A DNA stretch of 64,000 bases from Zygnema circumcarinatum SAG 698-1b (taxonomy: Eukaryota > Plantae > Zygnematophyceae), in assembly GCA_037447605.1 (NCBI GenBank), contig CM074811.1, positions 1,054,001 to 1,118,000 on the forward strand. Reading direction: 5' to 3'. This document shows, piece after piece, positions 1 to 64,000 of the stretch. Numbering within the stretch: position 1 is the first letter of the stretch; the number at the start of each line of letters is the position of its first letter. The translations under genes were made by a program, and so were the position numbers. The notes under the pieces are model-generated. The model saw only the letters and a program-made list of their open reading frames with translations. It did not search any database and was not told the origin of the DNA.

Positions 1-684
1 ACAGCGTTAAACTTTCGAACTGTACGGATCTAGCAGAAAATATCACACGCTGTACGGATGCATTCAAAATTTCACAAAAAAACTGTACGCCCGCCCGCCC
101 GCCTCTGCCGTCTTCCCGCGTTAAAAGAAAAAATTTAAAAAATCTGAAAATTTCGAGAAACTCAATTTTTTCTGAACCCCTACTCGCCGCAGTTCCGTGC
201 CGGCCAACACCAACCTCCCATATAAACTTCCACGACCCGAGCCTCCCCCGAACCTCCCCCGAACCTCCTCCGGACTTCCAATCCATCCCCACCGTCCGTC
301 CTCCCCGCCAAAACTATCTCCCCGAATCGACGCCCCTCCATTCGCCACGTCACCTATCCTCCCTCCCCAACCAATCCCCCGCCTCCCTCACCCGATCCCT
401 GCCTCATCCACACCTCCCCCTTACCAAATTTCCAATCTCCCCCGATACTCCCCCGAGCCTCTCCCGGGCCAGGCTTCGGCTCGGGCTAGGCTCGCAGGGG
501 CGCGGCGGCGAGGAGACGCGATAGAGGTGGGGCAGCGATCGCAGGGCTGCGCTTGGTCGCGGGCGCAGAGGGGGGTGGGAGGGCGTGCCAAGTGGCTGCT
601 CGCGATTGCAGGGCAGAGGGGCGGCGATCTGCGGCTGAGAGAGGGAGGGAGAAAGGGAGGGAGGGAGTATAAGAGGGGGAGGCC

Positions 685-1578
685 ATGGCCCAGCAACAGA
701 TGATGCTGGGAGGGGGAGGGCAGCCCGGGATGCAATACCCGGGCATGGGGGGGGGGCCGCAGATGGCGCCCTCCATGGCGGGGGCGTATGGAGGGGGAGG
801 GGGAGGAGGGGGAGGGGGAGGGCAGGGGGGGTCGCAGGCAGGGCAGAGTCCGGGGGCTGGAGGGGGAGGGGGAGGGCAGCAGGGAGGGGCGGGGATGCCG
901 GCGGGATATCAGCAGCAGAGTGCGATGCAGCAGCAGATGCAGTACCAGCACCTGCAGCAGCAGCACCAGCAGCAGTTGCAGCTGTTTTGGTCGCAGCAGA
1001 TGCAGGAGGTGGAGCAGGCGAACGACTTTAAGAACCACCAGCTGCCACTGGCCCGGATAAAGAAGATCATGAAGGCGGACGAGGACGTGCGGATGATCAG
1101 CGCGGAGGCGCCTGTGGTTTTCTCCAAGGCGTGTGAGATGTTCATTCTGGAGCTCACGCTGCGCTCGTGGATCCACACGGAGGAAAACAAGAGGCGGACT
1201 CTGCAGAAGAACGACATTGCAGGCGCTATCACCAGGACGGACATTTTTGACTTTCTTGTTGATATTGTGCCACGTGACGAGTTGAAGGAGGAGGGCCTGG
1301 GGATTCCCAGAGCGCCCGTAGCCATTCCTGGCGCTGACATGCAGTATCCGGGAATGTATTATGTGCCTCAAGCCACTCCTGGCCCCGCTCCCATGGCGCA
1401 GCCGGGCATGATGGCTCCTCAGATGATGGTGGGAAGGCCTGCCATGGCCATGGACCCCGGCATGTACACTCCGCAGGCCCGCGCTCCCTTGCAATATATG
1501 CAGCAGCCCATGCAGCAGCCCATGTGGTCGGGGCAGCAGGTGCCGCCTCCTTCAGGAAGTCTTCCTCAGCAGGGCTAA
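685..1578 (+). CDS. NF-YC: Nuclear transcription factor Y subunit C (histone-fold), intronless, with Gly/Gln-rich N-terminus and Pro/Met/Gln-rich C-terminus
   Basis: The ORF contains the NF-YC histone-fold core: [82 protein letters not shown]. Confidence 0.96.
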
Positions 1579-4435
1579 CAGGAGGGAAGAGAGCTAAGCA
1601 CAGGGTTGTCAGTTGGGATATTAGGGTTATTGAAGCCTGCTTTTGGCTCGGGGGAAGAGGGGAAGCTCGCACAAACATTTTAACGTAGAATCTTCCTGAG
1701 GAGAGCCGATTCTGTCTGGTTGGCTACTGCAAACCGGGATGCAATAAGGCGTATGGGGAGAAATTTGATAGGTTGCAGCAGTCTACTTTTGGGAGGGGAT
1801 GACGAGAGAGCCATGAAAGAGGGAGTTGTTTGAAGAATCATCTGTACAGGAGTTTCCATCGAGTCGCGAGGCTTGGAGCGTTTCCGTCGACTCTGTAGGG
1901 TAGCTGAGTTGAAGTCTCTGCAGTTTCAACGAATCCATTGGAGCGGGCAGCCTATCTCTTGCTGTATGTCTGATGCTTCGTAGGAGGATTGTATGATGTT
2001 GTCTGCTTGCGCTTGCAAGTGCCCTCAAGATGGGTCGCCTGATTAGGGCAGGTAGGCAGCTTCGTGTTTTCGATTTTAGGTTTCGCAACCCTCAATGTGG
2101 AACAAAAGCCATCTTGTCCATAATGTGTCGCACTTTTTTGATGTAGTTAGCATGTCATTGCATAGTAAGTAGCGTAGTCTAGGCCAAGAGCAGGGATGGA
2201 TTCTTTGCCAACAAATCTTCTGTTTTGCCATTTCTGGGAGGATGACCCCCTTCCTGCTATGACCCGCCTGGCCGAACTGACATGACTTGATTTGCGTCCA
2301 TTACCTGTAAGTCTCACAGATACCGCTTCGCAGAAATGGCTATCGGAACTACCGGTCTCTTTATTCAGCTTTTCTCCCTTTTTTCAGGTCATCCATGTGA
2401 TGAGGGTCAAAAATCATAGTCCCTGATCCTGAGCAAGTGCAGTTCAAGGGGTGCATACTGTGGAGGGGCTCGGGATTCATATGAGCGTTATCTGTGAACC
2501 CTAAAATCCCGCTTTTATGCGGTTTGAAGTAGGTGATGATATCTTGCAGCAGGCTATGGTCCTGCATGTCTAGTCTGTTTTCGAGTTTTTCAGGGTCTTT
2601 TTTCTTACTTTTGTTCTTTCTTTATTTGATTTTTTTAAAAGAATCTACTGATCACCTTTCATGCACAGTCGGTTGCTAGGATCTTTATATTCTGGTCCCT
2701 CGTTGCAGTAAGTTTACATCTCCCTCCTTTCTGTGTATAGATGCAAGGCCTGCAGTCATCCATTAGGATGAGCCCTTTCAATCTTGAATGCATCATCTAC
2801 GCACTGTGACGAAGGTAGTGCTCTCACCGCCAGTTTTATAAGAAGTCCCTTCGAGGTTGTTCCCATATTTAGCATAATACGTTATACGTTAACACGTTAT
2901 TTAGCATTAAACAAGCTGAAGACATTTTTGCCTAAAAGGAGATGACACACGGAAAGCAAACGCTCATCATAAGTCTTCAAAGACTCGAGGAAGGCAAGGG
3001 TGGGAGGGTGGGAGAGTGGGAGGGAGGGAGGGCCCGCAGAGGGTTTGATGGGTGGAAAGCAAGACAAACGAGAAAGCAAAAAAGAAAACTCGAGAGGCAA
3101 TCTAAAACCTTAGAAGGCACTCATAGCTTCTATTTTTTGTTCTTAGATCTTTCTGAGCAATTCTTCGTGGTTCCCCATGGTGACTTTGTCCGTGTACATT
3201 TGATGGCATCATCGCCATGGTGAGATCAATAGGGCTTGTCAGACTTAGATAATTCTCGTAATACTAAACATTCGCTGTTCGTCACATTTCCAGTCAATGT
3301 CAGTACAACAAAAATTCGCTCGCTTATTTTGTTTGTTCGCAGTCAGTCGCTTTTGCGCGGTAATGTCCGCCCCTCCGACCGCGTGCGGCGCCCTCAGACC
3401 TCGAACCCGCGACCACCATTTGCAAAAAGCGGCCCAAACGGCGCTACATCGTGCCGCGCGTCACGTCACGGCCCGCGCGGGGGGCGGAGCGGCGCCGCGA
3501 AGCCGCCGCCGCGTCGCGACAAAATCAAAGTGAGGGCCGCCCGCCGTTCGTGGTCGGTCAATTTTTTAATTTCAACATTCGCCAACCAACCACGGAAACC
3601 ACGGAAACGGATGATCACGTGTGCAGAAAAGATCCAAAAATGACACGATTTTCACCATTTCGTTGTCGGCGCCTTTTTTGGGTGCGGACAAAATCGTGCG
3701 GAAAAATGCTCTTTTCAGTCGCGCGGGTCAAACTCCGCAACATTGACTCGTTGGCTTAGGTAGTTGACATCGGTTCGGTTCGGTTTAGGTTCGGGGAGCG
3801 CCATGAATTTCAGTACTTAGTAACCTGGGTTTTAGTTCGCTACTGCCGTACTATCAGTAGGTTTGAACTTTTGGAATTTGTCAAAGTTCAAGTGAAAAGG
3901 TTTCATTTGAACTTTTGAACAACTCGAAATGAATAGTTTTCCGAATTGAACAGTATAAAAACAAAGGTCACGAGTCTCAATCTGTTCGGTTACACTTGTG
4001 GATTCCAGTTTTTGCCATGCAGGATTCAGGCAATCTCAGAGATTTGATTCACTCCGGCCCAGTTTTCACCGTATGATTTTTTGCGCCAGATCAACGATTT
4101 TCGTACGGTACCAAAACGGAAACGGGCAGAATTTGGACCGCGCGTGGATCTGAGTCCACGCGCTTTGCGATTTGGCAAAATCTCATTGTTGATCAGTGGA
4201 TGCAATGTAAACTGATGTTGAACACGCCCGGTAGTTAAATGTTCAATGTTCAATTGGATTTGTTTTGGATCGCATTTGAACAAGGTTTGACGTTTGTAAC
4301 GTTTGTTGGAAAAAAAACAGTTAAATCTCCAGTTGAAGGCCGCCATGGAAAAGCTTCCCGTGGCCCTCCGCAGCTTATGGATGCCTTGACTCTCGTCACT
4401 CTCCTCTCGCTTCTCTCTCCCTCTTGTATCGGAAG

Positions 4436-5638
4436 ATGGAGCTCTTCAGCGACGATAGCAATGGCGACGAAGCTCTTGCCCGCCGGCGCATGCAGAAGCT
4501 CCGACATCTCTCCCAGCAGGAAGCTTCCAGAAAGGAGCAGGCGGAGAAGAGGCGAACCCTAACTCTGCTGCAGGAGGATCCTGCCGAGAGAGCTGAATCC
4601 TTTTATGCCGCCTTTCAGCAGCAGCTGGAGAGCATACGCGCTACCTTGGAAACGAAGGATGGCGGAAATGTTGCGTCAAGCTCAGGACTTCTTGAAATTG
4701 CTGAACGCATTCAGCAGATGGAAGCAGAAGTTGCAGATTCTGCTTACTTTTTACCTCCACATGACATCAAGGAGGCTCAGGATGCTCTTGGGAAGGTGAA
4801 GGAGGAGCTTGCTGCAAAGAGAGCCGTAGCTGCTCGTCCAAAAAAGTTTTCGTTTTCGAGCAGGCGGGAGCGAAGGAGTGTCCAGGAAGCGGGAGGTGGC
4901 GAACCGGAGAATGGTGAGGGGGTTGGAAAGGAGGGGGATAAGGAGGAGGTATCTGGTTTGCTAAGTGGTAATACGAGCTCTTTGAAACTGATTGAAGGAA
5001 GTAATGGTACTGATGTTAGGGTTAAGGAGTCGTCTTCAAAGTCCACCTCTATCTCTGTAGAAACCTCGAGCTCAGGAATTCAATTTAAGGGTAACGGCAC
5101 TCTAGCAGCAGCAGAAGCAGGAGCAGTAGTGGTTACAGACAGGGTTAAGCACGATATATTTCTAACTGTAGCTGAAGTGGACGGGCATGACTTAATACTG
5201 GAACGCTTAAAGAACTGCAAAATCTTTGTTATGGGGAAAACTGCAGCGGTGTTTATACATGAGTTGGAAGAGTGTCAGGTATTCTTAGGGCCTGTGCACG
5301 GAGCGGCCCACATAGATCACGTTGTAAACAGCATTGTAGCAGTTGCAGCTCATCAGATTAGGATCCATTCTTCGGAAGGCACAGATTTCTACTTAAGGGT
5401 CCGCAGTCAGCCTATTGTTGAAGTCACCCGTGCCGTGAGATTCGCGCCATATTGCTTTCAATATGAAGGAATCGATCAGCAGCTAGAAGAGGCGATGCTT
5501 TCTGAAGACAACAATTTTTGGAGGGAGGTGAAAGATTTCAAGTGGCTGCGGTCTACGCAATCGCCAAATTGGTCTGTTCTTCCCGAAATGGAGAGAATGG
5601 CACCTGTCAATGGATCATTGCTCAACGCGGCTGTGTAG
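4436..5638 (+). CDS. TBCC: Tubulin-folding cofactor C (PORCINO-like), intronless
   Basis: N-terminal helical region with KKFSF, then the C-CAP/cofactor C domain (HQIRIH...DFYLRVRSQPIVE...FAPY...WREVKDFKWLRSTQSPNW). First ATG is at 4436; the ORF track starts at an upstream TTG. Confidence 0.92.
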   Translation: MELFSDDSNGDEALARRRMQKLRHLSQQEASRKEQAEKRRTLTLLQEDPAERAESFYAAFQQQLESIRATLETKDGGNVASSSGLLEIAERIQQMEAEVADSAYFLPPHDIKEAQDALGKVKEELAAKRAVAARPKKFSFSSRRERRSVQEAGGGEPENGEGVGKEGDKEEVSGLLSGNTSSLKLIEGSNGTDVRVKESSSKSTSISVETSSSGIQFKGNGTLAAAEAGAVVVTDRVKHDIFLTVAEVDGHDLILERLKNCKIFVMGKTAAVFIHELEECQVFLGPVHGAAHIDHVVNSIVAVAAHQIRIHSSEGTDFYLRVRSQPIVEVTRAVRFAPYCFQYEGIDQQLEEAMLSEDNNFWREVKDFKWLRSTQSPNWSVLPEMERMAPVNGSLLNAAV

Positions 5639-6050
5639 TTGAACTGAACGTTTGAGGGTACGATTACTTTTTTTTTCCTTCGTTGAGAAGAGATCGTTCA
5701 GTTGAGAAGGATAATCGTTTTTTTTTTTTCGCCGCAAGTGTCTGGTTGGGTTCAATACATTGTTATTGAGTTACAATAAGGAAAGTAGGCCCCATTTTTT
5801 TATTTCTGGAGTCATTTTTGTGTGGCTAAAGTTGCAGTACGTGGTTTCGTGTACAAGAATTGCAGCACAGGGATGCAGCTGAGGAGGGTCTGAAAGTGTC
5901 GACAGCATAGGAAAGGAAAGGAAATAATTGCTATTCATCTGAAGGTGCTACGCGAGTCTTGTTGTATTAAGGTTCTCGTCCAAAAAATAAAAGTTCTCAT
6001 TTTTCTGTAGTCCTGTATTCTGACAAATGTTGATTGCATTGCCTTGAGAC

Positions 6051-9000
6051 TCAGTCGGTGGGTTTGGGATTGATGTCCTTTCGGTTCAGAGATTCGTTAG
6101 GTATTCGTTGAAGCCTGAGGAAAGGTAGGCAACTTAAAGAGGGGGGGAGCCGGAACCGGGAGAAAAGTTTTGAGGGGAGAGAGGGAGAGCGGGGGGGACA
6201 TTTCTGCAAAATCATTTCTTGTCGGATGAGGTGGGCAAGGGATAAGGATGGTGGGAATAGAGGAGGAAGGGAGGCATAGAAACACGCGAGGGAACTGATG
6301 ACAGATTGCAGGGGATCAGGGAAACATAGCAGAGACATTAAGAGGGAATGAAAGCAAACATCTAAAAGGACAAAGCGCAGGATAGAAAGGTTGACGATGA
6401 CGAACAGCGGGAGGTGTGATGGTTGGGGGGAAGGCAATGATGGCAAACTGCGAGAGGGACGGACATACTGTACTGCAGCATCATAAAAAACTGGATGTGT
6501 CCACTAGGTAAAAAAGAGTACGAGTGTCTTTATGTTGAATATTGAGAAAAAGTGATGGTATGTCTTCTATAGCTATTCTGTTTCAAATAATTTTAACGAA
6601 TCAATTGTGCACACAAATGGGACCAATTCAAATGAAAAATGGACTCCTAATGATGCTCTGATGAAAATAAATGTGGTTTACTAACTGAACTGATTTTCTG
6701 CCCTCCTTAAGCTTCTGCTCCTCGTTTGCCCTACCAAGCAGAACTTGCCTGCTCCTGTCTTCCTCTGTGAGCGGAGCTTATGATATGAGGCTTCTATGAA
6801 ACCTCTATGCTATGCTTGACTTAGGGCGCAATCCTTCCACGCATGTACCTCGAGGGCTAGAATCAGCACCCTTAGAATTAGATTTTTTAGCAGTTCTGCT
6901 ATTCCTTTTCACACTTTCATCAGCCTATCCCCATGGTATGTCGATGCTCTAAGTTACCTCAGTGGGTGGAAGGCTGTCTTGTAAAATGCCTTCCCAATGC
7001 TATTATTACCCTGCTTTCCTTCATTTTCCATGGCTCCGATATCCTTCGCAGTAGGCGGAGAGAGACCGAGAACCAAAGAACGGGTATCCGGACGCCATGG
7101 ACTTCTAGACCTGTCCTCCTCCTGCTCTTCATTAAACCCAGCATTGATCGTTTCCCAAAACGCTCGTCCTCCTTCAGCCTGACTCTCACCACGGCTGAAA
7201 ATCTTCTCATTGTTCAACAGTGATGGATCCACTTCTTTGCCCTTTGCTCCTGCTACTTTACCTTCTGCGTCAGCTCCTTCTTCCTGGGTTGTTTCGAGGT
7301 CCCGTTGATACCTCTCAGGCTTAGCCACAAGCAGCATTTCTTCCATTGGTTTATCCACTTCATCTCTACCAGAATTGAGTGTGCCGGCTCCTGCATCGAG
7401 CCCATGAAGAGTGTCCAAGGACATTCTCACCGTTTTCATCTTCCTCCTTGCGGGGGCGGTCTCCCCCACTCCCCTTGCCTGCATCTGCGAGCCATTGTAA
7501 GATCCCCACTTGCGATAATCCCTATCTGGTTCACCTTCCCGAAACCTTGCGGGCACTGTCTTGTTGTATTCTCTTCTCCAAGCCACTCCCCTGTTGTGAG
7601 CGTAACCTCCGGGTGGTGGAGGTAGTGGTTGCAGCTCATCCACAGGCAGTGGCCTACCTCTCGTGGAGTAGTCACGGTGAAGGTAAGGATCTCCACGACG
7701 ATAGGGCTCTCTATACATTCCACCTGCAGGGGCCAAGTCTCCTATGAATGCTCCGGTGGGCTCCCTAAAGTATGCAGGATGCTCATACCCATATCCATTT
7801 GCTGCCTGCTCAGTCAAACGATCATTTTCCCCACTGTATCCCCAGGGGTTGTTCCCTTCGTAAGGGACTCCGAGCTCCATTCCTGCGGGTGTGTGGGACT
7901 CCCCTCTGCTGTACAGCAATAGCAACGGGGAAGTATGCGTTATGGTCTGTGAGCATAGAAAGAGGGATTTCTGGAACATCCAAATTTGCCAGGCCTACAG
8001 GCGGAAAACTTAAAAAAAAAATGCGCCTTTTGCATGACGGGGATAGTCAAGTAACCAAAAAAATCTTGCAGATTAAACGGAACTGCTATGCAACCACACA
8101 AGCTAGCATTCATCATGCTGACGAGATGCTCCACAACAGAGGGGTGAATGCACTGGTAATGCTTACTTGGACATTTCAAAGTCGCGGCCACTGTAAGGAG
8201 TCATTCCCTGCGTTTCCTCTGTCCAGCCGTCTCCCTCTGTCATATATCGCCCTCCTGCCATCGGCCTTCCGCCGCTCCAAGCCCCTTCCCACCCCTTCGG
8301 GTAGCCATGGCTGCTAAGATTGGTATCTTGATACTCCTGCAGTTGTTGTGGGTAGGTAGAGTGAGTAGAAGGCCCCATTTGAGAGGCCCATGCCTGATGG
8401 TTTCTTCCGCTTCCAGAATAAGGCCCGGGGGACGTTTCATAAGGAGGGTTCAATGATGGCCTTTGCTTCGGCCCTACCCAACTGGAGTAATTGGCTTCGG
8501 TTTGCTCTTTTCGACCTCCTCCATAATGGCTTCCTCCTCGAGGAGGTGTCGAGGGCGTCATCTCCTCTGTGAAACCATCGTTCCTACCGCTCCTTCCCTT
8601 CGTTTCAGCATCCTTGCTCTCAACGACGGGATACAGCTGACTATTGGGATAACTGACTGCATCTTCATTGTTGAATCTGTTCATTGAGGAAGGACCTCCA
8701 TGTTGAACCTCTGGGCGCCTTCCCCTTGATGGTCCTCCCTGAGCTTCCACACTTGCTAAAAGACTCCTATCTTCAGGATGCCTATGTCGGATAGGAGAAA
8801 GGTTGTGTGCGTAAGTGCCTGCATGAGTTCTCAGCGACAAACTCTTCCGAAGTCGGTCCCGTTTCTCAACCTCTTCTTGAAGCTGCTGAGGCCCCGAACT
8901 GCTGAATGTATCGTCTGGAGGAAGAGACCTTAAAGATAAGCTCTTTTGCATTCGCTCCTGACGTTCGTGCTCTTCTCGAAAAGCCTGAACTAACCTCAGA

Positions 9001-12000
9001 TGGTTTGACATTCGAGGGGGTGTAACATTCCGAGGTTTGTTCCCACTTTCACCTTTTTCTAGTAGCCGAGTCGCAACAAGGTTCAGAAGGACGGAAGGAG
9101 ATGGCTTCGGTAAAGCGAAGGAAGTTGGGTCCTTTGCAGTTGCAGTGGGGCTTTTGAAGAGGGCTGGAGAGCTGCTGCTACGACTAGGGGCTGGGAGCAC
9201 TTCAGGAGTAGACTTAGGAGTGACATTTAAGTCTGGGAGTGAGAGGGATTGATAAGCTGATGGAGTTGGAGGAGGAGGGGGAGGAGGCAGAGGGGAGATG
9301 GGAGAAGTGGTAGAAGAACTTTGGCCTGGGCTTAACACCGGTGGAGGAGTCATAGGTGTATTCGGAATATCGGGATAATAGGCAGGGAGTGGTGATGCCG
9401 GTGGAGTGACTGTCGGCGATGCAGCTCCTCTTCCCATCTCGTACGGACTCTCTCCCAACATATCTCCTCCTTCTGCAGCTTCATCTGCAACAAGCTCCAA
9501 CTTGTGGGCTATACGGGCAGGTGTTGGACCGGAGGCCAAATAGTTGGTATCTAAGCCCAGAGAGGGAGTTGGAGGAGGACATAATGGAGTGGGAGGGAGA
9601 GCTGAAGGTAATATCCTTTGGAGAGCTCCTCCATTGTCAGCTATATTCTCCAGAATCGGAGCAACAAGGCTAGGAGAGAAAGGTTGGGAGAGGTCCATGG
9701 ATTGGCCTGCTGGGGTAGGTGGTGGGGCCCTAGGAGCCATAGGAGAGACGAACTGCTGAGAAGTTTGGCCTGTACTCACAATTCCCATAGGAGGGGTATA
9801 TGGGCCTGAACCTGCAAGCTGAGCTAATGCCTGAACGAGAGTGTTTCCGGGAGATAGCCTTTCATTAGTCGTTCTGTTGGCTGCAAATGCTTCTACCCAA
9901 GCCAATACTTCTATAGGAACTGCTGCTCGTCCCGGGGGAACATTTTCCGTCATTGAAGGATCGGAATAGCTACGTTTGGCAGCCACTCTTGGGGGAGTAA
10001 GAAAGGACGATTGGCTATTGACAGTGGCACTTGGTTCAAGGATGCCGACAGGGATTGATTTGTTTTGATGCATGCCTGATGTCCTCCGTTTAGGATCAAG
10101 TGAAACGCTAGGAGCACCTGTTTCTGAGGGTACTTCCATAGCTGTGTTTTCTGTGAGCTGGTCAGAGCCATTCCTTAAAGCAACAGCTTTCTTTGTTGCA
10201 TTGTCCGGCTCGTTCATTTCCCTCAAGCCAGACCTTGAACCCCCAAAACTTGCTACAGCTATTTTAAGGGAGTTAATGCCATCAATGACCTCAGTGAGAT
10301 TGCTAGAACTTTCTGGAGAGGTTTCCAATGGCTGAAAGTCTGTCCTGCTTGGTGACGGGTTCAATAACTCAGAGCATGAGGATGGGGCCTCTGCTGCTGA
10401 ATTCTCAGTCGCTGATCCATCATCGGTCTGCAAATCTATTATAATTCCTTCAGCGGAGGGTGCAATGTTCGGAAAAGTGTCGTCTTGCTCCTGGGGTTGA
10501 GCTGTTTGAAATGAAGCGAAGGATGGGGAAAGGCTCTGTCCATCACTTTCAGTCCCACTTAACTCAATTTCCTGTCCATTGCTCTTGCCATAAACTTCCC
10601 TTTCAGCCTGCTTGTCCTCCCCTTCGTCTCCTGACCTAGGCCTTGTGCTGATTTCCAGGTTAGCAGGAAATTTGACATCCTCTACTTGCCTTGCTTGATT
10701 GACTTCCAGGGGTTCATCGTCAACCTCCTCCTCCTCTTCGGACCCATTCTCTTCAGCTGAATCCTCGTCTAGCATGAGTTCAATTTCGTCTCGCTGAGGA
10801 ATTGTGAGAGGAGCAAGCCGAGGTGCCCTCGCTTTGTCGCTGAAACTGCTCTTCAATTTCCGCTCACTTTTGCCCTGCACAACCCTCTGGCTAAGGCCTT
10901 CTTTACCTCCGATTAGCCTTGTTTTGAAAGCTTCATCCTGCTCCTCCTTTCCTGCCTGCATAACTACACAATCACCGTCCTCCTCAGAATGAAACCCATG
11001 TGCCTCAATTCCTGCCTCGTCCAGGCCAGAAATCTTGAGAGACAAATCTACAGCCCGCAAATCTGCATGCGTTTCCTCTTCCCCTTCAACTACATTGCCT
11101 TTTTCAGACTTCTCCCTAGTATTTGATTCCGTGTCTCCTGCAACCTGCCACAAAGTAGGAGGTCCTCCTCCCCCATTACCAGAAGCTCGCAACATGGCGT
11201 CCAGGCTCGTCCTCCCCCAAGTGCAAACGTCCCAATCATCCTCCGTCGGCTCAAAGCTGTTCACATGGGCTACGGGTATAGGGCTACCAGGTGTCTGTAT
11301 AGGGAAGTAGGAGCGGCCTGCTGACAAATTGAAGCTGCTCTTGGCAGCTGCTGCGTTGCTTTGCTCCATTGCTAAGGCAACGGCAGCGTTTGAATGAGCG
11401 TTAGTATCAACAAATAACTGCTTCTTCGAAGTGGAGCGTTTACTGGCAATTGGGGGCTTGTGGGCCAAGCTACCCTGGAAGTGTTCTTTGGGATTGGCAA
11501 TGTTTCCCAACACCTCCAAATGGTTTGGATGGTTCTCTCCTTCTGCCTCGCACAGAGTCTGACTACCTGACCACTCTCTGCCGGTTGCATCTTCAGGCGC
11601 AGCAAATTCCATATTGCTTGAGGGGGGACCCATCGCATCACACTCAGCCACACCTACTATAAGCACTTCCTCAGTTGGGAACTCCTCGGTAGCTTTCAAG
11701 TCAACCTTCTCTCCCTTCAGATTCCAGCTCCATGCACCTATAACCTCCACATCTTCCTTGCTGGATGAGGCTCTTTCCAGTCTCTTTTCCGACTGTGCTG
11801 AACTCTCAGTATCCTTCAGTGTGCCTGCATCCTGATTGCCCTGCTTCCTTCTCTCTTCTGTTGTCGTGTCCTTCTCTCCACCTTCCCTCTTTCCATCAGC
11901 AAGCTCAAGGCTTGCCCTTACAATAGATGTCTTATCTACATCGATATCCACAGAGTTCATTTGTGCCACGAATCTATCCTGACTCTCCTCTCCTTTACTC

Positions 12001-15000
12001 ATTTTCCTCTCCCAATCTACAGTTCGAGAGTTCTGGGGCTTCATTGCTAACAGATAGCTTCTGTTGCTTCGGGCAGTCACAGCCTTACTTTGAGCATCAG
12101 TCAGAGCAGCTTCTGTAGTCTGCAGCTGTGCTTCTAAGTCCCAACAAGCCGCCTGGTCAAGATCAGCCACCTCTGTCAACTCTTGAGTCCTGTAAAACAG
12201 CAAATTCAGACCATACCAGTTCAGTTAAACACCACACAAAGTATCTAAGTCCTGGTGAATTGAATGTTTCCTCTCGATAAAAAAAATGTGCTCTGTCGTG
12301 TTTCAACAAGTTGATTGTCCATCTCCCGGTCTGTTCCTTAGACCCAAGAAGCTCAAAGTGATGCAAATTCCGTGTGGGGTGGCTTGGTGCTTACTGAAAT
12401 TGCATGTCTCGGACCCGTCGGCTAAGATTTTCCCGACGCTGCTCCTGCCGATCCCTCCTCTGCCGAGCTTCTACAAGCTCAAGCCTCAGCTGAGAAAGCT
12501 TTTCCTCCTCAGCCTGCATCCGCAACAAGAAGTCCCAAAACTGAGAAAAACATAAAAAATGAAGGTTTCCAAGCGATGACTGATTTGGACCACGGCATAA
12601 ACCTCCTTGTGAAAACGAATTTTCTAGATAGCCTAGACATGCAAAGGCTAGTTTCAGCTTAATGGAGAGGCTCAGCAGTGGACCATTGGTGTGAGCAGTG
12701 TACCATAAGCTGTTGGTCTCTGTCGGTGACTTCCTGCTGAAGTTGTCGAACTTCAGCTTCCAGACTCTCAGCTTCACTTGCTTTCAGCTGCTCGAGTTCT
12801 ATCTTTTTCCGCAGGTCTTCCTCAAGCTCGTCTATTGCTGCATAGCTATTTTCGAGTTGCCCGTCTTCACAGTCTCCAGAGTCTATAGATAGCTGACCTG
12901 TCTTCAGCAAGTTCACCCACTGCAAACAGGGAGAAACACAGGAACGGGATTGCCGAAGTCAGCACGAATTCGAGGACAACGATGTGATAAAGGCCTTTAT
13001 CACAAGGTGCGGATCGTGCAGCCTGAAAATAAAGCAACTCATCGCTCATCGCAGGTGCCCAAAGGCTCGGAGAGACGAATAAGGTGACTTTAAGCTCTTG
13101 CACACCTTATCCTTGCATTGCCCGGGATTTTTATTATGTAGAGCAGGGTCGCTCTCCTGAATCTTCTTCCATGAGCCTTTGCCATGCAAAGCGATTCCCC
13201 GGCGGAGTGCGTTCACCTCCTCTGCTGTCCACTTTTGGCGACAAGCACTCAATCGGGCTGCATCTGTCACGGATTCACAAAAAAGAAGGAAAAAACACCA
13301 ACGAGCTGGTAAGTACAATATGCCCTTCTCCCTCATGTCAATTGCCTGCTTTAGCTTGGGAAGCAGATACGACTTCTTCAATGAATGATTCTTTGTCATC
13401 GTCCAATGGCAGGTTCATACTTGGAGAAGGAGCTGGAGCAGCTACAATCAGCTGCATTGCAGCCGCTTTCACATTGCTGAGAGCGGCTGCAGATCGTCCC
13501 ACTTCTCGCTTCCGAATGCTGAACTGTGGAGGGAACTTGTGCATGAAGGAGGCACGGCCTGTGGCCCCATTCAACCGGAGTTCAAGTTCTCCCTTTTGGA
13601 AGAAAAAGCCCTGAGCTCGGCCTCTGCACAAGGACAAGGAACGGCGAGAGGGAATGTCTCAGCACAGCCCTCATAAGAGCGAGCAGGTCATGAGTCTGCA
13701 TGACATTGAAAGCTAACCATCATCTGTATCATGCTCGAGAGTTGTTTCACGAGCCACTATAGGATTTAGAAATATACATGTACAAGAATCATTCCATTAG
13801 AATATTCTGACAAGAGCTTGCCATTCATGTATTGAGTATACCTGAAGGCATGGTTGTCTGTGGAAAAAACCGTCAAAAAGAGCTCCACTGATACTCCCAC
13901 TGAAAGCTCCCAGTGGGGAATCAAGAATTCAAGGCGGCCGTGTTTCCTTGCGTTGGCCAATCGTTGAACGATTCGCAGATTATCGATCACTGTCAGGCCG
14001 CCACCTGTTCACAACCAGCACTGTTTCAGCACATGGCCTCACAAATCTAGCCATATTGAAACTCTTCTATGCATGAAGTTTCCAAATAATCTTTCAGCCC
14101 ATCGAATACAGCAAGCGACCAAGCTTTGACAAAGTAGGGAATGGCTGCTTACGGCATCGAGGGAACCAATGGTCGATGGCCCATGCCAGAGGCGAGCCAT
14201 CATCAGCATCTCGATCAAGCACGTTGCCGTAATGATCCACGCGGAACTTTTCCGGATCGAATCCTGCAGCTCTGCAAAAGGTGCAAAGGAAAATGTACCA
14301 ATGTCAATATGTTTAAACAATGAGTTCAGAGACTTGGAGGTGCACTGGGACATAGTCAAGGCTTTGCGCCAGGGTGTAATGAATGGCAAGTTAACTGTCA
14401 AGCTAAGCCTCAGGCTGCTATTTGTACATTTGTTGGAAGTTCATGTTTTTAGAAAGAATCTTGGCAGTCGACCAGGAGCACTGACAGAGTAGTCAACTTG
14501 CGAGAAACATAGCAAGACTAGATGAAGGAGAAGCCCTACTCCAAGTGTGGAAGCTGCTGCCAGAGTTGATCCTTGAAACAAGCAGTGTTGGGATCATCTC
14601 GTTCGCTCTCTTCCACTTTGCTGAAAACGGCATCAAGCTGCTGGGCTCGCTTTGCCTGCAAAATGAGCAAACAACAATGAAACACTGCTCTTAGTGACAA
14701 TATCAGCGCATCGCATTATGATCCAGATCCAATAAGTACGATGTTCCCATCTGCTTTGACTCTTCTGCAAAGAAGCCACAGCATGGCTCATTTTCTAGAG
14801 AAGAAAAAGGAAAGAAACCGCATCGTACACGATGTGAATGGATACAGAACAAATCCCTGACAACTCAGCAGCTACATGAGCTTCAATCAGCTTGCCCCTT
14901 TAAGCTTCTCAGGTTGCTCCTCTGTATGCCTCATTAGCTCTATGTCCCTTTACATACTCTGTAAATCAATACTTTCATATTTTTCTTTAAAATAATGCGA

Positions 15001-15520
15001 GAGCAGTAATGTGGACTCTATTTTTTATTCTTGAGCTGCCATCTAAAATCTTCTGGCTCTCTGCCTTCAGTCAATACGTAATAGTCCCAATCAGACGAAT
15101 TTTAACGCCCTTTCCTTGAGTCGAATCGAATCAGATAACTCTTACTGAACTTTTCCCTTTCCGGTGCCTTCTTGCAACACATTTCTACACGTCCCTCTTG
15201 AGGGCCTACACAGTTAACCATGTACGCAGAAACGCAAAAATGCATACAGCATTACAGATATGACCATGAAAGCTGCGTAAATCTCACATATCTTTTTCAC
15301 ACAATAACTTCTCCAGTCACTCCTAATGAATGAGTTTTGGACCTTGCTCACTCACCTCAGCTGCTGAAGGTTCATATGGCAGAAAGCAATGCGGCGGTCC
15401 TCTGCTGTAGGGCGTGATCTGCGCTCCTCTAAATGCGGCATGGCGGCAAAGTTTTGCATACCCTGCCGGGTATCCACGCTGAGGATCTACTTGCTTCTCC
15501 TCTTCTGTAAGGACGTCCAT
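6051..15520 (-). CDS. Large multi-exon protein (~2,000 aa): N-terminal HNH-like nuclease region, Myb/SANT domain, coiled coil and long disordered Pro/Ser-rich tail. The 3' end is uncertain.
   Basis: Phase-compatible exons: 15520-15356 (MDVLTEEE..GYPAGYAKLCR..GPPHCFLPY), 14655-14540, 14271-14153 (AGFDPEKFRVDHYGNVL..AWAIDHWFPRC), 14004-13842 (GGLTVIDNLRIVQRLANARK..), exon from ~13624, 13263-13106 (Myb), 12919-~12704 (WVNL + coiled coil), ~12522-12395, ~12190-8167 (4-kb exon) and ~7910 onward. Terminal exons around 6050-7200 are tentative. Confidence 0.8.
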
Positions 15521-15735
15521 ACTCTCCAGCACTTCTAACCCTCGTTTTTCACACTAAATTTACAGAAAATATGCTCTTGCAAGAAAGCCACAGGCGCCCT
15601 CGCTCTCATCCACTCTCACTTCTCTCCCACAAATACTGATGACGAAACACCACCTGCAATGTGATAACACTTGCAAGGACGGGATTTGGCTTCTCCCTTA
15701 GCGAGCAGGGAAAGGCGGGACAGGCGAGAGAGAAA

Positions 15736-15736
15736 G

Positions 15737-15783
<47 letters not shown>
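15736..15783. repeat. (GCAG)12 microsatellite upstream of the HNH-Myb start codon, probably 5' UTR
   Basis: Perfect tetranucleotide run read directly. Confidence 0.95.
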
Positions 15784-16139
15784 TCGCAGCAGCAGCAAGG
15801 GCGGTCTCCTGCTGGGAGGGAGGCGGAGGCGGCAGAAGATGAGGAGGGAGGGAGGGAGGGGGGGGGAGGAGCCGTTGGAGGAGCGCGGGATGCGGGGGGG
15901 GGGGAGGGAGGGAGTGCAGGGGGCCGTTTGAACCGAACGGGCGGGAAACTGGCGGGGGGCCGTTCGCACTGGCGGGAGCAGGCTGGGGTTCGTTGTTGTC
16001 TCTGGGAGGGAGGGGGGGCAAATGGGGTGTATGGACTTTCTGCCACTATTAGGACGGGTCAACTTTCACATTCCGCTTTTGAAGTAATTTCTAAATCAGT
16101 ACTTAACACCCAAGAAAAGGTGTTAGTTTATGGCACACT

Positions 16140-17013
16140 TCGCAGGTACGCACGTACGTATTTCGAACCGCTTTTTTTGGGAAATTCGAAAGATTGATCG
16201 CGAATGTAATAATTTGTGCAGACGTGGCGTTTTTCCATTGGTTGACGTGAATGGATTTAGCTGCCGTAGTTCGTTTTCACGCGTCGAATTTCAACTGGGC
16301 TCAGAATCGGCTTCGTGGATCAGATTAACGATATCGTATCGTATCTATGGTAATCGATATATCACATGCTTTCGTGACAGGAGACGTCGGTACAAGCGTA
16401 GGAGACCTGGTACGGACGGAGCGCAGAGTTAAGAATTGAGAGGAATACAGCGAGGCTGTCCTAGGAGCTTCTTCATTAGTGAGTTGGATTTTTAGAGACA
16501 AGAGGAGACTTTTCATCTCTCTTTCTCTCTATTTCTGCTTTTAAAAGTGTGCATTGACGCCCTTCCCTTCCGTGAGCCATGGCAAATGGCACAGTGGTTT
16601 GATGCAACGCCATGTCATGTACATATGATGGCATCGCCATCGTGAGATCAATGCCACATCTCTACTCATTGGTGGAGCGTGTGTTTCCAAAAGGAATGAC
16701 ACAGCTGGCTAAAGTTTTGCTCCCTCGCTTTTGCAGATATGGCTCTAGGGGATCTCATTCATGGCGAAAAAGTCAGCCTTCTTGAAGGTATGTCAGTCCT
16801 TCTAATGGAGCTAACTGCACCACCGAATCCGCAAAAGAGATCTCCAACGAATTCTATGATATCAGCGATGTCTCTTGTTGAGCTGACTTGAGAAGCAGAT
16901 GGAAGGGCGGCACATAAATGTTTTTCCTTGTTCAGATAATGGATCCAAAACTGGACGCTGGTATGACAACCACTGGCTTTCACAATGCGGAAGAAGCTCT
17001 GAGGCGTAGCACC
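16140..17013 (+). pseudogene. Decayed partial duplicate of the NAA35 promoter, 5' UTR and exons 1-3
   Basis: Collinear with ~18570-19633 (e.g. gagccATGGCAA..cagtggtttgatgcaacgcca; ttgctccctcgcttttgcagatatggctctagggga; gataatggatccaaaa.tggacgctggtatgacaac). It has a 5-nt frameshifting deletion after the ATG at 16579, a lost exon-1 donor and an ~175-nt internal deletion, and ends abruptly near 17013. The left boundary is approximate. Confidence 0.9.
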
Positions 17014-17377
17014 AGCGAGAGCTTCGACACGGACAGGTGAAGCGGCAGACTGGAGTGACAGCAAAGTGCGGCAGACATGACAGGTGGTAGGCAGAGAGCA
17101 AGTGAAAGCCAGCAAATGCAGGAAGAAATGTTTATTTAGGTCTTTAGTGAAAAAAAGAATAAAAGGACAAGGAAGCGCGGGACGGAGGAAGAAAATGGGG
17201 ATAGGAGCAGTTGGTACAGTAAATAGACAGGCTTTGGGCGGAAAGGGTTGGTGTAGGGAGAAACAGTTTAACTAAGGTTACAAACAGAGGTACGGAAAAA
17301 GAAAGGAACAGGGAAGTAACGACCCGGAAAGGAGGAAGTTCCCTCGTCTTTACCAATGCATGCGACAGACTCACCAT
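16759..17377 (-). other. Candidate chimeric gene: ATG-only first exon, 325-nt intron and a 97-aa ORF running antisense through the NAA35 duplicate
   Basis: gcgccATG|GTGAGT at 17377-17374 and a pyrimidine-rich intron ending ctccag| at 17050. Exon 2 starts at 17049, in frame to TGA at 16759. An upstream GGCCCA site-II-like motif lies near 17490. Confidence 0.5.
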
Positions 17378-17687
17378 GGCGCACGGCCAACGAAAGGCGC
17401 TGCAGGGAACAATCTCGGAACAGCGAGGAGAAGGATAATCGCCAAAGGCGAATTCCCCATAACTCTATACAATCATAGCAATTCTTGGGCCTAAATCTGG
17501 CGGAGGCAAAAATTGCTGCGGCGGCTCACAACTGTGGAACAAAATAATCAAAGTTACGCATGCTCGAGCCTGGAGCGTCTGTTATAGACGCGACCTAAAA
17601 ATGAAGTTAACGTGAACTTCTAGTTCTGCCGAACAGAGACTACTGGAATTGCCAAGCAAAGAAGCTATACACCTAGTTGATATATAA

Positions 17688-18242
17688 CTACGATCGCCTC
17701 AATTTCGCCAGAATTGCCTCCTGAAGGACAAAACAAAACCACATTACGTTCCGTGAGAAGACACGCACATTGTCTGACGCTTTCTGCAGAAATACTTCTG
17801 TGCGACCCAGAGGAGCAGAGACTGCAGAAGCTGAGACACAAAATTTGAGGAATTCCAGGAAAAGGACCGTAGAAAGTACGAGGGGAGTTGAGGAACTGAC
17901 CCTCGTGCACAGGGCCTCCAGCTTGGAGTGCTCCACGACGATGTTCTTCACAGCGCTGGCCTCCACCATTTCAGGCTCCCCCGCCTCATCAAGGAAATCG
18001 AAGATCTTGGGCGCGGGGTCAAAGGGGCCGTAGTCCTTGGTCCCTCCGCGCTTCTTGTCGGAGAGGCTGTGCTTCTTGGGGCGCCGCTTGTTGTGCTTCT
18101 TCGTGGCTTTGGGGTTCACGTGGTGCGCGCACTCCACCTGCAGAGACCCGCCGCGTGGCGGCTGGGCAGCGCGGGAGCACGAGGGCGCCGCAGAGGGAAT
18201 GCGCGTGAGAACGAAGGACGAGGCAGCGGCGAGAGCAGCCAT
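17688..18242 (-). CDS. PSRP6: Plastid-specific 50S ribosomal protein 6 (cL38), 2 exons (18242-17901, 17720-17688)
   Basis: Ala/Ser-rich transit peptide ending LQVEC, followed by basic AHHVNPKATKKHNKRRPKKHSLSDKKRG, resembling the PSRP6 core. The intron is GTCAGT..TTCAG. Confidence 0.75.
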   Translation of the reverse strand: MAALAAASSFVLTRIPSAAPSCSRAAQPPRGGSLQVECAHHVNPKATKKHNKRRPKKHSLSDKKRGGTKDYGPFDPAPKIFDFLDEAGEPEMVEASAVKNIVVEHSKLEALCTRVSSSTPLVLSTVLFLEFLKFCVSASAVSAPLGRTEVFLQKASDNVRVFSRNVMWFCFVLQEAILAKLRRS

Positions 18243-18995
18243 GGCTGCCGCTGTTAGGTTGAAGCGGGAGGCGTAGGAGGGCGGCTGGAGGGGAAGGGGC
18301 TCCCCTCAAGGGGATAAGGGCCCGCACGTGCGCGCACCAGCAAACGCGCCTCCGCTCGTCACATGCACATGAAACTGTTATATCGAACCCGCCCCAAAGG
18401 TTTTATGGGGACGGCGCTGTCGCTGTGCTGCGCCGCACATAGATCTACTGTTACCGTGAAGATCAGTTTTTGCGTGATACAGTTTGACTGAACTAATGAG
18501 AACTGTTCTATGCTGAGTCGCTCTCGAGATAAAAAATGCTACAGTAGCACTACAGTACTGTGCAGTATTTGTGGCCGTACATGTGTACTAGTCCGTTTTC
18601 TCGGGAAATCTGTGATGACGTGGCATGTTTCCTTTGGCTCGCGCTACCTACATTGTAGTTTTTTTTCGCGCGTTCAAGTTAAGTGGCATCGGCTTCGTGG
18701 ATGAGATTATTGATACCGTATCGTATCTGATATGGGAAATATACCTCGATTCAGTACATCGCAGTTCTTGCGATACACGAGACGTCTTGTAACAAGGTGA
18801 GGCCTGGTCCTCAGGTGAGGAAACGGAGGGAGCCCAAAGGTGGGAAGTGAGAGAAATGCAGCGCGGCAAGAGGAGATGCTGCCGTGGCCTTGTTCTTTAG
18901 TGAGATGGATTTTTAGACAAGAGGAGAATTTTCAACTCTCTTTCTCTCTCTGTTTTGATTCTGAAAGTGTTCACGCCCTTTCCTCTCCGTGAGCC

Positions 18996-21900
18996 ATGGC
19001 AAGTGACACGGAGCAGTGGTTTGATGCAACGCCATTTTTGGAGCATGTGTGCTCTGGTAAGAAAATGGGAATTAGTCTCTGTGTGAATGGATGATAATCA
19101 TCTGTTTCCAAAAGCAATGACACGACAGTTGGCTAACGTTTTGCTCCCTCGCTTTTGCAGATATGGCTCTAGGGGAGCTCATTCATGGCGAAAACTTCAG
19201 CCTTTTTGAAGCTATGTCAGCATTGGAGGTCAGCAGCTTCAGCAGAAGTTTTTTGACTCGCATGTTCTGTTGCGCACAATGCCGAGTGCGAGTATTTCTC
19301 GATAGTTGTTGGCCTTTTTGGCGGCTTTCCCGTTTACCTTTGAATTTGCACATCAGGAGTGAAAAATGTGTGGCTAGACTGCATTTCCATTCTGCACCTT
19401 CTAATGGAGCTGACTGCACCATCGAATCCGCAAAAGTGAATCAAACGCATTCTACGATATCAGCATGTTTCTTGTTGAGCTGACTATTGGGAAGCTGATG
19501 AAAGAGAGGCATGCATTTCAAAGTGACGCCTAAATTTCTTTCCTTGTTCAGATAATGGATCCAAAAATGGACGCTGGTATGACAACTTCTGGCTTTCGCA
19601 ATGCGGAGGAGGCCATAGCTGCAGGCGTAGCACCTGTTGACCTGTCTGTGCCTCAGCTCCTGGATGTTATGGACCATCTCATGGCTTGCGAGGTTTGGCG
19701 ACTGCAATTGCTTCACTTCAGTGATTTTTGGTACCTGTGGAATTTTCTTATTGGCTGCCAGCAAGAGTTTTGAATGACTTGAAAGTTACTGGCTAGGACT
19801 GATGCCAGCACGGTGTGATGCCTCGTCACGCTTCTTTAGACTCAAGTTCAACGAGCTGCAGTAGCTGGATAAGGCTGGGCAGCAGCCTGTGGAAGGTAGC
19901 AGCTGCTATTGAGAACAAACTGTATCTTTTAGGCGTTACCTGTCACTGATTGGATACTGCACGAAAATAATAAAAAGAAAAAATAACATGGCGTGCTCTT
20001 GCATTAACTTTTTTTTTTTTTATTCGTATCGACGGATTTGTAAGGTAGTGAGTTGACTTTTTTATTCAAATTTCACGATTCTTTAATTCCGCCTCAATTA
20101 TCTCACTCAAGACTTTCTTTTGTGTATACAGGCGACTTGGCACGATGGCAATTCTCTTGCCCAAACCGTGTTCACTTGCATTTATCTTTTGGATGTAGAC
20201 CGCACTGCAGCAAATCCTATGCTGCACGCTTACTGCAGGGCTGTGCGTGCCACGTGCAATATCATTCGGACTCTAGCCTGTCGAGCAGACGCCCGCGAAG
20301 TATGTCCGAAAACCAGTGTAGTCAGAATCTATGGTCATGCATGCGTTTTCTTACCTTTGAGCCAATCTGGAAAGTACGAAAGAAAGTTGTGGAGAGTGCC
20401 AAGAAGTGTGAGGACTTTAGGGTAGTTCCTGAATTGCATTGCATCACAATGTTGTTTCCGTATCCCGCGTGAACGATGGTTGGTTCATGCATAGCCAGGT
20501 TCTTGCTTCACATGTGGCATGGAGTTTTGTATATCACTGAACTTCAAAACAAAACATTATCTTCTGATATGGTGCTTTGAGCAATTTTCTTTTTTAACTT
20601 TTAGACCTTTTGCGTGATTTCTATGGCCGGTAATGTTTGAAAAATCGATTTTTAATTTCCCATAATATGTAGGCTGAATTGGCAAGCAGTTATGGGGTAC
20701 AGTTAGGATTCCATGCTCCGATTTTTTCATCCTCCAACTTTCGCAACTTGTTTTGATTGTCAAAGTACGGCTAATGCCTTCAATCGCTGACCATTAAGAT
20801 CAGAGCTATACAGGAGGAAGACTTTGTGACAGCTTCGTTTGGACTGCCCCTTGAGGGAGACGTAGACAGCAAGAGCCTTGCCCCCCTGCTTGCCGTTGAA
20901 GAGATGGTGGCTCGTCGGCTTAAGCTGGTGAAAGGAAGCCCTATCAAAAAAAAATCTGGAGAAGGTGAGATCCTTCACATCAATTAGCTTCCTTAGTTTG
21001 CATTGTGGCTGGAACAATCCGAGCGAAGCAAGGAAGTTTGTTTTGCCTGTCATTGTCAACATGTTCCAAGTCATACAAGATCACATAGTGCTTTTGAATT
21101 GAGATCTCTATAAAGGTGTGATTGATACTGGCTAATCTTTGCCAATTTTTTTCCCACCCACATTGTCAGCGTTTAATTTCAACAAAGCAATTGACCGCAG
21201 TACTTCGTTTCTTCCAGTGATGTTGTGGGTAATTTAGATCAATATGTAGGATCTTTCTCTGATTCCGCTTCTCTCAAAAACGATCATACAATCTTCTATA
21301 AATTGAATGTTAATCTGCGTGTCGATTGCTGTGCTAAATGGGAATGGAGGGAGTTTTCAGAATCCTGTTCTTAAGTGCTCTGCTTTGATGAACGGATGTG
21401 CGGGCTGGGCAGATGCCATGGAGACACCAGCTTTTCAGGATGATCCAACTATGGATGCGGAAACCTGTCGAGCCCTCCTATGCCGCATTCGCTTTCGAAA
21501 GGTTGCAAATTTTCTCTGTTTTAGCGACCTCTTTTACTTTGTGTTTTTGTTGTCAAGTCCTTGATGAGTTTGGTTTTGGTTGTAGTGGGTGTGCTGTGCT
21601 CATTTCACTCTTAGTTTGTCTGACTTCTCTCATGAGAACAATCACTTCACTTATCATTGCTGCGATTTGCGCAGTGAGAGTTTTTTGGGGGTTGTGAGGA
21701 GGGGGTGGGGATCCAAAAGCTACTACTCAATTAACCAGCCAAATTGGCCATCGTTGTTTGACCTATCTGCTGATACCATATACTTGCAGGCCCTTGTCTA
21801 TGCCATGACGAACATGGAGAAACCTCGCGGAAAGGGCTTGGAACTTGCGAAGAAACATCTAGCAGCTGCTCAAACTGAGCTTTCTCTCATTCGTGCTTCC

Positions 21901-24900
21901 ACAAACCATTCGGATTTCCCGGTGACGACTGATTCTACTTCCGTACCCACTTTTCCTTCACCTGCCTCCCCCGCTCTCACTACATCCATGCCCGCAAACC
22001 TTTCTAGTCCTTCATCTTTCGAAAGTGAGACCCCTTCAACTGCGGAACTGGAGACTTCCATTCAGAGTTCAGATCCTAAATATTTCCCAACCATTGCTCC
22101 TCCACCAACAGAATCGCAATCGAACGGCAAGCATTTTCCTCTCCAAGCAGGTCTAGATGGCCCTCAGAAGCAGCCTCTTTCAAGTCAGGATCCCGTGTCT
22201 GAACCCCGCATTCACCTTCGGGAGTCTGATATCCATCCTATGGTCTCACAAACCGTACTCGAAAAGGAAGGGCGAACCCTAGATTCAGATGCTGTTTCCA
22301 CTGCCTCCCAAGTGTATGGGGGCGCACTGTCAACAGCATCAGGTCGGAAAGCACTCGGTTTTGATGAGATGGTGAACCGGAGCCTTTTGGCGCCCACTCC
22401 TCCTCGGCCAATGCGAATTCTCAGCTGGCTCGAGGTTGGTGGCGGTGGGTGGCTCGCTGCCCTGCCCTTTATACCTTTTCTTTGTGTGATGGTTTCTTAG
22501 GTTTCTCTACAGTTCTTTATGACTGAATCTGTTACTGTATCGCCCATGCATTTATCTCGTGAGCTTCTACTGTTTATTTGGCATATCTCGGGCCACCCCA
22601 TTGCCTAGGCTCTGCATATGAGTTCGTTGATGGCTAAGAGGGTTTTTGTCCCTGTCTTCACTAAGTCTCAAACCATTGATGCTCGTTTGTCTTTGATTCA
22701 CATGCAGCCCTGTTATGCATTCTCGCACTGGAAGCGACTGACTGTGTCTGCCCTTATTCTGTTATTGAATCCAATACCATTCATCTCTTTTCGTAGAATG
22801 CACATGTTTCAGCGTTAAATAAACTAACTTCCAGTGTGTTCTTTTACTATACTAAGACGGCTCTGTTCATTTTCTTCCACCTATTTGAACTGATCCAAGC
22901 CGTACGGCCTTGACCTTTGCCTTTCATCTGAACAAATTTGCATATTTAGGCTTCTCATCTTTGTAATACCTACAAAAGCATTCTCATCCTTTGAACCAAC
23001 GGAACAAAAGGCTCCGAAGTTTTCTGGAGTGCTTAGGTTCTTCAGTATAATTTGTTTGATTCGGGCTGCATTGAATTGAAGTTAACTAATAAGATTGACT
23101 GGGTTTATTCAACATAAAGTGCTAGTATTTCCCAGTAGATCTGGCGATCCATTACTTAGCAGATTCCTTCTCTTGTCTGGATTGTTCTTCCTTTGGATAA
23201 ACTATCTTATGAGTAGCTGTTGATGCAAGCCATGGAGTGAAACTTTGCAGGCACTGGATAAGTTTGAGAAGCTCGTGCTCGACCTGCAGCGTGTATCTTG
23301 CTGCCCTCTTTCATCGCCCCTGAATGACCTCCAGCGATACCTTATTGACTTCCAAGAATATCGGCCGGGGCCAGTTGTGCGCTGTCATTTGCAGGTATGT
23401 CTTTCTCCATGGCTTTGCAAGAGAAGAGGAAAGGTGGCTAGAACCCATTTTCTATTTTCACGACTGATCAATTAAGATTGGGATCATTTTGGAATGGATT
23501 TGTGTCTCTAGATACATGCTTTAGCTCTATTGTGCATAATCATTTGTTACCTGCTGGTCCTCAAAATCCACTATTCTATGTCCAAACGTAAATCCCAGGG
23601 GTCTACCATTGGAAGCATGCGACTAGAGATTTATAGCATGTGCTCGATAGTCGCTGAATCTTCCATCTTCCATTTTCTGTTAGTGTTTGACTTTGTAGTG
23701 ATTCTAGTAGCGCTTTTGTTTTCAGCGTTGTTCGTCAGGATCTAGGCTCAAACAAGTTTAGGGACACTCTGATGGTTAGCGAACTGTTGATCCAACTGCA
23801 GGTGTATAAGCATTTCCAGCTTGTGAGCAAATGTTCCCTTCTCTAACCCTTAATGATGCTGCTAACACTTACAGAAGATGCTCTGTTTTTTGCAGCAACT
23901 GTTAATGCAGTGGGGGCAACCTTCTCAAGAGGAGAAGGCAGGGGGGCACGAATCTTCTGCCTCACCTGTAATATTTCAAACCCTTCAACTGCCATATGAA
24001 GGGCAGCTGCTTAACGATGGTCCCCTTCGATGGTTCACTATCAAGGCGAAGCAGGTAAAGGCTCTGTCAGCGTTGGGTTCTACTGTAGTCCTGCTTGTGG
24101 CTTGAATCTTGAACGTCTTTTATGATGGGTCGTTGAGTGAGCCTTTTATGAGGATCAAGTCTGGAAAGCTCAGGAAAGTATCGCTGGAATTCTGAGAGGG
24201 GAAAGGAAGCGGAGCATTTAGGCTGTTTATGTAGGCAGGCTGGGTATTGAAGGAGTGAGGCGCAACTTGTTTTTTAAATGTTGTTGAAAGATTGTTTGTG
24301 GCGTAATAGTTGGAGTTGAGGTTGCTCCGCGCACTCTGTGGCAATTTATCGAGGCAACGGAGGGAGATGGCAAAGCTGCTATCAGATTGGGATGTTCTCA
24401 TTCAAGAGGTAATAGAAATCTTGCTTACATATGCTCTCGTCCTTATCTCTTTTATTGTTGTATACTTTGGTGAAGTATTTTCTTAATTATACAGACTTGG
24501 CCAGAATGAGCAGCATGTGGAAATTGCTGAATGAAGCAGGAGGGAATGTTAGAGGGTTTTTTTTCTTTTTGACGTTATTGATGCTCCATGTTCTGGCAAG
24601 CAGCGGAGTATTTGTTCAGTGTCAATCGTTGTAAGAAATGTTTGTGTATGTATTGCGGGAATTGGAACAGGCTGAGCAAGCAGGTGCCAGTCCTGCCCTG
24701 CGTGCATTTGCTACTGCAAACTATCCGCAGGTATCTTCTTCTATCTGCTTCGTCCCAGCATTTTCCTTGCTAGCAATTGGAGGATGTGGAATACAGACCA
24801 GAAAAGAATGTTAAGGCCGCGTGCATTTTATTCGGAAGTATGTACTAGTGGTGCCAAAAAGGCAATCTGTTATGCGGTCAAAGAAGAAACAGCAAGTGCT

Positions 24901-27900
24901 TTAGCGATTTTCAGTTGCACCACTACTATGTTCAGCTCATTGTTCGTTTCCTTTCTCACTCGAAGAAGTGGATGTCAACATTTCTGTTCTTGCTGCTCAC
25001 AGGGCTGGTGGACGGAGAGCCTACTCATCAGTTGGTGCGGAGAACAAGCATGTCGAATCATTTGGCATTATTTGCTGCTTGGATTCAACACAAAGCTCTA
25101 TGCAACGTCAGAATTCTGCAACATCTTCTGGTCAGTTCAAACCAGTGCAGTGTCTTTTCTGCCGACTTTTCCTTGCCGCTCTAATGTGCTCCTCACATTC
25201 AGCACTCCCTTTCCACTTAGCACAAGCAGCATATTCACACATTTCCCCGTAAGCTGTTAGTACAGCAGGTTTATCACTTGTTCAGACTTGAAGTCTGATG
25301 CACACAGCAGGCTATCTAGTCGTTTATCTGTTCAGTACTTCACTTTAAGCAGAAAACAAGGTTGTCGCAACTGGCATGGCATGGGATTTGTGTTGTCACT
25401 GCAAAGAGAAGCTGTAATCATGAACATTGCAGTCACCCGCAGTCCTGTCCAATTGAGTATAGTGCTATCCAATGTTGCTCACCCTCAGGCAGGCCTTCCT
25501 TCTCTCGCTGTATTCATTGTACTCATAATCCACTTGAAAGACGATTGTTTTGAGGTGTCGCCTATCTTCCTTTGCCACAGTTCTCCAGTCGTCAACCTGA
25601 TCTGCTGCTATGAACTACGAGTGTGTTGAATATTGTACGGCGTAGGCAGCTCTGAGCTTTGAGGAGTCCAACTTGACAGGTATCTTGATCATGTTCTCTC
25701 AACACTTATTCACAACGTGGAGGCTCGAGAGAGGGCGTGGTGGGAGAGGCGCCAAAACAGTGCATCAGACTCAGGTTAGCGCATGTTGGCATAGGGTGAG
25801 AAATGTAAGAATTTCTGAAAGTAGCAGGCCTTGGTATTGTTTGTCTTAATGAATTAGGTTAGGTTGTTTTGGCAGTTTTCAGGTTTCCATGCGTAGGCTG
25901 TTACCTAGAATGCACGAAACCACGGAAAATGGTGGCTCAGCACAATTTTTTTGCCATACTTTGGTTGTGCGTCTGGTCCTGCACAAGAATGCAGTTATTT
26001 TCTGCTACACGGTTGTCCAAACGAGCATGCACATCAGACGAGTTGAGAGCATCCTTTATCTGCTTTTTCCGCACCTTTCCTGCTATTTCTTCCGATGTTT
26101 GCACTGGCTAAGCTAGCCTCCGCTTGTTTGAAAATACCTCGTGATCTTGAATCCCACTCTTTTCTATGGCATTGAGCAGCTTTGGGAGCAGCCCGCAGTT
26201 CATGACACTTTGTTGCCCAGTCGAAAACATGACGTCTTCATCGTTATGTTTGGTTTGCTTTGACGGGAGGAAACAGGTAAAGATAAGGGTAATAGGCGTA
26301 AGAAGGGTCTCAAGGATCGCGTGCTGCCCTTTAAAGGGAGTGCAGATCTGATGCACATCCGCTGCCAGGCCGATCTCTGCAAGGCATTTGTGCGGGTGAG
26401 CTGGGCTGCCTATTTGAAATTCTCATTTAGCCACTACTACCATCTCCACAACTTTGCTTAAAAACTGTCCAAAAGCGCACCAGCTTGGCGTAAAGTGCGC
26501 TTTTTTTTTACTTACAGCAGTCATTTTTCAAGTTGCATTCATTGTTATGTGCCTTTGCGAGCATTAGACGAGCCTCGAAAGCAGAGCTGTGTGCTTTGTG
26601 CACTTTCTGGGGTATGAAAATGCTTCTACTCGACTTTGGAACTTACTATTCTGAAACTATTTGTGCACGCTGAATTTGCTTATCATTTTGGTGTGGGGGG
26701 GTGGTTGTGCTTACTGTCTATTGAGTCTGAAAGTCCCAAGTTTAAAATCATGCAACAGTCTTAAATAATTTCTGTGTATCTCGTTCACTATTGTACCTGA
26801 GTTTCTGCTTCACCAGGATGTATGTTTCGTTTGGAATCCTTTGCAGATGCTGGTAGCGTTCACTGAGGACAAAAAGTTGTTAATCTCAGACACGCCTTTC
26901 AACTCACAGCAAGAGGTATGTTCTAAAAGCTTCAAGTTTATGGGATACTGCCCTAGTTTGAGAAGAGTATGAGTGCTATCGCCAAATGTACTAATAGTGT
27001 ATGCAATGGTGTATAGAACTGATGATGTGTGTATTTGGCTTTATTTGTTAATACCAAGAGGAATAGGGACTGCTTGCTGAAGAAACTTCCTCGGATAAGT
27101 CTAAATTGTTGAAATGGGAGCTACTACTCCGGAGGGTTTTGAGCATTCTTGCTCTATGGTCAAGTGTTGCAGCTTTGCGATTTGTTCGTTCTCGGCAGGC
27201 TTTACAAGTAGTTTTTCTGCAGTCGTAGGGTTGCAAAGTTCTAAGGTCTCGCAGTCCCTGAATGTGTCATTGGTAGTGTCAGATTTACATCCTGCCAATA
27301 AGCCCTGTCAAGCACAATGCTCATGAAAGAGGCATCCCGTATGAAGGCTCATGCAGTTCATTTTGAAGTGTGCAGCGGTTTGAACAGCGCATGGAGGTGT
27401 TAGGCAGAGTACACATTCCGGATCCCATGACTTATAACGCCTTTAGACGTGGAACAGACATTTCTGACCTCACTGTATGAGCTCTCTCCTACCCTTCTTA
27501 ACCTATTGCTATATGCTGGTCGAAATGGAAAACGAAAGGTGGGATGGGTTCAGCGATGAAGTGATTTAACAAGGAAGCAGCGAAGCTCCCCCCTTGCAAC
27601 ACGAGAGCGTGAAGGCAATGAACCAAACTCAGCTTAAATTTCTCTGCTTTCGGTTAAAAACCAAGGGTTTTAAGGTAGTCTTGATCACATTAGAGAAAAA
27701 AGATCAGAAAAACTCTTAAAAGACTGACAGAATGCAATCTGCAGTTTGCAGTTTCATTCCCCCTTAGTTACCCTGCTTGTAGTCATGTAGATTATATGAA
27801 AACTTAAGAGTTTGACTTAAAGTATCTGAAGAGGGTGCCTTCTGACGGGAACAGGTGACAGAGGTCTATCAAATGTCCCATGAGCTCTTCCAATCCACAG

Positions 27901-28124
27901 CAGCGAATGTCCAGCAGCTGAAGGAGTTGGTGAAGCAGGAGGCCATGGCGGATTTGAGCAAGGAACAACGATTTTCCGACATTCAGCACATGGGACAGGT
28001 GGCAACACGGAACTGCATGGCGTTGCAAGTGGCTCATAGAGCCGGAAGGGGGGCTTCTCTCAAGGTCTCCTTTGACTTCTCTGTACATCCATGCTTCCCG
28101 GTGGCAGTCCTCAAACGCTCCTAG
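18996..28124 (+). CDS. NAA35: N-alpha-acetyltransferase 35, NatC auxiliary subunit (Mak10), multi-exon
   Basis: Exons encode GELIHGENFSLFEAMSALE|IMDPKMDAG, LMACE|ATWHDGNSLAQTVFTCIYL, ALLCRIRFRK, ASGRKALGFDEMVNRSLLAPTPPRPMRILSW and LLLGFNTKLYATSEFCNIFW|YL, ending VSFDFSVHPCFPVAVLKRS*. Confidence 0.93.
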
Positions 28125-29180
28125 TTACATTGAGGCCTGCAGGTTCGGAACCCTAGAAATAAATGTAAGAAACTTGAGTTTCTCGGTTTTGGGCACTTTT
28201 CTTGCTGTTGTGTGTATATGTCGGAAAAATCCTGCCATTCCCATGGTATCAAATTTCCTGTTCTCAGTGTTACAATTCTCTGGTATGACCGTCAGCGAAG
28301 CAAAGGGTCAACTCATAAAATCTTAGAAAGTACGGAGATTGGTGTTCATCAAACTGAAACAGAATATGCATAGAGAGACGCCTGCGTGCAATGTTTCGTC
28401 TAAAAGGGAAGAGATTTGATTCAATGTTACGTGAACTTTAGTGCCTGGATTCATGGACGAGTCCCTGGCGGCGCTCATCAAGTTCCAAGCAGAAGAATCC
28501 AGGGAAAAAAAAAAAATACGTTCATTTTGGTCTAGACTTAGAATCGGGCCAACACAGTGACATAAGTCACATTAGCAGGCACCTCTAATTTTTATTGTAA
28601 CAGTTACTCTCGGACAAAGACTTCGGTTTTTCAACGTGTGATTTAATCCTGACTTCATCATCTTTGGCGCGAAAGTGGCTCATATAATTTCCTGACATGA
28701 CACGCTGACATGGTTAGCTTGCTCTGCTTGTTTCCAGCCATACCAAAATATCGAGTAAACACTTCGATTCAATTGCCAAAATGAGATGCTGGGATTTGTC
28801 ATACAACGGAGGCGTCAGTGTAGTCGCCCACTTACATTACATGTACGGCCATTCGCCCAAAACCTTTTAAAGCCCCAAGAACTCTAAAATTCAACCCTGT
28901 GATGCACGTACGTGGCTGAAATAAAAACTCAAGCTGGCTTGGAAAACGTGTATACGTGAACCCTTCATCATGACAAAATTCGTCGATTTTTCCAAGTAAT
29001 ATACCGTAGGGGAACATACTTTAATGCCGAACCGCTATCCAAATTTACAGCATGCAACAACCTCCTTCGCAAGTTAGATGGCTGCAATGATCCCCTCCCC
29101 CGTCCTTCTCTCGAACATCTCCATTCCCAAAAATCTGCGTTACTTGCTAACCTATTCTCAATATGATAATTTCCTTTCCC

Positions 29181-31283
29181 TCAAACTGCGTGCGCGGGGT
29201 AAATGCAGAAAACTCGCGAACCCAAATCCTGTACTTGAAGTGCATGCGCCGTGCAGCCTTTGAAAAAGAGACCCTCGTCTTCTGCAGGAATCCTGCGCCG
29301 CCAACTCATGAGAAAGCAAGGCCTTGGCAGGGCCAGCGGTTCCAAGCCTTCTTCTTTATTTTTCTTCAATTCACTCCCTCTCGCCTCCTTGCGCATTTCC
29401 GGAAGCTTACTAAAGGTCGAGTCCGCACTATGTATAATTTGGAGCACGTCACAACGATTCCCCTCCGTTTCACGCCTCTCTAGAAGTGTCTGCAATGTTT
29501 GAATAAGTTTCGGATACTGTTTCACATCTGCAGTTTTTGCATACACCCAATGCTGTCTTTTCAGTAGAAGTTCGGCTAAGGCTTCTTTTGTACCAGATAA
29601 GAGATTTTAACCCCCTGCAGAAGGAGAGCTATAGGAGCCGCCTTTTGGCCTTTCGGAGCTCTACACTTAGTGAACGTGAAAAACACTAGTTAAATCTACG
29701 GGGCTTATGGTTGGGAACTTACAAAGTAGGATGTCACTAGCGACAATGAGGTCGAATGGTGGAGTGGGCGATAAAAAGTCGTCACCCCATGTATCTGGCA
29801 AACCAGAGGGCCATCAAAAACCGTTTCAGTACCTTTACTCAAATTGTCAATCTTCCTGGAAAGAGAAACATATAAAAGAGAAAAAGCTTCCCCCAACTCT
29901 CACTCTGAGGGCATTTCTCGTAAACCAATGTGACTAAGGCTTTCTTTAAAGGGGGGAGCAATTCCTTCTTACGACGAATGTGGGGGAGGGGAGGCAACCC
30001 ATTTCGTTGACAGTTGTATGCAATGTTCAGCTCAATCTCCCCGTCATTGTAGTCAGAAGTGGTTATATCACAGCCGAACTCCAACTTCATGTAGATTGCA
30101 AGTGCCCCGGTTCCACTGCCAGGCTCCCCGCTTGGCCATATTCAAGGGAAGAAAGGCTGTCACCTAACATGTAAGTCTAGATCCTGACCAATACGTCAAC
30201 ACAGGAAAGGAGCATCGACCTCTGGTGTTTTCAGTCACCGCAATCTTCTGTGCCCGTACTCTTTTCTCAGCTATTACTTATGTGATACGGAATTGACGGC
30301 ACCCTCTCGTCGATGACTTGGGTTCTTTCAGCTCCTCATTCAATAGTAGCTCCTAACTCCACTCGCGTTCCCCTTACGCCCTCTAGCAATAGTTCAGAAA
30401 AGAAGCAAAACAACACCTTCCAAGCTCCAAAATGCGGCGTCCCTCCAACAAACGTGGGCGCTTTGCTAGCCATTCAGCAAAGGCCTGAGCCCCCGGCCAC
30501 ACCAGGTTGGCGTTGAGAGCATGGAAGGCGAATTCTCGGATGATAAGGGCCTGTTCTGCAGCACACATCAGAGCAAAGGTACAATGAGTGAATAGTACTG
30601 AATGGCATGTTGGGAAATAGTAGCACCAGACACATTCATCCGTGCCAAGTTCTCCCGTAAAGAGCAAAGAGCAAAAAGCAAAAAGGATGTCATGTACCCT
30701 GATCGCATCCAAACACTTGTTAAGATTCCAGAAACGTTCTTTCTTTCGTCAATTAGCAGCTTTCTTCACTCGTTGAATCTATCACAAAGGACCTTCCCAT
30801 GATTCAATGTGTACCTTTCCTGGAAAACCAGTGTATTTTCTTTCAGAAAATTGTTGCTCAACTTCTGCATAGCGAACAAAAAACGGAAAATGAAAGATTT
30901 AATCATTCAAGCAGTGACTCGTTCATCGATGAATTCCAGCACAACAAACTTCTGAACATCCGACAATCGGCATTCTCTTCACCAACTACACTGATTCTCA
31001 TGTTCCAACAAGAAGAGAAGTTGAACACAGAGACGTCACATCCATGCAATAATAGCCCAGTGTGCCTAAGCACAGTCTCTCCTTCCACCTCATCATCTCT
31101 CTAACATAAATCACACTCCTTACATGCAGTCTCCTTACAAGCGCAATGTTCTGAGACGGGCTTTCAAGCTGCAGCATTAAGACTTCCATTCCCCGAGAAA
31201 GAAATCTGCGCACCTTGCGAGCCGGGGTCATCATCATCTTCGTCTGCAAAGAGGTCGGCCACAGGAAACATTGACACCTCCAT
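29181..31283 (-). CDS. Class I SAM-dependent protein methyltransferase, Methyltransf_16 (METTL21/METTL23-like) family
   Basis: Exons give IIREFAFHALNANLVWPGAQAFAEWL..RILELGS|GTGALAI (motif I), TTSDYND, HTWGD and FDLIVASDILLY. The ATG at 31283 is in a ggcagccATGG context; exon 2 is unresolved. Confidence 0.85.
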
Positions 31284-31327
31284 GGCTGCCTTCTTCAAGT
31301 AGATCGCTACGCCCTAACGAGTTATAG

Positions 31328-31370
31328 TTAGGGTTTAAGAATTAGGGTTAGAGATCGGGTTAGGGTTGGG
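31328..31370 (-). promoter_or_regulatory. Cluster of telo-box-like motifs upstream of the methyltransferase ATG
   Basis: An exact AAACCCTA (minus strand, 31329-31336) plus further TTAGGG/TTAGAG units lie 45-90 nt upstream of the start codon. Confidence 0.5.
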
Positions 31371-31434
31371 TTCAACGCTGCGTTCCTCGCCTCCATTACG
31401 GCACTGTACTGTACTCGGCAGGCTGCACAGGTAA

Positions 31435-31517
31435 ATCGTATCGTATCGTAGCATATCATATCATATCGTAGAGTTACGTATCGTATCGTAGCGTATGTTG
31501 TAGTACCGTATCGTATT
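31435..31517. repeat. Degenerate pentamer repeat (ATCGT/ATCAT)n in the divergent methyltransferase/G-alpha interval
   Basis: atcgtatcgtatcgtagcatatcatatcatatcgtag...cgtatcgtatcgtagcgtat read directly. Confidence 0.8.
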
Positions 31518-31961
31518 GAGGTCGAAGCTGAGTTCAGGATGCACAGCAGCTTATGAGGGTGCGCAGCGCCACTGGTTTGGGGAAAGAACTTGAACTGCAA
31601 CTCTCCTGCATCCTCCTGTGGATGGATGCGCACAAGGCTGCTGTCGTTTGGATCTGTAGACAGTCTACAGAATGAACACGCCACCACACAGTGAATAAAA
31701 GTGTCATCCGAGAACATAAATAAAGTATTTTTTTTCTCATGTACTGCGGCCATTCGCACGTTATAGGTCATGTTTTGAGGCATGCCTACTTCTCTGTTTG
31801 CAGTTGGAACGCAGATGACATATGCAGTAGCAAGAAGGAAAGGATGCATAGATAAAGTGAGCTGTGGCAGAAAGTAAGAGGATACGCATTCAACTTCATT
31901 GATGTTCATCCCATTTCGCTCACTTCTGATAAAAAGCAGTTGAAAGCCTTGGAACTGTCAG

Positions 31962-34900
31962 ATGGGAAACTGCACGTCTTGTGAAGAGGAAACTGGCGTT
32001 GACGGCGCGAAAAGAAAGCTGGTGAGCCTGGAGCCCTTCACATGCATGATGACTTCTTGGAGACCGAAGCTGCTCTTACATGAAATTCAACTGAAGCTTT
32101 TTAAGCATCACCTTTCTATCGCTTCTGAACTTCGAGAAATTTAACAGAAGTGTTACTGGAGCTGTCTGCACTTTTATCGTTTTTCTTTTTACTTCCTCGA
32201 TCCCGTGTATGGCTCTATGGTTACGTTTCATTTGTATTGCGCAGAATGCAGACATTGAGAGAAGGCTGAAACGAGAGGCGGAAAGTGATGCCAAGATGCA
32301 GAAACTGCTGCTACTCGGTATAAACTGCAGTTCTCGGCATTGCAAGCAGCAGCTTATTTTTCAGGTTAATGAAAGCATAAGGTTAGGAGGTTATCACTAG
32401 ATGGAGAACCGTTTCCTGAAGCCAGTGTCACTATTTTTTCTTGAATGAAGAATATCCATACTAATTAAGAATGCCTGTTGAAGGTTCTTGTTGCTTCAAA
32501 CATCCTTTCGCCTCACTTACTTATTTATTCGTGTTTATCGTTTTCCCCTTTTTTTTAATAATTGTGTTTTTCGATGGTTTGAACAGGTACTGGTGAATCC
32601 GGAAAAACCACCATTTTCAAGCAGATACGATTGTTATACCAGTCGGGATTCAGTGAAGAGGATTCCCGAGAATGGATACCCCTTGTCCATGCCAATGTAA
32701 TCCATTCTATGAAGGTAAGCGCTCTTCTGTATTATATAGCATCCATCGAGCCATTGTTTAGGGAATCCCACCATGCTAATCATGCTCATCATGCCATCGG
32801 TTCAAATTTCCGGCCGTAGAATCAATGTTTCAGTGGGTTGGGAACGATCCATCAAGTGCTAGAGCTACTTGGACTTAAAGCAAGAAGCCAATCAGGTTTG
32901 ATTGGTCTAGGCCGCTTAATTCAAGGTTGCTTTTTGCACAATCGTCTGCAGATACTTGTCAATGGGAGGCGGCATTTTGCTGAAGCGGCTGACAGTAGCA
33001 CATCGATTAACTTGTTGAAAGCTGAAAATGAGGTGTGTTCTTGTTGATTCACAATCTTCTCCATTCCTATTTATGAATGAGGTTAGTGAAGGAGGCGAAT
33101 GAAGGTGGAGGTGGACATACATACATAATTTTATCTTCCATGCAAAATTGTTATGACAGTAATTCAGATGTGCAGTGATTTATATTCACACCTACATTGG
33201 CATCAAAGGTTTGTGTTTTCACAGGGTCCTAAACATGGCAACAACTTTAGGTTGGTCATCTACATTGAAACATTTCTTAACCGGCCATGCCGTAATAGAA
33301 GGGAGATGCTACTGGCTGTGTCCCCCAGTCCAGGCAGCAGCTCAACGATTGGAGGGAGTTCCAAGTTTATTAGAAGGCTCTACGGATGCAACTCCCTTAA
33401 GCAAGGAGCTTGCAACTGACATTCGCGGGCTCTGGGAAGATCCAGCCATTCAGGTTCACCCCTGAAACTCATCATTTCATGATAGGCTGGGTTTAGTTGA
33501 TAGCTAGTAGCTTCTCGTTGCTGGTATTCAGAGTAATCATGGCGACCACTTTCTTGAATCCCTTACTCTTTGATATTCATTCAAATGTAGGCCTGACTGG
33601 TCGCTTGTCTTCTCTGGATCTATCAGGCCACTTTCGCAAAGGCCAATCAGTTGCAACTCCCTGATTGCGCAGAATATTACTTTGAAAATCTACGACGACT
33701 TGCACAGCCTGACTACATTCCAACAAAGGTAACTACTCCTCTGATTGTTATTTTACTGCTGAGAATGAATTGCGCAGACGTTTATTCATGTAATGACGGA
33801 AAGGCATAACGGAACGAAGATTGGAAATTAATGTCAGACTCGGATCGTTGCTCAAACTGTGTCTCTGTTCCAAATATTCACTCCATACATCTTCCTGGCC
33901 TCTGCTCTGCAATGTGTGTAACTTGCACAGCTTATAACGAGCGTGTGATACTAAACCTGTGTGGCAATTCCGCTTGTCTATATTGCGCAGGAGGATATAT
34001 TGTATGCTCGGATACGTAGCACCTCGGTCAACGAGACGACTTTTACGTATGTCTGCAGTGTTTGATTCGTCAGCTGAATATGACATGCTGGCAAACGAAA
34101 GTATAGAAAGTTCAATCGATCCGTTCTGATAATATCCATGCAAGAAATGGTCACTAAGGTTCCTTTAGCTTCTATTCTTGGTGACATCGAACCACACCAA
34201 AGGCTCAGCGAACCACGGTGTTGATGTATGGTTGTGAATGGGCTTGCTGCAGGCCAACAGGTAGTCGAGAGACGTACCGGATCGTGGATGTAGGAGGACA
34301 GCGTAATGAGCGGAGAAAGTGGATTGATCAATTCGATGGTGTGAATGCCATCATCGTATGTGTGGCCCTTAGCGAGTATGCGCCCGACGTTGGCTTTTCC
34401 AACTTCACGCATTAGTTGGAATCACTTACAAAGCCAATCTCATTGAAATAACTTTTCCTTTTTTATTTTGCACACTTCTTGTTGGCTTGTTTTCCGTTCA
34501 GGAGCAGAAGTAGCAGCAAGGAAGGTCATTTTGGATGCATACAAGTGTGTCCATTTCCTTAAGCGAGGATGATCGGTTTATCTTCAACATTTTTTTCGAG
34601 TTGCATCTGAAAATATGCCTGCGCTTTTCCTTGTTCAGGTATGACCAGAAATTGTTTGAGGATGAAAGTACCAATCGCATGGAAGACTCCAGAGATCTTC
34701 TAACCTCTCTCCTGCAAAAGGAAGGCTTTGAGGTGGGTGGTTGCTTCTTCATGTCTTTCACGACGGCGTTTAGCAGTAGGGTCGTGTTTCTCATTTCGTT
34801 CTCGTCAACATTAGGAACAACTGCACCAATGGCGCATCTTACGTTTAAACAGTTCTTGATGGAAGTAGATCATTTGAGACGCATATAGATAACGAACTCA

Positions 34901-35569
34901 GCCACAAGCTAACATTGATCTTTTGATTGGCTTTGTAACAGAGTGTTTCTTTTCTTCTCTTTTTAAATAAGTTCGACTTGTTCCAGAAAAAAGCCCTCAA
35001 GGTAAGCTTTTCCTTTTTCCAGCCTCAAAGTTACTTCTTGCTTCTGCCGCGCACCTCTCTATGACGATCCCTAAAGCCTCTAAAGCTCCTTGGTCTGGAA
35101 AAACGGGTGGTGGGATGTGCAGTCTCCCCTCAATACTTGTCAGTGGTTTGGAGATTATCAACCGATTGGAACCGGAGCACGGGAAATTGAACATGCGTAC
35201 AAGTACGGACATTGCTTTGTTGTTAATCTGTGCTTTCAAAGTGAGAGAGGGAATGGAGAGAGAGCGGTCATGATAGAATGGCATGTGATCATGCGATGGG
35301 CAAGCTGTTGACTCACTCAGATCTGCTTCTCCGCATGCAGGTACATAGAAAACAAGTTTGTAGATTTGTTCCGGCAAAACACCCCTCGTGAAAACACCGT
35401 TAGGGTGTTCCGTGTGTACCGCACCGTTGCATTGGACAGTGAAAATGTGCGGTCGACTTTCAGTAAAGTGGAGGGCGCTCTGAAGGAAGTGGTCGAACAG
35501 GCAAAGCAGAGGCAGAGACTGGTGGATGCAGGCTTCCTAGCGACGAGTCAACAGGTCATGCAGAGGTAA
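31962..35569 (+). CDS. GPA1: Heterotrimeric G-protein alpha subunit, canonical GPA1 type, multi-exon
   Basis: MGNCTSC lipidation-type N-terminus, P-loop LLLLG|[26 protein letters not shown]|[39 protein letters not shown] and LVDAGFL. All exons are joined by GT-AG introns in phase. Confidence 0.95.
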
Positions 35570-35920
35570 CCCTAATTTGTAGGGGGTCAGATTAAAGTAC
35601 CCAACCTGCAAACATTGCAATTTCTATTTATTATAATTGTTTCGCAATAGCGTTTCATATGAATCATGTTTCCTTATGTATGGTCGGCCAATGGCATATG
35701 GGGAGATGTCATGTGAATTCTACATGGGGAAGGCATTGTTCATTTGCTCATGCATTGGAGGGAGAGGTTGAACTGAGGCTCTGTTTCTGGCTTGAAATGC
35801 CACATTGATGAGTGAACGTCAAGGAAATGGCCCCTTCGAGAAAACCAAACGCCCCATATTGTATGGGGCCGTTGATATGTGATAAACCGCAGAGAATGGA
35901 ATCACATGGCCCCCCATGGT

Positions 35921-36618
35921 TCCCCGTGGTTTCGCCCGCCCCCCTCGTGGTTTCGCCCGCTCTCCTCGCAGTGTCGCCGTTTCCCTCGTGGTTTCGTTCG
36001 CTCCTTCAGTCGTGGTTTCGCCCGCTCCACTCGTGGTTTCGCCCGCTCCACTCGTGGTTTCACCCGCTCCCCTCGTAGTTTCGCCCGCTCCCCTCGTGGT
36101 TTCGCCCTCTCCCCTTTCGTGGTTTCGCCCGCTCCCCTCTCCTGATTTCGCCCGCTCCCGTTCTCGTGGTTTCGCCCGCTCCCCTCTCGTGATTTCGCCC
36201 GCTCCCCCCTCGTGGTTTCGCCCGCTCCCCTTCTCGTGGTTTCGCCCGCTCCCCTTCTCGTGGTTTCGCCCACTCCCCTCGTAGTTTCGCCCGCTCCCCT
36301 TCTCGTGGTTTCGCCCGCTCCTCTCGTGGTTTCGCCCGCTCTCCTCGTGGTTTCGGCCGCTCCCCTCTCGTAGTTTCGCCCACTCCCCTCGTGGTTTCGC
36401 CCGCTCTCGTGGTTTCGCCCGCTCCCCTCGTGGTTTCGCCCGCTCCCCTCGTGGTTTCGCCCGCTCCCCTCGTGGTTTCGCCCGCTCCCCTCGTGGTTTC
36501 GCCCGCTCCCCTCGTAGTTTCGCCCGCTCCCCTCGTGGTTTCGCTCGCTCCCCTCGTGGTTTCGCCCGCTCCCCTCGTGGTTTCCGCCCGCTCCCCTCGT
36601 GGTTTTCGCCCGCTCCTC
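35921..36618. repeat. GC-rich minisatellite, ~21-bp unit CTCGTGGTTTCGCCCGCTCCC, roughly 30 copies
   Basis: Head-to-tail near-identical units with 1-3 nt length variants, located between the G-alpha stop and the STR6 ATG. Confidence 0.95.
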
Positions 36619-36889
36619 TGAGACGAATGAACCCCCGCTTTTATGCATCGAACGCCCCGAGGCCCAAGTCAATACGCCGAGAATTATCTCGATATAAATA
36701 TATCGATATGCATATATCATATTGATATATCGCTATCTATAACTGCCGATTTGAACGAGTCGTGGTATATTGCGATATATTTAGTACTATACGATATTTT
36801 ATGTTTTATATATCTCGATATTCTGAGATGTATCCCGGCTCTGTTCCCTCTCTCGGCCCTGCCACGCAGTCTGCAGAGGGGCGGCAGCC

Positions 36890-39800
36890 ATGGCGGAGCA
36901 GGGCGTGGCGCTCTACTACAGCTATGCGGCGCTGGAGGACCCGGCCGCCATGGCGGGCTGGCTCGGTGACCTCTGCCGCCGCCTTGAGCTGGTCGGCCGT
37001 GTGCGAGTCTCCGAGCAGGGCGTCAATGTCACGGTTAGAGCTGTGCTTCTCTCGGTCTCTCTCGCTCTCTGTCTCAGTCCCTCTCTCTCTCGTTCTCATA
37101 TTTATCCTCCCCCCTCCTTTCTTGAAATATTACCACAAGTTTACCATGAGACACAGTGCATAAATGACGCAGTGAGCTTCTCGATAGCCTCGTCGTTACA
37201 AAATTCTGTAACAAAATTTTGTGGATTTTACGATATCGATCATGAATGTCAAGAATGTAACAATTTCCCACAACGAAAGCAGAAATTTTAGCCTGACCTG
37301 CGATGGATAGCAAAATAGCCGACTAGCCAAAATTATGTATCACTTTTTTGACATGCTTAACTCTCTCTTTTTAAAATATGTGTCACATTCGCACTTTGGA
37401 AACTGCACAACCACTCCAAGGATATCAAATCGACGAATTCGATGAAATGCGAAGTGGTCGATATAGGAGTCGCAAAACTCCATGCTTTCGCTCTGTCCGG
37501 CCCCACCCCCCCCCTCTCACACATTCCCTCTCTCTCGCTCTCCGTCTCGGAGCCTCTCTATCTCTCTCTCCAGGTGGGAGGGTCTATGGAAGCTCTCAAA
37601 GCACACATTCAAGCAGTCGGCGCGCATCCCAACTTTGCTCACTGCGACTTTAAGCTTGACAGCTGTCGTGGGCCCCTCGACACCCGCATTGCAGCGGAGA
37701 CCGGATTTTCATCTCTCTCTGTTCGAGTTGTGAAGGTGATATTACAAATCTCGAACACTTACAAGTCATAAGAACCCGTGGAGTTACCTTTGGGCCTTAT
37801 GTTGGAGTGCATTCAATATAAGACAGACTGAGGGATGTGACTGGATAAGTGTTTGTGTGCCGAGAGCTATACAGGCATCCAGGCCTTCAGGCAATATCAT
37901 TATGTTTCAAGTCACATTTTTTTTTATTTTTTCATTTTTTCTTACAGGAGCTCGTGACGCTTGGACCAGACACAAACCCTAATTTGGAAATTGCTGGGCG
38001 TCATGTTAGCCCTCATCAATTTCATTCCATACTCTCCTCCGCTAAGGACCTCTCTGTAGCTTGCCCTTCATCAGAAACCTCCACTCCCACTCCCACCTCC
38101 ACTCCTCCTCTCTCTTTCTCTCCCACTCCCGACCCACTCCCAGCAGCTCCCGTGCCTCTCACAATAGATAGTGGGGGAACGTCAAGAAAAGAGAAGAGTG
38201 TTGACGAAAACGTGAAAGACAGCAAAAGTGATGCTCAATTTGAGGACCAGAGGGGTGATGAGAGGAGAGAGAGGAGAGGGGTGGAGGGAGAAAAGGAAAG
38301 AGAGGAAGCAGAGCCCCTGGTCAAGCCTGTGGTAGTTCTGGATGTGCGAAATGTGTACGAAAGCCGAATCGGAAAGTTTCAAAACATCCCAAATGTGGAA
38401 GTCTTGGAAGCTCCAATTCGGCAGTTCAGCGATCTGCCCAAGTGGCTGGAAGGGGAGAAGAATCGGCTTGAAAATCGACATATTCTAATGTAAGGAATTA
38501 AGAAAGGTGAGAGAAAGGGAGACTGAGAAGGAGAGTGAGCGAGAGAGTGAGATCGGGGAGATAAGGATAGGGAGCGGGAAAGGAAAAAGGAGCTAAAGGG
38601 GAGAGGGTGAGGCTTAAAGGGGGCATGGGTACGATTCTTTACTCCTCTCCCGCTCTCCTTTCGTTCGTTCTCATGCTCTCCTCTATCCCACTCTCTCTTG
38701 CCCTTTCCACCCTCTTCCACCTTTCTTGTCCTGTCGTTGTCACTCGTCCTATTCTCTCGCCCCTCTCTCACCCCTGGTGTCTCTCTCCGCCTATCTCTCT
38801 CCCGCTCTGAATGAGTGCTAATGTCCGCAGGTATTGCACAGGAGGCGTTCGATGTGAGAGTGCCTCAGCCTATGTCAGAGCTATGGGCCCAAAGTTTAAC
38901 AAAGTGGACCAGGTAGGAAGTCGTACCTTTTCATTCGGTACATGAGAAGCTCCACTTTCCTTCTCTCCTTTCTCTCCCCGCCCCTCTCCTCCCTCTTTCC
39001 TTTCTCTTTTTTCTTCGTGTGAGCAATAAAAGACCTCTCAGTAGGAAAGTTTGAAATATGAAACATCTGCATGTGCTTTCAATGGTTGTACTTCTGTACT
39101 TCAAATGAAGGGTCTGAAATGAGTCTGATTTTTGCTCAGGATGCTACCTCCATTCACTTTTTTTTTTTGAAAGCATGGGACCCACTTTTTCACAAGTCTT
39201 AAAGAAATTTTAGAACTAACTTATTTACTCGATGCATTCGCTTATCGCCAGAGCAGATTGAAGTTCCTGTCGCCTCTTTCTCTCCGACCCACCCCTCCCG
39301 CTCCCTCTTCCTCTCCCCTTCCTCATTTTCCCTTCTAGAATCTCTGCAGCTCTCAGGAGGGATAGTGCGTTACCTGGAGGCATATCCTGATGGCGGGTAT
39401 TTCTCTGGAAAGAATTTCGTTTTCGATCATCGGTACGACAAGAAGGGAAAAAAAAATCTTTCTTGGACCTCTGTCTTCCCTGTAAAGACTGTAAGACTCC
39501 GTTTCATCAGGTCGTAATCTTTGCATATTGGAACAAATAGCGGGTCGAAGAATGACCTCCTCGCTAGGAAAGACTGCTACTTTATAAAAGCCTTCCTCCT
39601 CTCAAAGTGAAGCATCAGCATAATCGTTGTTGACAATGTTTCTTTTGTATGCGAAATGTATGACAACCATATGCACTCTTGATGGGAAATGGCTTTTTTG
39701 CAGTATTGCAGTCGGCAGCAATGACCAGACTGTTGTGGGAACTTGTCTTATCTGCGAAGCTTCACATGATGACTACTCAGCACGATGCCGCTGTGCCAGC

Positions 39801-41682
39801 TGTCGCATGCTGGTGATTGTGTGCCATGGCTGCCAGGTACGGGACGGGGAATAGGGAGCGAGAGGAAGGAGAGAGAGAGGAGGGCGAGAGAAGGGAAGAG
39901 GGCGAGGGAGTGCGTAGTTGGGATATGGAAAGGGAGAGGTGGAAAGTAGGGAAGAAGGGACAGGGGGTGCCGTACAAAGGATGGGATTAGGGGGAGGGGA
40001 AGTGGCGGAGGAGGGGCAGGGGTGGGAATATGGAGAGATGGCGAGAGAGGGGAAGGGGGGAGGGGGGGGGGTTACGAGAAGGTTGAGATGAACGAGAATT
40101 GTTGTTAAATGCCGGTTGGATGTTAGAGCCTGTCATTCCTGTTGAACTGCTTTGAAGGGATTGGGAAGTCCGAGGGAGAGTGGAATTCCTCCCTCCCCCT
40201 CGTTTTACACTGTTTCCGAGCTGATTTGGCTGTTAGGAGGAACATGGGCTGCAACAGGAGGCAAGGGGGAAAGGGCTGCTTCCCCCCTACAGATGTGAGT
40301 TATGCTCCAAGGGAGAAGCCTCCGCATTGTTGCCACATCCTGAAAGCAATAGTGAGGCCATGATGCCCAAGTCCTCAATATCATATGATAATGAAGGGGA
40401 AGAAACGGGGGAAGGAGTAAGTGGACAAATGGAAACAAGCTCTTCTCTCAAACGGGATGCCCATGTGAGAGAAGAAAGGACAAAGGAGGGTGAACTTGTT
40501 GAGTATGGGAATGGAAAGGCTGAGCTCAAAGACGAGTCGTCCGGGAGAACAAGTTGTGGCCATGGAAGGCCTCGAAAACTGAGAATTTTATGTCTACATG
40601 GATTCCGTCAATCTGCGGTTCAGTTTCGTGGGAGGACCGCCGGACTGCAAAAGAAACTCCGAAATTTTGCAGAATTTGTTTTCATTGATGCTCCACATGC
40701 AGTTCCATTACTATACCAACCTCGCGGAGGGGAAGTGAGGGATGGGAAGATCGAAGATGGAGGTGAGAGGGAACAACATAATGAGGGAGAAAATAGGAAA
40801 GGAAAAAAGGAAGGGTCATTTGGCAAAGATGATGAGAAACGAGTGAACGGTTGTGTGGGAGAAGAGGGTGAGAGTGTCGGACAGGAGTTGGGAGGGGTGG
40901 GAGGAGAAGTGTGCAGAGGTAGGGAGAGGGAGACAGAGGGCGAGAGATTCTTTCTACCGCAGGCAGGCAGGCCAAGGTATGCGTGGCTAGTGGATACGGA
41001 TGTCTGTTCATTGGAAGATGGGAGGGGTCAGTCCTGTGGTGCGATACTGAGGGAGAGAGTTGGTAGAGAAGATAGTAAAGGGGAAGATTCTAAGGAAAAC
41101 GAGGAGCTCAAATCAAGTGACGCTGAAGGACGAGAGGATAAGGGAGTGGAGAGAGGTGGAAAAGAAGAACTTTGGGAGTTCAAGAAAGCCAAGGGACCTT
41201 TTTCGCCGCTTCAGTATATGAGCCAAAGGGGTGGATGGGAGGAATCGAAGGAATTTCTATTGGAGCTTTTGATTAGTAGGGGACCTTTTGACGGCGTGTT
41301 GGGATTCTCTCAAGGAGCAGCCGTCGCCTCTGCTCTCTCTGCGTTTGTTTTTGGGAAAGAGAGAGAAGATAAGCCCTGCAAGGACCCGCCTTTTTCTTTT
41401 GTGATATTGTGCTCGGGGTTTCGTTTTTCGGGAGATAGTAGTGAAGGTGACGTTTCTATGGAAAATGGGGAGAGGAGGGTACGTATTCCCTGCCCTTCCC
41501 TCCATATATTTGGAGGGGGGGGAGAGGGAGATAGGCAGATTTCTACAGAGGAGAGTGAGAGGCTTGTAGAGATGTATAATGAGGAAAGGCGGGTGGTGGT
41601 GAGGCATGGCTTCGGGCACATCATACCCATCAAGGAGGAGTTTACAACTGTTTACAAGAAGTTTCTTCAATCCTTTCTGTGA
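36890..41682 (+). CDS. STR6: Rhodanese-like domain protein 6: UPF0176/TrhO-type N-terminus, rhodanese domain and C-terminal FSH1 serine hydrolase
   Basis: VALYYSY..LVGRVRVSEQGVNVT|VGGS, VLDVRNVYESRIGKF, ILM|YCTGGVRCE, LSGGIVRYLE..FSGKNFVFDHR and a Cys-rich CRCASCRMLVIVC segment, then LRILCLHGFRQS and GVLGFSQGA (nucleophile elbow). Confidence 0.9.
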
Positions 41683-42846
41683 CCAACGATGAGAGATAGA
41701 GAGTAAATCGTTCTATTTTCTTAGCGTCTCTTTCGTTGAACGGCCTTGGTCGGACTGTTTGTGTCCGTGTGCCCATTTCTCCGTTCGTTTTTCGATAGTT
41801 GACGCCCTTTAATGTGATTGTTACCCTCACAACAGCCGAATGGTTTTTTAGGGCCTCCAATTGGTGGGGAGGGGGGGGACCAGCCAGCTATGTGCCATAC
41901 ATCTGAAATTCGAAATCCGCAGGTCAAGCAGCTGAAGTTCCGTAGTTGCGGCACAGGCCGAATTCCGCACGTCAAAAGGCCGAGCCGCTCAGAAGTTAAA
42001 GTAGAAAAAAAGAAATTAAATAACTAATAAACTGTGGTTCAACTTTACTGTCGTAATCTCGGACACGCTCAAAAAGTTGGTAAAGGGGAACGTTGAACGA
42101 ACCTCTAGAAAATTCGCGTTTCTTCGTCATGCCCAAATAGAAAACCAGGGAAAACTGGCGAAATCTCGATACCAATTAAACAATGGCAAATAGTGCGTCT
42201 CACGTCCATGTTTCTTGGGGTGTTTTCTTAAGGTGCCATGTGGTGTCCACGTGGCCCTCTTTTATTGGCGGTTGCCAGCTCGGAGCGACGCCCCCATTTA
42301 GCCTCCCTCCAGCCGGCTTGCACGCGCGAACGGTTCAAGTTCAACAAGTTAACGTTTCAGAGGTTGAACTCAGTTTCCAACTCCGGATCTTCAACCGGTT
42401 GAAGAAGGTTGAACCATGACAACCCAACCTCTGGATCAAAAACCCTTAAGGAGGATGCAGCAAGTACGAGAGAGGAAGCATGCATGCTTGTGCAAAAAAA
42501 ATGGCGTCTGCAAAATCTTCATTACTGGACCAGAAGGGACCTCTGAAGACTCTCCACTTCGTGCAGGAAGGGAAGGAGCAGCCTCTCCTCCAAAGCTCGC
42601 CCCACCCTCGCTTGTCTCACAACCCCCTATGGCGAACAAGGAGCTGCAGGTTTCTACTGCTCAAGAATGGTATTCGGGTCTGAAGGCAAAACCTCCCCTT
42701 TGGAGAAAAGGAACATTAACTGGAGCTCTGCTATAGGGAACCGTCAGAGTGTTGGGCATCCCCAGTCCGTTTGTACACACCACAAGAACGCGAATACCAC
42801 CTCTTCGACCAAAACTTGCTGCACCCCTCAGCCACTTGCTGACATC

Positions 42847-45800
42847 TTATGGCTCGGTGTCTCCCTTGCTTGCTGCGGCCTTGCCACTGCCACCTGTCCA
42901 CTTGGCCTCCTCAGTGGAATCCTTTCCAGTGATTTTGCCTGTGATCTCATCAATTTTCTGGTATAGCTCCTGCCTGTTGGGCTGCAATGCAAAAAAAAAA
43001 TACTAAAATAATCACTTTACGGACTGCGCCAATTATTTGAGAAACGAAGGACAGAGGAAAGACATGTGCAAAAGAAATCTTCAGCGGTAACATTGTCAGA
43101 AACCGCCAGAGCGCAAACGGAAGGCGACCACATGGAAGTACGACGTTACACTGCTAAGGTGATCCGGGGCATTTGCTGTACAAGGCCTGCGTTGGAACTT
43201 ACCGTGAAGAGAAGATATCTGTACACAAACCAGGTGCTGAAGCCGAGACCAACAAGCTCAAATAGCTTTGGAACCTGACAAGTATTCAAGAGAAGAGAGC
43301 AAATTTCAGAACTATTGCTCAGTACGGATGGACCAGAAGATATAACTCAACCACAAAACTCCCACCCTCTAAGAATGGAAAGCTGTGGACGCAATGAGAA
43401 CCACAAACCGCAGAAAAGCTAAAAAATGGCCAGTCATAACCCCCATAATCATGAAAGAGACAACAAACGTATCTTCTAAGTCTTTCCAATGAAACGTTCC
43501 AAAGGTGGACTTTTGGAATGAAACATATGTCCTTTGCAATTTCTTCCATTCTCCCTGCCCTCCCTTTCTCACGCTCAGTCTCGTTCCTCAACGATCCCAA
43601 CCCTTTCTGTCCAGCCAAGCAAATTTCCAGATGAAGGGAGGGGGCTTACGATAGGCACGGAATCAAAGGCTCCCAAAATTGCTGATGACAGCCATACGGC
43701 CACCAACGCACCTCCCGTGTAAATCAACACAGAGGGTTTGTCGTCCACCTTCTCCCACTGCACATATAAGCAAACAACGTAAGGGCTCAACTACGACTTA
43801 GACAAGTTCTCCTGTTAAAGCGGCGAGTGAAAGCTATACACTCAACAAAGCACTTAAAATTTTGTCCATAAGCGAATTCCGTCTCTGTTTTGCGGCAGAA
43901 GGACATCCATTCTATTTAAAAAAGATGGTAAAAGATAGCCACAGGGCAAGTCTGATCATGCTATCACCAGCATTTGCTATCTAAGACAGGTTAGAAGCTA
44001 GATCTGCACCATGGGTTTCCATATAGAACTCAGACAAATGACCTGCCTAACAAAAAAGCAAGGCAAACTGTATGAGAAATCCAAAATCATAAAGCATAAA
44101 ATCATAAATACAAAGCGAGGTCAGAAACCGTGAGGTCTTACCTTTGCCTGCAAATCAGCAATGACCTTCTGCGTCTGTGCTGTAACCTCCGAAGTTGATG
44201 TCTCCTCCTGAACTGCTTTTGGTGCAGGAAGAACTCTCCTCTTGGCAACTGAGTGAAACACCAGAAGGCAAGCCATTAAGGGAATGAAAGACGACAGGCA
44301 GTTCTGTGAACTTAATTCAATAATGATGTACATCCACAATTTCCTTTGAGCTCAGCTTCCACATTTTCAGGAGTACCAATGACTGAACAAATAATGCATC
44401 TACTTACAACCCTCCCGAGGTTCTTCCAAGACCAATACATCCTCTTGCGTCTGTAAAGGACCATTGTATTAACTAGTATGGTCCTTTATCAGAGTCCGAA
44501 ACGCTTCTAGAGTCATGTTAGACCTTCAACACCCTAACACAGCTCCCTGTTTATCCATAGAAAAGTAGCGGAGGAACATGCAATCACTTCGCAGCAAAGG
44601 TTCGTGTCTGCATGCAATGACTGCGGCCTACACACTGACTGTTGGAGATGTAACACAAAAAAAACAGTTCCTTCTGCAGCAGAACAGACCTTAGTAATGA
44701 ATTGACCGCATTGAGAAAAATGTTTTAGTCAGGCAAGCCTCACAGACTTTCAAGCCTAAAGTTGTCGAGTTGCCGTGCATACATCGCAAGACCAGACATT
44801 CGAGCTGACTTGATCGCTTAGAATGAAAGTGGTGGAGGAGAAAGAGGAGGCCCTGTCCAGTCAAGCTAAATCTGGCATGTACTCTGACCTGCAGATTCTG
44901 ACCAGCAGTTCAAACACGCTCTTCCCCGGAGTTCCTTTCATAGTATATACGGCATATGGACTAGAACCTGACACTCTGGAAGACAGAATACCTCGATTGG
45001 AAAGAAATAATCCGCAAAATATTTAGGATGGCGTCGCTGAAGACAGCTTGTAGACCAAATAGTTTATCAAACGAAGTCCCTTACAAAACAAGCATCATCT
45101 CAAAATGAGGATCGACAGTGAAGTTAAGCACTGTCTGGACCAACAAAACCCTAATCAGACGATCCGGCAAACTGGGCTTTGAAACTAAGCGCCAAAGCTT
45201 TACACAACATTTCTGTTCTAGTAAGTCATGAACTAGTAAGTCAGGCAATGCCTAGCTAATGGCCAAAGCCTACCATCAACGCACTGTTATATACAGTTAC
45301 AAGCGCGGGTAGCAGAGAACTATCAGCACTAATCCAGGCAGCAGGACATCTCGACTTCATAGAGCTCATGTAGTTCCATGATTTAAACAAGTCAAGGTGA
45401 GAAGGAGCCGGTGAGATTGTGTGGTCAACACAGGCTTCGAAAAAAGCTATCAAACGCGCAGCTCTCAAAATAGATTAACAACCTCCAGAAACTGAAGGTC
45501 ACAAACAAACCAGATCGCCAAATGTTTGCAACAGCATCACTTTTACTATCCCGTTTAATGGATACGAGTCACGCAGCAGTCAATGAAAAGAGATCCATGA
45601 TGTGATTTCAGGTTTTAAATCTACGTTTCCTGTGAGGAGAATCCGCGTGCACAGAGAGTCTTTTGTGCAGGCGAGGACGAAGTGTCAGCAATGCCACATC
45701 GAAACAGAAAAACTCATTGATCTTCAACTGTCGGGACGCCAAAACAATGAAGAGGAACTAAAAAACGACAATGCAAACTTCTCTGAAATTGCTGGTCCGG

Positions 45801-46063
45801 AGACCCCGTCATCGGAACGGCAATCTTGAAATATATGAATGAAGTCCACAAAAATGTGATGACAAGAAAAAACGACTTGAATAAATACGAATTTGTAGTG
45901 CGCAGTATCTCTCCTCACCAGAACGATCAATGTTGAACTTGATCGACGACCCGAGGATGCTCTTCTGCACTCTCAAGCTTCCAGATGATGCACCATGACT
46001 GCAGGTCGACACAGCGGCAGCTGCCCCCACAGAAAGCGTGCAAGTGACTGCGCAGGCGGCCAT
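42847..46063 (-). CDS. CURT1: CURVATURE THYLAKOID 1 protein (CURT1A-like), copy a, 5 exons
   Basis: Transit peptide exon 46063-45919, then AVQEETS..DLQAK|WEKVDDKPSVLIYTGGALVAVWLSSAILGAFDSVPI|VPKLFELVGLGFSTWFVYRYLLFT|PNRQEL. Confidence 0.92.
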
Positions 46064-46287
46064 AGCTGCAGCTGCTCCCTCCCTCGTGCAAGCTCCTCCC
46101 TCTCTCTCTCTCTTCTCTCCCGCTCTCCGTCAACTCTTCTCAACAAAGCGCTCCTGACAAAATGTCCCAAAAACCTGGTTTCTGCAAGAAAACTAGTTGG
46201 CAAAAAAAAAAACTTTGTGAAAATGAATAAAACGAATTTGGTTCTCTGCTGTTCCGTTAAACCACAACGGCTCCGATTACTCCGCGC

Positions 46288-46463
46288 CACGTGTCACGTT
46301 CACACACGTTTGAACGTTCCACGGAACGACGAGTCAAGCTGACGTGGCAGGCCGTCAAGTCGCAGCGTCCCGCGGAACGGTCGAGATTTCCGGTTCCATT
46401 GGGTGCCACGTGGTGCTCCAGCTCGGCTGGTCACGCATAGCGGGCATGCAGGTCTGCCACGTG
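46288..46463. promoter_or_regulatory. G-box cluster in the shared CURT1 divergent promoter
   Basis: GCCACGTG with CACGTG cores at 46288, 46407 and 46458, plus TGACGTGGC near 46340. Confidence 0.65.
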
Positions 46464-47153
46464 GTGAAAAAATCCGCCTGTGGCGCCTGGTGGCGCGCTC
46501 CCATTGACAGAGAAAGGGTGAGACGGATCTCCCGAGAACCGCCGGCGCTTTCCAACTGGCGCGCTCGGATTCGGGCACGATTTCACACTGAAATTTTGTA
46601 GATTCGGGGGATCATCCACGAAATAATTATCTTGGAGTTTGTGGTTTCTTAGGGCAAACCGGCGGTTTTATTTTTCAAACCGATGAGAGCGACAGGCGGG
46701 GAAAGGTTTTTGATGGAAGAATGTTTTTTTTTCTGCCCGTTTTGTTGGCTTAGAGCCTTTCGTGAACCGAAATTTTGATGAAGCGATTGGTGTCCGGCGC
46801 CTGCCCGTTATAACGGGCGGTAAGAAAAATAGTTTAATATAGTAAATCTGAACATCGATAATCTGTCTCAAACTGAGTTCCACGTTGTGACGCAACAATT
46901 GTGCCAGTCACACCCTCCAACATTGAATCAGTACAACTGGTAGGGAAGAAATTATTTTTTGAGTATTAATTCTATGTTTGAACAACTGACATTGTTTCCG
47001 CTTACAAAGTCGACGGCGTCCCGCTATGGTGCGGTGGAGAAATAGAAGCAGAAACTGAAAGGAGTGGAGAAAGGAGAAGGAGAAGGAGAAGGAGCGGGAG
47101 AGGGAGAGGGAGAGGGAGGAGGAGCAGGGCTCTCTCTTGCAGCTTGCAACGCA

Positions 47154-47357
47154 ATGGCTGCTATGATTACCGCCTCCCAGCGCGCAGCAAGCGTTTCTGT
47201 TGCAAGAGCAGCATCAAAGGAATATTTTGATGACTCCAGACGAGTTGTCGGAGCGCTGAGCTTCCTGGGAGGGCCTCTGCATAAAGGAAAAACTTTGAAG
47301 GTTCCGAGCATCGGTAAGGAAGTTCCAAATCTTTGAGCGCCAGGGATATATATATAT

Positions 47358-47402
<45 letters not shown>

Positions 47403-49530
47403 GATACGTTCGTGGAAGGCTACGACTTGGTCTCTTAAAACGTCGCTGAATTATGTTTGGACTGGAGAGCCTGAATGATTGAAAACTTGGCGAATCTTCA
47501 TCTTCTCGCTAAACTCTGGAGTAGAAGCAAAGCAATATTATTTATGTAGTTTCACTTTCATTATTTAGTGGATGTATTTCGATTCTTTCGTTGGCGAATG
47601 CTTTATATTGCAGATGCCACTCGTAGTACTGGAGTTCAACTTGAAATAACTGTTCAAGGGAGCGAGATTTTTCTCGATTTTTGTGTATTTGTCTTCCTGT
47701 TTCGTTCAGGCTTTGCATCGTCGTCAGTTGAACAGACTTTCGTTTGCATGACAGTCAGACGCGTTCGATTTTTTGCCTTAAATCTGGAATGTGGAAAATG
47801 TGAGATACATTTTTTTGCGAGATTCTATCAAGAAAAAACCCGCTACGTTGCACTCTACTTTACTGGCAGTGAAACTGTTCTCTGTTACATTATGCATACA
47901 TGGTTGACCTTGCTGTTATCACTTTCAGAAGCATTTTGGAACCTTTAGAATACACATGTGTTATGTTATGCTTCAGCTTTCCCAAAAAGGGTCATTCTGA
48001 CTTTGTCAAACGCAGCGTATATTTTAACCCCTCACCTACTTTGACGTTTTTGTTTCTAATGAAATGCAGGCCCTTGCAAAAAGCGCATAGCAGTCAAAGC
48101 TGTTCAGCGGGAAGATCCATCCACTGAAGAGGCCTCGGAGAAATTGCAAGTTTTCTTCGATAATGTTCAGACTCGAGTAAGCACGACAATGCTTTTCAAT
48201 GTTGAAGGTGGTGATGTCCACCTGGAAATCAGTTGATAAGTCGAGTATAGTCAGGGAATTCTCTGTTGCTTTTTGGTGAGGTTCGAGCATGTTAAAGCCT
48301 CACCTGCAAGTCATGCTCTCTTAGATTGCGGCCATCTTAAAAAGTTGGAAGAAACGAAAGATTCTCAGCTTTGCAATGCTTCGTGCGGCGAGTGCTGCTG
48401 TCGTGGGATAAGGTTGCAACTTTACCGTCACTCCTGTGTATGACAGTGGGAGAAGGTGGAGGACAAACCTACCTTTCTTGCCTACTCAGCGGGCACTGTG
48501 GCGTTCCTTTGGTTCTCCTCAGCCCTGGTTTCGGCCTTCAACTCTGTACCAGTGGTAAGCAGAATGATGATCCTCCAGTAGCAGTGTAGGAGCTGGGAAA
48601 GCTCAGCATCATGCAGCTCTTCATGAACCAGCCTCATGCTACGACACTGATCTCCTTGTTTGAAAAGTGTTTTGTATTTCTGCCACGCCATAGTTTGTTT
48701 AGAGAAGCTACTCGCAGTCAGACAGAACCCCTGCTAATCTCGACTAGCTTTTTGCATCCACAAAAAACAGCTGACATTCACGTCTTGCTTCTGCCTCTTT
48801 GGTGAGTAGTATAGACGCTTTCGCTGATGCTGTAGCCAGCTTTGTGTGAAGCAGTGGCACTGGCCTAGTGATCCTTCGTCTGTCCCTTGATCTCCTCAGC
48901 TAAAGGAGAGGTCGCTCAAGGTTTTCCTGATGACATACCGCATTCTTTTATTGCAGCTTCCCAAGGTGCTCGAGTTCATCGGCATAGTGTATACGGGCTG
49001 GTTTGTCTATCGCTATCTTCTATTTACTGTAAGTTCGTGTTAGACACTGCCTTTGAGATTCAGACTGCATTCTCCCTGTCAGCACAGGCGTCATTTTTTG
49101 TGTTTTCTGAATGTGGTGTTGCTGAGTGAACTTTATTTGTTACTGCACATGGCTCAGAGCACAGTCACCAAAAAACATGACCTAAGAATCCAACTTTCGT
49201 CCTTTGCTTGTTGTTACTGGCCTAGTTAGAAAGGAATGTCTGAACTTCATATATCTTCCCCTCAGCTTTCTGCTTTACTTGTTTCATGAACTACGCTTCA
49301 GTAACAAAGTCAATAAGCAAGAAGTAGGCAGAGTATTTTGTTGAAGTGTTTTGCATACAGTGCCATAATCATCGACTTGACTTGGAGCACCCAATGGCCT
49401 TTATGTGCAGCCCAACAGGCAAGAACTGATTGCCAAAATAGATGAGCTGAGTTCGAAGATCACCGGGGAAGTCAAGGATACTGTCAGCGACATCCAGTCA
49501 GCCGGATCTCAGAAGTCAAAGGACCCCTGA
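47154..49530 (+). CDS. CURT1: CURVATURE THYLAKOID 1 protein (CURT1A-like), copy b, 5 exons
   Basis: Exon 47154-47313, then AVKAVQRED..VQTR|WEKVEDKPTFLAYSAG..SAFNSVPV|LPKVLEFIGIVYTGWFVYRYLLFT|PNRQELIAKIDE. Confidence 0.92.
47346..47398. repeat. (AT)n microsatellite in CURT1 copy b intron 1
   Basis: Interrupted AT dinucleotide run read directly. Confidence 0.95.
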
Positions 49531-52030
49531 CGAGGACCTGAAGGTGCTCATGACTCGGTTTGGAAGCTCGAGGGAGTCGATCGATGTGCAGACGAAGGCG
49601 CTTAACGGTTTTAGTGTGGCTTTGTGTGCATATGGGGCCCAGTTTGTAGCGCTTTAAGGATAAGATGTTTTTTGAGGGCGCCCGATATTTTTGAGATGCT
49701 TTGCGTGGTCTTTTTGATATTTCTAAAATGTAAATAGCTTTTTTTTTCAAAATCGCGTCTCAGTTATTGAAGAGCTTCAGGGAATGCAACAGCGGTATGA
49801 ACTCTTTTTGCTTTAGGGGTGTGCGTCGATACTCATTTGTTTGAGGAAGAGCACACTTTGTGTATCCCAGACATAAAGAAAATCATTGAGAACGAGATTT
49901 TTTTTACTAAAAAATTGCTGTGTATGCCACTTGTCAATTCGAAAGTCCTTCTGTGAGGTTGAAAGGTGACAGTCAAATCTATTCAGTAGCCATGTGCGCT
50001 TGATGGCCCTGCTGCTCACAATACGAAAAAATCCACTTTTGAAAGGGACATTCCCTTTCTTCCTTTCATCCGCGACATGGTGCCTGCATGGCCTGCATGT
50101 GAGAGAGAAAGAGGGGATGCAAAGTATCGCAACGAGCTTCGCATCATGGACATTCCGTGACCGAAACCGAGCCGAGTATAGCAGAATGTTGGAATGAGTC
50201 CATGTGGAAGATTCATTTGTTACAGCCTCTTCTCAACACAGCATAGTACAGCTGCGAACCCTCAACCTAACAACAGCTGCTTAGAGAGGACCTCGTGGGA
50301 GGAGAGCGGCATGCGGCCGAGGCAGCTCAGACAGAGGAATATAGTAGACCATTGAATCCATGGCTGCTTATCATATCAAGGGAGAGTGGGAGAGGGAGGG
50401 AGACAGCAGCCCCCTTCCGTCTCCGGCAGCGCCATTGCCCTCTCATGTGCAAGCTTCGAGCGAGCGAAGCGAGCGCCGAACTGGGTACCAAGAGGGCGAA
50501 AATACGACCCAAAGAAAAGGCGCGCCGCCGTTCTCCGCATTCATCCCTTTTTTTCCTTTCCTCAAGGTGCGCTAAATTTTTCCCACGGGATGTTTCAGCC
50601 GTCGATTGAACGTGTCTCAGCTTACGACGGCCAAAATGGACCCACCCGGAGTCCAACGACACATTTTCTCTGCCCGAGATACAAATTTTGCAAATAATTC
50701 CAATCAGTTAAGATGTCTGTACTCCGTACATCTGGTACTGTACCAGATTGTACGATACCCGTTTTCGTACACTTTTGTCCAAAAGGATGTTTCGAATTTG
50801 GAACCGGAAGGAAGATTCGTATGGCAGGCGGACCCTGAACCCTGGGAGCCGCCGTCCCCTAGCTTGCACCCGAACTCTTTTTTTTCTCCTTCCAAAACCC
50901 CCGGGCAGCCTGAAAACGAGTTTCGTTTGAACGGTCAAGATGCCTCCCACTGGCCATTGAGCCAAAAATCTGTTGCTCTGTTTTGACTCACGACGGACGA
51001 ATTCTACTGGGGTTTCGACTCTGAGTCGAAAAAAAGGTGCCTACCGTACTGTTAAGAGTGAGAGAAAAAACGCGCGGGCAAGGACCTGCATTAGTCTGAC
51101 TCACGCTCACGCTCTCGCAAGTGCGGAAATGTTTCAGCTGCCCGCTCGTGCTTGAACAGCAGGTTGAAGGCAAGCCCTTCGTCGTTAGAGAGTGCTCTGC
51201 AGGGAAGGGCGGCCAAGGGCTGCCACCTTCAAGGTAATGGCGGAAGATATGGCTGCCTGGTAGATCTGCCATGGTCTCCTGTTTATGGACTCAATGCAAG
51301 TCTGTTTCCTGAAGCCTATGCTGTACAAGAACGGCACTGTTTGTGAGACTTCTACGTGTTGATTTTGTATGATTGAGTAACTTCTGTAAAAACGTGAGCA
51401 AGTTGCATCCAGATGTGTACTCTGAAGTCAGATCCGGCAAGCTCGTTGAATCCGAACATTACTGGACGACTGACCGATGCGATCAGTGTATTATTTTGGT
51501 TGAAGTCCTGATCATTATAGTATTTAGTTTATATCGTTGTAAGGCTTTGTGAACGAATAAGTAGGATGCAGCAGAAGTTTGATGGTCTTTTTGTCCACTG
51601 AAGCTTGATCAAATGTCTGAGTGTGACATTCTGGAAGAATTGTGCAGAACTGTATTATTGGAGTCTGCTTTGGCATTGAGCATATATATTATGTTGATCT
51701 CAAGACATTTGATTGCTTAGTCCCCAACCTTTCAGCACTGCTTCTCGAACAGGAGATCTCTGCTGTTTTCTGGAAATGAAAAACTATTCCTTTCATCAAT
51801 CGCGTGAAAGGAAACGGCTCTTTTCAATATGCATGTCCAATGTTCACCTGTGACCCTGGTCGAGTTAGAAACTCTCACCGTATGTTATGTTGTCCGACTA
51901 GTATTTTTTTTCTTACATTAAAATGTGGATCTTGAGCCTTGACGTGTAGTCTGCTTCTAAATGTTGTCATGTACTTATCTTGATTGTTTGTTTGGACAGG
52001 GAATCTTCCTGCTGGTTTACAGCAGGCAAG

Positions 52031-53458
52031 ATGTGTGACCAACCGAGGATGTCGCAGATCTTCCAGCAGACGTATCTGGGCAGCAAGCTTGCGCCCAGGA
52101 ACCACATGGCCCCGGCCATGCAGGAGGCTCTTGTGCCAAGCTTCCCAGTGAACCCTGCATTTTCCACACCTCTGCAAGGACGTTTGATGGTTCCAACTTT
52201 CATCCCTGCCGCGGCCGAGTCAAAGAAGGGCGGAGTACTGTCATCTCGTTTCTTTATCGACTTCATGATGGGTGGTGTCTCTGCCGCCGTTTCGAAAACA
52301 GCGGCTGCTCCCATTGAGCGTGTGAAGTTGTTGATTCAGAATCAGGATGAGATGTTGAAGTCTGGCAGGCTCGACAAGCCATACAAGGGCATTGGAGAGT
52401 GCTTCGGCCGTACCATCAAGGAAGAGGGTTTCGTGTCCTTGTGGCGTGGCAACACTGCCAACGTGATCCGTTACTTCCCCACTCAGGTGAGGTGTTCAAT
52501 TCCACTCTCAGAATGCCTCCGGAAGCTCGGATGTCGTCTTTCCTTAGGGTGCTGGCCACCTCGTGAGAGATCGATCTTAATGCGTTTTGCTCAATGTTGT
52601 GGATGATGCAGGCTCTTAACTTCGCCTTCAAGGACTACTTCAAGCGTTTGTTTGGGTACAAGAAGGACAAGGATGGTTACTGGAAGTGGTTTGCTGGCAA
52701 CTTGGCATCAGGAGGAGCTGCTGGTGCTTCTTCTCTTCTTTTTGTGTACTCTCTTGACTATGCTCGAACTCGTCTGGCCAATGACGCCAAGTCGGCCAAG
52801 AAGGGCGGTGGCGATCGCCAGTTCAACGGTCTTCTTGATGTCTACAGGAAGACTCTTGCAAGTGATGGTGTTGCGGGACTGTACCGTGGATTCACCATCT
52901 CCTGTGTTGGTATTATTGTCTACCGTGGACTGTACTTCGGTATCTATGACTCCCTGAAGCCAGTGATTCTGGTTGGACCTCTGGAGGTGAGTGTGCAGTC
53001 TGACGTTTCCATCTGCTAAGGCATCTGTTGTGTTGACATTGAGCAACTTGAATGACCTGTCGTTCTCATGCTATTTGTGAAGTGAGTGTCTTACGTTTGA
53101 TGCCCTCCATGGATAAGGCTTTGGCTGTGATAGCTGACTATTCGAGGGTTTTTGAATGCAGGGTAACTTCTTGGCGTCCTTCCTCCTTGGTTGGGGTATC
53201 ACCATTGGTGCTGGTCTGGCTTCTTACCCTATTGACACTGTTCGGCGGCGTATGATGATGACCTCCGGTGAGGCTGTCAAGTACAAGAGCGCCATGGATG
53301 CCTTTTCCCAGATTGTCGCCAAGGAGGGCACGATGTCTCTGTTCAAGGGTGCTGGCGCCAATATTCTCCGTGCGGTCGCTGGTGCTGGTGTGCTTTCCGG
53401 CTACGATCAGCTGCAGCTTCTGATGTTCGGAAAGAAATGGAGCGGTGGAGGCGGTTAA
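52031..53458 (+). CDS. AAC: Mitochondrial ADP/ATP carrier with plant-type N-terminal extension, 3 coding exons
   Basis: [47 protein letters not shown]|ALNFAFKD and the signature [15 protein letters not shown]. Confidence 0.97.
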
Positions 53459-54822
53459 GGTGCGGCTGGAGGAGGACAGTAGAGATAATGACGACGAAGA
53501 GAGAGAGACAGGTCAGCTTTAAAAGATTACGACTGTAGGGTCATAAAACCTGCCGAGTTTTTTATGTGTACGTTTGGCCTGTGCAAGTCCAGATCGTAGA
53601 ATCCTTTTTGAAAGCGATTTGTCTGGCTATTTTTTGCTGGAATGAGATGAAAATTATTTCAGGTAACAATTTCTCCTATCAGACGGTGGTACTGTTGAAA
53701 ATGAGTTGTTGAGTACTTTATTTGATGATTTTGACAAATCTGCTGCATGCAGCCGAAGCTGACATGCTCTTGTCGGCCACCTACTTCCTTGAACCCTTCT
53801 CGTTTGCCCTGTGAAGGAGCATTGTGACCTTGCAGCTTTGTATGGGCCACGCTTCACATGCTGATTGCATCATGCTCCCCCTGACCATGCTTCTGCCATG
53901 CTGCATGCCCATCCCACATTCTCGTTCGCCTAGGCAGCTTCGTTTCTGAGTGGTTTCCTTCCAATGGGCTTGACGCTTCTTCTACAGCGTCCCGAACAGG
54001 TCGAGTGTCTTGTCTGTGTAAAAGGGTGTTTATCACATTTGACATCAACAATAGGGCATTTCAGACGTCACTAAAACGAACAAAACGTTGTTCACTCGAT
54101 TCGGCGTATCTGCTTCGTAGCAGGTGTCGTCAGACATTGGGAAGAGCTCCCTGTAATTATGCCAACGTAATGCAAAGCGGAAAGGCAAAAAAAGTACTTT
54201 CACAGTCGAATCACGATGATCCCAGAATACTCAAAAAATTCGTTTCAGTAATATTGACGATTACTAAGTTTGACACAGCCTGAACAAAATGGTAGCGAAG
54301 CCAACAAATTCCGACGCAATGCGCACTCTTGGGTTTGTGCAACAGTGTTCCTTCAAGCAGTGGGAGGCTTTATCTTCAATTTCTTCAATTTCCTAGCATC
54401 ACCTCACTGGGATTGTGATAGGACTAGTTTTCAGCACTGATGGAGTGCTCTGCCAACACGTGCCTGTGGGGAGACGGCGAAGTCCCTCTTGGCCCTTCAT
54501 CATGTCAATTAGGGGCTTGATACAGAGGCCATGGAATGTAACTTCAAGTCTGACATATCCTAATAAAGTTCGTCCACACTAAATACGATGAACGGTATAC
54601 ACGGGAAGGAAAACGGGAGAAAAATCTCATTAGTGAAAAAACCACAGAAATAATAAGCAGCACCAGCAAACCAACAAATCAACAAACCTAGTTGAGATAA
54701 CTTACGCTTCTGCTATCTGCCAAAAATGGATCTGCAAGCCCGCAATGTCCGCTCATAGCAAAATGCGGAGCAACATATTTAAGCCAGGGAGGATTTGCCG
54801 CGTGTGTTGTCATGACAGCGAC

Positions 54823-57800
54823 TCAAAAGGTCACGAATGAGTCGGCAATGGCCTTGAGCTTGTCCTCCATCTTGGACCACCTGCGCTCGTTGGCACCTGT
54901 CGTCAGCGTGTAGAACCTCCCTGCAACCGTTCAGCGCCAAACGGTTTGAGTTCATTGAACCCAGGGGGGAGAAGGAGGCGGAAGGACAACAGTCAAGGGC
55001 AGAGTTTGGTCCTTTTGCAATGAAAAAGTTCATCGTAAGAGGGGGGGGAGAGAGAAGGAGAGGGAGAGGGGGGGGGGAAGAAGGGGAGGGGGGGGGANNN
55101 NNNNNNNGGGGGGGGGAAGAAGGGGAGGGGGGGGGAGGGGGAAGGGGGGAGGAGGGGAGGGAGGGAGGAGGATGGAGGAGGGGGGAGGAGGGGAGGGAGG
55201 AGGGGGGAGAAGGGAGGAGGGAGGAGGGGAGAGGGGGGAAGGAGGAGGAAGCGGGAGGAGGGAGAGGGCAAAGAGGAGTTAGTTGATATAACGAGCTCAA
55301 CAGTGACTACCAAAGCACAGAATACGGTTCATAGTTGCGTCTGCAGGACTCTATTTTGCATTTTATTTTTCGTGATACAAGTACAGTAGAACCCCTAATG
55401 GAAGCCTTATTCAATTAAGAGAAGTAGAATTGGGACCGCCTGCCTCGTGCCATGAGAAATTGCAACTGGTCACGCTGACTTGTGCGGCTTCAACTGAGGC
55501 TAGTTCTGTATAGAGGAAGGGGAGACCTGGGCCCTAGAGATCTTTAAAAAATTTAGGGGAAAAATAAGTCTTAAGCATGTTACGAGTTTTAAGTAGTGAA
55601 GTATCCAGTAGATGAGAGCATCAGTCTCTACACGATCGTGAGAAGAAAAGGCCAAGAACAGTTCTGACCGTTGGCAAGGGCCACAGTGCCGAGAGCGTGA
55701 CGCGTGTAGTTCGGTGCTTGGGCGAGAAACTCGAACGAGTAGTAAGTCTTCCCATCCGTCTCACGCTGGAAAGCGACAAAACGATCCACAGAATGCCTTT
55801 CAGATTCAATAAAGAACTTAGGGAAGGGCCCTCGTACTCCTCGCCCCTTCCCTTGTTTCTCTCCCTTCCTCCCTGCCCTTCTTTCGTCATTTCTCTGAAT
55901 CTCTTCCCCCAACCCTTTCTTTCTATTCTTACAATGACAATTCTCTCTGCTCAACTTCTGACTGTGCTTGTGAGGATGCTTTTCCCAGCCTACCTCCTTA
56001 GCATCGACCAGCGTCACTTTCTGGCTGGGCGAGCTCAGAACCTTCTCCACCAGAGTCCGGGCCACCTGGTTGTGATCAGAGGTGAAAGCAACTCTGGGTT
56101 TCAGGAATCACCCAGTGTGTGCGTATGCAGCACAGAGAGAGAAAGTGTGTGAGGGAAAGAGTGAGGAGGAGGGGGTGGGAAGAAATGAGAGCTACATGCA
56201 CAGAAAAGCAATGTATCGACTTGCAGTTCGAACCTCATTAGGTGAACCCAGTTCAGCGAGAGAAGTCTTTTCAGTCTTGATGATGTTCACACTAACGTTC
56301 TCCAAGGGCTCAATCACATCCTTGAAAACCACATCTTGCCCCTTCACTGCAACCTCCTGTATGCCCCAAAGTGGAAAAGAAAACCTGAATTACACTCTCT
56401 ACAAACCGCTTTTCCTGTCTGGAGTTGAGGTTGCTAAGCCAAGAGAGCTTATCCAGCTTTGGTACGGACAATATTTGAAAGTTACATTCAAGTGCCCAAC
56501 AAAGTGATACCGCATGCCCTGCTACTTGGCAGGACATGCAGAGATAAGGTTCAGAAATAGCCTACCTGCCAACCAAAAGGGTAGAAAAAAGCATAGTTAT
56601 CGATAGAGTCCTGGTGAGCAGCGTAACCCTTTGGAGCTTCTGAATATTTGTACAAAGTCCCCAAGCACGAAGGCAGCGATTAGATTACGGATGTCAAGAG
56701 CTCATGCAGGACGTCTGAGTTGATGCACGCTGTAAGAGTCCCGAAGTCACGAGTTCTATCCAAGAATCCAGTTAAAATTGGATGGCATCATTCTACAAAT
56801 ACGGAATAAAACAAAGTACTTGATAACTAATACCCGTTGAACCGTGATTAAGTTTTAACGACGGTTTCCAAATGAAGGATGGAAGTCCGTAGTGCATGAT
56901 AAGGACAAGCAAAGGTTGGATGGATAATCATGGCTTTACGGGGGTCAAAAGAGGGGAAAGGGGAGGAAGAGGAAGAGGGGCGAAGTAGAGGGAGGGGAGG
57001 GGAGGAGGGGGGGGAAGAGTGAAATGAAGAGGGGGCAGACGTGGGAGGAACTGGGAGAGGAGGGGGGAGGAGGAAGGAAGTGGGAGAGGATGAGGGAGAG
57101 GGAGAGGGAGAGGGGGGGTGAGTCGGAGAAGAAGAGAGATGAGGAGGCCCGGAAGTGGGGGAGAGCAAAAGGAAGGTTGAGAGGAAGAGGGGGAGGAGGT
57201 GAGGAATAGGGACGGGGGTGGGGGGAAGAAGAGGGAGGGAAGTGGGAGGGGGGGAGCAAGAGTGAGAGGAAGAGGGGGAGGAGGAGAGGAGGAAGAGTGA
57301 GAGGAAGAGGCGGGAGGAGGTCAGGAATAGGGAATGGGGGTTGAGAAGTAGAGGGAGTGGGAGGGGGGAAGGAAATAGGCATAAAAAGCCTGAAATTTGT
57401 CCAACCACAAAAAAGGAGGTGCATCCAGATGGAAGCGTATATTTTATGTACCAACAAAAGTCTAACCAAGGGAGTGGCCTTACTTCCCGCAAGAGCTTCG
57501 TTGTTGAGGGAAGGTGCTGCAGCCAAAAGGACTGCAGCACCTGCAAGCAGCTCTCTGCGACCAACAGGACTATCTGTGCCCCAAGACCACGCCCATTTTT
57601 AACAAACCAGCAAAAATAAGAAAAGTAAATAAATCCGTGCTCCATTTCCATGGGTTAGGGTTAGGGTTAGGGTTAGAGTTAGGGTTAGGGTTAGGGTTAG
57701 GGTTAGGGTTAGGGTTAGGGTTAGGGTTAGGGTTAGGGTTAAGAAATAAATCTATCCCGAAAGGCATGTCGCCACATACATGTATACCGTCATGAAAACG

Positions 57801-59068
57801 TAGCATATTACGGATGAAAAGAAGGAGGAAAGGTCAAGAATGGAGCCATGCAGTTCCAATCGCAAGAAATTAGGAAAAGAAATCCTACATTACTGCGCCA
57901 TTCATACATTAAAAGTGGTTAAAGTGGTTTATACAATGAAGGTTTGATTCGTACCTTGTGAGGATGCGGATGCACGGACAACCGCTCGTCCACACGAGCA
58001 GGTTTTAAGTGATGCAGCACGAGTCCATGGAGGAATCTGATAACACAAAAACCCGACAGTTTTGGTGGAAAGCGTGGAGTCCAGTCAAACACGTATCTAA
58101 GAGGCGAAATGCTCCTCGCATTATGAAGAACATGCGCTTCATTCTACTGTCTTACTTGCCTTTATTTCGCATTTACCGGCTTGATATGGCCCGTTGGCAC
58201 TGGGCCATGCACTCGATAAGGGACATCCAACAGAAAGCAAAGTTTTTTCACTTTGCAAACAAAGAGCGCCGTTTATATAAGCAAGAGGACATTGAATAGT
58301 AGCCTAACCTGCTAAGACCAGACGTTCCCTTCATCTCTCTGAATTGCTTAATTTCACAATGCAGTAGCATTACCAGATCCGCAATGAAACCTCAAAAAAC
58401 AAGAGGGAGGGAACGGGGGAACAACGAAACGGCGAAGAAACATTCATCATGGCTGCAACCGCATTCCAAACAAGTCCTGAGCCAATAGCATACTTCAAGC
58501 TCCATACATAAATTCAACATAGTGAATTTGACGTAGTGGCTGTTGGCATTCCTTGCCCTTCCTGCATTGCAAGCAAGCCATGCGAAAGTTCATGAGCTTG
58601 TAAAAATCCAAGAAACAATGATATCGATCATTGTGAGAAGTAGTCAAACCTGAGCATTCAGCTGATGACGAATGGAGCCGGCATTCCTTCGCCCCCTCTC
58701 CAACCCTAAGCTGCTTCCTCCCAATGCCAACTGCACATACGTCGCAGTACTGCAGAAAAAAGACACAGAAAAAGAAAAAAAACCGATAAATTGTTCCTGC
58801 TTCACTTTGAAGTGTTCGGATGGGAAAAGGGATAAGACGTTGAGATCAGTGGCAAAGATTCCTCTAGACAAAAAAATAAGGGTGCATGATCGAGTATCTG
58901 ATTAGCCAATTCAGTTTTCGTTCAGCCAAGGTGCTCGAGGGTTGAAGTAATGTTTCTAATACGACTTTAAGAGCCTTTCACAACAGAGCATTTTCGTACA
59001 TGAAAAAATGCAAGACTCTGATGCTCTTAAAGGGGAGTGCAGATACATCATTCAAAGTCTCACCTCAT
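54823..59068 (-). CDS. PPL1: PsbP-like protein 1 (thylakoid lumen), multi-exon
   Basis: Bipartite transit peptide with twin-Arg GRRELLAGAAVLLAAA, then YAFFYPFGWQ|EVAVKGQDVVFKDVIEPLENVSV, DGKTYYSFEFLAQAPNYTRHALG and FYTLTTGANERRWSKMEDKL. The start ATG AG|T at 59068 is inferred from splice phase. Confidence 0.92.
55041..55275. repeat. Polypurine (G/A) low-complexity tract in a PPL1 intron, containing a 10-N assembly gap (55098-55107)
   Basis: GGGGA/GGAG runs flank the Ns, so the true length is unknown. Confidence 0.9.
56946..57372. repeat. Polypurine (G/A) low-complexity tract in a PPL1 intron
   Basis: About 430 nt almost entirely G/A on the + strand, i.e. pyrimidine-rich in the pre-mRNA. Confidence 0.85.
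57655..57738 (+). repeat. Interstitial telomere-like array (TTAGGG)14 with one TTAGAG variant, inside a PPL1 intron
   Basis: 14 hexamers counted directly. Confidence 0.95.
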
Positions 59069-59495
59069 GATGACAGATTCCAAAAATCGAGCGAGCAAGC
59101 AAGCAGACGCTGCTGCCTCTTACACGCTCTCGGACCTAAAGCATGCAGCTTTCTCTCACTTTCTCTCTCACACACTTCCTTTCTACCTCACTCCCTCTCC
59201 CTCTTGAACGCGCTAATGGAGCCTCCAGCTGTTGCTGAAACCTTTGGAACCATGGCACCGGTCACACGAAAACATTTCCAACGAGCAGACCCTTCGTCCG
59301 GGTAGAAAATAAAAAGTAGCTCAAGCACTATAACGCTGTAGCAAGAAGCCAATCAGTAACAGATTTAACAGGTGCTAAACATAATTTAAATCTGCCCGAA
59401 CCATGACCTTTCCGTTCTAAAACTTTTCTGTCCCTTTCTTTGGACCTGCCCACGGGCCACTGGACCAGGATCTGGCCCGGCGCCCACCTGGCCAC

Positions 59496-59741
59496 CACGT
59501 GGCGGCCCATGCTTGGCCAAAAACATGCCACCTCGCTTCACGCTACTCCATGTATGCAGTTCAACGGTGAACGGAACTGCGTATTAAGTCCCATTCACAC
59601 TAGAGCCGTTATTCCATATCGACACGTCGTTGTCTACTGGAGAGTCCTCCAACAAAATCCCGTTACGTGGACCATTTTCAGCACGTGGCGAGTCTCCATT
59701 GGATAATAAACTACATGTACTCGAGTCATTTCTCGCACGTG
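59496..59741. promoter_or_regulatory. G-box cluster in the PPL1/ASG2-like divergent promoter
   Basis: CACGTG at 59496, 59682 and 59736. Confidence 0.55.
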
Positions 59742-60009
59742 CGGGCTCGTCGATCCGCCAATCGCGTGATCCTGGAGCCCACGAGGAAAGGTGCGGAGAC
59801 GACCCTCCCGTTCTGCCAGCCATGGCGGAGGGAGGGAGGGACGGAGGGAGAAAGGGAGGAAGGGAGAGAGGCGGAGGGCCACGGTCGAGAGGGGGGGGGG
59901 TGGGGAAGGCTCGCGTTCCTCATCGCTTGCGTGTGAGTATCATGTTGAGGGTTTAAGAAGTGGGGGGAGGGAAGGGGAGAGGAGAGGTGAAGAGGTGGGA
60001 GGGGCAGAC

Positions 60010-63000
60010 ATGAGGCGTCCGTCGCGAGGAAATGGAAACATTTTCCACCTGCTGGAGGCGCGTTCCGTGGCGGATTCATGGGAGGTACAGAAATGTTTAT
60101 TTTTTATTAGCTGTCGCCTTACCGAATTTTTGCATCATTTACAGTGCAGGGACTCCCAGCACGCATGCATGGATGCACGTCATGTACGTGTTATGCTGGG
60201 TTATAGGGACTAGTGTGGCCTATAGACCTTGCTTTCAGAATCTAGAATTGGAGAAGATTTGAATTCGAGAAGAGAGCTTTAGAGGCGGGGCCATGGCTGG
60301 ACAGGTGCAGGCATCCCGGCAGCACCTCCAGTTCGGCCGAGCAGCGCAGGTGCATGCATCTCTTGTTCAGCGGCTGTGCCTGGATTCCGTCATGGAGGTG
60401 AGCCCTTAGATTTCCGTCGGATGTAGGGACCGTATTGTCGAGTCTGGGTGGTTAAAGTAGAGACGAGGAGCGGCGAGGAGAAGAGAGCACTGGAGTGGTA
60501 ATAGGAGGAGATTTGGAGACTGGGAGTGTTAAATATAAGGCCTAGGAGAATTTCAAATGTATAAAGGACAAAATCATGTAGACATGCCTGGCTTGAAAGA
60601 AGCATCGATGAAAAATGAAGAAGTAGGCTATTGTGAGATAGAAGGGAAAAAATTAGGGCTAGGGTTCGCATTGTCTGCAGAAAGGGAAGACGTGGGATGA
60701 GGTCTAGCATGCCTGGTTCGTGGATCGTGGTTGATTTTTTTCACGACACAGTAGTATAGGACAAAGACAATTGGCGAAATATTGTGTAATTGTGTAATTA
60801 GAAGAAAGCATATTGAAGAGATTTCAGGCGGCCTCTTCATTAAGGGATTGAGTATCGACAGGAACTGCCCCCAGTTCCCACCATAGCGTTTCAACACAAA
60901 GAGCAATTATAGAAGAAAGAGAATAAAAAACCGTTTGTTAGGAATGCGGTTTCAGAAACTCCAGAAAAATACTTGTCACTAACTTTAACAGTTCATCGCA
61001 TTTGGTAAAGAATGACCTTTTTAATCTTTCAATTCATTTCAAGGATGCAAGGAAATAGTCCTTGGAAAGACACAGACTTTTTGTGACAGTACACAAAAAG
61101 GGACTTGTTTGATGATAAGGCTGCAAGTGATTGCACTTTGCAGGGTCACACAGGCTGCGTAAATACCATTGCATGGAATAAGTCTGGCAGCCTTCTCGTA
61201 TCCGGCTCAGATGATACGCGGGTGAGCATGTAATTTGTTCTTTGAGCTTTTCCAGGGAGTCCGTATCACGGACAACCCTTTCATATAGCACAGCTTTAGT
61301 GAACTTCAAGCGTCTGAAAGCTTCTTTGCTTGGTATTCTGTGATTCGTCCCACAAGGCCTGCTGAACCTTTGTTGACAACTGCACTGGCTCAGGTGATAC
61401 TGTGGGATTATGCACAGCGCCGCATGCTTCACAGCATTGATACTGGACACACTCAGAACATTTTCTGCTCTAAGTTTCTCCCTGAGACTGGTGACAATAT
61501 GGTGGTTTCTGGTGCCGGCGATGGCGAGGTCAGTTTGCATATTTATCCTGGATAGTGACATCTGAATTATGGCTGCAATTGACATATCTGGTAGAAGAAT
61601 TATCTACAGTTCCTCTGCCGTTAAGTGCTATTGACTGCTTTGCAGTATCTTGGATTGTTGTCTATTTTCAAAGCTAGACTCTGCAATATCTTGAACTCAC
61701 GAATCGGTCAGTTTTTTGTACCAAGCGGAACTCACAGGGGAGCTGGGCACTTTTGGTGGATTTTGCAGGTTAGAGTGCATCATATGAGCAGGACTTCGAA
61801 GGACAAAGGGCGAGATGCACGTTGTTCTGAATGCACCACCGTGTTCACCTGCCATTTCCCACGTCGAGTGAAGAAGCTTGCAGTTAGTTTTCTTCCTGCT
61901 CCTCTCTTCCTCTTCCTCCTCCCCCCCCAAACCCCCCTTTCACACCCCCCCTTTCCCATGTATATTGATTCACGCTTTATGCCAAAACATTTAGGCTTTT
62001 TCATACTCCTCCTGCAAGGTTGTCCTTCATATCCTCCTGGCATATATAATATGCATTTGTGCAAGAAAAAGGTAATATATGCAGACTTTCTGATCATAGA
62101 ATAAGACGCTTGATCTTAACAAGTCAAAAGGAGCCATAACATGCTAACGTGCATGATGTGAATGCCATCAGATCAATTAACAAAGTACGGGGTGAGTGCA
62201 GGTAGAAGAGGGCAACCCCAATGTCGTATGGAGTGCCGGTGAAGATGGGACACTTCGCCAGCACGACTTGCGGCAGGAGGGATGTGGCGGGGAAGATTCA
62301 AGATGCCGTAGTATATTAGTAAGCTGCCTTCCTCCTGGATTGGACCTCCAGCTTACCAACACAAAACACTAATGTTAAGATACCTTAATTATAATCAATT
62401 AATTATTAATATAACCTGTTAATCTTTAGGTCTCATCGATTATGTTAAGTATAGCAGCCATTTCGCTGACGATGGAATTATGTGACCCGTATCCACCCAG
62501 TTTCAACCTATGACCAACACTTGTCTTCGTGTGACAGCTCGATTTGCGAGGAGCAGCAAAGCGATCATTGGTTGATGCCCCTCGACAGTGTTTAGCACTC
62601 AAAACATGTGCGATCAGTCCTACGTACCCATACTACTTGCTGGTCGGAGGAAGGTACTCTCCAGCCCTGTAACTGTACCTATAGTAACTCCAGATTTGTG
62701 CTATGGAAACGGACGAGCCCTCCCTATGCTGCACGCTGTTTTGGACAAGAAGAGTGAATGCCCCATTGTATGAATGCCTTCTCTTCCAGCGACCCCTTTG
62801 CTCGCCTTTACGATCGACGCATGCTGCCCAGCCCATCTTCTGTGAGACGTCAGCCCGCAGAGAAGCCCCCCCTCCCCGTTTGTTATCTTGCACCGGCTCA
62901 TCTATCGGAGAGTGTGAGTCCCTCACTCAACCATTCCCTTTTGATATTGTCAATTTGCCCGTCTATTATCACATTGTGGGTATCGGCCAATCTGCATCGC

Positions 63001-64000
63001 CTATGGCTGTTTTTGGTCACCCATTCCCATAGGAGGTCGTACATTTAACATAGGCAGAGGGGCAATCGTTTACAGACCCGGACTTGGTTACATCTCACAC
63101 ACGTGACGTTCAGTCCCGACGGCCGAGAGGCTCTTTTGAGTTACAGTAATGAGCACGTCTACCTCATGGATGCTTTTGCAGGTACGATTGTGCAGTCTCT
63201 CTTTCGTTAAGGCAATAGCCACAACTCATTTTGAATGTGTGGTGATAAGGATAGTAACGAGATGACCAAATGGTCTACCTTCCTTCCCTTTCCAGTTCCA
63301 TTGGTCGTGTCTTTTCTCTTCTGTGCGTAATTAGCTGTTATTCGAGTTTTGCAATCTGGGCGTTTCTCATCCATACAGCTATTGACTCCTCGCTGTTACA
63401 AGAAACTTTCTGTGCAGGTAGTGGTGGTGCGGTAGTGTACCGTGGCGATGAGCTGTCCCAGAGAGTGATGTTGCCTCCACTTCCGGAACAGGAGCATGAG
63501 AGGAGTTTCTTCATATCCAGCGGTAGCAGCAGCAGCAGTAGTACAAATCGCAGAAAGTGGGCCTATCAGCAGGAATGTGAGGAGCTTCTGAGTGAGGCGA
63601 AGGCAGGCTTGGAGGATGGTTCAGCCGGAAGTTTAGCTCATGCCATAGAATGTTGTGGGGAGGTTTTGGATGGTCGCCCAAGAGGATATGTAATTGAGCA
63701 AAAGCTGCGACATGAGTGTCTGTGCGTTCGTGCGGCCGCGCTAGTGCAGGTGAGCCCTTCCATCAGAAGGCATGAGAGAGAGAGAGAGAGAGAAAGAGAT
63801 AGAGAGAGAGTGTAACTGCAAGCACCTCATGCTTAGGTCATTTACAATATCATGCGTTACTATCATCGTCAATGCGTGCCAATGCGTTTGTAAGCACTGG
63901 TGATATTACTTGTGCATCATTAAGGCCAAATTCACAGCCTTACCCAGGTCTAGCAGAGGGTTAGATCTGTCTTGCTCCTTTTGGGGTACCCATTTAGATG
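60010..64000 (+). CDS. WD40 + TPR DDB1-CUL4-associated factor (ASG2/WDTC1-like), truncated by the window end
   Basis: GNIFHLLEARS..|..HASLVQRL..|GHTGCVNTIAWNKSGSLLVSGSDDTR, TGHTQNIF, RRVKKLA|VEEGNPNVVWSAGEDGTLRQHDLR, LVGGS|DPFARLYDRRM (DWD-type) and HLTHVTFSPDG, followed by a TPR-like start near 63600. Confidence 0.88.
63774..63811. repeat. (GA)n microsatellite just inside an ASG2-like intron
   Basis: GA dinucleotide run read directly. Confidence 0.9.

Follow-up and report, generated by a model that had tools for sequence, protein, structure and literature searches.

Gene structure and transcripts at the locus

A gene of nine exons was modelled on the minus strand of the analysed stretch (64,000 nucleotides, hereafter the window). 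The gene extends from 15520 to 8163 and is predicted to encode a protein of approximately 1761 amino acids. A spliced antisense RNA overlaps it. The features are as follows.

15356..15520, minus strand: exon 1, residues 1-55, with the start ATG at 15520 and the N-terminal GYPxGYAKLC...GPPxxFxPY module
14540..14655, minus strand: exon 2, residues 56-93
14153..14271, minus strand: exon 3, residues 94-133, FRVDxYGNV hairpin and first half of the HNH motif
13842..14004, minus strand: exon 4, residues 134-187, second half of the HNH motif, RGG and the FLxPxW..G block
13421..13623, minus strand: exon 5, residues 188-255, linker with the FPxxF..K...G...AA block of the family
13106..13263, minus strand: exon 6, residues 256-308, single Myb repeat, helices 1-3 as far as KDK
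12704..12919, minus strand: exon 7, residues 309-380, opening with WVNL (the end of Myb helix 3), then the start of the coiled coil
12395..12513, minus strand: exon 8, residues 381-419, coiled coil, ending at a CA/GTAAGC donor
8163..12189, minus strand: exon 9, residues 420-1761, continuation of the coiled coil from LDQAAC, then the tail; stop at 8165-8163
11689..13412, plus strand: spliced antisense RNA with GT..AG introns 11689-12426 and 13309-13412, its exons covering sense introns

Every intron of the gene model is GT..AG, and the reading frame stays open throughout. Exon 1 shares 52% amino acid identity with the Taxus protein P0019, a member of the plant family typified by AT3G15550, and exons 2, 3 and 4 share 37, 64 and 51% identity with this family. 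This exon-by-exon identity supports placing the N-terminus in the land-plant family that the preliminary description named. Exon 3 ends in ...AIDHWFPRC, with D127 at 14174-14172 and H128 at 14171-14169. Exon 4 continues the motif as RGGLTVIDNLRIVQRLANARK, with N142 at 13981-13979, N151 at 13954-13952 and K154 at 13945-13943. Exon 6 reads RQKWTAEEV...GQCKDK, with W267 at 13231-13229. The preliminary description had ended the gene at the TAA at 12391, but this TAA (12393-12391) is part of the GTAAGC donor of exon 8, and the gene runs on into exon 9. Exon 9 follows the acceptor ttttacag/G at 12190 and consists of a single open frame of 1341 codons (approximately 4 kb). Its tail of about 1280 residues is rich in Ser, Pro and Glu and of low complexity, and protein searches retrieved no homologues of it. 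Queries with the 1341-codon exon and the Myb-exon ORF matched no annotated or transcript-derived protein of the source genome.

Three joints were found in RNA contigs: 14004/14153 (run X4), which splits the HNH motif; 13623/13842 (run X3); and 12919/13106 (run X4), which forms KDK/WVNL. The splice model exactly reproduces the D-H-x13-N-x8-N-x2-K motif and the KDK/WVNL peptide, both predicted earlier across splices. Joints 15356/14655, 14540/14271, 13421/13263 and 12395/12189 were not seen in the contigs of the four runs, and exon 2 is covered by one short unspliced contig only. Hence the single transcript proposed earlier from 14271 through 13106 to 12919 is borne out by RNA at three joints but not at 13421/13263, the step from the HNH exons to the Myb exon. 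Many other in-frame donor and acceptor pairs are possible for this intron 5 (13420-13264). Residues 2-469 of the model nevertheless align with residues 5-473 of the Adiantum protein P0007 in one BLASTP HSP (40% identity, E 3.6e-87). Similar alignments were obtained with Diphasiastrum, Ginkgo and Taxus, and these alignments span the RNA-unseen joints between exons 5 and 6 and between exons 8 and 9. The RD-x15-QAAC spacing across the latter joint (RVRDMQFQ...LDQAAC in the alga) is identical to that in P0007. The earlier claim of a single gene containing both the HNH-like exons and the Myb exon is supported by this co-linear homology, on which the assignment of joint 13421/13263 rests.

The antisense RNA has its joint 13307/13412 in all four RNA runs, with zero depth inside. 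Its intron 11689-12426 was seen in two runs, and a loose end at 12426 maps to 11659-11687. The longest ORF in this RNA is at most 134 amino acids. The 104-base skip at 13309-13412 was also considered as a sense intron or a strain deletion and was rejected as either: the minus strand offers no GT..AG, GC..AG or AT..AC pair at any offset, and the plus strand reads GTAAGT...CAG. The antisense exons lie over the sense introns and account for the RNA coverage seen there.

These data also bear on whether two genes are present, namely an HNH-like gene ending in exon 5 by read-through to a stop at 13340-13338, and a separate gene for the Myb repeat, coiled coil and tail starting from an ATG at 13399 or 13336. 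Such an arrangement would fit the absence of joint 13421/13263 from the four runs, and the Myb exon frame is indeed open upstream to the ATG at 13399. However, at least eight land-plant lineages have single proteins in which the parts follow one another in matching order and spacing, and the coverage over sense introns is accounted for by the antisense RNA. The acceptor of intron 5 (13264) is strong and has a long pyrimidine tract, and the donor of this intron after 13421 (GTATGA, 13420) is the best-looking among several in-frame choices. Moreover, in a divergent second locus from a high-GC organism that may be an alga, a Myb-like exon likewise lies approximately 250 bases past the HNH domain on the same strand. 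We therefore consider two separate genes improbable. The locus is very probably an algal orthologue of the streptophyte AT3G15550-like family, with the architecture modelled here.

The AT3G15550-like family in plants

Members of this family carry database names such as 'HNH nuclease domain-containing protein', 'Myb-like domain-containing protein' and 'trichohyalin'. They include Adiantum nelumboides MCO5604480.1, Diphasiastrum complanatum KAJ7517096.1, Ginkgo Gb_23424, Taxus chinensis KI387_019000 and Physcomitrium A0A7I4FD07. Exon 4 alone retrieved 57 protein matches, and Taxus P0019 retrieved 251. The top match of the representative search, P0001 (25 stretches), was rejected as a repetitive low-complexity artefact. 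In literature searches, no functional study of the family was found, and AT3G15550 appeared in gene lists only.

Mosses, lycophytes, ferns and gymnosperms have proteins with the same order of parts: N-terminal module, HNH motif, linker, Myb repeat and coiled coil. Myb-bearing members were identified in Physcomitrium, Sphagnum, Selaginella, Diphasiastrum, Adiantum, Ginkgo and Taxus, and the repeat lies at residues ~270-320 in P0007, P0019, P0022, P0026, P0038, P0041, P0050 and P0186. Angiosperm members lack the Myb repeat, and 110 of approximately 150 sequences have Cys in place of the last Asn. The statement in the preliminary description that the land-plant family lacks both the Myb repeat and the final Asn is accordingly correct for angiosperms but not for mosses, lycophytes, ferns, Ginkgo and Taxus, which have Myb-bearing members.

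The D-H pair, the bracing Asn and the Lys are retained in nearly all family members. Arg, Ser, Tyr or Lys occupies the final metal-ligand position in many copies from mosses, ferns and lycophytes, and the Asp is also lost in two lycophyte copies (Selaginella and one of Diphasiastrum). Most old lineages sampled retain at least one copy with all five HNH residues, and the shortest branches of the family tree, i.e., the slowly evolving copies, are those with D-H-N-N-K plus Myb. The alga itself lies on a long branch. All five residues occur together with the Myb repeat in Adiantum, Taxus, Ginkgo and Diphasiastrum, so the earlier suggestion of a special ancestral form in this alga does not hold. 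The fusion is not novel, since orthologues across plants already carry both it and the residues, an outcome that the preliminary description had listed as refuting novelty.

The HNH-type motif, Myb repeat and coiled coil

All five positions of the motif D127-H128-x13-N142-x8-N151-x2-K154 are intact in the spliced algal model. The Pfam models HNH_4, HNH and HNH_5 match this motif in 11, 16 and 8 of 48 family members, respectively (E < 0.1), just under their cut-offs; Taxus P0019, for example, scores 21.4 bits with HNH_4 (cut-off 22) and 17.2 bits with HNH (cut-off 21.4). The separate exon pieces of the alga gave no match to Pfam HNH models because an intron splits the motif. In a tblastn search, phage HNH endonucleases were found in 73 records (best E 5e-4). 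All annotated phage matches are HNH endonucleases, and the inspected ones align ungapped over D-H, P, GG, N-L and N..K. Whether compared by features or by structure, the ESM Atlas neighbours of the family are HNH families, and the low-confidence Atlas model of P0019 can be superposed on a bacterial HNH protein of 105 aa with a TM of 0.75 by target over 94 residues. Searching for the family-specific blocks in 185,579 bacterial and archaeal genomes retrieved no relative.

AlphaFold2 gave poor models, from which the HNH fold could not be confirmed: those of the 262-aa N-terminal domain (48 alignment rows) and of the 133-aa HNH core (53 rows) reached a pLDDT of 53 and 50, respectively, and Foldseek comparison of both models with the PDB returned noise only. 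A PDB-sequence profile search with the N-terminal alignment gave zero matches at E up to 10. Together with the Pfam scores below cut-off, these results would suit a chance resemblance within a plant-specific domain unrelated to HNH nucleases. This reading is very improbable, given that three independent HNH models match the same 35 residues in many members and that both the phage matches and the ESM Atlas neighbours point to HNH proteins. The motif itself is no chance feature of the sequence: the individual exons of the surrounding domain share 27-64% identity with a large plant family.

The Myb repeat is recovered by Pfam: exon 6 alone passes Myb_DNA-binding (PF00249) with 37.7 bits against a cut-off of 24.4 (E 2.3e-9). 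The repeat lies within the distance of 120-145 residues from the HNH motif given in the preliminary description, with 139 residues from H128 to W267. When the family Myb profile was compared with solved structures, the best single-domain match was human TRF2 (E 3e-12, all three helices), followed by Terfa, TRF1, Tbf1 and plant TBP1. This sequence-profile match supports a TRF-type family Myb, as was proposed earlier for the alga. The Myb exon of the alga on its own matches TRF2 weakly (E 2.8e-4, helices 1-2). The third helix of telobox-type Myb repeats follows V-D/x-L/I-K-D-K/R-W-R-N/x. Helix 3 of the alga reads GQCKDKWVN, compared with VQIKDKYRL in the family, which matches VMIKDRWRT of TRF2; the algal helix keeps K-D-K-W but is without the Arg that follows the aromatic residue in the family and in TRF proteins. 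The coiled coil predicted after the Myb repeat was also recovered and is about 150 residues long; residues 325-476 contain one Pro and one Gly, and 74% of them are E, L, Q, R, K, A or D.

Proposed mechanism and comparison with known systems

The best explanation overall, to which we give an even chance, combines a nine-exon algal AT3G15550-like orthologue with a proposed nuclease mechanism. In this mechanism, the coiled coil would form a dimer, bringing together two Myb repeats and two HNH sites. Two Myb repeats are what single-Myb TRF-type proteins require for stable binding of duplex DNA. The Myb repeats would anchor the protein at a short motif in duplex DNA, which may be telomere- or telobox-like, although helix 3 of the alga differs. 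Each HNH site would then cut one strand by the usual one-metal mechanism, in which His128 would serve as the general base, Asp127 and Asn151 would hold Mg or Mn, and Asn142 would brace the hairpin. That the algal protein is an active nuclease directed by its Myb repeat is a tentative prediction, somewhat short of even.

The same gene and architecture may instead encode a Myb-tethered coiled-coil protein of chromatin or nuclear structure, in which the HNH-like domain is a non-catalytic scaffold binding DNA or protein and the intact algal motif is an ancestral leftover. The conserved role of the domain may not be catalysis because many orthologues carry another residue in place of the last metal ligand, and the whole domain is very conserved despite these and the Asp losses. 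The AlphaFold2 models, which gave no confident nuclease fold, are consistent with this alternative as well. The near-universal D-H pair, bracing Asn and Lys argue against it, as do the five residues of the alga and the five-residue copies on the shortest branches in most old lineages sampled. On balance, a scaffold is possible but not probable.

Returning to the nuclease mechanism, a broader scenario can be sketched, though it is rather unlikely as a whole. From streptophyte algae to gymnosperms, the family would be a dimeric chromosomal HNH nuclease aimed by its TRF-type Myb at a short duplex motif that might be telomere- or telobox-like. It would thus form a protein-guided system for cutting DNA in the plant nucleus. 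In angiosperms this system would have been disarmed through Myb loss and replacement of Asn by Cys, and the antisense RNA might regulate the algal gene.

Provided that the genome is that of a streptophyte alga, the gene indicates that the combination of HNH motif, Myb repeat and coiled coil, with every catalytic-type residue in place, predates land plants. The survey points to a widespread plant family whose slowly evolving copies carry nuclease residues and a DNA-binding domain, both of which flowering plants lost. Because these slow copies keep the residues and the Myb repeat, non-flowering or algal proteins are the right ones for activity tests. The discovery is a modest one, as public databases already contain the fusion and the residues for many plants; the algal member, the corrected gene model and the antisense RNA are new here.

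Compared with the AT3G15550-like family, the algal protein is co-linear over approximately 470 residues, sharing the N-terminal module, the DHWFP..RGG.T...NL......N..K motif, the FLxPxW block, the linker, the Myb repeat and the RD-x15-QAAC coiled coil. The family module G-Y-P-x-x-Y-A-K-L-C...G-P-P-x-x-F-x-P-Y reads GYPAGYAKLC...GPPHCFLPY in the alga. F-R-V-D-x-Y-G-N-V and the D-H-W-F-P block are present, the K-L-E-F-L-x-P-W-W block has PHWE for PWWD, and the coiled-coil block M-I-R-D-x-M-H-Q...L-N-Q-A-A is present co-linearly. The alga differs from the family in being about 40% identical, in having Q-R-L-A for Q-W-Q-V before the last Asn, and in its altered Myb helix 3 and its homologue-less tail.

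Like TRF1/TRF2, TRB/SMH and TRP/TBP1, the algal protein has a single Myb repeat accompanied by a putative dimerising region. Dimerisation would use the coiled coil, in place of the TRFH or H1/H5 domain of TRF and telobox proteins. Human ZRANB3, a nuclear SNF2 translocase that carries an HNH nuclease at its C-terminus, likewise couples an HNH nuclease to a DNA-targeting module, but its architecture is unrelated to that of the algal protein.

The phage and bacterial HNH endonucleases (PF01844, PF13395 and PF14279; e.g., Lactococcus phage 50101 ANS02419.1) share D-H-x2-P-x3-G-G-x5-N-L-x7-N-x2-K with the plant family. Unlike these enzymes, the plant family is without both CxxC zinc-knuckle pairs, FRVDxYGNV replacing the first and Q..A/V the second, and its motif lies within a conserved domain of approximately 240 residues fused to Myb and coiled coil.

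The HNH residues of SpCas9 are D839, H840, N854, N863 and K866, and HNH_4 is the Pfam model covering Cas9-type HNH domains. The spacing in the alga is identical to that in SpCas9, as stated in the preliminary description; both are without zinc-binding cysteines, and HNH_4 is the best-scoring HNH model for the family. However, this spacing is not diagnostic of Cas9 because ordinary phage HNH enzymes also have H-x13-N-x8-N-x2-K. The 1761-aa protein contains no RuvC domain, guide-RNA apparatus or other part of Cas9, and it has no significant sequence match to SpCas9. The algal protein is not meaningfully related to Cas9.

Gene model and transcripts

The genomic region carries a minus-strand gene in intron-rich eukaryotic surroundings with 47.7% G+C. 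A gene model was assembled from the window sequence using canonical GT..AG introns only.

Exons of the minus-strand gene and introns of an overlapping antisense RNA
Exon 1: 15520-15356, minus strand, splice model
Exon 2: 14655-14540, minus strand, splice model
Exon 3: 14271-14153, minus strand, ends AIDHWFPRC
Exon 4: 14004-13842, minus strand, continues the HNH motif with RGGLTVIDNLRIVQRLANARK
Exon 5 (linker): 13623-13421, minus strand, splice model
Exon 6: 13263-13106, minus strand, encodes RQKWTAEEV...GQCKDK (Myb)
Exon 7: 12919-12704, minus strand, begins WVNL
Exon 8: from 12513, minus strand, donor CA/GTAAGC at its end
Exon 9: 12189-8163, minus strand, 1341-codon open frame
Antisense intron: 13309-13412, plus strand, GTAAGT...CAG, skipped in all four RNA runs with a depth inside of exactly zero
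Antisense intron: 11689-12426, plus strand, GT..AG, seen in runs X3 and X4

The model yields, letter for letter, both peptides of the preliminary description, one from the HNH exons and one from the Myb exon joined to WVNL. After splicing, the HNH motif reads D127-H128-x13-N142-x8-N151-x2-K154, and the Myb tryptophan W267 lies 139 residues C-terminal to H128. Exon 6 alone matched Pfam Myb_DNA-binding (37.7 bits against a curated cut-off of 24.4, E 2.3e-9). Many alternative in-frame donor and acceptor pairs are possible for intron 5, and in the pair used the donor (GTATGA) is the best available and the acceptor is preceded by a long run of pyrimidines.

The TAA at 12393-12391, previously taken as the gene end, belongs to the CA/GTAAGC donor, and coding continues in exon 9. 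Intron 8 has 205 bases, and its acceptor (ttttacag/G at 12190) leads into the 1341-codon frame. The exon 8/9 join reads RVRDMQFQ/TQELTEVADLDQAAC, with an RD-x15-QAAC spacing identical to that of the fern protein (MIRDTMHQ...LNQAAC). The full-length model has 1761 aa; its C-terminal ~1280 residues abound in Ser, Pro and Glu, and searches detected no homologue of them. A single base of the intron 8 T run, at 12279, is lost in a contig of run X4, which is a length polymorphism or homopolymer error. Immediately upstream of the gene lies a (CTGC)n-type microsatellite (15721-15790). A G/A-rich stretch at 15816-15962 shows back-joints and a contig depth of up to 84, which is probably due to low-complexity cross-mapping.

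Contigs from four public RNA runs, all from the same organism, were compared with 11700-16100. The joints 14004/14153 (the intron splitting the HNH motif), 13623/13842 and 12919/13106 (KDK/WVNL) are present and coincide exactly with model exon borders, the plus-strand CT..AC corresponding to minus-strand introns. The joint 13421/13263, which links the linker exon to the Myb exon, is absent from the contigs of all four runs, as are 15356/14655, 14540/14271 and 12395/12189. RNA thus confirms the proposed path 14271->13106->12919 within both halves but not at the joint from the HNH half to the Myb.

Sense exons 4-9 are overlapped by a spliced plus-strand RNA at 11659-14372. Bin depths over the skip at 13309-13412 equal the flanking depth x 52/147, and contigs ending at 12426 in two runs continue with 29 letters that map to 11659-11687. 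Read as a minus-strand intron, the 13309-13412 skip gives no usable splice sites at any offset, whereas the plus strand does. Since both skips have plus-strand splice sites and the contigs cross the sense introns unspliced, we conclude that this is a spliced antisense RNA. It has no ORF longer than 134 aa, is the chief cause of the seeming retention of sense introns, and in the four runs seems to exceed the sense mRNA in abundance. At 14932, inside intron 1, X3 and X4 contigs diverge into 200-255 letters that have no match anywhere in the window; neither strand shows a splice signal at this position, and the break could be a strain structural difference or a distant joint.

Relatives and distribution of the domains

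A search with exon 4 against 1.84 billion representative proteins retrieved 57 proteins, mostly matching at residues ~130-190, the same place as in the model. The Taxus protein P0019 retrieved 251, and every named one is from land plants. Database names of these relatives include 'HNH nuclease domain-containing protein', 'trichohyalin', 'titin homolog' and 'like AT3G15550'. Model residues 2-469 form a single BLASTP segment with residues 5-473 of Adiantum nelumboides P0007 (40% identity, E 3.6e-87), and matches to Diphasiastrum, Ginkgo, Taxus, Physcomitrium, Sphagnum and Selaginella proteins are nearly as good. The P0007 segment covers the HNH motif, the Myb and the coiled coil. It is chiefly because this co-linear alignment crosses both unseen joints, 13421/13263 and 12395/12189, that the locus is considered one gene. 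The fusion of HNH and Myb exons is therefore upheld by homology, although the decisive RNA joint 13421/13263 was not found; two separate genes at this locus are improbable. A divergent second family member with an HNH-like domain occurs at 2921-3996 of L001, a 6-kb Logan contig (SRR14092360, 63% G+C). It keeps the final HNH Asn (QWQANSNK), has one intron at the equivalent place within the motif, and has a Myb-like exon ~250 bases downstream of the HNH-like domain on the same strand.

Pfam detects the Myb at ~270-320 in proteins of Adiantum (P0007), Taxus (P0019), Ginkgo (P0026), Diphasiastrum (P0041 and P0022), Selaginella (P0038), Physcomitrium (P0050) and Sphagnum (P0186). An HMM made from these Mybs detected weaker or decayed copies in more moss, fern and unnamed sequences. 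The complete D-H-N-N-K set occurs together with Myb in Adiantum, Taxus, Ginkgo, Diphasiastrum and Sphagnum troendelagicum, the Myb being partial in the last. Angiosperm members are without Myb, and Cys replaces the last HNH Asn in 110 of ~150 sequences, so the preliminary description of a land-plant family without Myb and final Asn is correct for flowering plants. At this position other family copies carry Arg, Ser, Tyr or Lys, and the HNH Asp is also gone in Selaginella and in one Diphasiastrum copy. In a tree built on the N-terminal domain and rooted on the alga's branch, copies with both Myb and intact residues have the shortest branches and the alga is on a long one. Across the family (P0007, P0019, P0026 and P0041 compared with angiosperms), loss of Myb and replacement of the last Asn co-occur, as a plain co-occurrence that ignores kinship. 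Where lineages have two copies, usually one has Myb and Asn and the other is without Asn.

The feature is real and was correctly observed, and the gene adds an alga to a family that is already known but has not been studied. It encodes a candidate HNH nuclease, but the claim that the alga uniquely keeps an intact form fails: the fusion and intact residues are widespread in land plants and already public. In the searchable literature AT3G15550 is mentioned only in two gene lists, one of which notes likeness to chromatin remodelling proteins, and nothing further on the family was found.

Domain identity and comparison with known proteins

The best single-domain solved match to a profile of family Myb segments is the human TRF2 Myb, over all three helices (E 3e-12), followed by zebrafish Terfa, TRF1, yeast Tbf1 and plant TBP1, which supports the earlier TRF-type reading. 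The alga's own Myb exon matches TRF2 weakly, over helices 1-2 only (E 2.8e-4), and in its helix 3 (GQCKDKWVN) the Arg kept by the family (VQIKDKYRL) and TRF2 is missing. Therefore telomere binding is not to be assumed, as had been cautioned.

Between residues 325 and 476 there is a single Pro and a single Gly, and E/L/Q/R/K/A/D make up 74% of the segment, a composition that fits a long coiled coil. TRF-type proteins need two Myb repeats for stable duplex binding. A dimer formed through the predicted coiled coil would supply two single Myb repeats and also two HNH sites, each of which would cut one strand by a one-metal mechanism. A Myb-tethered nuclease is tentatively proposed, at somewhat less than an even chance. 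The main rival, only a little less likely, is that the conserved domain is a non-catalytic scaffold, in line with the loss of a metal ligand in so many orthologues.

The domain very likely has an HNH fold, judging from its sequence relationships. The same stretch of ~35 residues is matched by Pfam HNH_4 in 11, by HNH in 16 and by HNH_5 in 8 of 48 members, with every score slightly below the curated cut-off (best, HNH_4 with 21.4 bits against 22). In the ESM Atlas, the nearest entries belong to HNH families whether sequence features or predicted structures are compared, and a 105-aa bacterial HNH protein superposes at TM 0.75 on a Taxus P0019 model of low confidence. On the other side, two AlphaFold2 runs gave low-confidence models (pLDDT 53 and 50) with which Foldseek found nothing meaningful; a PDB profile search gave no match, and a scan of 185,579 bacterial and archaeal genomes for the family-specific blocks returned no relative. 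In favour of the fold, a tblastn search of 50,697 phage records with the Taxus core matched 73 records (best E 5e-4), and the annotated matches are all HNH endonucleases. The HNH alignment is gapless among a phage contig (LLLEVDHIIPISKGGKTEASNLQTLCWRCNRAKSNK), Taxus (LAWEVDHWFPHSRGGKTVSSNLRLVQWQVNQRKQNK) and the alga (IDHWFPRCRGGLTVIDNLRIVQRLANARKHGR). Because phage HNH enzymes share the family's H-x13-N-x8-N-x2-K, the spacing first described as Cas9-type is generic HNH spacing; the family differs from these phage enzymes in having lost both CxxC zinc knuckles.

What the first reader, a model, noticed from the sequence alone, without database searches (positions are those of the whole stretch)
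34009..34029. G-alpha naturally carries the RGS-insensitivity Gly->Ser substitution and a Thr->Ser change in switch I
Seen: the exon at 33991-34046 reads [13 protein letters not shown] (AGC at 34018, TCG at 34024), where Arabidopsis GPA1 has RVRTTGV. Switch II reads KWIDQF instead of KWIHLF/KWIHCF. Established: Gly->Ser at this position (Gai1 G183S, Gao G184S, yeast Gpa1 G302S) abolishes RGS binding and GAP action. The first Thr coordinates Mg2+. Plant G-alphas self-activate and depend on RGS for deactivation, and grasses uncoupled from RGS through a change at the neighbouring Thr. Inference: this is an independent route to RGS-uncoupled G-protein signalling in an alga, implying another off-switch or altered kinetics.
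Basis: partly seen in the sequence, partly recalled or inferred. Interest (0 to 1): 0.76.

Follow-up and report, generated by a model that had tools for sequence, protein, structure and literature searches.

The report
Algal G-alpha with RGS-blocking serine
A streptophyte green alga expresses a normal-looking G-protein alpha subunit that naturally carries the one amino-acid change (glycine to serine in switch I) that laboratories use to stop RGS "brake" proteins from acting, so it is a natural test of whether plant-lineage G proteins can evolve away from their brake; the effect has not been measured.

Summary
A 12-exon, 401-residue G-alpha gene lies at 31962-35569 (+). Exon 7 reads R195-I-R-S198-T199-S200-V, and switch II reads KWIDQF. 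A DNA contig is letter-identical, and spliced transcript contigs from three studies confirm all 11 introns and the same codons.

An ungapped alignment to solved structures puts S198, T199 and S200 on AtGPA1 T193, T194 and G195 (Gαi1 T181, T182, G183). None of about 250 informative other G-alphas has Ser at either position.

- The P-loop Mg2+ ligand is Ser→Thr (T52).
- Two more published RGS-contact positions are altered: Val→Asn (N202) and His→Asp (D232).

The catalytic Arg and Gln, NKxD, the acylation motif and most other RGS contacts are kept. The protein is sister to all land-plant canonical G-alphas, with an ordinary branch length.

Loss of RGS action is a well-founded prediction, but nothing was measured. 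I could not test whether this alga has an RGS gene, a second G-alpha, or relatives sharing the change. The protein databases held neither this protein nor any close relative.

Verdict: a real, expressed, rare natural variant of a known kind, of moderate to high interest.

The parts
31962..35569 (+). G-alpha gene, ATG to TAA. It has 12 exons: 31962-32021, 32245-32317, 32587-32714, 32952-33032, 33334-33453, 33627-33728, 33991-34046, 34253-34375, 34639-34732, 34942-35001, 35123-35202 and 35341-35569. The protein has 401 residues.
   Evidence: The model was built by hand and all introns are GT-AG. All 11 joints are seen in spliced contigs of three runs from three studies. Pfam G-alpha (PF00503) hits run collinearly across the exons.
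31962..31982 (+). N-terminus MGNCTSC, with Gly2 and Ser6 (myristoylation-type motif) and Cys4 and Cys7 (possible palmitoylation sites).
   Evidence: Translation. Reading it as a membrane anchor is an inference from the known G-alpha acylation pattern.
32587..32612 (+). P-loop G45-T-G-E-S-G-K51-T52-T53. T52 (ACC, 32607-32609) replaces the Mg2+-coordinating Ser (AtGPA1 S52, Gαi1 S47).
   Evidence: GKST is found in all 185 plant-type proteins where the motif parsed. Of the other 91 sequences in the mixed alignment, only 2 have GKTT.
33991..34046 (+). Exon 7, which encodes switch I: [18 protein letters not shown](T).
   Evidence: Joints 33728/33991 and 34046/34253 are present in three RNA-type runs.
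34009..34011 (+). R195, the catalytic arginine of switch I (Gαi1 R178, AtGPA1 R190), is retained.
   Evidence: Alignment to 2xtz and to the Gi/Gt chains.
34018..34020 (+). S198 (AGC) at the Mg2+-ligand Thr position (Gαi1 T181, AtGPA1 T193).
   Evidence: This column is Thr in 100% of the 91 aligned other G-alphas.
34021..34023 (+). T199 (ACC), the central RGS-contact Thr (Gαi1 T182, AtGPA1 T194), is retained.
   Evidence: Its role is taken from PMC3386157 and PMC11061236.
34024..34026 (+). S200 (TCG) at the Gly position whose Gly→Ser mutation gives RGS insensitivity (Gαi1 G183, Gαo G184, AtGPA1 G195).
   Evidence: This column is Gly in 100% of the 91 aligned others and in every other informative sequence. 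TCG needs at least two base changes from GGN.
34030..34032 (+). N202 (AAC) at the Gαi1 V185 position, a published RGS-interface residue.
   Evidence: The other 91 sequences have V 77, I 3, T 3, A 2, L 1 and Q 1, and none has N. The interface role comes from PMC12505447.
34287..34334 (+). Switch II, D219-V-G-G-Q223-R-N-E-R-R-K229-W-I-D232-Q233-F234. The catalytic Gln and the RGS contacts N225, E226, R228 and K229 are retained. D232 (GAT, 34326-34328) replaces the near-invariant His (Gαi1 H213), and Q233 replaces Leu or Cys.
   Evidence: KWIHLF occurs in 185 of 185 plant-type proteins, and His in 76 of 80 metagenome ORFs. H213 is an RGS contact (PMC12505447). The Selaginella mutational data are in PMC11061236.
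34966..34977 (+). The NKFD guanine-specificity motif is retained.
35540..35566 (+). A nine-residue C-terminal extension, ATSQQVMQR, follows the conserved ...DAGFL end.
   Evidence: Transcript contigs run unspliced through the stop codon. Of the 91 other aligned G-alphas, 79 end at the conserved Leu or Phe column and only 3 extend by 5 or more residues.

Best explanation
This is the expressed canonical (GPA1-type) G-alpha of a streptophyte alga. Its catalytic machinery is intact: P-loop Lys, arginine finger R195, catalytic Q223, NKFD and the acylation motif. Two functional surfaces have been remodelled. First, the two protein ligands of the Mg2+ ion have exchanged side chains: the P-loop Ser is Thr (T52) and the switch I Thr is Ser (S198). 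Second, three positions that pack against the RGS box are changed: Gly→Ser (S200), Val→Asn (N202) and His→Asp (D232). The most likely consequence is a working GTPase switch that RGS boxes bind poorly or not at all. It would then be turned off by its own hydrolysis rate, possibly retuned by the Mg2+-site swap, or by a non-RGS partner. Shown here: the sequence, its expression and splicing, the positional equivalence, its rarity, its orthologous placement and the conservation of the rest of the protein. Inferred: RGS insensitivity, altered kinetics and how the protein is switched off.
For: The gene model and all introns are confirmed in transcripts of three studies, with letters identical to the DNA. 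The ungapped alignment places S198, T199 and S200 on T193, T194 and G195 of AtGPA1. Gly→Ser at this site blocks RGS action on nine mammalian G-alphas (PMC7572916) and is described as preventing RGS interaction (PMC12505447). Gαi1 V185 and H213 contact RGS16, and changing both lowers GAP potency about 8-fold (PMC12505447); both positions are changed here. Ser at the Gly position, Ser at the first Thr and Asp at the His are absent from about 250 informative other G-alphas, even though the metagenome scan ranked hits by likeness to this very peptide. The protein is sister to all land-plant canonical G-alphas with 100/100 support. Its branch of 0.63 compares with 0.44-0.6 for land plants, so it is not a decaying copy. 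Only 7 of 69 universally conserved columns differ, and 4 of those 7 lie at the Mg2+ site or the RGS face. Two codons (S200 TCG, N202 AAC) need two base changes each from the ancestral residue, so the changes are old and fixed.
Against: No biochemical data exist for this protein, and Gly→Ser has not been tested in any plant-type G-alpha. In plants, single switch I changes had modest effects (T194N, 7-fold in KD) or effects that were disputed, and RGS proteins accelerate G-alphas across kingdoms. The central contact Thr (T199) and the contacts Q223, N225, E226, R228, K229 and switch III F/E are all kept, so a matching RGS could still bind. Whether the genome has an RGS-box gene is unknown. Other divergent protist G-alphas deviate at 5-13 of the same 69 conserved columns, so some drift is normal at this distance.
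Confidence: 0.55

Rival explanations
1. The interface has co-evolved and the G-alpha is still regulated. The alga keeps an RGS, 7TM-RGS or other, whose box carries compensating changes that accommodate Ser200, Asn202 and Asp232, so RGS control persists with an altered lock-and-key pair.
For: Most RGS-contact residues are retained: T199, Q223, N225, E226, R228, K229 and switch III F/E. That retention suggests continued selection on this face. The changes are old and fixed, not recent (codon argument). According to PMC11061236, RGS is never found without G-alpha, and G-alphas keep their RGS compatibility.
Against: No RGS gene of this genome could be examined. The only note in the scan that mentions RGS describes a 7TM protein without an RGS box, and that note is unchecked. 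Gly→Ser blocks many different RGS boxes across G-alpha families, so accommodation would need a substantial change in the RGS.
Confidence: 0.2
2. The changes are neutral or relaxed drift with little consequence for signalling. Many GPA1 functions in plants do not depend on the nucleotide state, so constraint on the Mg2+ site and the RGS face may have relaxed in this lineage, perhaps after RGS was lost. On this reading the substitutions are by-products, not a route to a new mode of regulation.
For: Nucleotide-independent functions of GPA1 are documented (PMC12879661; PMC11061236). Four of the seven deviations at conserved columns are conservative (S/T, T/S, E/D, F/L or F/V). Divergent protist G-alphas show as many deviations.
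Against: The overall branch length is ordinary. All catalytic residues, the 12-exon reading frame and expression are kept. Land plants that lack RGS nevertheless keep this interface unchanged (KWIHLF 185/185 and TTG 182/185), so drift after RGS loss is not the usual outcome. The changes cluster on two functional sites rather than being spread evenly.
Confidence: 0.2
3. The finding is an artefact or a silent copy: an assembly or sequencing error, or an unexpressed paralogue or pseudogene.
For: None found.
Against: An identical DNA contig, and full word coverage in DNA runs of three studies. Spliced transcript contigs in three further studies carry the same letters. The 401-codon frame is intact across 12 exons. 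No alternative canonical switch I exon exists anywhere in the window (motif scan).
Confidence: 0.02

Closest known systems
Engineered RGS-insensitive G-alpha mutants (Gαi1 G183S, Gαo and Gαi2 G184S, Gαq G188S, yeast Gpa1 G302S)
   Same: Ser sits at exactly the same switch I position, by ungapped alignment to solved G-alpha chains. The neighbouring contact Thr is intact, as in the mutants.
   Different: Here the Ser is the natural, fixed and expressed state, in a plant-type G-alpha. It comes with changes at two further RGS contacts (N202, D232) and at both Mg2+ ligands. Its effect on RGS action has not been measured.
Grass G-alpha (rice RGA1 N195; the Thr194→Asn change of Urano et al. 2012)
   Same: It is a natural switch I substitution on the RGS face of a plant-lineage canonical G-alpha, proposed to uncouple it from RGS.
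   Different: A different residue is affected: in grasses the contact Thr, here the next Gly, with the Thr kept. The grass change lowers affinity only about 7-fold, and its evolutionary meaning is disputed. The RGS gene content of grasses is known; here it is not.
Mammalian Gαs, naturally resistant to RGS through F208, D229 and Q236
   Same: Natural RGS resistance is built from several interface residues. Two of the three positions (Gαi1 V185 and H213) are also changed here.
   Different: The decisive Gαs residue (D229, at Gαi1 S206) is the ordinary plant Asn here (N225). Gαs keeps Gly at the G183 position. The families are different.
Arabidopsis GPA1 and other land-plant canonical G-alphas
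   Same: About 48-51% identity over the full length, and sister position in the tree. The same domain order, the plant-type switch II 'QRNERRKW' and a T-x-A-L-D guanine motif.
   Different: The motifs are GKTT, not GKST; R-S-T-S-V-N, not R-T-T-G-V-V; KWIDQF, not KWIHLF; and TVALD, not TTALD. There is also a nine-residue C-terminal extension and a divergent last exon.

Membership tests
Heterotrimeric G-protein alpha subunit (Pfam PF00503) | Match to the G-alpha profile along the protein | tested here: met
   Six exons hit PF00503 in collinear order, at profile positions 29-70, 128-160, 184-217, 219-248, 251-267 and 292-330. Exon 3 alone reaches the curated cut-off (50.2 against 48.8 bits).
Heterotrimeric G-protein alpha subunit (Pfam PF00503) | Nucleotide-binding and catalytic motifs: P-loop GxGxxGK[ST], switch I Arg, DxxGQ, NKxD and the guanine-ring T-x-A motif | tested here: met
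   [10 protein letters not shown]195, DVGGQ223, NKFD and TVALD are all present.
Heterotrimeric G-protein alpha subunit (Pfam PF00503) | Helical domain inserted between the P-loop and switch I | tested here: met
   About 140 residues (exons 3-6) lie between the two motifs and align with land-plant GPA1 over the full length.
Plant canonical G-alpha (GPA1 orthologue group) | Groups with land-plant GPA1 and not with other eukaryotic G-alphas | tested here: met
   Maximum-likelihood tree of 48 rows: the clade of this protein plus 11 land-plant G-alphas has 100/100 support, and this protein is sister to land plants (98/92).
Plant canonical G-alpha (GPA1 orthologue group) | Spontaneous nucleotide exchange (self-activation) with slow hydrolysis | not testable with these tools
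   This needs purified protein and GTPγS-binding and GTPase assays.
Plant canonical G-alpha (GPA1 orthologue group) | Only canonical G-alpha in the genome (no TTG paralogue) | not tested
   Only this 64-kb window is held. The window has one G-alpha gene. The scan's notes on the rest of the genome mention no other, which proves nothing.
RGS-insensitive G-alpha (functional class defined by G183S-type mutants) | Ser in place of the switch I Gly that follows the contact Thr | tested here: met
   S200 aligns with AtGPA1 G195 and Gαi1 G183.
RGS-insensitive G-alpha (functional class defined by G183S-type mutants) | Loss of RGS binding and of GAP acceleration, with intrinsic GTPase preserved | not testable with these tools
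   This needs binding and single-turnover GTPase assays with and without RGS boxes.
RGS-uncoupled plant G-alpha of the grass type | Substitution of the contact Thr (AtGPA1 T194) | tested here: not met
   T199 is retained, so any route here differs from the grass one.
RGS-uncoupled plant G-alpha of the grass type | Absence or decay of the RGS gene in the same genome | not testable with these tools
   The whole genome is not searchable here. One unchecked scan note describes a 7TM protein without an RGS box.

The most novel reading that the evidence does not exclude
This would be the first natural G-alpha found to carry the classic RGS-insensitivity Gly→Ser. It sits in the algal sister lineage of land-plant GPA1, together with a coupled swap of the two Mg2+ ligands. 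If the protein is truly RGS-blind and the alga lacks an RGS, or has a re-fitted one, it is a natural experiment. It could settle the disputed question of whether plant G-alpha and RGS co-evolve, and show how a self-activating G protein is switched off without RGS.
Probability: 0.4. Interest if true: 0.72.

Novelty: new variant of a known kind. Interest (0 to 1): 0.6.

Why it matters
Plant G-alphas load GTP on their own, so the off-step is the regulated one, and RGS is the only well-understood off-switch. Whether G-alpha and RGS co-evolve in plants is an open dispute (Urano 2012 against Hackenberg 2017 and Torres-Rodriguez 2024). That dispute rests mostly on one mild substitution in grasses. 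A natural G-alpha carrying the strongest known RGS-blocking substitution, plus two more interface changes, gives a sharper and directly testable case. The tests are to express the protein, assay it with and without RGS boxes, and revert single residues. The paired Ser/Thr exchange at the Mg2+ site is also a simple test of how that site sets exchange and hydrolysis rates.

Tried and rejected
**1. Whole-library profile search.** It gave one 64-aa fragment, P0001, whose contig is only 1270 nt, so it was of no use for switch I.

**2. Exon 7+8 peptide.** A 60-aa typed peptide against the clustered protein database found only 5 short fragments, none close.

**3. Profile of three land-plant ORFs.** These came from metatranscriptomes. 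The search gave 7592 hits, but only the best 120 are listed and all were angiosperms.

**4. Self-specific profile.** The full spliced protein has no reference and may not be typed. I therefore built a profile from exon references plus a scaffold ORF, after simulating MAFFT and HMMER locally. In the simulation this protein scores 239 bits and land plants about 80. The real search topped out at 82 bits with land-plant GPA1. So neither this protein nor a close relative (roughly above 60-70% identity) is among the scored candidates.

**5. Fragment alignments.** Clean two-layer alignments of all 12 exons on a scaffold failed, because MAFFT misplaces many fragments.

**6. Papers not held.** The two most relevant surveys, Mohanasundaram 2022 (PMC9237705) and Hackenberg 2013 on Chara (PMC3850207), are not in the library. 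The Zygnema genome paper does not mention G proteins.

**8. Rejected readings.** Assembly error, unexpressed copy, and an alternative canonical switch I exon.
Full report
**Observation.**
- The stretch 34009-34029 reads CGG ATA CGT AGC ACC TCG GTC, that is R-I-R-S-T-S-V.
- It lies in a 56-base exon (33991-34046) bounded by ...gcgcag| and |gtatgt.
- I built the whole gene by hand: 12 exons from ATG 31962 to TAA 35567-35569, all introns GT-AG, 401 residues.
- Laying public contigs on 31800-35900 gave a letter-identical DNA contig in run X2. It also gave spliced contigs in X7, X10 and X20, from three different studies, that show every one of the 11 predicted joints and no differing letter. One X20 contig of 1627 nt carries the whole coding sequence.
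- DNA runs from three studies hold all sampled words. Fourteen further runs from six studies hold about 35-51% of the words, which fits exon-only coverage.
- The codons are therefore real and the gene is transcribed and spliced as modelled.
- The transcript runs unspliced through the stop, so the nine-residue C-terminal extension is real too.

**Positional equivalence.**
- A 60-residue peptide spanning exons 7 and 8 was aligned against all solved structures.
- It aligns without gaps across switch I to Arabidopsis GPA1 (2xtz, RVRTTGV), rice RGA1 (8vgb, RVRTNGV), Selaginella G-alpha (8vga, RVRTTGI) and Gt/Gi chimeras (RVKTTGI).
- With AtGPA1 numbering fixed by R190 and Q222, the window's S198, T199 and S200 correspond to T193, T194 and G195. 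In Gαi1 these are T181, T182 and G183.

**What else is changed.**
- The P-loop reads GTGESGKTT, so the other Mg2+ ligand (AtGPA1 S52) is Thr.
- Switch II reads [16 protein letters not shown]. The catalytic Gln and the contacts N225, E226, R228 and K229 are kept, but His→Asp (D232) and Leu/Cys→Gln (Q233).
- The residue two places after S200 is Asn (N202), where others have Val or Ile.
- I aligned this protein with 52 land-plant and 39 metagenome or metatranscriptome G-alphas. Sixty-nine columns are conserved in both sets.
- The window protein departs at seven of them: S52T, T198S, G200S, H232D, F242V, E264D and F269L. The median departure for the other sequences is 0, though a few divergent protist G-alphas show 5-13.

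**Rarity.**
- Of 185 plant-type database proteins, 182 read TTG and one TSG. All 185 read KWIHLF, and every one whose P-loop parsed reads GKST.
- Of 80 metagenome loci, every one in which switch I is visible has Gly at the third position. The motifs are TTG, TSG, TCG, TMG and PTG.
- That scan ranked hits by likeness to this very peptide, so a relative with S-T-S would have come to the top.
- S200 (TCG) and N202 (AAC) each need two base changes from Gly or Val codons, so these are old fixed differences.

**What kind of G-alpha it is.**
- Pfam G-alpha hits are collinear across the exons.
- Full-length identity is 48-51% to land-plant GPA1 proteins (Ginkgo, Psilotum, angiosperms) and about 37% to protist G-alphas.
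- In a maximum-likelihood tree the protein joins 11 land-plant canonical G-alphas with 100/100 support and is sister to them. Its terminal branch is 0.63, against about 0.44-0.6 from the same node to land-plant tips.
- It therefore sits where the canonical G-alpha of a streptophyte alga should sit, and it is not evolving unusually fast overall. The odd residues are not part of a general decay.
- MGNCTSC at the N-terminus keeps the acylation pattern.
- No second G-alpha motif and no alternative switch I exon occur in the window.
- The neighbouring ORFs are an FSH1-type hydrolase and an NAA35-like repeat protein, neither a G-protein partner.

**Bearing on RGS.**
- Gly→Ser at this site was used to make Gαi1, i2, i3, o, z, q, 11, 14 and 15 RGS-insensitive, and it slowed their deactivation (PMC7572916).
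- It is cited as preventing RGS interaction (PMC12505447).
- The same 2025 paper shows that Gαi1 V185, S206 and H213 pack against RGS16. V185F plus H213Q lowers GAP potency about 8-fold. The corresponding Gαs residues explain the natural RGS resistance of Gαs.
- Two of these three positions are changed here (N202, D232). The third is the ordinary plant Asn.
- Three interface positions are thus altered, while the central Thr and the switch II and III contacts found critical in Selaginella G-alpha (PMC11061236) are kept.
- That pattern fits either loss of RGS control or a re-fitted RGS partner.

**Caveats.**
- Nothing was measured.
- Urano et al. 2012 showed that the grass T194N change lowers affinity for AtRGS1 only 7-fold, and proposed that it preceded RGS loss.
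- Torres-Rodriguez et al. 2024 found no support for single-residue uncoupling or for co-evolution, and stress that plants without RGS keep the interface. My survey agrees for land plants.
- That conservation makes this alga more unusual, but it also warns against reading function from one residue.
- Many GPA1 functions do not depend on nucleotide state, so drift is a live rival.
- Marchantia G-alpha, which lacks an RGS, hydrolyses GTP fast on its own. Faster intrinsic hydrolysis is therefore a plausible alternative off-switch, and the Mg2+-ligand swap is the obvious place to look for it.

**What could not be done.**
- The spliced protein has no reference, so it could not be submitted whole.
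- Exon-level searches and a self-specific profile found neither this protein nor any close relative in the protein collections. The best real score was 82 bits, against 239 expected for the protein itself.
- No streptophyte-algal homologue was retrieved, and the two key survey papers are not held.
- The questions of an RGS gene, of paralogues and of conservation among relatives remain open. One unchecked scan note reports a 7TM protein without an RGS box in this genome.

**Verdict.**
- I put about 0.55 on a functional, RGS-refractory switch, 0.2 on a co-evolved RGS pair, 0.2 on inconsequential drift, and almost nothing on artefact.
- It is a new natural variant of a known kind, directly testable, and relevant to a current dispute.

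Noticed in passing
L001:1521-1712; proteins P0024, P0195-P0207: All Sphagnum G-alphas retrieved (S. jensenii, troendelagicum, compactum, magellanicum, balticum, fallax) and a matching metatranscriptome contig read YARVRTMGI. That is Thr→Met at the RGS-contact Thr (AtGPA1 T194), a second natural change at the residue that grasses changed to Asn.
   Followed up: partly
window 35925-36616: A 21-bp minisatellite (consensus CGTGGTTTCGCCCGCTCCCCT, about 32 copies, 86% matches) begins about 360 bp after the G-alpha stop codon. It is open in several frames as PRGFARS-like repeats.
   Followed up: no
window 34710-35054: One splice joint has CT..AC ends, which is GT..AG on the minus strand. It skips 343 bases across exons 9-10 of the G-alpha gene and is seen only in run X7 (depth 19.7). 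It may be an antisense transcript.
   Followed up: no
window 33736-34282: Run X7 also holds unspliced contigs over introns 6 and 7 (33736-33987 and 34018-34282). These could be pre-mRNA, retained introns or DNA carry-over.
   Followed up: no
L005, L009, L015, L019, L028, L031, L036, L039, L043, L046-L048, L053, L059, L064, L070, L071, L075, L076: Marine metatranscriptome ORFs of 760-916 residues carry a complete G-alpha domain near the N-terminus, followed by about 500 further residues. They form a large family of long G-alpha fusion proteins of unknown organism.
   Followed up: no
window 40327-41679 (+) and 24784-25257 (+): Neighbouring ORFs match Pfam FSH1 serine hydrolase (1.1e-39) and NAA35-like TPR repeats (4e-10). 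No G-protein partner lies nearby.
   Followed up: no
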